NCBI RefSeq assembly: GCF_041956535.1
Contig: NW_027192239.1
Location: 1-46,269, forward strand
Direction of reading: 5' to 3'
Source of the DNA: Calcarisporiella thermophila CBS 279.70
Taxonomy: Eukaryota > Fungi > Calcarisporiellomycota
Length of the DNA: 46,269 bases
Shown here: piece by piece, positions 1 through 46,269 of the stretch
How the letters are laid out: every line of letters begins with the position of its first letter
Position numbering within the stretch: the stretch's first letter is position 1
Translations under genes and position numbers: made by a program
The notes under the pieces: generated by a model
The model's database searches: none
Told to the model about the DNA's origin: nothing
The model's input: the letters and a program-made list of their open reading frames with translations, nothing else

Positions 1-30
1 ATTAGAATTTCTTGGGTCGCTAACTTCTAA

Positions 31-52
31 GTGTGTGTGTGTGTGTGTGTGT
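31..52. repeat. (GT)11 microsatellite
   Basis: Perfect GT dinucleotide run read directly. Confidence 0.95.
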
Positions 53-124
53 TGAAGTCGCTTGGGATATAGCCCAAATTATTATTATATAATTTTTCAA
101 TTTGAAAAAAAATTGTGCGTATGA

Positions 125-208
125 GCCGGGATGGTCGAGAGGTCTAAGACGGTGGATTTAAGCTCCACTCTTCGTAAGAAGGCGTGGGTTCAAACCCCAC
201 TCCCGGCA
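125..208 (+). tRNA. tRNA-Leu, anticodon TAA
   Basis: Acceptor stem GCCGGGA/TCCCGGC; anticodon stem GTGGA/TCCAC with loop TT-TAA-GC (anticodon 159-161); long variable arm; T-arm GTGGG-TTCAAAC-CCCAC; downstream T-run (Pol III terminator). Confidence 0.95.
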
Positions 209-555
209 AATTTTTATTCACATTCAAATATTTTTATTCTCTTTAATCGAGTGAAAATTACTGAAGACAAAATATATATATTAAGGGTTCTATTTTAAAT
301 GATCCTTCCCATTAAAAACACACAAAAAATAGGCAATACTTTTTTCATTTTTTATGTAATTTATATAGGTTGAATTTCTTTTATAGGTTTCAATGGTTGT
401 CATAATGAAATTGTATTAATTGACCAAAACTAATCTCAGTAGTAAATAACGAATTTAATCTTAATTAAATTGGATTATTAAGGATAGGTACATGAATTAC
501 AGATCGAAAGAGTTATTACAAAAGATTAGATAAATTACTTAATCCAACATACAAT

Positions 556-1851
556 TTATGCAGCCTGAGCGGCGGATTCAAGAGTATTGAATGCAAGCAA
601 GTTAACAGTGTCATTACCATAGCCAGTAATTTTTCCCTTGGAGGCGATGCTCGTAATATACTCTTTCATTGAAGCTGGATCACGGACCTTTGTGGTGAGG
701 AATTGTGCAATAATACCGGCCACATGGGGGGTTGCCATGGAAGTACCGGTGATTGCTTTGGTTTTTCCATCATTCCAGGTCGATAAGACGTTCACAGCAG
801 GGGCAATAATATCGACACATTTTCCATAATTGCCACTCTTGTACTTCGCATCATTGATATCCGATCCACCCACAGTAATGGAAGTCGATTCACGGGCAGG
901 TGAGAATTTGCATGCATCACTGTTGGAATTCCCTGCAGCAACAACTACATGTAAACCAGCCGCTACGGCACCTTTCACTGCATTATCGACCGCATCCGAG
1001 GCAGTACCACCAAGGGATAAATTAGCGACAGACTTGTTCTTGGGGTTCTTTTTCTGATCATTTGCAGCCCAATTGATTCCAGCAATAATGTCACTGTTAT
1101 AACCCGTCCCGTCACTCCCCAAAACCTTAACTGCTACAAGCTTAACCTTTTTCGCTACGCCATAGGTTTTTGACCCAATTGTTCCAGCAACATGTGTTCC
1201 ATGTCCATTCCCGTCTTCGTCGCCATCATCTGCAAAGGTTGCGCCCCATCTTGCTCGTCCTTCAAACTCTGGGTGGTTTGTGAGGATACCAGTATCAATA
1301 ACGTAAGCGGTCACACCCTGGCCACCATTAACATCGTAGATGAATTTATCTTGAGTATTGGTGTTGAGTTTCTCACGGTGAGAAATACGAGCAAGGCCCC
1401 AGGGTGCACCATTTTGAACCTCAGCATTGATTGACATAATTCCATCGCGCTCGACAAATGCTACCTGAAAGGTTTAAAAAGATAGTTATTTAACGCAAAG
1501 ATACGAAAAATATAAATTGAATAAACTTACAGCGGGATCTGCACGGATCTTGTTTAGGGTTTCATCGTCGAATTTGCCGGAGAATCCTTTGAAGCCTTTG
1601 AAGTTATAGGTGCGTTTTAGCCCCTTTTTAATAGCCTGACTTGTGACATCGGATTTTGGCAAGGTAGCATCGGATTTGTACACAACGATATAGGATCCTT
1701 CTACAACTTTCGAGCCTTTTGGATCCTTAATTGGGGCTAGGTTGTTGTCTGGTGTCGCAGTGTCGTTGTTTTTCTTCCCTTCTGGCCCAGCAATGGCTCC
1801 GGCAATTATGGATGCGGCCACCAAAGAGCCCAGGATTCTCTTTATAAACAT
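556..1851 (-). CDS. Secreted subtilisin-like serine protease (S8A, proteinase K type) with I9 propeptide; 2 exons (1851-1531, 1464-556)
   Basis: Signal peptide; propeptide YIVVYK...FKGFSGKFD; catalytic motifs IDTG, HGTHVAG, GTSMATPHVAG. GT..AG intron 1530-1465 joins DPA|VAFVERDG in frame. Confidence 0.95.
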
Positions 1852-4806
1852 GTTGAATTTTCAAGAGCGAATCAAGGCAAAGGAGTTTGAAGGAAAATAG
1901 AAGGATTGAAAATGAAGTTAGGATGTGGATTTGTGTTGTTCCTGATGCCAGTATTTATAGAAAATTTTCCCGTCATCCTTATGTCTTTTCAACAATAGCA
2001 TCTAAGCGCAAAGAAATGAGCAAATTTACACAAATCTTTACAAGTTATACAAATCAAACAAAGTCTTACACGAAGTATATTTTAAGCATATTTGATTTTG
2101 CACAGGCTTTACTCATTTGTATTTTGGAAGAGATTCTTCTGTCGGAAAATATATTAGAAATATTCATAGGAATACAGATATATATAATATTTTATAAAGA
2201 TTCTAATATGATAGTCTATTAGATAAAGAAAACCTATAAAGAAAGGACATCTTTGAGTTCAAAATAAGAGCATACATGCCTATGTTTTCTAACGAAACTT
2301 ACTATAATAGGCTTTACTCGGTCATGTTGCCTGAGAGCAAACAGAAGAGGTGGGAATTACACTATCATCTCTTAGTTGTTTTTCTCCGTCTGATCGCCCA
2401 CCAGTTGAAATACAGAGTATTACTAAAAATCTTATCCAATTTAATTCGGCTTCGAAAATATTGTTACACATAACGTAAGCAATGATACATAGTCAAAAGC
2501 ATCAGATCTAAGCGAATAAACTTGAAAAGAGAATGAAAGTCGGTTGCAAAGTGTATCTGAATAGGTCTTTATTTCAAAGAGTGTTGCGCTTAAATAAACA
2601 AACCATATTCACACAGATGTGAATTTGATAGTGGAAGCAATTTGCGAGGAGCTAATTCAACCATTTTTTTTTTGTTCCTAGACATCACACTTTTACCGGG
2701 TATTTATTTCTTACGCTATCATAATAATTATTGTACGACGCTATCATCGCAAAACCAATAATCACACTCCTATTAATACATGATTTAACCGCTTGTCTCA
2801 GAAGGTTATGCTCTAAATAAATAGATTCTATGACACGTTGCTCATCACATGTTCATCGTGTAATACATTGGTTCTTTATGGTTAGAAATTAAAGATTTAT
2901 ACTTGACTTCTAGCCAAATACTACTTGTAAATGCCTAATTGCCTCTAAAATCAAAGTATCAATGTAGATAAGTTAACTTTAGCAATTTTTATTTTTTGAT
3001 TCGTAGCTTTTTACAGCTAAGTTTTTAGTATGCTGGTTTAAGAACAACTTTTTCATCCAAATATTTGGATCAGGACGATCTTTTCAGGTGCGTATATAAT
3101 TTTTATTTATACCAAAGTTTAAATCTCCATTATATATTGATATTGTAATTAGCAATATCAATTCAAGTGACACAATTAGTATTTGTGGTTAACACTGTGA
3201 CAAGTCTAGTTGCATCAATAGTCGGATTCAATTCAAGTTGTATACGATATTCATACAATAAATTCTGACGCCATAAGGGCCAGAATTTGTCTCTTTTTTG
3301 CACCGAATAACTATTCTTAGAAAACATTCATAAATCGAACTATTAGAAATGAGGCATTAAAAGGAAAAAAAATTATGATGAAAGCAGCGAGCATTCATAA
3401 TACTTTGTCCATAATCGAGTGAGTTAATGGAGATAAATACTTCTTCATTAAAAATTTAAAAAAAGCTCTAATAATCAAATTATTGTATACATTTGCTCGA
3501 TATAATCCTTTACAACAGAATTTTAAATAAAAGTTTCATGTAAATCAAGAAAGCCGTGGAAAATCTCGGTGATATTAGGAGACTTAGATAAAAATAATGT
3601 TACTGACAACAGAAATTGAGGTAAATAAAGTGATTCTTTTTGACAGCTGTCTCCCGTTATCAAGGTTTTGGACCCGAATATTCATGTATCAGCAAGGAGA
3701 GGCCAACTTTCCATTGGAGCTGAATTTTGAGCAAAACCTTTACACTTTCCAATAACAAATTTCTTCTATTGGAGATTTTTACATCTTTTAGAATACTTAA
3801 TTATATGTAATTATCCTGATTGATAATACTTGTCTAGTTGTTTTTGTGAACGATTTCATAACATCTGAAATATGTTAAGTTTAGATGTTTACTACTAAGT
3901 CTATAATTTACCCTTGCCTAAAATTAAAAAAGAAGCACATTAGATATTGTTGATGATCGATATTCTCTTTAGTAATAAGAAATACGACTATTATATTAGC
4001 TGGATAGACTGATTATTCTTCCCAAAATCCTGTTTGTATTGGATTATACTAGTGTAAATTTTTATTTTCTCAAAGCAGCCTCATCCGCAATTTGTTCGGG
4101 CTTGAACCGTTCTAAATTGGGGCACTGACGTAATGATTGGTAAAAATGCTTTGGCAAAGAGCAGATATAAGCAAGGTCGCAACCGTTTCTCAGTTCCATA
4201 GCTTCCATCTAACTTTTGGTGTGTGAATTAGGTTAAATTTTACAATTTTATTGATGTCTTTTTGGTAATTCAATTAATTTTTTTCTAATCGAACACTTTA
4301 TGTCCTCTATCCTCTTCATTTCTGCTAGCAGAATAGTTACCTATTCCGTTCATCCTTAATTACACGTTTTATATCGGTTAAAGCATCGTTATTGCTGCAT
4401 AATTTATGGGATTATTTAAGTTATTTTCATAAGACTAGATATTATGGGTTCCCAGAAAAATATTAGTTTGGATTTTTCTAGGAAGATGGAGGTATTCCAA
4501 TTTTGAGTTGTAAGATACAGATTTGATGCTTATGGATTTCGGACAGGCGGGAGCTAATTTAATAGCTAGCTAAACTCCTTGAAGTTGTTTATTGAAATCG
4601 AAAGAGAAAAGAATCATCCAGAAGCGATAAATATTAAGAATATGTAGCTGTATTAAAGAGTGTGCATAGAGATAGGTTACTCAATTATTTTTTACAGATA
4701 ATAATGCCTAAATGGTTGGTATATTTTTTCGGTGTTTGATGGATTACATCAATAGTCGATTAAATTCGCGGTATTAAACACCTCAAGAGTCAGGCCATAT
4801 CGGCCT

Positions 4807-4876
4807 TTATCGGATTGGATGTTATCAGGTGATTCTCATTTTGTGGCTGTACTTTCTTTTTTCGGAGATCAGATAA
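4807..4876. promoter_or_regulatory. Cluster of GATA boxes resembling the SreA/Sre1 iron-repressor site ATCWGATAA
   Basis: Exact ATCAGATAA at 4868-4876; one-mismatch copies on the - strand at 4807-4815 (ATCCGATAA) and 4822-4830 (ACCTGATAA). All lie within about 130 bp of the MFS ATG. Confidence 0.55.
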
Positions 4877-4933
4877 ATACCTTATATTTGACTCGAAAAA
4901 AATATTTTGTAAATGAAAAATTAGAACATAATC

Positions 4934-6923
4934 ATGATAGCAAAGTCTGCGCAAGATAGCTTTCCACTAGATTCAGAAAATGAAACGGCAAATAGCCTGA
5001 AGGATGTTGAGTTTGGCAACCAAAAAACATATGGCACCGATAGCGATCCGGGCGATGATTTGGTGATTAGATTGGATAGCTCTGAAAGACCGTTATGGAG
5101 ACAGTTTCTAATGAGTTATATTGGGTAATAAAGGGGTTTCTTTTGAGCATGGTGGATATAAATATTTACTTTAGGGAGGTGAATAGATTGTTTCTGTGTA
5201 GTTTTCTTATATATTATGATGGCAATACCGTGGATACTATGCTTCCCAACATCGCGTCACAATTTGATAGTTTGAATATGCTTCAATGGGTTAAAACATC
5301 ATCAGGATTGGTAGTGACAGCTTTTCAACCTCTCTGGGCGCGATTTGCGGATGTTTTTGGACGAAAACCAGTGTTCCTTGGATCGCTACTTATATCGTGC
5401 GTTGGATACGCAATTACTGGAGCTTCTCAAAGCTTTTTAATGTTCATAGTAAAAGATTTTAGTTGCAAAGCATCAAAGATAGAATAATCAATTAGTTTAC
5501 CCATAGGTATGCAACTGCATTATTGAATATGGGCTTAGCGGAATGGCAGTTCTCAACGATATTATCATTGCAGATACAATTCCCTTACGATCGCGGGGTA
5601 AATGGGAGGCATTTTTACTCATTGGGTCGATTACCGCGTCCTTTGTGGGGCCCGTGGTAGCTGGGGCATTGTTAGCAAGTAACTTGTGGCGTTTGCATTT
5701 TTATGTGTATATCGCCTTTATCGTTTTTTTCATAATACCTCTCGTATGGCGAGTAAAGATGCCCAAGGCGAAGGGGTCTCTCATTGAAAAAATTAAAGGG
5801 ATTGATTATATTGGTAACGTCATATTGATTGTGTGCTGCGTTAGCACTATGATTGGATTCAATTGGGCAGGATCCAAGTATGCATGGGATTCACGTATGT
5901 CTTTTACCTTCCAACGGTGTTCAAAAATGATCTTTTGCTAATCATTGAATATTTGTGTAGCACTGATTGTGTCAATGCTCTGCATTGCCTTGGCTAGTCT
6001 TGTGGTGTTTGTATTGTACGAGAAATATTATGCCAAGAACCCTATCATACCTTTGCGTTGTTTTAATATCCGTAACGTGTCTTGCGTTTATCTTATCGAC
6101 ATTGTTTTCAACGCTTCTGCTGGCTATGCATATCTCAATATAGCCTTTTATCAGATTTCGCTAGACCTCTCCCCGGCAACCGCCGGTCTGGTTGCAAATA
6201 CCCCTCACAGCATTGTTGCAACGCTTTCCGCTATTGTCGTGGCGTTCCTAATTCAATACACGGGAAGATATCGGCGATTCATCTTCCTCACTGCAATTTT
6301 TAATGCATCTGGTCTTATTATGCGGTTATTTATAAGTCGTGAAACTTCACTTGCGTTGATATGTGCATCACATGCTGTCAATGCCGGAGGAGTAGGTATG
6401 CTTCACCTATCCTCGATCCTAGCCATTCAATCCTCAGTTGAACATAAAGGTATATCTGCATAAAATTGAAGCATATGCCCAGATGATTTAACGATTTGCA
6501 ATTATAGATATTGCCATTGTCACTACGCTGTACTCCTTTTTCAAATCCCTCAGCAGAACTGTGGGAATATGTTTTATGAGTGCTATATTTAATTCCGTTA
6601 TCTCCAGCAAACTTCGAGCCAATCTTCCAGCGGATGTTGATCACAATATCATCCGGCAAACTCTGCAATCCATCGATAAAATCAAAGCATTAAACCCACC
6701 GATTCGCAATGCAGTTGCCAATTCGTATCTAGAGACAATGCGATTGATGTATTCAATTTCGCTCTGTATGGTTGTGTTTGCTTGCTTTTTCATGATAGGA
6801 TTAAGGCGGTACAAACTAAGTGAGAAAGTGGGAGCAAAACCGGAGCTGGATGAGACGAAAATTGACCGCTTGATAAATAGGTATATTTTTAGGGAAAAAC
6901 CTCAGTCATTACCTAAAAATTAA
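4934..6923 (+). CDS. 14-TMS-type MFS transporter, siderophore-iron transporter (SIT/ARN/Mir)-like or DHA2; 5 exons (about 4934-5124, 5187-5448, 5507-5894, 5961-6449, 6508-6923)
   Basis: MFS motif A ARFADVFGRK; IIIADTIPLRSR resembles the SIT/DHA2 TM4-5 loop; DYIG, WAGSKYAWDS, EKYYAKNPIIP. Four GT..AG introns restore one reading frame. The SIT subfamily call is less certain than the MFS call. Confidence 0.85.
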
Positions 6924-7266
6924 ATTTATCACAGCCTGTGTAGCAATTTGTGTTTATTAATTTTCGCTTTTAAAATTAATAATTAATAATGTTGTATTCT
7001 GAGAATAAACTCATATATATACAGTAAGAGGATTGCGAATGTGGTTATAGATTTAAGGAGTATACCTTTATTTACGAACTTCCATTGGCCTGTTGACTGT
7101 TAATTAAGAAGGAATATTGAGCGGTGTTACTGATAATAAGAGAGGGCAGTTAGTTGGACTTGAATAGCCATTAGAATTAGACAGGGAATTTCTCAAATTT
7201 ATTCAATATTTACTCTTACAACAAGAAGCCAAATCAAACAAAGATATAAGTTATATCGATTGTGGT

Positions 7267-8481
7267 TTAATTATCGGATCGAGCTATGGCAATGAGACCG
7301 TTTGCTAAAGAGCCTTGCCAATTAATAAAATCGTGGCCACCACTGAATATAGAGTACTCCGCTCTATAACCCTTGGATATTAACATGTCGTAGAATCTGC
7401 CTGCGCAGTCCGTCATGTTCATGTTAAGCAATTTCTCCAGCGAACCCACTTCGAAATAATAACGTACGGGCACCGTTTCAGCCTTGCTCATCTCCTCTGT
7501 CAGGCCCTCTTTATTTACCCAGAATGATGCAGACATAGCCACCACATTACCAAACAAATGGGAAGCACGGAATCCGGTAAATACTGCGGCAAGCCCACCA
7601 AAACTCGCGCCACTCACTGTGTTTTGAGAAGGATCGTTTGTGATGCGATAGTGTTCTCGTAGAAAAGGCATAAGTTCCTGAGAGAGAAAATCTACAAAAG
7701 GCTCGTGGCAAGTCAATTCACGGTTCCTAGTCGCCATATTCAGACTATCAAGAAGTACAACAATCTGGGGAGGTATTTTCTTTGCATAGAGCAGATTGTC
7801 AATAATGGTGAAAACTGGTATGCCATGGATAAACATGAAGCCATCGAAGAGAAGCAACATTGGATATTCCTCATTGGTGCTAGGGGAATATTCGGGTGAA
7901 AGGTACACCCACACGCGACGCTCATTACCTAGAATACGACTAGATAAGCGATGCATTTCAAGTCGACCTTTGGGTGCTTCTGGGTTAGGCTGTGACCATG
8001 GTTGAGGCGGAGCATGAGGAAGCGTCAACACCGACATAACCAGATCATTGCTCTCAGGATCTTCTTCATCTTTGCAAAGTTCAAAGCGGTGTGGATTTAA
8101 GGGGTCAGGGGTCAGCAGTTTAAAGTGATCTCTGCTCATCAGTGGAGTTAATGGATGGTCCACCGCGAGTAAATAAGTACAGCGTGTGTCGGATTTCACT
8201 ATGTACGATCGATACCATAGATTAGTAGCCAGCAGCTGCGTCATTTGGTTTTGCTCTGGATTATCACGCCCGGCGGGACCGAAAAAGACCACCACATTTT
8301 TTATTGTAGGCGATGCGGCCTTCCAAATAAACGTGACTAGAAAATGTTCATTGTCGTTTGGGATTGATTCAATCAACGGGGCTCCTTCCTTGGAAACTTG
8401 ATCCCAGAATTCATCTAAAGCAGAGGCGTTTCCTGCGTTTAGAGATTGCTCCAACTGTGAAATGCGCTGACTAGTGTCCAT
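7267..8481 (-). CDS. fes: Enterochelin (ferric enterobactin) esterase-like protein, Fes family (DUF3327 N-domain plus alpha/beta hydrolase), intronless
   Basis: N-domain FW..V..EGAPLIE..LVTFIW; DPLNP; LGNERRVWVY; LLLFDG; RNRELTC; nucleophile GASFGG; EVGSLE; GGHD..W. Single 404-aa ORF. Confidence 0.9.
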   Translation of the reverse strand: MDTSQRISQLEQSLNAGNASALDEFWDQVSKEGAPLIESIPNDNEHFLVTFIWKAASPTIKNVVVFFGPAGRDNPEQNQMTQLLATNLWYRSYIVKSDTRCTYLLAVDHPLTPLMSRDHFKLLTPDPLNPHRFELCKDEEDPESNDLVMSVLTLPHAPPQPWSQPNPEAPKGRLEMHRLSSRILGNERRVWVYLSPEYSPSTNEEYPMLLLFDGFMFIHGIPVFTIIDNLLYAKKIPPQIVVLLDSLNMATRNRELTCHEPFVDFLSQELMPFLREHYRITNDPSQNTVSGASFGGLAAVFTGFRASHLFGNVVAMSASFWVNKEGLTEEMSKAETVPVRYYFEVGSLEKLLNMNMTDCAGRFYDMLISKGYRAEYSIFSGGHDFINWQGSLANGLIAIARSDN

Positions 8482-9972
8482 TTTGGTAATAGTCTAATAT
8501 AGGCACAGGGAAAGGACATAATTTATAGGTTTTTGGCCTAAGTGCTTTCGGGATTCGAATATATCCCCCCTTTAGAGCTTCGTCGAATGATTTCGAGGAT
8601 AAAACTCTGATTTCGGTATGCCTTCCCGTGATGGGGTGAGCGAATGAAAATTATTGACTCAGAAACGAAATAGAACCGGAAAAATTGACTGTGAATTGAG
8701 AATGAATGTGAGGCGGTGCTGTATGTCATAATGCATTAGCAGGAGAGTGAGTAATAGCCGGAGAATAATCAGATCATTCGGAGTGCAGTCTTTAATATCT
8801 TTTCATGAATTTTGGTTGACAGTTTTTCCTCATCTATGACCCGAGTTGCGGAATCGAAGATATTTGATATCAATGCCTTTAGGATTGCGTTAAGTTTCAT
8901 TTGGTATTGCTGAGATCAGTTGAAGGTAGCGGGTATTTTATAAGATAAAAAACCCTTGTGTCGCTTTTTACGGTAAGAAAAAAAAAAGTTTCGGATAAGC
9001 AGCGTGTTCCGCTTTTTCTGATCTTGATAGATCCTTGAAATAGATACTTGCACCTAATTTTGGCAAATTAACTTTGTTCAAAGACTTGGTGTATAAGATT
9101 TTTGCCGTCTTTTTCATTTTCAAACAGTTGAGATGCGAATCTAGCCTCACCGGCAAAGTGATTATTAACTATTGTCAAATCTTATAATGGAGCAAGTGAG
9201 TTAGATTCTATTTATAAGGATGAAAACAGAAGGAGCATGGTTGGATAAGTTGAATGAGTTGGTCATTTGCAATGATAGAAAGAAAAGGAATGAGATATGA
9301 GGGGAAGAGCGCTGAGTAGGATCCCATTGAATTAAGCAAACAACTCTATGATCTTCAATGAATCAGCATCTCTTCCAGTGTTTGAAAATTAAATATATTT
9401 AGCACCCAGTTTAAGGTTTAAATAGATTACCACAAAGATGGATAAGAGTCAGTCCCTCTTTCCTGTTTAACTTGTGCTCATGGTTTAATAACAAGAATAT
9501 ATTGTGGCACTTTTACTCTATTTGAAGATGTGTTAAAAGGTAGGAATGTAAGGAATGTAAAGGTTAATGTAAAACTATAGCAAGAACCAGCATACTACGA
9601 GTTTGGTGTCAGGAAGATGATTCAGGCAAGAATTTTGAACAAGCTGCAACTCAGTACAATAAAGGGTAGAGCTTTTAGGGAAACAGAGAAAGTTGGTAAT
9701 ATATTCAGAATAAAAATTTTTTTTGGTCATTCGTGTCCAGTACAACCAGGTACTACCATCTCTCTACTCTCATATCCCCGCATTGATCATCAGTGCATTT
9801 CAACCTGTCAATTCTGAATCAAGAATAGGAGCTTTACTGGAGCGCATAACCATAAAGGAAGCCAGCAATAGCAAGTATGAGTCTAGACGTATGTACGTAC
9901 GATATTTATTAAAAATTAAAATATAATCATATGAAAGTTTATCTAATATTGTTCATCGCTAATAAGATCTCT

Positions 9973-11027
9973 TCACCATTTAATCTTCTCTGGGAAATAT
10001 TCGTTGATGAGCTCTAAGTAGTAGGGCTTTAGCTCTTCCACATTGGGTGGGCTCTCATTCTTGCTGTACAAGTCGTACGGATTGAATCTTTAAAGAAAGC
10101 AAATGATTATAGTTAGGCCACCTCCCCTAAGCAACGTAATTAATTAAGCAGGAGAACTCACTTCTTTACCCACTCAAGCATCTCTTTATCCTTCTCCGTC
10201 ATTAAATGCTGGTATTCGCCTTCTCTATGCGCGGCATAAAACGAGTGAAACCGGATAATGTACAAGGCCTCTTCAGGGAGATAATTCTTTGTGACGTGAT
10301 ATAGATATTCATCGTGTCCGAAAGACATATGGACGTTATGCAAACCGCAATGAGGTTGATATATGCCAAATTTACTATTTAGTTTGCTATCGTGAAAGTC
10401 TGGGTTACGGGTAAACCACTGGGGGTAAACGATTTTGTCTGAATATGCACACCCGACTGGGAAGGTATCTCCTGAAAGAATGAAGTCATTTGGCAATAGG
10501 ATGTTAATGAGTCAATGAATGAAATCGGGTAATTGATTTTGCGCTCACTTACCAACAACGGCCCATTGCGGTTCCCCGAAAAAGAATAGAACTTTTCCTA
10601 GATCATGGATCAAGCAGGTGAGTTGCATCCACCGGGGCATGCCGTCTTTCCTCGCAGCCTCTGCCGTTTGCAGAGAGTGCTCAATTTGGGTCAAAGAGGT
10701 GTCTGGGTCCGACTCATCGACCATGTTATTGAGCATTTCCATTGCCTCCCAGATTCCCATCTCCATCTTATCCAACTTCGTGTATTCATCCTTTTTGCTC
10801 AACACGAATTCCAAGGTCTGTTTCTCATGGTTCTCGCAGTAAAATCGTTCAACACGTGGCTGCTCAGCACTCGCCTTGCTGTAGTCACGGAATTCCTGTT
10901 TGGATTTCCCATTGTAGTCACTTTGCTCCTGATATTTCGCACGCAAGAAATCCTCCCAATCCTCGCTAATCTTGGCAGCATCGGCGAGGTGCTCCTTGGA
11001 GACGGTTGGGGAAACGGCAGTGGCCAT
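9973..11027 (-). CDS. MIOX: myo-inositol oxygenase; 3 exons (11027-10553, 10471-10162, 10087-9973)
   Basis: [29 protein letters not shown]|[31 protein letters not shown]. Introns restore the frame. Confidence 0.95.
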
Positions 11028-11957
11028 AATGCTGATGTTAAATCAGATTGTAATTAGAAGGTAGCTTTGGAGGAACGGTTCGGGGGAAGAAGAGCAAACA
11101 CACGCTTGTTTCTATGACTTTGCAGGGAAAAAGCAAGTTACACCAGCAGGCTTATGATAGGTACTGGGGGAGGGGGGAGAAGGTCCGTACTGCAAAAGAT
11201 GGAGAACAAACAAATCGCTCTCCACAATGCCAGGGCCGAGGTGCTTTGGCACCCATAAATGTCTTAAGCTTAGGTCAAGAATTGCACACCGGAACCTTAT
11301 TTATAGCCCGTAATTTGAGCCCGCACATGTGGGCGTGAGGGGTCATTCGCAGTCCTTGCATCACATTGGAATGCTCATGTGCTGATTTGAAAGAATCCGT
11401 TCTGAAGACTACACTAATACCCGAAAAACAAACAAGCATTGGCGCATTACAGAAAGCCTGCAACTTCCTCTCCTATATTCAATAGAAATCGGGTTTGCAT
11501 GCTTTGCGGCGCTTCTGGAAACCACCCGCTACAGCTCAGGTCTTCGCCCAATGCACCGAACGAGCTTGTATTAATAACTTGGTATAGGATTCCAGAAGAT
11601 CTCTTCCGGCACAGCGTCTAAAACACTCCCAGACGCCAAACGCCCAGATTTCTTTGAATGATTAGCTAAAACTCCTATATAGAAATAATTAAGCGTTAAG
11701 CTCTCTTCTCAATACTCTGTTAATCGAAAAAACAATGATAGGCGCATATAGTGTTCAAGGATCGGTAGACCGATTCGCAATAAAAGTATGACTATTTTCT
11801 CCATTTATTTTGATGAACTCATAGTATTCAAATGAGTTATATCTGCGGACAATCCTGCCGTTCATTTCAAAAACGCACCATTCCGCACAGGGGAAGATGG
11901 TGTTAACTAAAGGTGCTCTGCAGCATTTAACTGAGGTTTCCCGCCGAAAACCAAGTA

Positions 11958-13955
11958 TTAATGGATGTATCGATAGCTAGGATGTGCATCTCCTAGCTCG
12001 CTGTTCCCTTCCAGAGATCGTTGCTCCTCGCTTAGAATTTGATTGTCACGCCGCTGATTTTCTTGTATCAAGACCCATTTGAGGCCCGCAGCTAATAATA
12101 TGTAGACTCCACACAGTACCGCAGATATACCTAGGGAACCGCAGAATGATTGGAGACTATTTTTGGAGATCATAAGCTACTAAAGTGCTATTTACAGAAT
12201 CCTCGTGCTAGTACCAAGTTCCATTTTTGGGAAGGTAGAAGAGGGAGGAGGCGTTAGCCCACACATATCATCAAAAGCCTGTAGAGTAAAATTACTATAT
12301 GGGGGACCCGCAGAATAAATATAACCTGATATTATCCCCGACATACTCGCTACAGCATCAATGATTGCAATAGATGTCGCTTTCTTGTAGTGGCCCTACG
12401 GAAAGTCATGAATCGATAGTTAATGATGGAGCTTTAGATTATGGCCTGATAGAAAATATATACTGCAAATGCATTTGAGAACCAAGTTATAAGGGGTATC
12501 TGCGACGAAAAATTCCCCGCGTTCAGAAAGAACACAGCCGTATATTGCATTTTTGGATCCCAGTCTTTCACCAACAACCCTACGTAGGCAAAGAACGACA
12601 CTACTCTTGGTAGAATCGTGTGTAATCCGCGTTCGGTGAGTCGTTCACTCGACATTGAAACGATGACTGCCATAAGGATGGCAAATATATGCGGAGGAAC
12701 TGTCATCAGGTTTGAATAAATGGGTTCAAATGTACCCAAATCACGAATAATCGTCGGTAAGTAGTAAGTTATTGCAAGATTGATAACGGCATGTAGGGTT
12801 ATCAAAATGGCGAATACCCAAGTCTTATAATCAAGGATTGCAGCTTTAATATGAACTGTAATGCAAATGTATAGGCGGTTATTAAGCTAAAATAGCGATG
12901 ATAAATCGACAGTAAGGGATTGCTCTATTTACGAAGCTTAAGCTTGACATCAGTGCGAGAGAGACTATCCGAAGCAATTATACGCTTGGCTGCCAACCTC
13001 CTATGTTCAAGACACAAAAAGATGGCAGTATCCGGTTTTGAGGGAAAGGTAAAGAATGTGACAGATCCAAAGACTAAGGATGCACCGCCTTCCAAGATAA
13101 ATATCCAGCGCCAACTACTTAATCCCGCAGCACCCTCTAAGTTTCTTTGTATTGCATACGCTATTAGCCCCCCGAATGCGTTGCCGAACAAGCTACTGCA
13201 TTGGAGAATCATCATGCGGCGCATCTATGCAATTCTCCGTGCTGTTCAGTATTGATGAGATCTCGTTGCAGAGCAAGTGAAAGAAAATATACCATTTCTT
13301 CACGCTTGTAAAAGGTTGTCAGATAAACCGTCAGGCCGGCTGCGATTCCACTTTCGGCTGCTCCTAGGAAAAATCTAGTGAGCACAAGGTGAGAGTATTC
13401 GCTTACTGCAGCATGGCATATGGTTGCTATGCTCCAAGCCGTTATACTGACTGGAATCCAACGTGAGGCGCCTACTTTGGTAATCAAGAGATTCGTGGGA
13501 ATTTCAAGAGCGATATAGCCTTGATAGTAAAGTACAGGTTAACACGAGAACATATTTGTGGGGGAATGTTACCTACTGGCATAAAAGACGCCAATGATGA
13601 CGGCATAATCTTGCGCAGTTAGTTGAAGTGCGTCCATGAGACCCATCACCTTTGCGTTGGCTCTTCATGATGCTCTAGTTAGGTGTCAATCTAATTAGCT
13701 TACGAATAGAGTATTCACACACATTATTCCTCGATCTAATTGCGAAAAAAAATAGAGCATGACAACTTGGGCTACCAAAGGTTATAAAGATGACCATGGT
13801 CAAGGAAAGGTTGTAGCAGGAGCAATAGTTGACTTACGCAACAGGAATAGGTCTAGTTTTTTCACCACCTTTTTCTCCTCATCTGGGTCGATGTCTTCTT
13901 GTGTATCATAAATTCTATCCATCACAACTACTCTTAATGGGTCTTCCCGTGTCAT
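11958..13955 (-). CDS. MFS transporter, anion:cation symporter (ACS; Dal5/Tna1-like) family, multi-exon
   Basis: Exon 1 from ATG 13955 ends EKKVVKKLDLFLLP; then LYFFSQLDRG, NAK, LEIPTNLL, RFFLGAAESG, YLTTFYKREE, WRWIFILEG, ENQRRD...YRYIH stop. Not every splice site was resolved. Confidence 0.88.
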
Positions 13956-14483
13956 TAGTTAAATCCACCTACATTTTATATATCCTTTCTCGTGCATTTC
14001 GTATATCCGGCTAATCGATATGCCATGATCATATGCTTGTGCGCCACTTCAGAGGAATTTTATACTTAATCCCACACGTTCAAATGGGATTTAGGAGCGT
14101 GCATCCAAATGCCCCACGCTCCAGCTTCCTCTTGAGATAAAAGCTATAAGAATTTAAATTAGGGGTTGATTATGTAATTACATTTTTAAAATATTCGAGT
14201 TTATGTTCTATGCTAGACTTTATGAAATCTTCGAAAAATTGATCTTTCCTATGATAATACTCGGCGACCAAAGCAAAAACACCAAGAAATCCTCATTTTT
14301 ATTGTCAGATTAGAGCACTTTAATTTCTCGAACACTTCGCCACAATATTGGCGAATATGGTCGAATTACCAAGATTGCCAAGGAAAATCGATTCATCTCT
14401 TTCTGTTGTAAAGCCACTGAAAAACTTATTTAAGTATAACTCGCCCCAATTTAAAAGTTTAACAACAATCCTGAAATCTTAAA

Positions 14484-14951
14484 ATGTCTACTCCTACTCG
14501 TGCAGTTAACCGCAATTTTACCAGTACCACTTTTGAATTCCCTGGCTATACAATTGCTCAAATACATGGGGTTGTAAGAGGGATCACGGTTAGGAATCCT
14601 AATGTATGTATATTTGCAATTAGTTGCACATTGTATACTGCTTAATTTTACGGATGATTAACTTTGCAATGCTCATCTTAGATCGGTAAAGCTTTTGTGG
14701 CTACTCTTGCTTCGATCGGCGGTGGAGAAAACTCTGGTTATTTGGAAATGGCGGAAAAAGCTCGAGAAACTGCTTTTCAACGACTTTTGGAACACGCAGC
14801 GGCGGCTGGTGGAAATGCGGTGCTCGGAATTCGATATGATGCCAATGAAATCATGGAGGGCATGACTGAAGTTTTAGCTTATGGAACTGCTGTAACCCTC
14901 GTTCCTATCAATCAACCTACTCAACCATCTTATGGCAGTTACAAGTACTAG
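14484..14951 (+). CDS. YbjQ/UPF0145 family (putative heavy-metal-binding) protein, copy 1; intron 14604-14681
   Basis: TTFEFPGY.I...GVVRGITVR.PN|IG...GGE..Y..MAEKARE.A..RL..A...GGNAVLGIRYD...EVLAYGTAV is the family signature. Confidence 0.9.
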
Positions 14952-15682
14952 ACACTTAAACCATTATAGGTTATCAAAATCCATTGTAAGTTGGTATATA
15001 ATTGCTTGCATTTTAATTTTAATACTAGTGCCGTTTTAGAGAAATTTACATGTTTATGAGTCTTTGAATTTTTCTGTGATCGATAATATGAAAAATAATA
15101 ACATATAATGGGATATATTTTCAATATTATGAATAGTATGACCCATGGAGACCATTCAAATTAAGGTAGTGATAAATTAATTTATAAATATTCATTAGCA
15201 GGGTTAAAATTCAAATACAAGTTCAATAGTTTGCATACATCACTCAACTATAGCAGTTTGGAGCAAATACATATACACTTTATATAATGACCGTCGTGTA
15301 TATATATAGTAGCCATTATTGTGCAAATGTTTTGGCTCTGAAGCTTTCATTGAAGCTCGGAGGGCATTCATAAGCTACATTATAGCTAGAATTATAGCCG
15401 GTTGTTATTGTATTTCCAATGTTCCTATGTAATACAATCACTATCCCAATCCTAAATTAGAAGGTTAAGCAAACGTAATCGCGTATAAATGCTCAGGCTA
15501 TTACAATCATTAAATGTTTTCTGAATAGCACGACAATATCATGATATTCATACAGTTTTCCAAATGAAGTCGATAAGGATTTTCCTAAAAAGCACTAAAA
15601 TCCAAGCACAGCCACATTTTTGCCCTCTATATGACTTCATAGTTTACCGTGTTGTATTCTTCTATTACCCATCTTAGAAAAC

Positions 15683-16216
15683 ATGGCAGCAACGGCCCGT
15701 GCAGTAGACCGTCGCTTCACTAGTACTACTTTTGATTTCCCTGGATATAAAATTGCTCAGATCCATGGTGTCGTGAGGGGAATCACGGTCCGAAACCCCA
15801 ATGTGAGTTGTTCAATTTTATAAAAGCTGCAAGATTACTGGTCATATATGCTGCGATAAACCTACGTATTTTTGGTTAACCTTTTGTTTTTCTCTCCATG
15901 AATTTAATTTATTTAGATCGGTAAAGCTTTTGTTGCTGGCATTGCCGCCATTGGTGGTGGAGAAAATTCCGGTTACCTGGAGATGGCAGAAAAAGCTCGA
16001 GAGAAATCTTTTCAGCGCCTCCTGGAGCATGCAGCAGCTGCTGGCGGAAATGCTGTCCTTGGAATTCGATACGATGCTAATGATATTATGCAAGGAATGA
16101 CTGAAGTTTTAGCTTATGGGACTGCCGTCACTCTTGTTCCTATCAATGGTCCGCCTCCTTCTGGTGCGTCCCAATCTTCTCCGTCTTGTCCTTCACTGGA
16201 CGATATTAAGCGCTAA
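15683..16216 (+). CDS. YbjQ/UPF0145 family protein, copy 2; intron 15803-15916
   Basis: Near-identical protein to copy 1 with the intron at the same codon (RNPN|IGK). Confidence 0.9.
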
Positions 16217-16701
16217 TTTGCATGAACTTTTGGTTTCATTTAACATGTTATGAGTGAATATAAACTGGCTGTTTGTATCATTCCAATTTTTATAGTAAAA
16301 TGACGCAAGCGTATTAAGGAAGCATTTTGCAATCACGTTTTCATCTTTATTCTAAATGGTAACCAATATAATAAAAGTTTAACCAGATTTATTTTTATGA
16401 AAGTTATATCTTGATATTAATGCGACATAATTGGCTTTGTCCACTGCATCCTTTAGATAATGAATGCATTTTGCTTGGAAAATGTGTACCCAATATCAAG
16501 TGGAGAGTATATAAAATGTATGGTATTCGGTTAATCTTCGATGTAACCATCAAAAATGAAGCAATTGTTAACAATAATAGCAAGTTCCATTTTCTCACCT
16601 TCAGTCTATCCCAAGAAGAGCTAGTCTTTATTGTTCGTAATTGTAGGTAGAGCTCCAAGTGATTCTTGAGAAGACTCATTGATGGGAGTTGTAGTTGAAC
16701 C

Positions 16702-17034
16702 TCAGTTGGGAACAGTTGTAGGTTTTACAACTGTAACATACACCGTTCTTTTAATAGTAGGCTGCGTATATACATAGAACTTAGAGGGCGATAAGTAGAT
16801 AGTTATCGTCGATGTAACTGTTCTGGGTTTATCTCGGATTCTATCGGTCCCCAGCAAGTTGATTGCATCAGCAATATCAAAGGGATAAGTATACCATCCG
16901 TTATTTACTCTATATTCAATAACTCCGTTATCAATTTCTCCTAACACGGTTGCGCGTTTTCCAAGTTGCGAAGCAGCGTGAAGCAGAGCAATAAGTGAAA
17001 AAATAGCAGAAAATAATAGAATAAAAGCCCACAT
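16702..17034 (-). CDS. Small secreted protein (signal peptide, KR dibasic site, Thr-rich tail); possibly truncated
   Basis: MWAFILLFSAIFSLIALLHA hydrophobic leader; LGKR; T/V/P-rich C-terminus. No family recognised. Confidence 0.5.
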   Translation of the reverse strand: MWAFILLFSAIFSLIALLHAASQLGKRATVLGEIDNGVIEYRVNNGWYTYPFDIADAINLLGTDRIRDKPRTVTSTITIYLSPSKFYVYTQPTIKRTVYVTVVKPTTVPN

Positions 17035-17963
17035 AGCATTTTAGAAATCCAAAGTGAGAGTTAATTACCTTTGGAGATTAAGATAGAGTTTGAATATAGA
17101 TGTGGTAATGGTCCAAAATCTCAGTAACATCAAAATAAGTTACTAATTCTTATGAAAGTTTGGCGGCGAAAGTTATTTTTTTTTTACCCTGGCGTATAAC
17201 AACTTTGGTATAAGGCTAAATTTTGATTTATCTTCAACACCACTTCACCCCTCCATTGGTCCTGATTGTGGTTCTAAGTACAGGCAACGGCATATATTAT
17301 CATATTGTTAAATGATTCTGGTTAAACATAAAGTTGCTGACTGGCTTTTCAATGAGGTGTATTTAAGGGAAACCAGCAAATTTTGGATATTTTCCAGGGT
17401 GTAAAGTGTTTCAATTAGAAATCAAGATTGATATTTATTTGGTTACTAAGTATGGACATCATGATCCACTCTTTATTTCGTCTCTCTGGTTACTAGCAAA
17501 GTGGGTTATAGTTTAGCGTACGGTGGATGGCTGGAAGAATCAGATACTCATAAAACTATATTTATATTTGATATTTGCAGGCCACCTCATCATTAAGCAG
17601 AAGCCATGGCTTCTATTTTCCTGATCCTTTTATGCAAATACACTTTAAAATACTGTACCTTAATGCTTATAGCTCAAATAGGGGTACCAAGCTAGATAAT
17701 CGAAAATAATTTGATGGTTACTTCAAAAATAATCTATTTTTATTTTTATTTTTTTATTTTTTACAAAGTATTAGATATAAGTAATTCATCTCAATTACAT
17801 TCAAGCATTTATTTTGTGGCACTGTTATAGTGGAGGATACAACGAGATCCCTGCTCAGCTCCATTTAATAGCAAAACATTGGGTCAGGCTATTTCCGTCA
17901 TAATGCAAACTAACTTTTAGAATCAACCACTCGGCCGTGTTCGGATTAATTATAAATGCTCAA

Positions 17964-19810
17964 TTATGGTGTAGCTGGCTTGATGGCGATGGTCCGTTGT
18001 TTAGGGCTATTAATGAGCTTCAATTCTTCCTGCGAAAACACAAAATTTTTCATCTCTTCTAATGCCTCTACGATTTGTTGCACCATCCACCCCTCTATGA
18101 CTCCCTTTTGCGCAATAGAATGCAGTAAATGAAGTGCCTGAGCTAATTCCCGAAAGACCAGACGTCGCATTGCAATAGAGGGATGGGTATGCGATATAAA
18201 TATACAATTTTCACATATCAGCTGTATTACTACAAATGGGTAATTTTTGCACCAGTTTCGATTAGAAATGGCGGCTTGTAGAGACTTAATGCTATGAGTC
18301 AAACCCTAAAAAAAATGAAGTAACAATAAATAACTTGTAATTCATATAGATCATTGGGCCATTGATATACCTTGACAAATTCAATAAGGGCTTTCGCTTG
18401 CAGTTGCTGCATCGTGTCTGTTTCTAGTCTTCCTGGAGGCGCATCTGATTTGATAAAACACTTCCAAAGTAAACACCAGTGAAGCCAAAAAAAAAGATTG
18501 GCATCGAAGTTGTGATATTTGGGCAGGATATCGTCCTTACTATAAAACATTAATTCATCTAGGTCTCGCTGTAAGAAAGCGGCGAGGTTGAGGAGTTGTT
18601 GGGTGATGAGAAAATCAGGAAGTGACCAATCGATGTTCTTGAGCTCCATCATTTTGGTTGCGAATATAATCTCTTGCATTATATGTAGCTATCGAATTTG
18701 GTTTTTCCTTAGAATACCATCTGCCAAACCAACGATGCCAACACTTACCAGAGTAACCTTATAGCGCACTCTGTCATTTGAGTTAACAGTAGGTTTAGGA
18801 GAGTTTTTAATTAACTCCAAACTGATTAATGTGGGCTTATCAAATTCGAAACTATAAGAAAGCTCGCGTTTACAAATAAAGCTCCTTTAGATAAAGTGAA
18901 AAAAGTCAGTTTATCTCGAAGACATACATGACCGATAGCAATGATTATAGCCCACTAACCAGATTCTTCGTCGAAACTCTATTTGTACGGGATCTTGGTC
19001 ACTGGGATCGTCCCTATCCATTCGAAGAGCGAATGCCATCAGCACAGCTTGAGAATAAAAGCTGTAAGCCTCATCAAACCGGCCAAGCCAGCGCATACAA
19101 GTTTCCATGTTAAGAAAGGCAAGCACCCCCTGCGGAGAAGGAGCATCGAATATATCCTCCAAAGATTCCCTTGCTTGGGTGAGTATTCTTCCAATGGCGA
19201 GATGAACCTGGCGTATTTTGGGTGTCTGCGGATGGGCTAGCAACAGGTGTACTGCTGAAAAAGCGATAGCAGTGTGGACCAATGCCGGTTCAAGCTCGTT
19301 TTGATAATAGCTTTCGAGAAAGGATGCTTGATCTGGATGCATCAGGTAATAAAAGCAATCGCTCAGGTATACGTGAAAGAGGCGATCTGAGAGTTTGCGC
19401 TTGATTGTATTAGTTTTTGTGGGCTGCTTGATGTCTATCTCTTTAATTGGTTTCGAGATAAGATTTACATCAAATATCGTACAGCGTTGCGAAGAAAAAT
19501 TTTGATCTCCATGTACGGGAAGATTACACTGAAATTGATATTCACGTAGGAAAGAACCTTTGTCCATGAATTGCGCACTTAGAAGACGATGTAGATCCCC
19601 AACGGAGGTTAATCTAAGTTCAAAACGCAAAGCATCAGCAGTCGAGAGGAGGCTCCAAGAGTCCATGTGATCTTGAGAGTGAGCTTCGGATTCATTTTGA
19701 TTGCTGCCGGGAGATATTGAGGAAGTGATGCTCGTTAACTCTACTGGGCAATGAAATTGGGTAGAGGGTGTTGCAGCATCGACTAACTGCAGGGAAACAT
19801 ACTTGCCCAT
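17964..19810 (-). CDS. Fungal-specific transcription-factor (Fungal_trans/MHR) domain protein, multi-exon, no Zn2Cys6 cluster seen
   Basis: LFHVYL...HP...FL, LVHTAIAFSA, AYSFYSQAVLMAFALRMD, EFRRRIW|SFI; spliced exons continue to the stop at 17964. TATAAA about 50 nt upstream of the ATG. Confidence 0.8.
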
Positions 19811-20728
19811 TACATGAAGGGATTAATTGAAATTTTTCACTCGATCACTTGGCTTTATATTTTGTCAAATATCAAATGATAAAATCGATCCAAAGGAGAC
19901 CGTAAGTTTAAGATTAAAATTGACTGTTCAAGATTTGTCTCTCTTTAAAATACTGGGGGGATATTTGTGCAATTTAATTTAGAAAGAAACTAAAATAGAT
20001 CCTATAGAACATTTTGACCAAGAAAACTATAAAGAATATCAACTTCTATAGTCAAACATATTGGTAACTAAACATTTTTATATTTGAGTCCTCCCCTCCA
20101 AAAAAAAAAATAATAACATATTTATGAGAATTAGGCCATATATTTATAAATTGATGGGATTTAGAATATAAAAAGGGCCTTTACACATTCAATGCGAAAT
20201 GTAATGTGCAATTTTACAAATGTTGTATCATGGCGCAACTCGCAAGGCATATGAGAGGTTGGTTAACTTTCTTCATTGGTTCCAATTATGTAACTTCCTA
20301 TTCAGCTTTGTTGCATCTTAATACTTGGCAATAGAATAATTGTTAAACAAAGTCCAAGGGGAGGAGGGAGTTTGGTAGTGAAATCATTGTTTATCATGGT
20401 CATAGGCCAATACTCTTAGTGCGCCGTGCATTTTTTCGCTACAATAACGAAAAGTGCCAATTTAAAATATGCATTGATTACTAATACTGTACATAGCTTT
20501 ACAAAGTGTTAGATAAATACAGCTTAATAGTACACTGTGGAATGTAATTAGCAAAAACTAAATGTTGCTGGCTTTGCTAATTAAGAAATATATATATCTG
20601 GAAGAAAAACCAAATCTTTGCAGTTTGGTAAACCTTAGTAAAAACTTAGTCCTTGTTGAACATGCTCTGCATGTATACAATGAATTATCCTGAGTCATTA
20701 GGGAAGCACAAAATGTAGCGGACTCGCT

Positions 20729-21711
20729 CTACACACAGTTTGCGCACTGGTGTTTATCGCTTGTGTTGTGTGCCTTAGCAGGAACAGTTATATGAACTGA
20801 GTTACTTCTGCCGGCATGGGCAGACTGGAGTTCGTTTTGTGTATCACTCTTGCAAAGATGATCGAAGTGTTGGTAAGCAGATTGATGTAAGGCTGGATTG
20901 TAGTCTTCAGGAAAAGAAAATGATAGTCCATTGGAAGAGTACTCAGATTTCGAGTATTTAACAGAGAGTGAAATGTTGTAGTAAATCATGTACGAGATTA
21001 GCTTGATGGACAGGTTCATTTCATTCAAGTCTGTGGCCTTTTCGAATTCTTTCTTCCCGAACATGACCATATCGTAGAGGCCGAGGGTCAGGCTGTACCG
21101 ACGAAGCAGGCGTGTACCATCCTTTTGTAGATATACTCGAGTGATGATATGTTCGAAAGCGTGTTTCCGATGATGTGCAGCGAGATCACTTCGTAGATGG
21201 TCATTATCAATCCCGACAAAACATCACTGATGGAGAGCATAATGGCATACTCGTCGCGCACATAGTTTGTTATTGCAAAGCATGCCTATGAAAAGCTGTC
21301 GAGGAAGTTGAATACAATTGCTAAAGCCACAAGAATTCTGTTGAGATGAGAATAGTTGGAAGAGAATATCCTGAGCCTCCTAAAGTAGAGAAATGTGATG
21401 AGAATTTGCGCTACGCTCCAGAAGATCGAGGTCGAGATGGTTAGCGCGTTTTTGTTCTGGAGATTAAACTTCATCGTGTGGTATTGGATTTGTTCGCTCA
21501 AAATGACAAGCTGGGCTATCGTAAGCAATAGAAATTCCCGGCTGCGAATATTCTTGTAAAGAACCGCCTGGGTCATGAAGCTCCCCGAAGTGAAGAGCAG
21601 CTCAACCCCCAATGCACTCGGCCCCGACATGACGCTTTTGGTCAGGTTTAGTGCTTGGAAAAGTCGTATCCTATTACGCATATTTGAAAATGTCATAACT
21701 TGAATATCCAT
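20729..21711 (-). pseudogene. Disrupted multi-pass membrane protein (receptor-like)
   Basis: Hydrophobic frame continues through an in-frame TAG (21286-21288: LDSFS*ACFAIT...) and a 1-nt frameshift near 21090 (GTA/LTLGLYDMVM) into a polar tail. Confidence 0.55.
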
Positions 21712-21965
21712 ACTGTATAATATTACTTTCTAATTCGCTTAAAGAAATTACAGTATGTATAAAATGAATATTATTTGTAATACAGTTCAATCGCTATACA
21801 TTCAATGAAGAATTTCTCTACTCTTCATAGAATTCATACCATTATTACTCGAACTCTGATATTTTTCTTTTTATATCTCTAGTTTTCAAAGTTATTAATA
21901 GTCCTCAATATCAAAAAAAGACCATATGCTGTTTATTAGTCCAAATCGTTTCTGTATACGTAAAT

Positions 21966-23184
21966 CTACATTCCTACATTAGAATGCGCGAGGCAGCCAT
22001 CCACTACGATGGTTGCTCCATTCGTATATGCACCTGCACGAGATGCTAAATAAATACATGTTCCGGCAATATCTTCGGTTGTGCCAGTACGTCCGGATGG
22101 AATTACATTCTTGATAAACTCGTTCAACACCGGTTCACTAAATTGTGAGAGAAAATCTTTGGTCATATCTGTCCGGAAAAAGCCTGGTGAAACTGTATTC
22201 ACAGTGATATTTCGCGGCCCTAGTAGAGGAGCAAGTGCTTCGGTCATCCGATGGAGCCCGGCCTTGGACACACTGTAAGGATAATTTGGTACTGACGAAT
22301 TTACCCATGCTGCAATAGAACCAATCATGATGACACGACTGGGATCTTGTGGCGTACTCTTAGCAGTTAGGAGCGGAATAAGCCTGTCAAAGCAGAAAGA
22401 GGTATTCATTAGCTAGCTATCCGAATTTTTCAAACACTTGGTTCAATCATTTTCAATGCCTCGCTTGAAAGTACCACGAATAGAAATATCTAACTTACGC
22501 CTTGGTTAAAAAATAGGGGGCTTTCAGGTTTACATCCATTAGTTCGTCCCATTTTGCCTCGGTATATGAGTCAAAATCTTGCGAATTATATATCGCTGCA
22601 TTGTTCACCAGCACATCAAGGTGATCTTCACGGTTCTTCAATTCTTCGGCAAGGCAATTTACTCCTTCTGGACTTTGCAAATCGGCGGGAATGCTTATGC
22701 ACTGGCCAGGTCCTTGTTTGCTAAGCCTGGTGGCGACCTAGAGCATATATCAATAGGCAAGGTATATATTCAATCAGACAAAAATAATATACAATTCATA
22801 AGAAAAAGCGCCAATGAAGCGTTTTTCGCATTACCTCCTCACAAACCTTGGCCGATCTACTGGAGATATAGACCTTTGCGCCATTAGAAACGAATCCCTA
22901 TACATGTACCGAGCAGTGCAGATAAAATAAAACGGAGTAAAATTTTAAAAAATAGAATATGTTGCTTTAGATTTTCCAATTGTGATCTTTTCAAGGAGCT
23001 TTTTTTTTAATATACTTACAGTGGCTATCATTTCTCCGATACTAGGTGCAACACAAAATTGGCAATACAGTCATTTGTAAACAAAAACCTATGAACCAAA
23101 AATCATAAATCATGCTTACCCACGACCTCCGCCGGTAACAAGCACAATTTTGTCTTTGACATCAAACAGTTTTGATAATTCCAT
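21966..23184 (-). CDS. Short-chain dehydrogenase/reductase (classical SDR, RhlG-like); 5 exons including a 22-nt micro-exon (23041-23020)
   Basis: LFDVKDKIVLVTGGGRG|IGEMIAT|GFVSNGAKVYISSR; LDVLVNNAA; catalytic YSVSK; VNTVSPG; NGATIVVDG. Confidence 0.92.
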
Positions 23185-23789
23185 GGTGAATTTGCCGAAA
23201 ACTACTACAATAAGGTAATGAGTTTGAGTGAACTTGGAGACAGGTAGGCAAGTGTATTCTACGACATTATTATATATTCTATGTCAAGGTTTAGTCAGTC
23301 ATCACTGATTATCCGTCCTTGGCAAAATCGTTGTTACGTGAGTTATAATAGAATTTCCTAAAATTTCCGTAGCATGCTATAGCTAAAGTGATGATTCACT
23401 GCTTGTTGAATCATTTGTACTAATTTGTAGTTAATGATTTAACTAGAGTCACTGTAAAGGACGGAAGTTAGAGGAAGAGAGTATTTCGCAATGAATTTTT
23501 CCTAGTGTGATTTAGGTTAAGTGAAAGCATTGTATCTTGTTTTTTAGGAAAAATTTCTATTACTAATTGATTTCTGTCGAAATATTTTGCGCCACTTTCT
23601 CCAATCTATACACCTCTGAATTCGAATCATCTTGTTTTAAACTTCAACGAATAAAATTACCAGTAGTTTATAGAATTCGGTGGACTTTGGAGTTTGTAGG
23701 TATGGACTTTATTCAAAGACTTTATTCAAAACCGTCGGGTTTTGCGTTTTTCCGGGCAATTCATGTACTACATTTCAAGTTTGCCATCC

Positions 23790-24021
23790 TGTAACAAGAA
23801 CTATAAACAATATTATTTATTCCGGCGACATCCGACTTCGGATATTGTTACTCTACGTAACCCACTTGTAGAACTTCTTGTGTCTTTTTCCGATTCTTTT
23901 ACCGATTTTCTTACCGAATACTTTACCGAAATTTTACCGAATATTTTTACGGATCTTTTTACGAACTCTTTTTCGTGTAATAAATATTTGTATAATCCGA
24001 ACTCGACTTGTGTTTATTTCA
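23790..24021 (+). mobile_element. Solo LTR (TG...CA) with perfect 5-bp TSD CATCC; related to the LTRs at 29057 and 31270
   Basis: CATCC at 23785-23789 and 24022-24026. Shares TGTAACAAG, CACTTGTAGAACTT, GTGTAATAAA and ACTTGTGTTTATT with the 31270 LTR. Confidence 0.88.
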
Positions 24022-24752
24022 CATCCTCGGGCATAGCCCAGTGAACTTTGGAACCCTCAACATACTCCATAATAAAGTTCATTTTCAAACATAAAACTTA
24101 TCATAACAGATGGGCTTAGAGTGGAGGTAAAGGACAACACAGTTTTTTTTTCTGCTTTATTTACGTTAAACCTTTTTCAAAACTTAAAAGGAAAGCATTT
24201 GATGCTAATAAATGAAATGTTAAAAACTTGGAATTTGTATACGAGGCGTGTCCAACAAGGATATCAATTTTTTTCGAAGGGCATCGCGTAAAATCCACAA
24301 GTATGATAAAGGATATCATGCTGAATAGCGATTGAACTGTATCAGAGTATATTACCTCATCTTACGCCTGGATAAGTTTCCCTCCAGGCAGATTAGCGTG
24401 ATACTGAATTCTAATTAATGTTCCTACTGTATTTTCTTTTAGTCTTCGCATAACCTAATAACTATTTTTTTTTTCGAAATTTGATATTTGGTATGATTTA
24501 TATTCAAATCCTTAGGTGCACTGTAAACCAAAGTACTATATATGGAGACACAATAACATGTCTAAGTATGGATCATATACGAGTAGATTTTATTTTGGAA
24601 TTGTTTGTAAAATATTAGTTCAGTTGAAGTAAAGGATTAGTGATATAAAAAAGTAAATGAGAGAATGATGAGAAATAATCAAGTGGGGAAAAAAACAGAA
24701 AGCAGATAAAACAGATTATCCAGATTATGTTCAATGAGAAAACGTAATATTA

Positions 24753-25619
24753 TCACAATAATGTAAATTCGTACTTTGAGGTTCCTGGATATTCCAAATG
24801 ATCCTCCCATCCCGCTTTTTCTTCTTTGAATTTAGTAATACATTCCGGGTCTTCACCACCTTCAGGATAAGCCGTGCATTTTTTCCAGTTACCTTGCAGG
24901 TCCACGTAGTATTCGGTGTCGGGCTGGACAAAGCCGTCAGTACTCGGTTTAAGTGGGATGGGATCTCTACCGTACGTCAAACGGGAAAGATTAAAGCCAA
25001 GGGAGTTCACGTGTTTAGCAAATGCTTTATTGCCAGGTCGGTTCGAACCGCTGGTATAGACCGTGATAGTCCAATCGGGATGCTTAAGTCGAAGGTCCAC
25101 TGCAGCATAAATGGCATGGGATCCACCCAAGGAATGACCGGTGATATCAACAGTGTACTTAGGGTTGTCTCTCTTGAGCTCCTCAAGTCGTGTTTCATAT
25201 TTATTGATACAGGCCTTCCAACCTTCGAAATAACCCTTATGGACTAATGAATCGGGAACATTTTCAGGCCAGTGAATTGTCGCATCGGAAGCTTGGCTTA
25301 GTAGAGCAGCTGCACCGAGAGTAGGCGTAAAGGATAAGATTATTTTTTCATCTGCATTATTGATTGCTAAATAGCCATTGCAAGCACTAAAATGCTTATT
25401 GAAAAACGCTTTCTCGACTATTGCATTTTTGATTTCGTCCCACTTCTTGCAAGTTTTGCACTTGAGCGCCATTTTCTCCTCTTGCGGTTCAGCAGCACTG
25501 GCGGAATATTGTACGTGCTTAAGGATGTCATCTTTTTCCGCTTGGCTAACTTCAGCTCCATTTACTAGGGCGATTACGATCGAAAGTATGATAAAGATTG
25601 GAAAGAGAAATCGAAACAT
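24753..25619 (-). CDS. Secreted class-3 lipase (Lipase_3), intronless
   Basis: Signal peptide from ATG 25619 (MFRFLFPIFIILSIVIALVNG); VHKGYF; GHSLGG; DPIP; DHLEY; TATAAAA at about 25671-25677. Confidence 0.88.
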   Translation of the reverse strand: MFRFLFPIFIILSIVIALVNGAEVSQAEKDDILKHVQYSASAAEPQEEKMALKCKTCKKWDEIKNAIVEKAFFNKHFSACNGYLAINNADEKIILSFTPTLGAAALLSQASDATIHWPENVPDSLVHKGYFEGWKACINKYETRLEELKRDNPKYTVDITGHSLGGSHAIYAAVDLRLKHPDWTITVYTSGSNRPGNKAFAKHVNSLGFNLSRLTYGRDPIPLKPSTDGFVQPDTEYYVDLQGNWKKCTAYPEGGEDPECITKFKEEKAGWEDHLEYPGTSKYEFTLL

Positions 25620-27480
25620 GTTTTTGGGAAAGAGGATGGATGTAGCGACAAAAGAACACAACCGAGCTCCTTTTATATGCATTTTTAAATCAGCCATTGC
25701 GTATGATATATACGGTATATTCCCTACTTGAGTATTTTATACGGCTATATGCATGTATATAAACTAATTCTATATGCTAGCGTAATGGCTTAATCTCGCG
25801 CATCCAAGAAGGGTGCAATAATAAGACTTTGACGCCAAATATTTACTTTGGTCGACCCGCTTTTCAAGCTTCATTTGACAACACAAGCTTTGAGAGTATC
25901 GGCTGGTCAGACATTCCAACCTCTTTCTTAGCATAAGTGCGCAGTTGCCGCGAAATGCGCTGAGGGGGATCTCGAGGCGTTTGCACCCGTCAACGCTACA
26001 ATGAAGAGAAAATCCTGTTATGCACAGCACTAGAGGCGGACGCACCCGGGTGAAGAGGTTGTGCTATTCTAAGAGGATTGCGGCGGCTGACGATGCATGC
26101 TGGGCTGCCTTAGGCCAAACATGGCAGTCTCGGTCCAAGCTAAATTCAGGTTTGTGTCGGGTTCGGAAAAGATCGAGCCGAAGGCTGCATGTGCTGCGCA
26201 ACTGAGTCTTCTTCCCTGGCGCGGTTGCCCAAACAGTGCCAGATGCGAAGTAGAAAAGGCGCAGATCGACATGTTGCTGCTCGCATCCCCCCTAGAAACT
26301 CCGCTCTTCCTGCATAAAAATCCGTGTCGAGAGGCCAATCAAAATGCCTGAGGCGTTTCTGGCCTTCTGAACTGGTTTCCATCCAAAGGGTGCTCCAACC
26401 CCATTCAAGATAGGGGCCACCATTTTCCCATTTTGGCGTCGCAGCTCGAAGTCACGCCTGCGAGAACATTCCTCCGGCAAGTCCCGACTCCAGCCCTCTC
26501 ATCAAAACTTGACGTGCGCTTCTTCACCGGCGCTTTAACTCCGCCGTCAACTATGCGAAATCTCTTTTCTCTTCCGTGGAACTGGATCTCCGCTTCTTTG
26601 GCTCCCAAATGCTCCCGTACTAATCGCTCACGACTCGAGAATAAGGGCTGTGGCCAAGTAGCTTCTCCGTTTCAATCCATATTAAAGCGATCTCCAGGTC
26701 AATGCAATATTGCTCGACCTTGGATGAGGCAATTGGAAAATTATTTTACGGCAATCCACGCTCCAGAACACATCAAAATTCAGTATTCTGTCGCCTTGCT
26801 AAGAGATGAAGCAGCAGTTTGGTGGGAATTCAGAATTACGAAAAATGTGCCACCGGTGAACTGGGAAGAATTTAAAAATGATATCCTATGCCTCTTTGCA
26901 CCAATTAATACAGTAAGACAAGCTAGAGATAAGCTCGCCAACTGTCGCCAAACGAAGAGCGTACAAGAATACTCGCATGAATTCCGGAATATAGTACTAC
27001 AGATTCCAAATTTCACCGAAGAGGAGCTGATCGATAAGTACATTCGAGGACTAAAGCCGCAGACTAGGGGTGAATTAGAATACAGGGAACCTGCAAATTT
27101 CAAAATTTCCGACGAAGCAAGTCGCCTATGACGCACAGAACTCCCATCGTGCACAGGACGCCATCAGAACAACATGACACCGCGACACCAGTGGAACTCG
27201 ACAATATGAAATCCAACAAGAGCAACTTTCCGAAATACAAGAAGGAGGGACGCTGTGTGCGATGCCACGAAATTGGACATATTGGAATTAATTGCACGAA
27301 ATTCCCCGGATCAGCCCCACCGAAATCGAAAAAAGACAATCGTCAATAGAAGCGTCGGTTTCTATTGACATCTCGAACCCGAATATCGAACCCGACAACC
27401 GAGGTAAGAACTACGAACAACGACAATCGAACGAAAATTTTAATATTATTTACGAATCCGATGAACGACTTATAACTACG

Positions 27481-27560
27481 AACTCGAACAACGAACCGAC
27501 ATCGAACAACGAACCAACAACGAACCAACAACGAACCAACAACGAACAACTGACGAACAA
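27481..27560 (+). repeat. Degenerate tandem array of about 11-nt CAACGAACCAA units in the gag-pol linker
   Basis: Read directly. Confidence 0.7.
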
Positions 27561-29056
27561 TTGGTATCAACAATTACGACATCGATTAACAAAGAAGAAA
27601 CACCGAAAAAATCACTCGAAAGAACCGAACCTCGAAAAGTATGGGAATATGAAGGATAATTGGAAAACCGACCATCAAGATTTTTAATCCACGGAGGTGC
27701 CGAAAACAATTTTATTTCCTATCAATACTTGGAAAAGAACAACCTTTTATCGTATCTTCAAGCCGACAACTTGCGCATCGTGAAATTGGGACACGGATCA
27801 ACCAAACCATGTTATGGATTTACGACAGTTTCAATTGACGAGTACAACGACGAAATATCCTTCGATGTTGTTGATTTGAATAATGCACATGACGCTACTC
27901 TTGGATTATCTTGGCTACACACGACAAAAGCACTTTTCGATTGGGATCACCGCATATTACGAGTAATACGACAGAACGAAATTTTACAACTCCGTGAAAT
28001 GTCCGGTTCAACTCCAGCTGTAGGAAACGTGCCAATTCAAGAAATAATGAATAGTTTCGAATCAGCAGGACCTTCAGACCTTTTTGCAATCCTTTCATTC
28101 GACACCAACGCATCCGGCCAGACTACACTCGAGGAATTTCAAGATAAAGAACTTAATGACCTATTGACAGAATTCGCTGGCGTTTTTCCCGATGATCCTC
28201 CTAGTGGACTTCCATCCGAGAGTCACATAGTACACACCATTCCATTGAAAGAAGGCGCGACTCCTCCAGCACCTCGTGTATACCGCATGTCCAACAAAGA
28301 ACTAATAGAATTCTCAAAGCAATTGCAAGACCTCCTCGACAAAGGCTGGATCTGACCCTCATCCTCGCCTTATGGTGCTTCAGTCCTATTCGTACACAAT
28401 AAAGACGGGTCGCTCAGACTTTGCATTGGCTACCGACAACTTAACGCGATTATGATAAAAAACCGATATGCACTTCCTCGTACCGATGACCCTAATTGAT
28501 CAACTACACGGTGCTTCATTTTTTTCAAAAACCGACCTCCGTTCCGGCTATCATCAGATCCGTGTCGCTGATGAAGATGTTCATAAGACCGCTTTTCGCA
28601 CAAGATATGGACATTTCGAATTTCGAGTACTTCCGCTTGGCTTAACCTCCGCACCGGCCACTTTTATGAACCTAATGAACGAGCATTTCTGCGATTACCT
28701 TGATGATTTCGTTATTGTGCTCCTCGATGACATCCTAATTTATTCACATAACCGAGAAGAGCATTTGCGACACATCCGATTGGTTCTCGACAGACTTCGC
28801 GAGAAAAACTTATTCGCCAAGTGCGAATTTATGAAAACAGAAATCAAATTCCTGAGTCACATCGCTTCCGCCGAAGGACTTAAGGTAGAACCACACAAGA
28901 TCGATACGGTTAAAAACTGGCCCACTCCTAAGAATATTCGCGACGTTCAATGCTTCCTGGGATTAGCTAATTACTATCGCCGATTTATCCTTCGTTTTTC
29001 TCACATCGCGGCACCACTGAATCGTTGTTTATCGACTAAACAAGAATGGACCTGGA

Positions 29057-29263
29057 TGTAATAAACACAAGTAGGGTTCGACATATACTAATGTTTATTA
29101 CACTAAAATAAGTTTGTAAAAAGACGTAAAGTCGATTCGTAAAAATTCAGTTAAAGATTCGATCAAGGCGTAATTAAGTTCTACAAGTGATTTTATACGT
29201 AAAGTAAAAATATCCGAGATCGATTGTCGATAAATTAAATATATATTAGTTACCGTACTTGTT
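29057..29263 (-). repeat. LTR copy A (minus orientation), preceded on - by PPT-like AAGGGCGGG (29281-29273)
   Basis: Reverse complement matches 31273-31478 over 206 bp by manual comparison; ends TTACA. Confidence 0.92.
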
Positions 29264-31269
29264 TCTTGTTAACCCGCCCTTAAGCTTTATCGGTCTTGTT
29301 ATTTTTCTCGTATTTCCTGATTATATCTTGAGCTCTAGTCATGCCTTTCGCTGGTTCTCAAGTGTTTTATTGGTCATCGTAGCCTTTCCATTTAACTAAG
29401 TACTCTTTGCGATTGTACCATCTTCGCTCGTCGAGGATTTTTCGACTTCGTACTCTGTTTCTCCATCAACGATTATGGGTGGAGGTGGTGGCGCATTGCG
29501 ATCGTCTGTGGCTTGTTCGTATTTCTTAAGAACGGAAACATGAAATACTGGGTGCGTTCTGACATTCGTTGGCAGCTCTAGTTTGTACGCAACTTTTCCA
29601 ATTCGACTGAGAACCTTGAATGGTCCCGCAAACCGTGGTGATAATTTCTTCGAAGGGGCGTTGCAATACACTTCTGGTTTCAAGTGTGTGGTTCTTATCA
29701 TGACTTGATCATTTTCTTGGAATTCTACATCGGATCGTTGTTGGTCAGCGTATTCTCGTTGTCGCTCTTGTGCATCCTTGATCATTTGTATGATAGTCGA
29801 TAGGGTTTTTTTGAGTTGTTCGGTAAGTTCTTCTGCGGTAGGATTTTCTATCGTGGCTCGGGTCATGTTGGGGTTTCGTAGTGTTCGTCCTAGGTCGGCT
29901 ATAAAAGGTGTAGTTCTGGTGGAAATGTGCATCGAATCGTTATACGCGAATTCAACAAAGGGCAAGAGGTCGTCCCAATTATCCTGTTTATATGCCGTGT
30001 AGTGTCGTAACATGTCTTCGAGGGTTCTATTCATGCGTCCTGTTTGTCCGCTCGTCTGTGGGTGGTAAGCCGAGGAAAGTTTGGTCTTTATACCGAGTTT
30101 CTGTGTTATAGTCTACCAAAACTTCGATGTAAATTTCGGTTCGCGATCGCTAATAATACTGGTTGGCATGCCGTGTTGTCTAAAGATCTCTAGAAAAAAA
30201 TGTATGGGCTGTATCTACTGCATTGTCGGTTGTCTTGCTGGGGGCGAAGTGAGCTCTCTTGGTGAATCTGTCGACATAAACTGTTATCACATCGAATCCT
30301 CTTTTTGTCTTCGGTAGTTGAACAATAAATCCATCGAAATCAAGTCCCATCTTGTAGTTGGAATTTCTAATGGCTGCGATAGTCCTGCTGGCTTCTTATT
30401 CGTTGATTTCACTCGTTGACATGAATCACACGCCTTAATATATCGTCGTACTGTCTTTTGCATATTTGGCCAATAGTAGTCGCGTTGAACTCATTCCAGT
30501 GTATTGTCGATTCCCATATGTCCAGCGTAAATCGCATCATGAGCATTGAACATTATTTTGTTGTTTAAGAGTTGGTCTGAGGAGCACATAATCGGCGTTG
30601 GTCATCAATCGCTTGTACAATAGTCCATTTTCTAGTTCGTAATCGTCGTGCTTGGCGAGGTTTTCGATTATTTGGCACCATTGGTCTTTCATCAAGAGTT
30701 TTCGTATATGATCCTGTATCTCCTCCATTCCTAAAATCAAATACATCGTTAAAAGTTCGCTAGACGTTATCGGTGGTTCTGTGGTCTCCGGTAGAATATC
30801 ATCGAGATGAGGTCACTTCGAAAGGGCGTCGGCGGCTGTGTTTTTCTCTCGTGGAATATGGTAGATGTTAAATTCAAACGCTTGAAATTGTTGCAGCCAT
30901 CGAATTTGTCGTTTAGAAAAATTCGTGTTGGTCTTGAGCGTTGCTAGTGATCGGTTGTCGGTGTAAACGTTAAAAGGTTGGTCATCCAAATAGTGTCTCC
31001 ATTTCGTAAGGCAATGAATAAACTCCAAGAGTTCTTGTTCGTGTACAGGATAGCTCTTTTCGGCTGGCGATAGCTGTCTCGATTCATATGCAACAGGATG
31101 AAGCTGATTATCGTCGGAAAGTTGACAAAGAATACCGACCAGAGCGTTAGTACTTGCTGCATCGAAAAATATGTGGTACGGTTTATCTTGATCTGACAAG
31201 GTGAGAACAGGTGCGGATGCTAGGGCTGTTTTGAGCGTATCGAATACCGTTTGTTCTAGTTTCGTCCAG

Positions 31270-31478
31270 TGTAACAAGTACGGTAACTAATATATATTTA
31301 ATTTATCGACAATCGATCTCGGATATTTTTACTTTACGTATAAAATCACTTGTAGAACTTAATTACGCCTTGATCGAATCTTTAACTGAATTTTTACGAA
31401 TCGACTTTACGTCTTTTTACAAACTTATTTTAGTGTAATAAACATTAGTATATGTCGAACCCTACTTGTGTTTATTAC
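31270..31478 (+). repeat. LTR copy B (plus orientation)
   Basis: Starts TGTAACAAG, contains TATAAAA and AATAAA, ends TTAC (terminal A missing). Confidence 0.92.
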
Positions 31479-32003
31479 GATGAGCCTAGTTTGGTGAATT
31501 TACAATCGATGCTGTAGAGCCTTTTGTATGCATCCGTGTATTGTGTTTGAATCCAACTACTGGTTTGCACGAGTTATAAATATTTAGGAGAAAAGTAAAC
31601 TTTATAAAACCTGAAAATCTGATTTCGCGAACTGCAAGCTAGGTAGGTTAATAGATAGCTAACGAAAACTTGTAATTTCGATGGCATTTTCCATGAGAGC
31701 TTCAAAAGTGTTAGAGCCATCTACCTCAACAGAGGAAAATTTGATATTTCGCAATTCTATACAATCGCACTTGAGAATATTATAAATAACCCATCTTATC
31801 GCATTACATTAATAAAGTAAAGGAGAATAAATTAGGATGGCGACCTGGAATTCTGTCTAAAAGCATAATATAAACCACAGTTAGGGAAATTGCAAACCCA
31901 ATTGGACACAATACCTCCGTAATTTTTGAAATTTATTACGTCATCAATTTTAAAGATTTCAATAGCCATTATATCCATTATTAACATAGTTTTCGAAATT
32001 AAC

Positions 32004-34515
32004 ATGCGGCTTTATTGCGTGATCAAGAATGCAAGCAGATTTTCAGAGTCTTTTTCACTTGAGATTGATGGATCGGATAGTGTTGAAATCTTCAGGGCGA
32101 AAATAATAGAGAAGAATCCCCGCCAATTAGGAAGCTTTGATTCTTCTGAGATAATTCTCTGGAAGATCGATTTGCCATTCGTAGATCTCCAGAGATTTCG
32201 TGACAACATAGAAAATTTAAGCAAACAACGGCTTTTACCACAAGACGAAATCTATAAATATTTTCCAGAAGAACCCAGTAGGAAATATGTACATGTGTTA
32301 GTTGAAGTCCCTCTCGGTATGCTTATTTTTTTTTTTTAATAAATTATATTGGTTTGGTTTGCTCCATTTCGCCTGATTCTCATTGCTTAATCCCTTTACT
32401 TTTGATTCTCTGTATATTATACTAATTAGTGGACATGCCAAAACCTACCAAACTTAAAATTCGTGAGGCTTTTCCGAACGGTATAAGTAATAATAATTTT
32501 ACTATTAACTTTTTGCTACTTATTTTGTCCTTTGAATAGGTTTACCATATGTACAACCAAAACCTTTACTCAATACAAGCGGATTACAATGGGAGTATCA
32601 ACCTGATCCAAGCTTACATGGCATATTGCGAGACGAGCTTATAAAACATTATCGAAATTTTTGTCTTGGTCGTATCGATAAAACTACCATGCCGCTTTAT
32701 CTCTTCCTCGCTGGAGCTGGCACCGGAAAATCGCGAAATGCTAATGAATTCCACAAGTCACTGGCTGTGTGTTTACCTGAAGAAGAATCGGAGCTGAGAT
32801 CAAGGATAGAAAACGCTTGGGTATTCCACGTAAGCTTTGAAAACGGCACTAGTTATGATCCAGTTGAAGAAAAATTTGCCTATCGTGCTATCGGTACACG
32901 TATGCTCTTGCAACTTCTTCCGGACAAGTTGTTAGCCGAAATTCTTACAGCATATGAAGCACCGGCTCCTGAAGAGGTAATTCGATTAGTTGCTACACAC
33001 ACGAGAATGAATTGGAGACAAGTCACTGTTATCCTGGCTGTTGACGCGCTGCACGCAATAATGTCAAACTATGATGAGGGGCTCGAAGAAGATTCCACTT
33101 TCTATAGGACTATGTCCAAAATTGCCGATCTTGGTGTCAATGGTATGTTTGCAATCCCATGCTGTACTGCTACAATACTTGGACCAATCAATAGTTTTTT
33201 AAGAACTTCACACCGACACCGTGTATACCTACCTGTCGCTACACTGACTCCACCTATTATTCGCCAAGGAGATACTATACACCAAGTATTTCAAATGAAC
33301 GACCATATTATTAAAATTCTTGTCGATGATTGTGGTGGTCATGGAAGAGCGCTTGAAGCACTTGAATGCGCATTAGAGGGTGTCGACATATCCGCAATTA
33401 ACATCGATGATTTGATGTATAGAGTAGTTAATATGATCAGAAATTATTACCAAGAAGCTCTTCAAATATCAGTTAGAAACATCAATGCCGTTGTTCGAGC
33501 TATATTAACTCGTCACCGTTTGCAGGCAGACGAATGCGTACCTGGTACAAATAAACTTCCAGAGGAATTAGCTCAACCAGGATTAATTCGTTATGAGGTG
33601 GAAGCCGGTGCTGACGATGGGTATCTCACTGCACCATACATATGGATTTGGGTATTGGCACGAATCAAACCCTCGAGCGCGGATCTAGTGCTACGAGACT
33701 GGAATTTTTGCACCTATGGAGAACTCAGGTCGAGAAGGGAACCAAGTTGTCCACCTGGCGCTCAATTTTGGCAGCATTTTGAACACTTCATAGCATCTTT
33801 TCGCTCACTTAAGTCACGAGTATTCAATGAAGGACAACTAGTAGATTTTTCTAAAGTTCATGTGGGAGCACGCATTAATGGCGATATACAATTTGTAAAT
33901 CACCGTTTGAGTTTAGTGCGGGCTAGCGGCTGGGAGAATACAAGTTCGGCCAACCATCCACCCGGTCAGTGGGAAGTTCCTTGTGAATGCTCCATAAAAA
34001 TTGATGTTAGGGGTTGCAAGCATATTATTCTTAATGGAACATCAGCTCCATACGGCGATTCGTTTTTGGGGTTAGACACCGAAGCTGAATGTCAAGGATT
34101 GAATGAGGTTCATCAGTATAAAAGATATAATAGGGCAACGCTAAGAACAACCGATTATTTGAGCGAACGAGCTAAAGCTGCGTCAGAAAGAGATTTTTTC
34201 CTGCTATATACCACTGCCCAAATTGAAGATCTTGAACTACCAGAACGCTCCGGAATTGTGGATGCAACCAATTGGCTTGATTATTTTGGGCCGTTTGCTG
34301 GTAGAGCACATTATTTTGCAGTCGTAGGTCCATTAGATATAAATACTGCAAACCATCGGGACCTTCTTGGAATAAGGGGGATTGGGCCAGCGTACGCAGA
34401 GCAAATTATCTCGAAGCGGCCGTTTGCAAACATAGCTGATGCAATGGAGAGAACCAAAATTCCAGAAAAAGTGTTAAAAAAATTCAAGTTTACTACATTA
34501 AATACTGAGACTTGA
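32004..34515 (+). CDS. Crinkler (CRN) family protein: ubiquitin-like CRN N-domain, P-loop NTPase, PD-(D/E)xK-like nuclease and C-terminal ComEA-type helix-hairpin-helix; 3 exons (32004-32316, 32430-32480, 32540-34515)
   Basis: MRLYCVI...IILWKI...VHVLVEVP; Walker A GAGTGKS; Walker B-like ILAVD; DCGGHGRALE; GDSF...EVHQYK; LDINTA...LLGIRGIGPAYAEQII..RPF. Introns give one uninterrupted frame. Confidence 0.88.
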
Positions 34516-35096
34516 TTGAAGTTTTGAAATTTATATATAGTTATAAAATATAATACAATAACACGAATCTACAGTAATTATTACACTGATCGTCGAATTT
34601 TTAAAAGATATATTAATAGTTGCATATACTTCTGATACTCTGATTCTCCAATAATTGGAGAATAATTTCGAATAATTTAATTATTCGAAAAGTGCCACCG
34701 GGGATACATGGCTTACTCCATCAGGATCGCATAGTGACAACTTCTCTGGTCTCGAAGGCTATGGATTCGAAGAGAAGCATCTATCAAGATACTAGTTGTA
34801 AGAGCAGTTGCAGTGCTGGATTCATAATATGAAAGTGGCTTATTACATTCATGAACATGTGTTTACGCTAAACGAATAAATTCACTCTTTTGCCGAATGG
34901 CTAAAACCGCACCCACTCCCGGTTTTATATTATTAAAGAATGAAAAACAATGTGCCCATATAAAGAGATCAATTGTTTGATAAAACCAATCAAAGGGTGG
35001 CTTGATATTTTAAATCACGTCTACTTGGTATATAAACATTTCTTTTGACTCTCGATAAGGTGGTAATGAATATTAGCATCATCTTACAATAAATTC

Positions 35097-35772
35097 ATGG
35101 ATCCTTCGAGTAATAACGCTACGCTCAGCTCTTTCTGCGCTTCTGTCAATTTCCTAACACAATGTCGTACTAAGAATATAGCACCGTTTCTGGTGAAGGA
35201 GGAGATCATCAAAGCATGTAGCTTGTCGGGATTGTGTGTCTACATTGGGTTCTGGATGGTATTACTTTCTCTCCTCTACATTTACAAAGCGATGCGGAAC
35301 AAGACTCGGAAAAACACACTTACAAGATTAATCAAGGTATTTACGAGCGTGCTTGTGGGAGTATGCTATTTCGCAAATCAATTTCAAGACTTTCTTTACT
35401 GTAATTTCATGAGCGATTACCCGTATTCTTCCAGCACCATTCTTGTCATTGCAGATTGCACTTTCTATTCCGCGCTAAATAGTCTTATCATCATCGATTC
35501 CTTGAAGTTGTACAATACACTCATGATGCAATCATCTTTTATTTCCTATTGGAGCAAATTCCAGTACTTTGTCCAAGACTAAATTAGATAACATTTTGGT
35601 ACCCTATGAAATCGTGAAAGAGGTATATGTAATTATGGGGCAATTCATTGTGATCTATTTCGCATATGCAATTGTAGAACCTTACATCATGGAATATATC
35701 AAGAGAACTCCATCGGCAACCATTAATATTCCGTCTGCAATAATGCACACTTCTGACGAGGAGGATGTGTAG
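35097..35772 (+). pseudogene. Putative multi-pass membrane protein split by a frameshift near 35575 (or an unresolved splice)
   Basis: Two overlapping hydrophobic ORFs (35097-35582, 35569-35772); TATAAA at about 35031. No family recognised. Confidence 0.4.
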
Positions 35773-36752
35773 AAAGCAAATGTAGACGTCCCCTTTCCGC
35801 CTTCCGCTAAAGTATTGGAATACTTAACGGAACAATGCGTGTAAAGTTGCCCTCGCTGATCCTTTTAACTTATTCAGGGAAATTTAAAAGAGAGAAAGCA
35901 TTGTATCAAGTGAAGTTGTTGTATTATTCGTTTAGAATAACTCTTAAGAGCTATTGTGCTGATCCGTTCGAATCCTTGACACTTGGGCTGAGTTATAATT
36001 GAAGAGGCTATATATTAATAAAATAAAACTATTTAAATTGATTGTATCTCTATCAATGTAGCATGGTGAGATAAATAGAAACAGAGTGGATAACAGTTAT
36101 ATGTAGTAAAGATGCAAATGCGAATTTAAAGTGCATAGTCATGAGCATCACGAATACTAGCCTTCACAAGTTCGGCCAATACCCTTTAGGCTTTGTGCCC
36201 AAGCTTCATTCACTGAATGATATCGGCTTTGTAACAGTATAATTAGGTTAGTCATAAAGTGCGCCGCCAGTAACGTGGATGTCTAAGACACCGTATACTC
36301 ATTATTTGGGACAAATTAAATTGAAAATTCATTCGTACAATTAAAAAAGATATATTCAAAACTTATCTCAACCAGCATGTCCTTAATTTGCCTTATGTTA
36401 TAGATATGAAAAATGCAGAAATACTTCACGCGATATTTTTTTTTACAATTTTGACCACTTTCCACAACATCAATTCTGATGAATTTATTTGCCCATATTC
36501 TTCTGTGACTACTTTACGTTTAACTCTATACAAAAGTAAGCAATTCGCCGATCAAGGCATATTATGGCCATTCTGATCAATTTTTTTCCATTCTACCATA
36601 ACATAGCTTCTCACTGTTCTATGCAGTGAATTCAACTAAAAGTCCCTAAATATTACTCCTTGTTTCTAGAATTACCTTGATTTAAGCACTATGCTCTGGC
36701 ACTCCTCTGCGTTGGTAATTATGTCTCTTACACCAGCTTGAAAGAAATTAAA

Positions 36753-37232
36753 CTATATTCTCGCTGGAGAATCAGGTTCCTTCCAATCACCTTCAGTTGC
36801 TCTGTGTATAAATAAACGATGTAAAATTGCAGTAATCTTATATCGTTTCTTTTTACGAGGGGGCTTAACATATTGAATTTTAGATAGAGTTTCACTTCGT
36901 TGAATCGCTCGCTTCAAGACATTGACGGACACTTCTATCCCATAATCATCCTTAAAGCATTTTTGTACCTCAGCTGCATTGGCACACTTTCCAGACGATA
37001 TCAACCTGGCAGCTCTCCTCTCATTACTCTGGCTTAAAACACGAATATGATCAGTGGGCAAACTTTTAATGTTGTAGTTAGGCGTCTTATTTTCCCTGAT
37101 TATCTTGGTAACCGCTGTGTAGTGTATATTTAGAGCACTAGCAATTTGGCGAGAAGATTCTCCTGCTTTAGATCGCTGGACAACACTTGCACGGATCTCG
37201 TTAGAGAGGCGTTTTGTAGCGGGACGAACTAT
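36753..37232 (-). mobile_element. Tc1-like transposase N-terminal paired HTH region lacking the DDE domain
   Basis: Open frame (I)VRPATKRLSNEIRASVV...GESSRQIASALNIHYTAVTKII...LSQSNERRAARLI...AAEVQK...VSVNVLKRAI...KP...DWK; ends where the catalytic domain would begin. Confidence 0.7.
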
Positions 37233-37729
37233 TCAAGTCCTACCTAAACTTTCCTCAACTAATTCGTTCGATAGTAATATTTAATCTTATCTTTTTATCT
37301 TATTATTTTTATTATTTTTATTATTTTTATTATTTTATTTCTATTATTTTGCTTAGACCATTTATCTCCTGATCGCAGTTATTTATCGCCTGATTATTAT
37401 ATCATCCGATTATTTCTTCGATTATTTAATTCATTTGTTTTTGTTTATGGTTCCTCACCAATTTGCTATACTATTATTATTAAGGTGAGGGCATCTAATG
37501 ATTTTTGGGATATTATTATTATTATTTTGATTAAAGACCAATTTGCTATACTATTATTATTAAGTCTACCAAAAAGGACCGCTACACGTTTAATATCGGT
37601 CAACTAAATGATGAATATTGGCAATATTTAAACGTATACTTTAAAAATAAAACAGAAGATGAAATGCTAAGCAACGGTGGGAAAGAGCACAAAGAAGTTT
37701 AAAGAAATGCGGTCTATATTTCAAGAAAG

Positions 37730-38330
37730 CCACAAAGTACTTTTTCCAAATCGAAACCCATGTGTTTCAGTTTGCCATTTGGAGCTTCATACTATGACTT
37801 CGCACCTACTCGAGAAACTAAAATGGGAAATAATTATATGGGCTACCTACTGTATACTTTCCCATTCGTTAACCAATTGCTCTGATACTGCTTTAGCTTG
37901 GATATAGAGTAACTGATTTAATGGTAATTTGTTGATAGTATTTGAAATATACCGAATTCTTCGCAATTAACTTATCATATAGGCTAAGATATCTGTAGTT
38001 GCTGCGACAATATGCAATCGATAACTCCGTGTTCTTTTGAACATTGGCACGGAAGCAAAGTCAATCAGTCAAGAAGTTATGTCCCGTTCCTGCCTTTTAG
38101 TACAGCCAAGTACCGGCGTGTTCAACAATTTTCCAACAGAATACAGCGATAGGGAAGACTTCAGTGTCAATTCAGCTAGAATCGATCTCCATGATAGAAA
38201 CAATGCTCGTCATTCCTGTATCTAGATACGATATTATTATCGATTTTACAATATTAAGGAAATATGACTACTATATTGGAGGCAAAGGTAAGATTTTATA
38301 TTACAATGGGGAGGGAGTAGTAAGTGCGAG
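37730..38330 (+). mobile_element. Highly degenerate LTR-retroelement gag/protease relic
   Basis: Broken knuckle CFS/CHLELH; LRVLLNIGTEAKSIS (compare VLLDTGA..NFIS); ETMLVIPVSRYDIII (compare YDIILG). Confidence 0.45.
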
Positions 38331-41300
38331 AATGTGTGAGAAATCAGGTTTGGTTATTTATTCGATTGAAAAAAGGGGGATACCACTAGGGCTGCCAGCA
38401 ACGCTAGGGCTGAAGGCGATTTTTCTGAAGTACACGAGCGGATCGGTTTTTTGCTCAAAAGATTTCCTTAGTATTTCACGAAAAACCCGGGTATAACCTG
38501 TCGTACGAATATCTTTCGACATATAAACTTCTCCTGAGAGCTACGATTGTTTCCAATCATTAAACTAGTGTTCAATCATAACTAGTTTCAAATTTCCAAA
38601 GTGCAAAAGGTGGGAAATCGAAAGCAGGGTTTTTCTGTTATTCCAAGAAATGAAGTATAGAGTCTTTATATAAATTGAGTAACAGAAGATTTTATGAACA
38701 GGCCTCCAGCTTTTTTCATTCTGCCAAGCTACATCACAAATTCTAATAAAGTCATTGCCACTGCACTCTGTGTTAAAATGGAAATTACAACATCCACGTT
38801 GCACTCCTACCCAACACAAATTCCAAGTTTCCTAATGTTCTAAACCACTACAACCTGAAATATAGGTCGGCCCTTTATACTCCTTACCGGAACAACTCTG
38901 GGTTGTTATATTAGCTCCGCCCGAGCAACTCTTTATCATCAGGAATAAAACAACAATGATATATAAGAAGTTCATTGTTAATTTATGTCTTAATACTTTC
39001 GAGAGAATAAGATGGTTAGAAAATACTTGTAGTTAGCCGTGTCTATGTATATTTTCAGGGATCGATTTAAGACTCAGTGGACTATATAATGGAGGTTTCA
39101 GATGGTGTAAAATCTGGATAATTTCCTTTAACATCTGAAACTGTAATCTCTATTTCACGCTTATTTTGTTTAAGCAGTTAAAGGCACCATGAAACAATTG
39201 CAATGCTGCTACAAATGTAGCAACCCATCTTTACTAAAACCTTAACCCACTGGAGCCTAAGGACAATATCCGGTTGATTTGAATAGAAGCACATCCTTCC
39301 ATTTCCTCTTAAAATATCATTCGATTGTATTCTCACGCTTCAAGCACAAAAATATTCAGTTTTATTCTTACTCTTCTGGTTGTATATAACAATCAAATTT
39401 GTTGCTAGGATATTTTGAGATTGAAGAGAAAGGTAATAACTCCGCTTCTTATTCCAAAATGCAAAACGCCCAAAATATATACCCAAAGAATTGTGATGTC
39501 AGCAAGTAATCACGAATATAAGAACTATCTAAAAAGTGACAAAATACGAAAAAAGCTAAGCCTCAAAACGATGGCTTGGCTCAGTCCCAAGTTGGGATTT
39601 TTTGCCAGGGGAGCTTAAAATTAGGCTGTTTATTTGCTTTAATAGCTTGTATAAACGTGTAAAATATTCATATCCAATTATATCAGAGTAATTTCTGTAT
39701 ATACAGTATATAGGATCCATTATGAGAAATTGCATAGTCAGTATTATTATCAAGTTTCTTTCGCTTCCCAAGGCACCATCCTTGTACACTGCCTAGTACA
39801 ATCTATAGCTTCTCCATTACATGAATAGCATCTGGCGTAAGCACCTACGTCATCATTATCTCCTATCCAGCACTTACCGTTATATACACGCCACGTCTCT
39901 CCGCAGCAGTATACGCAGATAATAACTAGGAGTTTATTAATTATCTCAACGACCGAATTTAAATAGGAAACATTTAGATACTTATACTTATTCTACTACA
40001 ATCAAGTCATATATTCCAGGTTTTAGCTAATTTATTTGGGATACAAAAGTCTAATGACGTGTAAAAGTTCACAAGAAATAATTTAGGAAATATAAAATAA
40101 AGAGATTGAAACTTTAATCACAATGAATAACGAAGTAAAGCTCTAATGCATGATTAAATAAGTGTGTGTGCTATAAAATATGCAAGTGTAACTTGATATG
40201 AAAAGAGACGAAGGCTCAGTCGTATTACAATACTCGCCCGGCGGAAGATATAATTCTATAATCTCTAATTCTTCAACTTATGCTTCAATATGACTTTGTG
40301 TTGATTATGGATTTCTCAATCAACCAGTAAGAATAGAAGCCTTCAAGTTTACACTTAAATATACCCACCTTAGAGTTTTTTGGATTAAGGTTGGCTAAAT
40401 AGTTATTGCTGAGGCTTTCAAGCGTATAATATATGCATAAATGATTTTCGTATAAAAACCAACTAACCCTAAACTCAATTCTGCAATATGCTTATTTACT
40501 CAATTCAATATTCATAGCCCATAATGGCTTCTTTCTTATAATAATCAATGAGAAACATCAAACTAAGGTAGTTGGGTTTATATATGTCTTAAAACCGAGG
40601 GCACAGCATATTTATTTATATTTTTATTTTAATATAAATAGTAGCATATTTTAAACAAAAAGATAGTTACGCGTAATTATGAATATGCAAGATAATAGTA
40701 TGATTTAAAGCAAAAGCTTATGTAAGATACAGGGACGTAAACTTGGTCAAGATATCTACATTCCTTTATCAAGTGGCAAAATATCGATTCATTCCCCAAA
40801 AAGGAAGCATGAAGAGCAATGCCTTCCAAAAAGTATTCCCAAGTCAAATACAAATGGTCAAATAGATTTTCAATGAGCCAAGGATAAGTCAAAGTAAGAG
40901 AAATGACATTTTAAAATAATAGGTTATGTGCTATTTATCTTACTTCAATCTTCATAGATTGAGTCGTTGTAAGAGAAGCCTTAGTACTTTTACATATTCT
41001 ATTTTTAACTTGGCTATCATTGTATTATGAATATTGCCATATAATAATACAGCTTCAAAGGGTGTACACACTTTCAGTTAACTAGCATTTTGTTCAATCT
41101 GTTTAATATTTATGGTAGCATATTATTGTACTGTATCATGATGTTCTTTGGATATTGTATATCCAAAGAATATTGGTGCAGTAACAAAATATTAAGCAGT
41201 CACAAAATATAAGAACCATCTAAAACTTACAAATATAACACTCTGTAATCAATAACTAACTCAGAAGCGCGAAAAATTAAACGAGAATAACCTCCATAAG

Positions 41301-41627
41301 AGCTGAAAAACTAGCGATATTTGATTGGCTGAAGTATTTTTTAATCACAATAATCGAACGTGAACAACCCCAATTTTAAATGTTATAATTTTGGCCCATG
41401 TTTAACTTTTAATTTAATATACCTGATATCACCAGATAAAAGATAATTAAATAGTTCCCCTGTATAAACCAATATCGTTAGCCAAAATTAAAAATTTATG
41501 CTCCTTGATAATAATGGCGAATTTTTGGGGATAAAAAAAATGAGAAATAGAGTTGAGTACTACACTTCTTTTCTCGATCTTACCCCTTAGTTATTATAGA
41601 AAGTATTTATTTATCAATAAGTGTAAG

Positions 41628-43113
41628 ATGGTGAGTAAGAAGAGTCGGTTGAATCAGAAATATTTTGTCTTTTCCGTTGTGAATTTGGTTATTATCCTTT
41701 ATTTCTTCTTTTTCAAAATCAATATTCGGCCTGAAGTTTACTCAGACTCGGAGCATGTGCAAGCCGACAAAACGAATAAAATACGAGCTGCATTTGTGGT
41801 CCTAATACGCAATTCTGATGGTGATAAAATAATAAACTCAATTCAACAATTGGAAGCGACCTTCAATCATAAATACGGGTATCCATGGGTTTTCCTCAAT
41901 AATGAAGATTTCACCGAAGATTTCAAACAAAGGATCAATACCGCTACAAATATTACCGCGTATTATGGTAAGCACTCTAGTACTTAACTATTTAATGCCC
42001 CTATATATCAATTTATTTTATAATTTTTATAGGTGTTATTCCTAAGGAACACTGGAGTTATCCGTCTTGGATTGATGAGGAAAAGGCAAAACATGCACGA
42101 GAGTCAATGAAGAATGTAATATATGGCCAAAGTGAGTCGTATCGGCACATGTGCAGGTAGAGTTTGTAATTTCTTGTCTACAAAAGAATGTTGTAAACAT
42201 GATGTTATGTATGGTAATAGATTTGAATCAGGATTTTTTTATCAACATCCGCTGCTCCAAAATATTGACTATTACTGGCGAGTTGAACCTTGGACGAAGT
42301 ATTACTGTGAATTAGATTTTGACCCTTTCCGCTTCATGAGCGAAAATAACAAGAAATTTGGTAAAGAAAATATTTATTAACTTTTATTCAAGCTCTCGAA
42401 CTTTGTACTTATTTTCAAAAATTCTAATAGGTTTTACTATTACTCTACCCGAAATCCCTGAAACAATTCCCACCCTGTGGAAGACAGTTCGTGGATTCAT
42501 CGCTGAACATCGACATCTTATACCTGCTAACAACTCTTTTGACTTTGTGACCAACGATAACGGCCTTACTTACAATTACTGCCATTTCTGGTCTAATTTT
42601 GAGATTGGAGATATGCGATTTCTACGATCTAAGGAATATACAACATTCTTCGAGTATATGGACCTCGCAGGTGGATTTTTTTATGAAAGGTGGGGAGACG
42701 CGGTAATTCATTCAATAGCAGCTGCATTGTTCTTGAGGAAAGATGAAATTCACTTTTTCAATGAGATTGGTTACTTTCACCCCTCTATATTGTAAGTATT
42801 CACCCTCTTCCTCTCTTCCCCTAATCAAATCCTTTCGGTCTCCATTATATCATTGCTCTTTTCCATTGCTTCAGTTTTTCATTATTCATTAAGGCATTTT
42901 AACCGATACCTTTAATTTATCTCCACTTATTCTATAGGCACTGTCCGTCGAAAAAAGTCAATGCGAAATGTTCATGTGACTTAGCACAAAGCAATGGTAA
43001 ATAAAGCATATTATTATTTATGACTTCTATCTAACACCTTGGCGATTACTTTAGACATGTACGAATCCTCTTGTACGCATAAATGGCTTGATATAAATGG
43101 AATAACCTATTAG
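41628..43113 (+). CDS. Alpha-1,2-mannosyltransferase, GT15 (KRE2/MNT1/KTR family); 6 exons (41628-41967, 42033-42156, 42221-42360, 42431-42791, 42938-42996, 43055-43113)
   Basis: Type II anchor; [56 protein letters not shown]. All introns are GT..AG and in frame. Confidence 0.95.
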
Positions 43114-43615
43114 TTTAATCTTAGTGCAAATGCAGCATTTTTATTCCAATAATTCCTATTATTCTTATTAGGTTCATAGGGGTTCTGAGGGTTGAAAAGT
43201 TTTTAAAAAAAACTACATAAAAATTTTTTCAAATATATTCATGCATGAGAGTGACTTGTTTGTTATTTTATTGCTTGGGATCAAGCCCAGAGTATTACAT
43301 CACCTCAAAATATTTAGAAAACATGAATACATATTTGATATTATTATGTACTTGTTTTCCAAGGTTAATCAAGCGTCTAATAAACTAGTTTTAAGCTCCG
43401 CTGGCAAAAATCCTAATTTGGGATTAAACCAAGCCATCAATTTTAGGGCTTAGCTTTTATTCGAATTTTGTTACGTTTTGTAGTTTCAGCTTGTCTTATA
43501 CGTGTGACTATTTATGACATCATCATTTATGCACATATATATATTGGCTTTTGGACTATGGAATAAACTAAGCGGAGTTTTCTCTTACTCTCCTATCTCA
43601 AACTATCCATAACAA

Positions 43616-44449
43616 ATGGCGATACCTTCCAAGCCTTCCAAGCCCATGGCGTACTATGACATCGCCATGCGCCAGCCAATCGAATCTAACTGCTGCTCAC
43701 CAAACCCATGGAAGGGCCGATTGGCTCTTAACTTCAAGAATCTTGATTATTCTACAACATGGGTTCATCTTCCCGACATTGCTAAAGTTCGTCGCGATCT
43801 CGGCCTGGAAGCCTGCCGCAAGTTTAGCGATGGCACCGAGTTCTATACACTTCCCATTCTGATTGATCCCAACACAGACTCGAAGATTGGAGACTCCTTT
43901 GATATTGCCGTCCACCTGCAAAACAATTACCCGGATGCGGGCTCAGGCAACCTTTTCCCCCCACTACAACTCGATTTCGTCTATGAACACAATCCGCTTG
44001 TTCCACTGTCAGAGCAGAGGGAGAGCGAATACGAGGAGTACGCCCGATTCAATACAAACGTCGACGCAGCATTCACCGCCCACATTCTTCTTTGGGTTCA
44101 CAGAATGCCCTTCGATCCTGCCACCGCTGACGCTTGCAAGGCCATCTTTTTGCAGCGCGCTGGCGCGAAGTCGTGGGACGATTTCGAGGCTAAGGGCGAA
44201 CTGCGGGCGACACTTAAGGAGTCTCTCCGTGCCATGCTGGGCAACCTTAGCAAGCTCTTTTTGAAGGACACCAGCGGGCCTTTCTTGTTGGGTGAACAAG
44301 CCAGTTATGCTGATCTGATCGTCGGAGCATGGTTGCGCATGATGAGCACCCTTCTCCCAGAAGACGAGTGGGCCGAGGTGAGGAGCTGGCATGAGGGCGT
44401 CTTTGGACGGATACATGACGCTCTGGAGAAGTACTCCAAGGTCAAGTAA
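43616..44449 (+). CDS. Glutathione S-transferase-like protein (fungal UstS/beta-etherase-like class), intronless
   Basis: YDI...SPNPWK.RLALNFK, TLPIL.D, IGDSFDIAVHL, GPFLLGEQASYADL. Confidence 0.88.
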   Translation: MAIPSKPSKPMAYYDIAMRQPIESNCCSPNPWKGRLALNFKNLDYSTTWVHLPDIAKVRRDLGLEACRKFSDGTEFYTLPILIDPNTDSKIGDSFDIAVHLQNNYPDAGSGNLFPPLQLDFVYEHNPLVPLSEQRESEYEEYARFNTNVDAAFTAHILLWVHRMPFDPATADACKAIFLQRAGAKSWDDFEAKGELRATLKESLRAMLGNLSKLFLKDTSGPFLLGEQASYADLIVGAWLRMMSTLLPEDEWAEVRSWHEGVFGRIHDALEKYSKVK

Positions 44450-44454
44450 GGAGA

Positions 44455-44989
44455 TGTACCGCATATCCTTGTACTCTTATCTCTTGACAATAAATTCAAG
44501 TTTATAATTGTCACACTTCTGTGACGTGACAATGGCGTTTCTACATATATTATATTATAAAGTCTTTGATTTTTTGTAAAGAATAAATTAATCAATCTTT
44601 TTCTTCTTGACTTACTTGATTTGGAATCTTTGGAACTCCAATCCCTCCAGAACTCGAGAAATCTTACAATTGGTAGCGACGAGTTCGATCTACATACGTG
44701 AAACTACTAGAAATCCAGAAAATTTTAACCAGAAACCAGACACCAGACACCAGAATTATTTTTACGAGACAACGACATTGAAATAATGGAACCGATTTTT
44801 GTACCAGCACCTTTCTGTATGCCTGAACCCGCCAGGTTTGGTGGCAAACACTACCCCGACGTGCGTGAATGGATTGATCAAGTTGAAAATTATTTTGTGG
44901 GAACGAATCCCCCTGAGCATATGAAGGTCCCGTATGCCGCTGCTTTATTCCAAGGAGACGCCCTTATTTGGTGGAGACATTTGATGTAG
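44455..44989 (+). mobile_element. 5' end of a second Ty3/gypsy element: LTR 44455-44668 (TGTA...TACA), PBS TGGTAGCG 44671-44678, truncated gag 44786-44989
   Basis: PBS matches the Ty3-type tRNA-iMet site; gag PARFGG...VREWIDQVENYF...FQGDALIWW. Confidence 0.8.
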
Positions 44990-45399
44990 CAGGACGACAT
45001 ATACAAAAGTCGATAATACCATAGAACGATCTTCAAGCGCAGGGTCACTTATAATCCATACAATATTGAGTAAAATATGTAAATCAGTATGAGAACGTCT
45101 ATCATCTTTGTAAAGAATGTCTTTATTACAGTATGCTGCACGAATGTATATGAAATTGAGGTGTTTTAATAAACACATTAATATCTATTTTATTTATCTA
45201 AACTAATACTTGATACTTCATTAATATAAAATACAAGGTCTAGCCTTTCCATCCATGCAGATATCGAGAATGTTTACAAAAAAAATATCCGAAACAGAGG
45301 GGGTTGAAATTGCCAAATATGTATATTTGACTTTTGCAATTTTTCCAACAAATCGATCCTTTTACTTATATCCTTTATCGCCAAGCTAATCCCTATTAT

Positions 45400-46269
45400 T
45401 TAGTAGAGGCTTCTCTGATAATATATATAGAAAAGACTTGCGACTGCATACTTCCGAGAGGTTTTTCAACGAATGCTTGCCTAACATCTTGTTAAGACGA
45501 TTTAGTTCAGATCCAAAGTTCGTCCTTGTTCTTAAGCCTTCAAGACTAATTATCGAGATAGAGTTATACCGTACTCCACAAGTTTTCAATGGAAAAGTGT
45601 TCCTAAGGCAGTAAAGGCCACTACCATACTTGTAGCTTAAATACCCTTCAACAAAATTTTGAATTTTTGGCCGTTTGCTTATTTTCATTGTCTGGTTAGA
45701 ATATATTCCTCTACTTGCCCATGTCATAGCATTAAAAAGTGCCTATGAAGGTATCGTGAAGAACAGTGTAGCTAAGTAATGCACACATTTCCCTATCTTT
45801 TTTCACAATTGGACAACGTTATGTTCACTAATACATCTTTTGCACACCATTGACTTTCCACGGCTACTCACCAGGGGTCGTGTTTGATTATTCCGGAGCT
45901 GTTCATCTTCCGCGTTTTATAATAATATTTCATCACTGTGTTCCTGAAGATACCGTATTTACAGATATTTGACCACACCATAGTCATCTGTTGCTGCAAA
46001 CTCTAATTGATGTGTATTTTGGAGAACCCGTCTTCTTTCAATCAAGTTCCAATCCAAGGAGAGGCTTTCTTTTGGTGACCTTTGCTGATAAATAGAATCT
46101 ATGCTATACTCTCCTTACGATATCAAGAGATGTTTTGATACCTTACACGTTTTTGAGGGCTGTTGTTTGCCTTAATTTCTCTAAAACACTAACTTTAGAA
46201 AACAAGTGGAGTGTTCTCGCGCTCGTTCTCCTTGCTCGATATTAGTGGGCGGTCTGAACGAGTTTTTTT
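45400..46269 (-). mobile_element. Degenerate Tc1/mariner (DD34E) transposase relic running off the window end
   Basis: Across stops and frameshifts: RSDRPLIS..ENER, GKSMV, F*PDNENKQTAK (FQQDNDPKHTAK-like), W*WPLLP*EHFSIENLW (WPSQSPDLNPIENLW-like), NKDELW. Confidence 0.75.

Follow-up and report, generated by a model that had tools for sequence, protein, structure and literature searches.

Calcarisporiella thermophila, a heat-loving, early-diverging fungus, carries a Fes-like esterase gene of bacterial type beside an orphan MFS transporter gene, and an old single-gene transfer that accounts for this esterase is the solid, well-supported result of our analysis. For the account as a whole, in which the transferred esterase hydrolyses siderophores in the cytosol, its neighbour is a member of the DHA2/ARN/GEX ('DAG') 14-spanner superfamily outside the SIT crown, and the two are possibly coupled, we estimate a probability of about one half.

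We analysed the two genes within a window of 46,269 nucleotides, the whole stretch of contig examined (Table 1). A first-pass annotation of this DNA had described a four-intron MFS gene and an intronless Fes-family gene that converge with stop codons about 340 bp apart; both genes are present as described, and the spacing is 343 bp. It had further stated that the window holds no siderophore synthetase, and we likewise found none in these 46 kb. The four MFS introns are bounded by GT and AG, measure 50, 58, 66 and 58 nt and have consistent phases. Exons 2–4 each match the Pfam family MFS_1, and a Pfam search with exon 1 alone gave no match, its end (FLMSYIG) being similar to the equivalent position of a Spizellomyces protein (P0122). 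At 37% identity, exon 2 aligns with the N-terminal parts of P0122, P0150 and P0124, three full-length relatives, and the top foreign match to exon 4 is just 30% identical. The database model of the gene, VTP21DRAFT_9078 (P0121, 418 aa), shares the exon 3/4 and 4/5 junctions with our five-exon model and starts at a methionine within exon 3, so that exons 1 and 2 are absent from it. Searches were performed with the exons one by one and with the stored, partial P0121 as a longer query.

Table 1. Positions of the convergent gene pair and of the candidate regulatory sites in the window
Feature	Position	Strand	Basis or remark
Three-site GATA cluster	4807–4876		58–127 bp upstream of MFS start codon
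GATA site ATCCGATAA	4807	-	1 mismatch
GATA site ACCTGATAA	4822	-	1 mismatch
GATA site ATCAGATAA	4868–4876		exact ATCWGATAA
MFS gene	4934–6923	+	convergent neighbour of Fes-family gene
MFS exon 1: hydrophilic N-terminus and start of TM1	4934–5124	+	ATG-initiated ORF; GT donor at 5125
MFS exon 2: TM1–TM3, including FGRKP motif	5175–5448	+	MFS_1, 1.6e-14
MFS exon 3: TM4 to about TM7	5507–5894	+	MFS_1, 1.4e-7; P0121 start inside
MFS exon 4	5961–6449	+	100% identity to P0121 residues 119–280
MFS exon 5, including TAA stop codon	6508–6923	+	identical to P0121 C-terminus
MFS stop codon	6921–6923	+	
Shared 3′ spacer, AT-rich, 343 bp	6924–7266		between two convergent stop codons
Stop codon of Fes-family gene	7267–7269	-	
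Fes-family (enterochelin esterase-type) gene, intronless, 404 aa	7267–8481	-	ORF, Pfam, motif, fold

The esterase combines the two domains expected of Fes, PF11806 Enterochelin_N (1.3e-12, residues 49–162) followed by PF00756 Esterase (7.8e-24, residues 181–398). It scores 213.8 bits against the NCBIfam enterochelin esterase model NF007758 over residues 9–400 of 404, narrowly below the equivalog cut-off of 222. Comparison by phmmer with the Shigella and Salmonella Fes structures yields 8e-32 and 1e-28, with the GxSxG, Glu and GGHD motifs aligned: GxSxG reads G291-A-S293-F-G295, and E349 and H383 line up with the Fes motifs. An alignment of 28 homologues contains 37 invariant columns, including E349 and H383, and the nucleophile Ser293 is nearly invariant (≥90%). 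Since the open reading frame is intact and every family-invariant residue is kept on a long branch, selection can be argued to have maintained the protein. The AlphaFold model (pLDDT 94.3) finds Fes chains as its top 11 matches in the PDB, with TM scores of 0.69–0.77 over both domains and E values of about 1e-30, and the nearest ESM Atlas cluster, mainly from Chloroflexota, is matched at TM 0.93. The two Fes domains, the Ser/His/Glu positions and the Fes-like predicted fold bear out the earlier assignment and support an intact Fes of bacterial type. A check of the N-terminus for a hydrophobic segment or signal peptide found none, which makes a cytosolic location probable.

The homologues point to a prokaryotic origin. 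Among the best 120 of 390 matches, a comparison that includes no genome of a close Calcarisporiella relative, all organism-named homologues come from bacteria or archaea. Identity to the best of them is 46–54%, and those at the top of the matches listed come mostly from Ktedonobacteria (Ktedonobacter, Reticulibacter, Dictyobacter, Ktedonospora and Ktedonosporobacter). In the tree, the fungal esterase forms a long branch within the prokaryotic radiation of its best homologues, and the two closest matches whose contigs we read, P0003 and P0004, lie in bacterial gene surroundings. The fungal gene itself is single-copy in the 28-Mb genome. Fungal genes with introns lie to either side of it, its contig further encodes a Fungal_trans protein and Ty3/gypsy elements, and its GC content of 45.5% and GC3 of 44% fall inside the range of the neighbouring fungal genes. 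Taken together, the prokaryotic homologues, the single copy, the fungal neighbours and the host-like base composition make horizontal transfer from bacteria well supported, in line with what had been claimed at first reading. The most likely donor is a Ktedonobacteria-like member of the Chloroflexota or a related soil or compost bacterium. Two surveys of gene transfer into fungi (PMC11291939, PMC11708051) mention neither C. thermophila nor the esterase gene.

An intronless gene whose named relatives among the matches listed are exclusively prokaryotic could also stem from bacterial contamination or a chimeric assembly, and so lie outside the fungal genome. We rejected this explanation, which we regard as extremely improbable, on the fungal context of the contig and on the host-like GC and GC3: the gene is embedded in a 46-kb contig between the fungal genes and elements named above, the DNA flanking it is AT-rich like the remaining contig, and no bacterium among the matches listed exceeds 54% identity. 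Co-transfer of the MFS gene with fes was likewise rejected, the MFS gene having four introns and grouping with fungal proteins. Five bacterial fes contexts were examined, and no MFS gene adjoins fes in any of them.

These contexts bear on the substrate as well. The Micromonospora homologue adjoins an NRPS with MbtH and the K. racemifer homologue adjoins a pair of ABC half-transporters, neighbourhoods that would fit a siderophore role for the esterase family. The other three of the five contexts contain no siderophore genes, so a siderophore substrate for the subclade of the window esterase is putative and unproven. The pair may accordingly consist of unrelated neighbours, with an esterase that acts on a non-siderophore ester, from plant cell walls or another metabolite, or that is a functionless relic, next to a DHA2-like efflux pump under GATA control, for example by nitrogen. 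This explanation could draw on the missed equivalog cut-off and on the CBM48-CE1 feruloyl/xylan esterases, which have the same domain architecture: feruloyl esterases of this CE1 type, with their N-terminal beta-domain, are the second-best structural matches. It is also consistent with the 'Enterochelin esterase-like' transfers in Pyrenophora, which are predicted to be extracellular and whose role is unknown (PMC3612039), and with a window that is transposon-rich, like accessory regions. The Fes structures are nevertheless clearly the best full-length matches, the CE1 esterases reaching TM scores of only 0.53–0.56. The missing signal peptide speaks against secretion as a cell-wall esterase, the conservation described above against a relic, and the NRPS and ABC neighbours of some homologues against an unrelated substrate. 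We consider unrelated neighbours rather unlikely.

Searches with P0121 and with the SIT-like paralogue P0124 yielded chiefly bacterial EmrB/QacA proteins and only a few fungal ones with names, and clusters that were looked up bear mostly 'hypothetical' or 'MFS' as a name. All relatives of the transporter found are 14-spanner types, the closest at most about 30% identical, and P0121 aligns to positions 109–471 of the 485-position DHA2 model. Against TIGR00711 (cut-off 230.2 bits) the partial P0121 scores 68.7 bits, compared with 173–204 for typical fungal and bacterial DHA2-like proteins and 43–53 for SIT-like proteins. We built a quick tree under PMSF and a constrained search under LG+F+G4 with an AU test, the latter being more prone to long-branch artefacts. 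In two trees, one of them the quick tree, the protein lies outside the SIT crown, between the SIT-like and DHA2 clades, where the SIT label derives from a single GEX1-named protein and a single cluster named for siderophore transport, all names being automatic and no curated Arn, Mir or Enb1 sequences being included. The crown itself comprises 14 sequences, among them an Elsinoe 'siderophore-dependent iron transporter' and a protein from Candida named GEX1. A tree constrained to place the MFS inside the crown is worse by 57 lnL units and fails the AU test (p=0.015), and neither a grouping with 17 SIT-like sequences (p=0.59) nor one with DHA2 (p=0.50) is rejected. In the quick tree, the DHA2 clade of 37 sequences leaves the MFS out with an SH-aLRT value of 99. 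Exons 2 and 3 score 63.6 and 71.2 bits against DHA2-type proteins and 45.2 and 51.3 bits against SIT-like proteins, and the C-terminal exons favour neither. A search of solved structures with the MFS gave no match. The protein is thus best described as a very divergent fungal DAG-superfamily member that sequence comparison assigns to neither the SIT nor the DHA2 side and whose SIT identity is not demonstrable from such data.

Its nearest relative outside the genome, the Spizellomyces protein, is encoded in a DIT1/PvcA-P450 cluster of the isocyanide-synthase type. Transporters in clusters of this type are typically exporters, and the relative therefore suggests an exporter role for the MFS. The first-pass annotation had taken the gene for a SIT-like native importer, a view that, in this form, finds no support in the rejected crown placement and the higher scores of the N-terminal exons against DHA2. 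It had proposed a phylogeny against SIT and DHA2 references and named a grouping with drug-efflux DHA2 clades as the outcome that would speak against it. The phylogeny excludes the crown and leaves both the SIT-like and the DHA2 groupings standing, and the position between clades, the DHA2-leaning N-terminal exons and the exporter-type Spizellomyces cluster together go part of the way towards that outcome. Of its combination of a native importer with an acquired bacterial release enzyme, the acquired esterase holds and the SIT identity of the importer is not supported.

In the MFS promoter, three candidate sites of the SreA type, one exact and two near-consensus, fall within a stretch of 70 bp that lies 58–127 bp before the start codon. 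Exact ATCWGATAA occurs about once per 48 kb genome-wide (587 occurrences against 419 for the reversed control), and with at most one mismatch allowed, 42 kb of other loci yield a density of about 6e-4 sites per bp; given these background rates, three sites in 70 bp are far above expectation. Across the whole window the motif is not enriched (2 found, 2.04 expected). The genome encodes a SreA-type dual GATA factor with a C-x5-C-x8-C-x2-C box (G000:C3:1232436-1232828). All three promoter sites also match the generic HGATAR motif, as the unrelated-neighbours explanation would have it, so that iron specificity is something we infer; from these putative sites, the MFS may be regulated by iron or by a GATA factor. 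No convincing GATA site was seen in the fes promoter, whose sites all carry one mismatch and lack a GATAA core, and the box upstream of fes at 8766–8774 was discounted on these two grounds.

These results allow us to weigh a piracy module, in which the MFS imports ferric siderophores of the enterobactin/bacillibactin type, Fes frees the iron in the cytosol and both genes are co-selected and co-regulated. The genes are immediate neighbours, and the 28-Mb genome yielded only about 19 loci for DAG-type MFS proteins, which by a rough estimate would put chance adjacency at a few per thousand. A cytosolic Fes would need an importer, both proteins are lineage-specific with long branches, the GATA cluster at the MFS promoter is dense in a genome that has a SreA-type regulator, and a grouping with the SIT-like clade is unrejected. 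Against such a module stand the exclusion from the SIT crown, the equally good DHA2 grouping, the higher scores of exons 2 and 3 against DHA2-type proteins and the exporter-type surroundings of the Spizellomyces relative. The same genome also holds a better SIT candidate elsewhere (P0124, C12:389706-391635), and the convergent genes share no promoter, with fes lacking the sites found at its neighbour. We regard the piracy module as unlikely.

The reading that we prefer, a transferred Fes esterase beside a non-crown DAG transporter, is looser on coupling. An ancestor of C. thermophila almost certainly captured a bacterial Fes-family gene that later took on host-like base composition. Once catecholate siderophores with ester linkages (trilactone or oligoester) have been taken up, the cytosolic esterase would hydrolyse them and thereby release iron, and the MFS could import the siderophore or export its breakdown products. 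Functional coupling of the two proteins is possible. A narrower version, a catecholate-xenosiderophore unit under SreA-type control in which a Ktedonobacteria-like Fes, captured from neighbours in a hot compost or coal-spoil habitat, works with a recruited non-SIT DAG importer, making siderophore import arise independently outside the canonical fungal SIT clade, strikes us as decidedly improbable.

If the esterase does cleave bacterial catecholate siderophores, it would be the first two-domain Fes-type siderophore esterase working in a fungus, and this would be a clear instance of horizontal transfer providing a lineage, the Mucoromycota-grade fungi, with the step of xenosiderophore use that sets iron free. 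The siderophore that such fungi make themselves is rhizoferrin, a weak carboxylate. Were the MFS an importer, fungal siderophore import would extend beyond the SIT clade, and the pair might allow C. thermophila to take up iron from bacterial siderophores.

Among known systems, the Fes proteins of Escherichia, Shigella and Salmonella (PDB 2B20, 3C87 and 3MGA) share the architecture of Enterochelin_N plus alpha/beta-hydrolase with the window esterase, are the solved structures that match it best in sequence and fold, and likewise have no signal peptide. They differ from it in sequence (24–27% identity), and the window esterase is encoded by a eukaryote and belongs to a subclade rich in Ktedonobacteria and actinomycetes. 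The Pyrenophora genes, with those of other Dothideomycetes, set a precedent for transfer of COG2382-type esterases from bacteria to fungi; their products have no transporter partner, and their top donor-side match is Mesotoga (PMC3612039). The transfer in C. thermophila, an early-diverging fungus, is an event of its own, set apart from these by description rather than by sequence.

The use of bacterial enterobactin through an importer and an intracellular esterase has a precedent in Aspergillus nidulans, where the enterobactin SIT MirA and the enterobactin esterase EstA form such a pair (PMC10500206), so the present pair could add no more than a new variant. A. fumigatus has a MirB-SidG-EstB cluster, and transporter and esterase genes of Aspergillus are clustered under SreA control (PMC10500206, PMC2610380). 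The MirA/EstA and MirB/EstB pairs follow the logic proposed here, an MFS importer with an iron-releasing intracellular esterase. Their esterases, however, have a single domain and are alpha/beta hydrolases, IroE-like or otherwise, whereas the window esterase has two domains; it matches EstB marginally (E values of 0.0085–0.78) and showed no detectable match to EstA or SidJ. Their transporters are true SITs, unlike the window MFS. Enb1/Arn4 of Saccharomyces cerevisiae, a 14-spanner DHA2/ARN/GEX protein that imports enterobactin (PMC10500206, PMC3890622), is likewise a crown ARN/SIT member, while the window MFS falls outside the crown clade of GEX- and SIT-named references, a clade without an Enb1 entry. 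Within the DAG family (PMC3890622), the window MFS can be aligned from end to end to models and proteins of the 14-spanner DHA2 type and sits on the branch joining the DHA2 and ARN/GEX-like clades, in no named subfamily.

The first-pass annotation described a spliced, four-intron MFS gene lying tail-to-tail with an intronless Fes-family gene, and this description is correct: the five exons are separated by GT..AG introns of 50, 58, 66 and 58 nt in consistent phases, and the two stop codons lie 343 bp apart. The public model of the MFS gene (VTP21DRAFT_9078, P0121) shares the exon 3/4 and 4/5 junctions with the five-exon model and begins at a Met within exon 3 (5543), leaving out exons 1 and 2, about 167 residues including TM1–TM3. 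It looks truncated at its N-terminus, because exon 2 clearly matches MFS_1 and is 37% identical to three full-length relatives in their N-terminal regions. MFS searches were performed with the exons singly and with P0121 as the long query.

Coordinates of the gene pair, neighbouring elements and other genes discussed (C49, the contig of the window, unless another contig is named)
Feature	Position	Strand	Remark
MFS exon 1	4934-5124	+	
MFS exon 2	5175-5448	+	Pfam MFS_1 match
MFS exon 3	5507-5894	+	Pfam MFS_1 match
MFS exon 4	5961-6449	+	Pfam MFS_1 match
MFS exon 5	6508-6923	+	
Fes-family ORF	7267-8481	-	404 aa, uninterrupted
One-mismatch SreA-type sites	4807 and 4822		upstream of MFS
Exact ATCWGATAA	4868-4876		58 bp upstream of MFS ATG
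Exact ATCTGATAA	6148-6156	-	within MFS exon 4
Ty3/gypsy gag	26433-27131	+	
Ty3/gypsy RT	28468-29061	+	
Ty3/gypsy integrase SH3 domain	29396-30034	-	
VTP21DRAFT_1679	C12:389706-391635		580 aa, three exons
FTR1 iron permease	C20:605065-606191		single gene, several introns
IucA/IucC gene	C18:174684-176539		NIS, rhizoferrin-synthetase-like
IucA/IucC gene	C19:431930		NIS, rhizoferrin-synthetase-like
IucA/IucC gene	C4:1131815		NIS, rhizoferrin-synthetase-like
Dual-finger GATA gene	C3:1232436-1232828		with cysteine box
Dual-finger GATA genes	C3:613191, C7:786804, C7:280144		without cysteine box

Assignment of the intronless gene to the Fes type is borne out. The protein carries both Fes domains (PF11806 and PF00756), aligns over its full length to the NCBIfam enterochelin-esterase equivalog at 213.8 bits, slightly below the 222-bit cut-off, and hits the Fes structures of Shigella (8e-32) and Salmonella (1e-28) in alignments that pair the GxSxG serine, a Glu and the GGHD histidine. 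Alignment with 27 homologues reveals 37 invariant columns, E349 and H383 among them, and a nearly invariant Ser293 within G291-A-S-F-G295. The AlphaFold model (pLDDT 94.3) is Fes-like: its eleven best PDB matches are Fes chains (TM 0.69–0.77), followed by CBM48-CE1 feruloyl/xylan esterases (TM 0.53–0.56) and then by single-domain BesA/IroE-like proteins, and in the ESM Atlas its closest cluster, of the Enterochelin_N/Esterase type, is dominated by Chloroflexota (TM 0.93). The N-terminus is hydrophilic (maximum Kyte-Doolittle value −0.19) and by this hydropathy measure contains no apparent signal peptide, which suggests that the enzyme should be intracellular, as bacterial Fes is.

We searched 5.8 billion proteins for homologues of the esterase and obtained 390, the top ones at 46–54% identity. 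Among the best 120 of these, all homologues with a named organism are bacterial or from archaeal MAGs; Ktedonobacteria are prominent (Ktedonobacter, Reticulibacter, Dictyobacter, Ktedonospora and Ktedonosporobacter), followed by Micromonospora and Streptomyces. The 112-row tree places the fungal protein on a long branch (1.01) within the bacterial/archaeal radiation, with no well-supported sister, and both close homologues whose contigs were inspected lie in bacterial gene contexts. The window itself, one of 116 contigs in the 28.2-Mb genome of this thermophilic early-diverging fungus, is clearly fungal, because it carries a subtilase, a Fungal_trans transcription-factor domain, a class-3 lipase, a GST, a MIOX exon and fragments of Ty3/gypsy gag, RT and integrase; its mean GC is 38%. 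fes is single-copy in the genome, and its GC of 45.5% (GC3 44%) falls within the 42–53% range of neighbouring fungal genes. Contamination as the source of fes is not credible, since the gene sits between intron-bearing fungal genes and matches the host in composition. An old horizontal transfer best explains why a gene without introns has such flanks and host-like composition yet only prokaryotic relatives. We estimate the probability that fes was acquired from bacteria, as originally proposed, at roughly 0.9, with the donor lineage identified only approximately.

The MFS protein is strikingly isolated. When exon 4 was compared exhaustively by phmmer with 1.84 billion representatives, only two proteins scored below 1e-10, one of them the gene's own model; the best foreign match, a Spizellomyces protein, has 30% identity, the closest paralogues in the genome have 28–33%, and word-index searches yielded Coemansia and many bacterial EmrB/QacA proteins at 25–28%. 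Atlas neighbours have TRI12 and MFS_1. With the DHA2 (drug-efflux-type) model TIGR00711 (cut-off 230), P0121, a partial model, scores 68.7 bits, typical DHA2-like proteins 173–204 and proteins of the clade resembling siderophore-iron transporters (SIT) 43–53. Three blocks agree between a 117-row FastTree and a 57-row IQ-TREE PMSF tree: (i) a SIT-like clade of 17 rows, comprising a Candida protein annotated as glutathione exchanger 1, an Elsinoe cluster bearing the name siderophore-dependent or siderochrome iron transporter, Saitoella, Puccinia and chytrid proteins and the Calcarisporiella paralogue VTP21DRAFT_1679; (ii) a DHA2 clade with 37 rows, both fungal and bacterial; and (iii) three rows between them, namely the window MFS, Spizellomyces SPPG_08254 and the paralogue VTP21DRAFT_10839. 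In the DHA2-ARN-GEX (DAG) family, the ARN and GEX subfamilies are sisters (PMC3890622).

AU tests on constrained trees (LG+F+G4) rejected the window MFS within the 14-row SIT crown (delta lnL 57, p=0.015), and rejected neither its grouping with all 17 SIT-like rows (p=0.59) nor with the DHA2 clade (p=0.50). Exons 2 and 3 give better scores with DHA2-type proteins (top-5 means of 63.6 and 71.2 bits) than with SIT-like ones (45.2 and 51.3 bits), and exons 4 and 5 have no preference. SPPG_08254, the nearest foreign relative, is clustered in Spizellomyces punctatus (KQ257469.1, 169512-187811) with genes for a cytochrome P450, a fusion of DIT1/PvcA with an MFS, and a second MFS of the TRI12 type. 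The group resembles a secondary-metabolite cluster of isocyanide or dityrosine type that includes exporters, and such surroundings are typical of transporters that export metabolites. Because of the tree position, AU results, exon scores and exporter-type setting of this relative, we classify the window MFS by sequence as a DAG-superfamily 14-spanner, unplaced as to subfamily and not a demonstrable SIT; the SIT-like importer originally proposed is not supported. The best candidate for a genuine SIT in this genome is VTP21DRAFT_1679 (P0124), which both trees place as sister to the SIT-like crown clade.

The 28-Mb genome contains at least about 19 DAG-type loci; by rough estimate, one would lie within 1 kb of a given gene by chance in a few cases per thousand, and the adjacency of fes and MFS is, post hoc, suggestive of a meaningful pairing. 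Alternatively, this region, which is transposon-rich, may simply collect lineage-specific genes. The Ty3/gypsy pieces occupy both strands, which indicates a rearranged or nested element.

Matches to the SreA consensus ATCWGATAA (PMC5932178, PMC10500206) precede the MFS gene. Genome-wide, exact matches number 587, about one per 48 kb, versus 419 for the reversed control; in 42 kb from other loci, sites with at most one mismatch have a frequency of ~6e-4 per bp. Three such sites inside a 70-bp stretch of the MFS promoter are well beyond chance. Across the window, exact matches are not enriched (2 found versus 2.04 expected), and the one in the coding sequence of exon 4 is probably due to chance. 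Since all three promoter sites conform to the generic HGATAR motif as well, a GATA factor other than an SreA-type one could bind them. The sites upstream of fes all have one mismatch and lack the GATAA core, and the two genes cannot have a common promoter because they converge. Among several dual-finger GATA genes in the genome, one carries between its fingers a C-x5-C-x8-C-x2-C box (CPGDGHCNGTGGSKSCEGC), which marks SreA/Fep1-type iron repressors. The IucA/IucC gene on C18 has an exact ATCTGATAA ~1.2 kb on its upstream side, measured from the domain match, not the gene start. VTP21DRAFT_1679 has only a one-mismatch GATA site (ATCTGATAT, ~450 bp upstream), and FTR1 has a one-mismatch site (AACTGATAA) ~180 bp upstream.

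Bacterial contexts of the esterase subclade are mixed as to a siderophore role. In Micromonospora sp. the homologue immediately follows a large NRPS, with MbtH encoded close by, and in Ktedonobacter racemifer it is divergent from two ABC_membrane+ABC_tran half-transporters of the type used in siderophore traffic; the Reticulibacter and two metagenomic/MAG loci have no iron-related neighbours. A siderophore ester is a slightly favoured candidate substrate. The complete siderophore-piracy module first envisaged is unlikely.

Fungi import enterobactin via the SITs Enb1/Arn4 and MirA and have dedicated intracellular esterases that hydrolyse siderophores after import (PMC10500206); in A. fumigatus, esterase, acetyltransferase and transporter genes are clustered and SreA-regulated (PMC2610380). 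Judged by sequence comparison, these fungal esterases are different proteins from the window esterase, with only a marginal match for EstB (E 0.0085–0.78) and none for EstA and SidJ. For 'enterochelin esterase-like' genes, a transfer from bacteria to Dothideomycetes has been reported (PMC3612039); those proteins, of unassigned role, are predicted to be secreted, whereas the window esterase is predicted to be cytosolic. New at this locus are a Fes-type two-domain enzyme of probable bacterial origin and predicted cytosolic location in an early-diverging fungus, and its position adjoining a non-canonical transporter.
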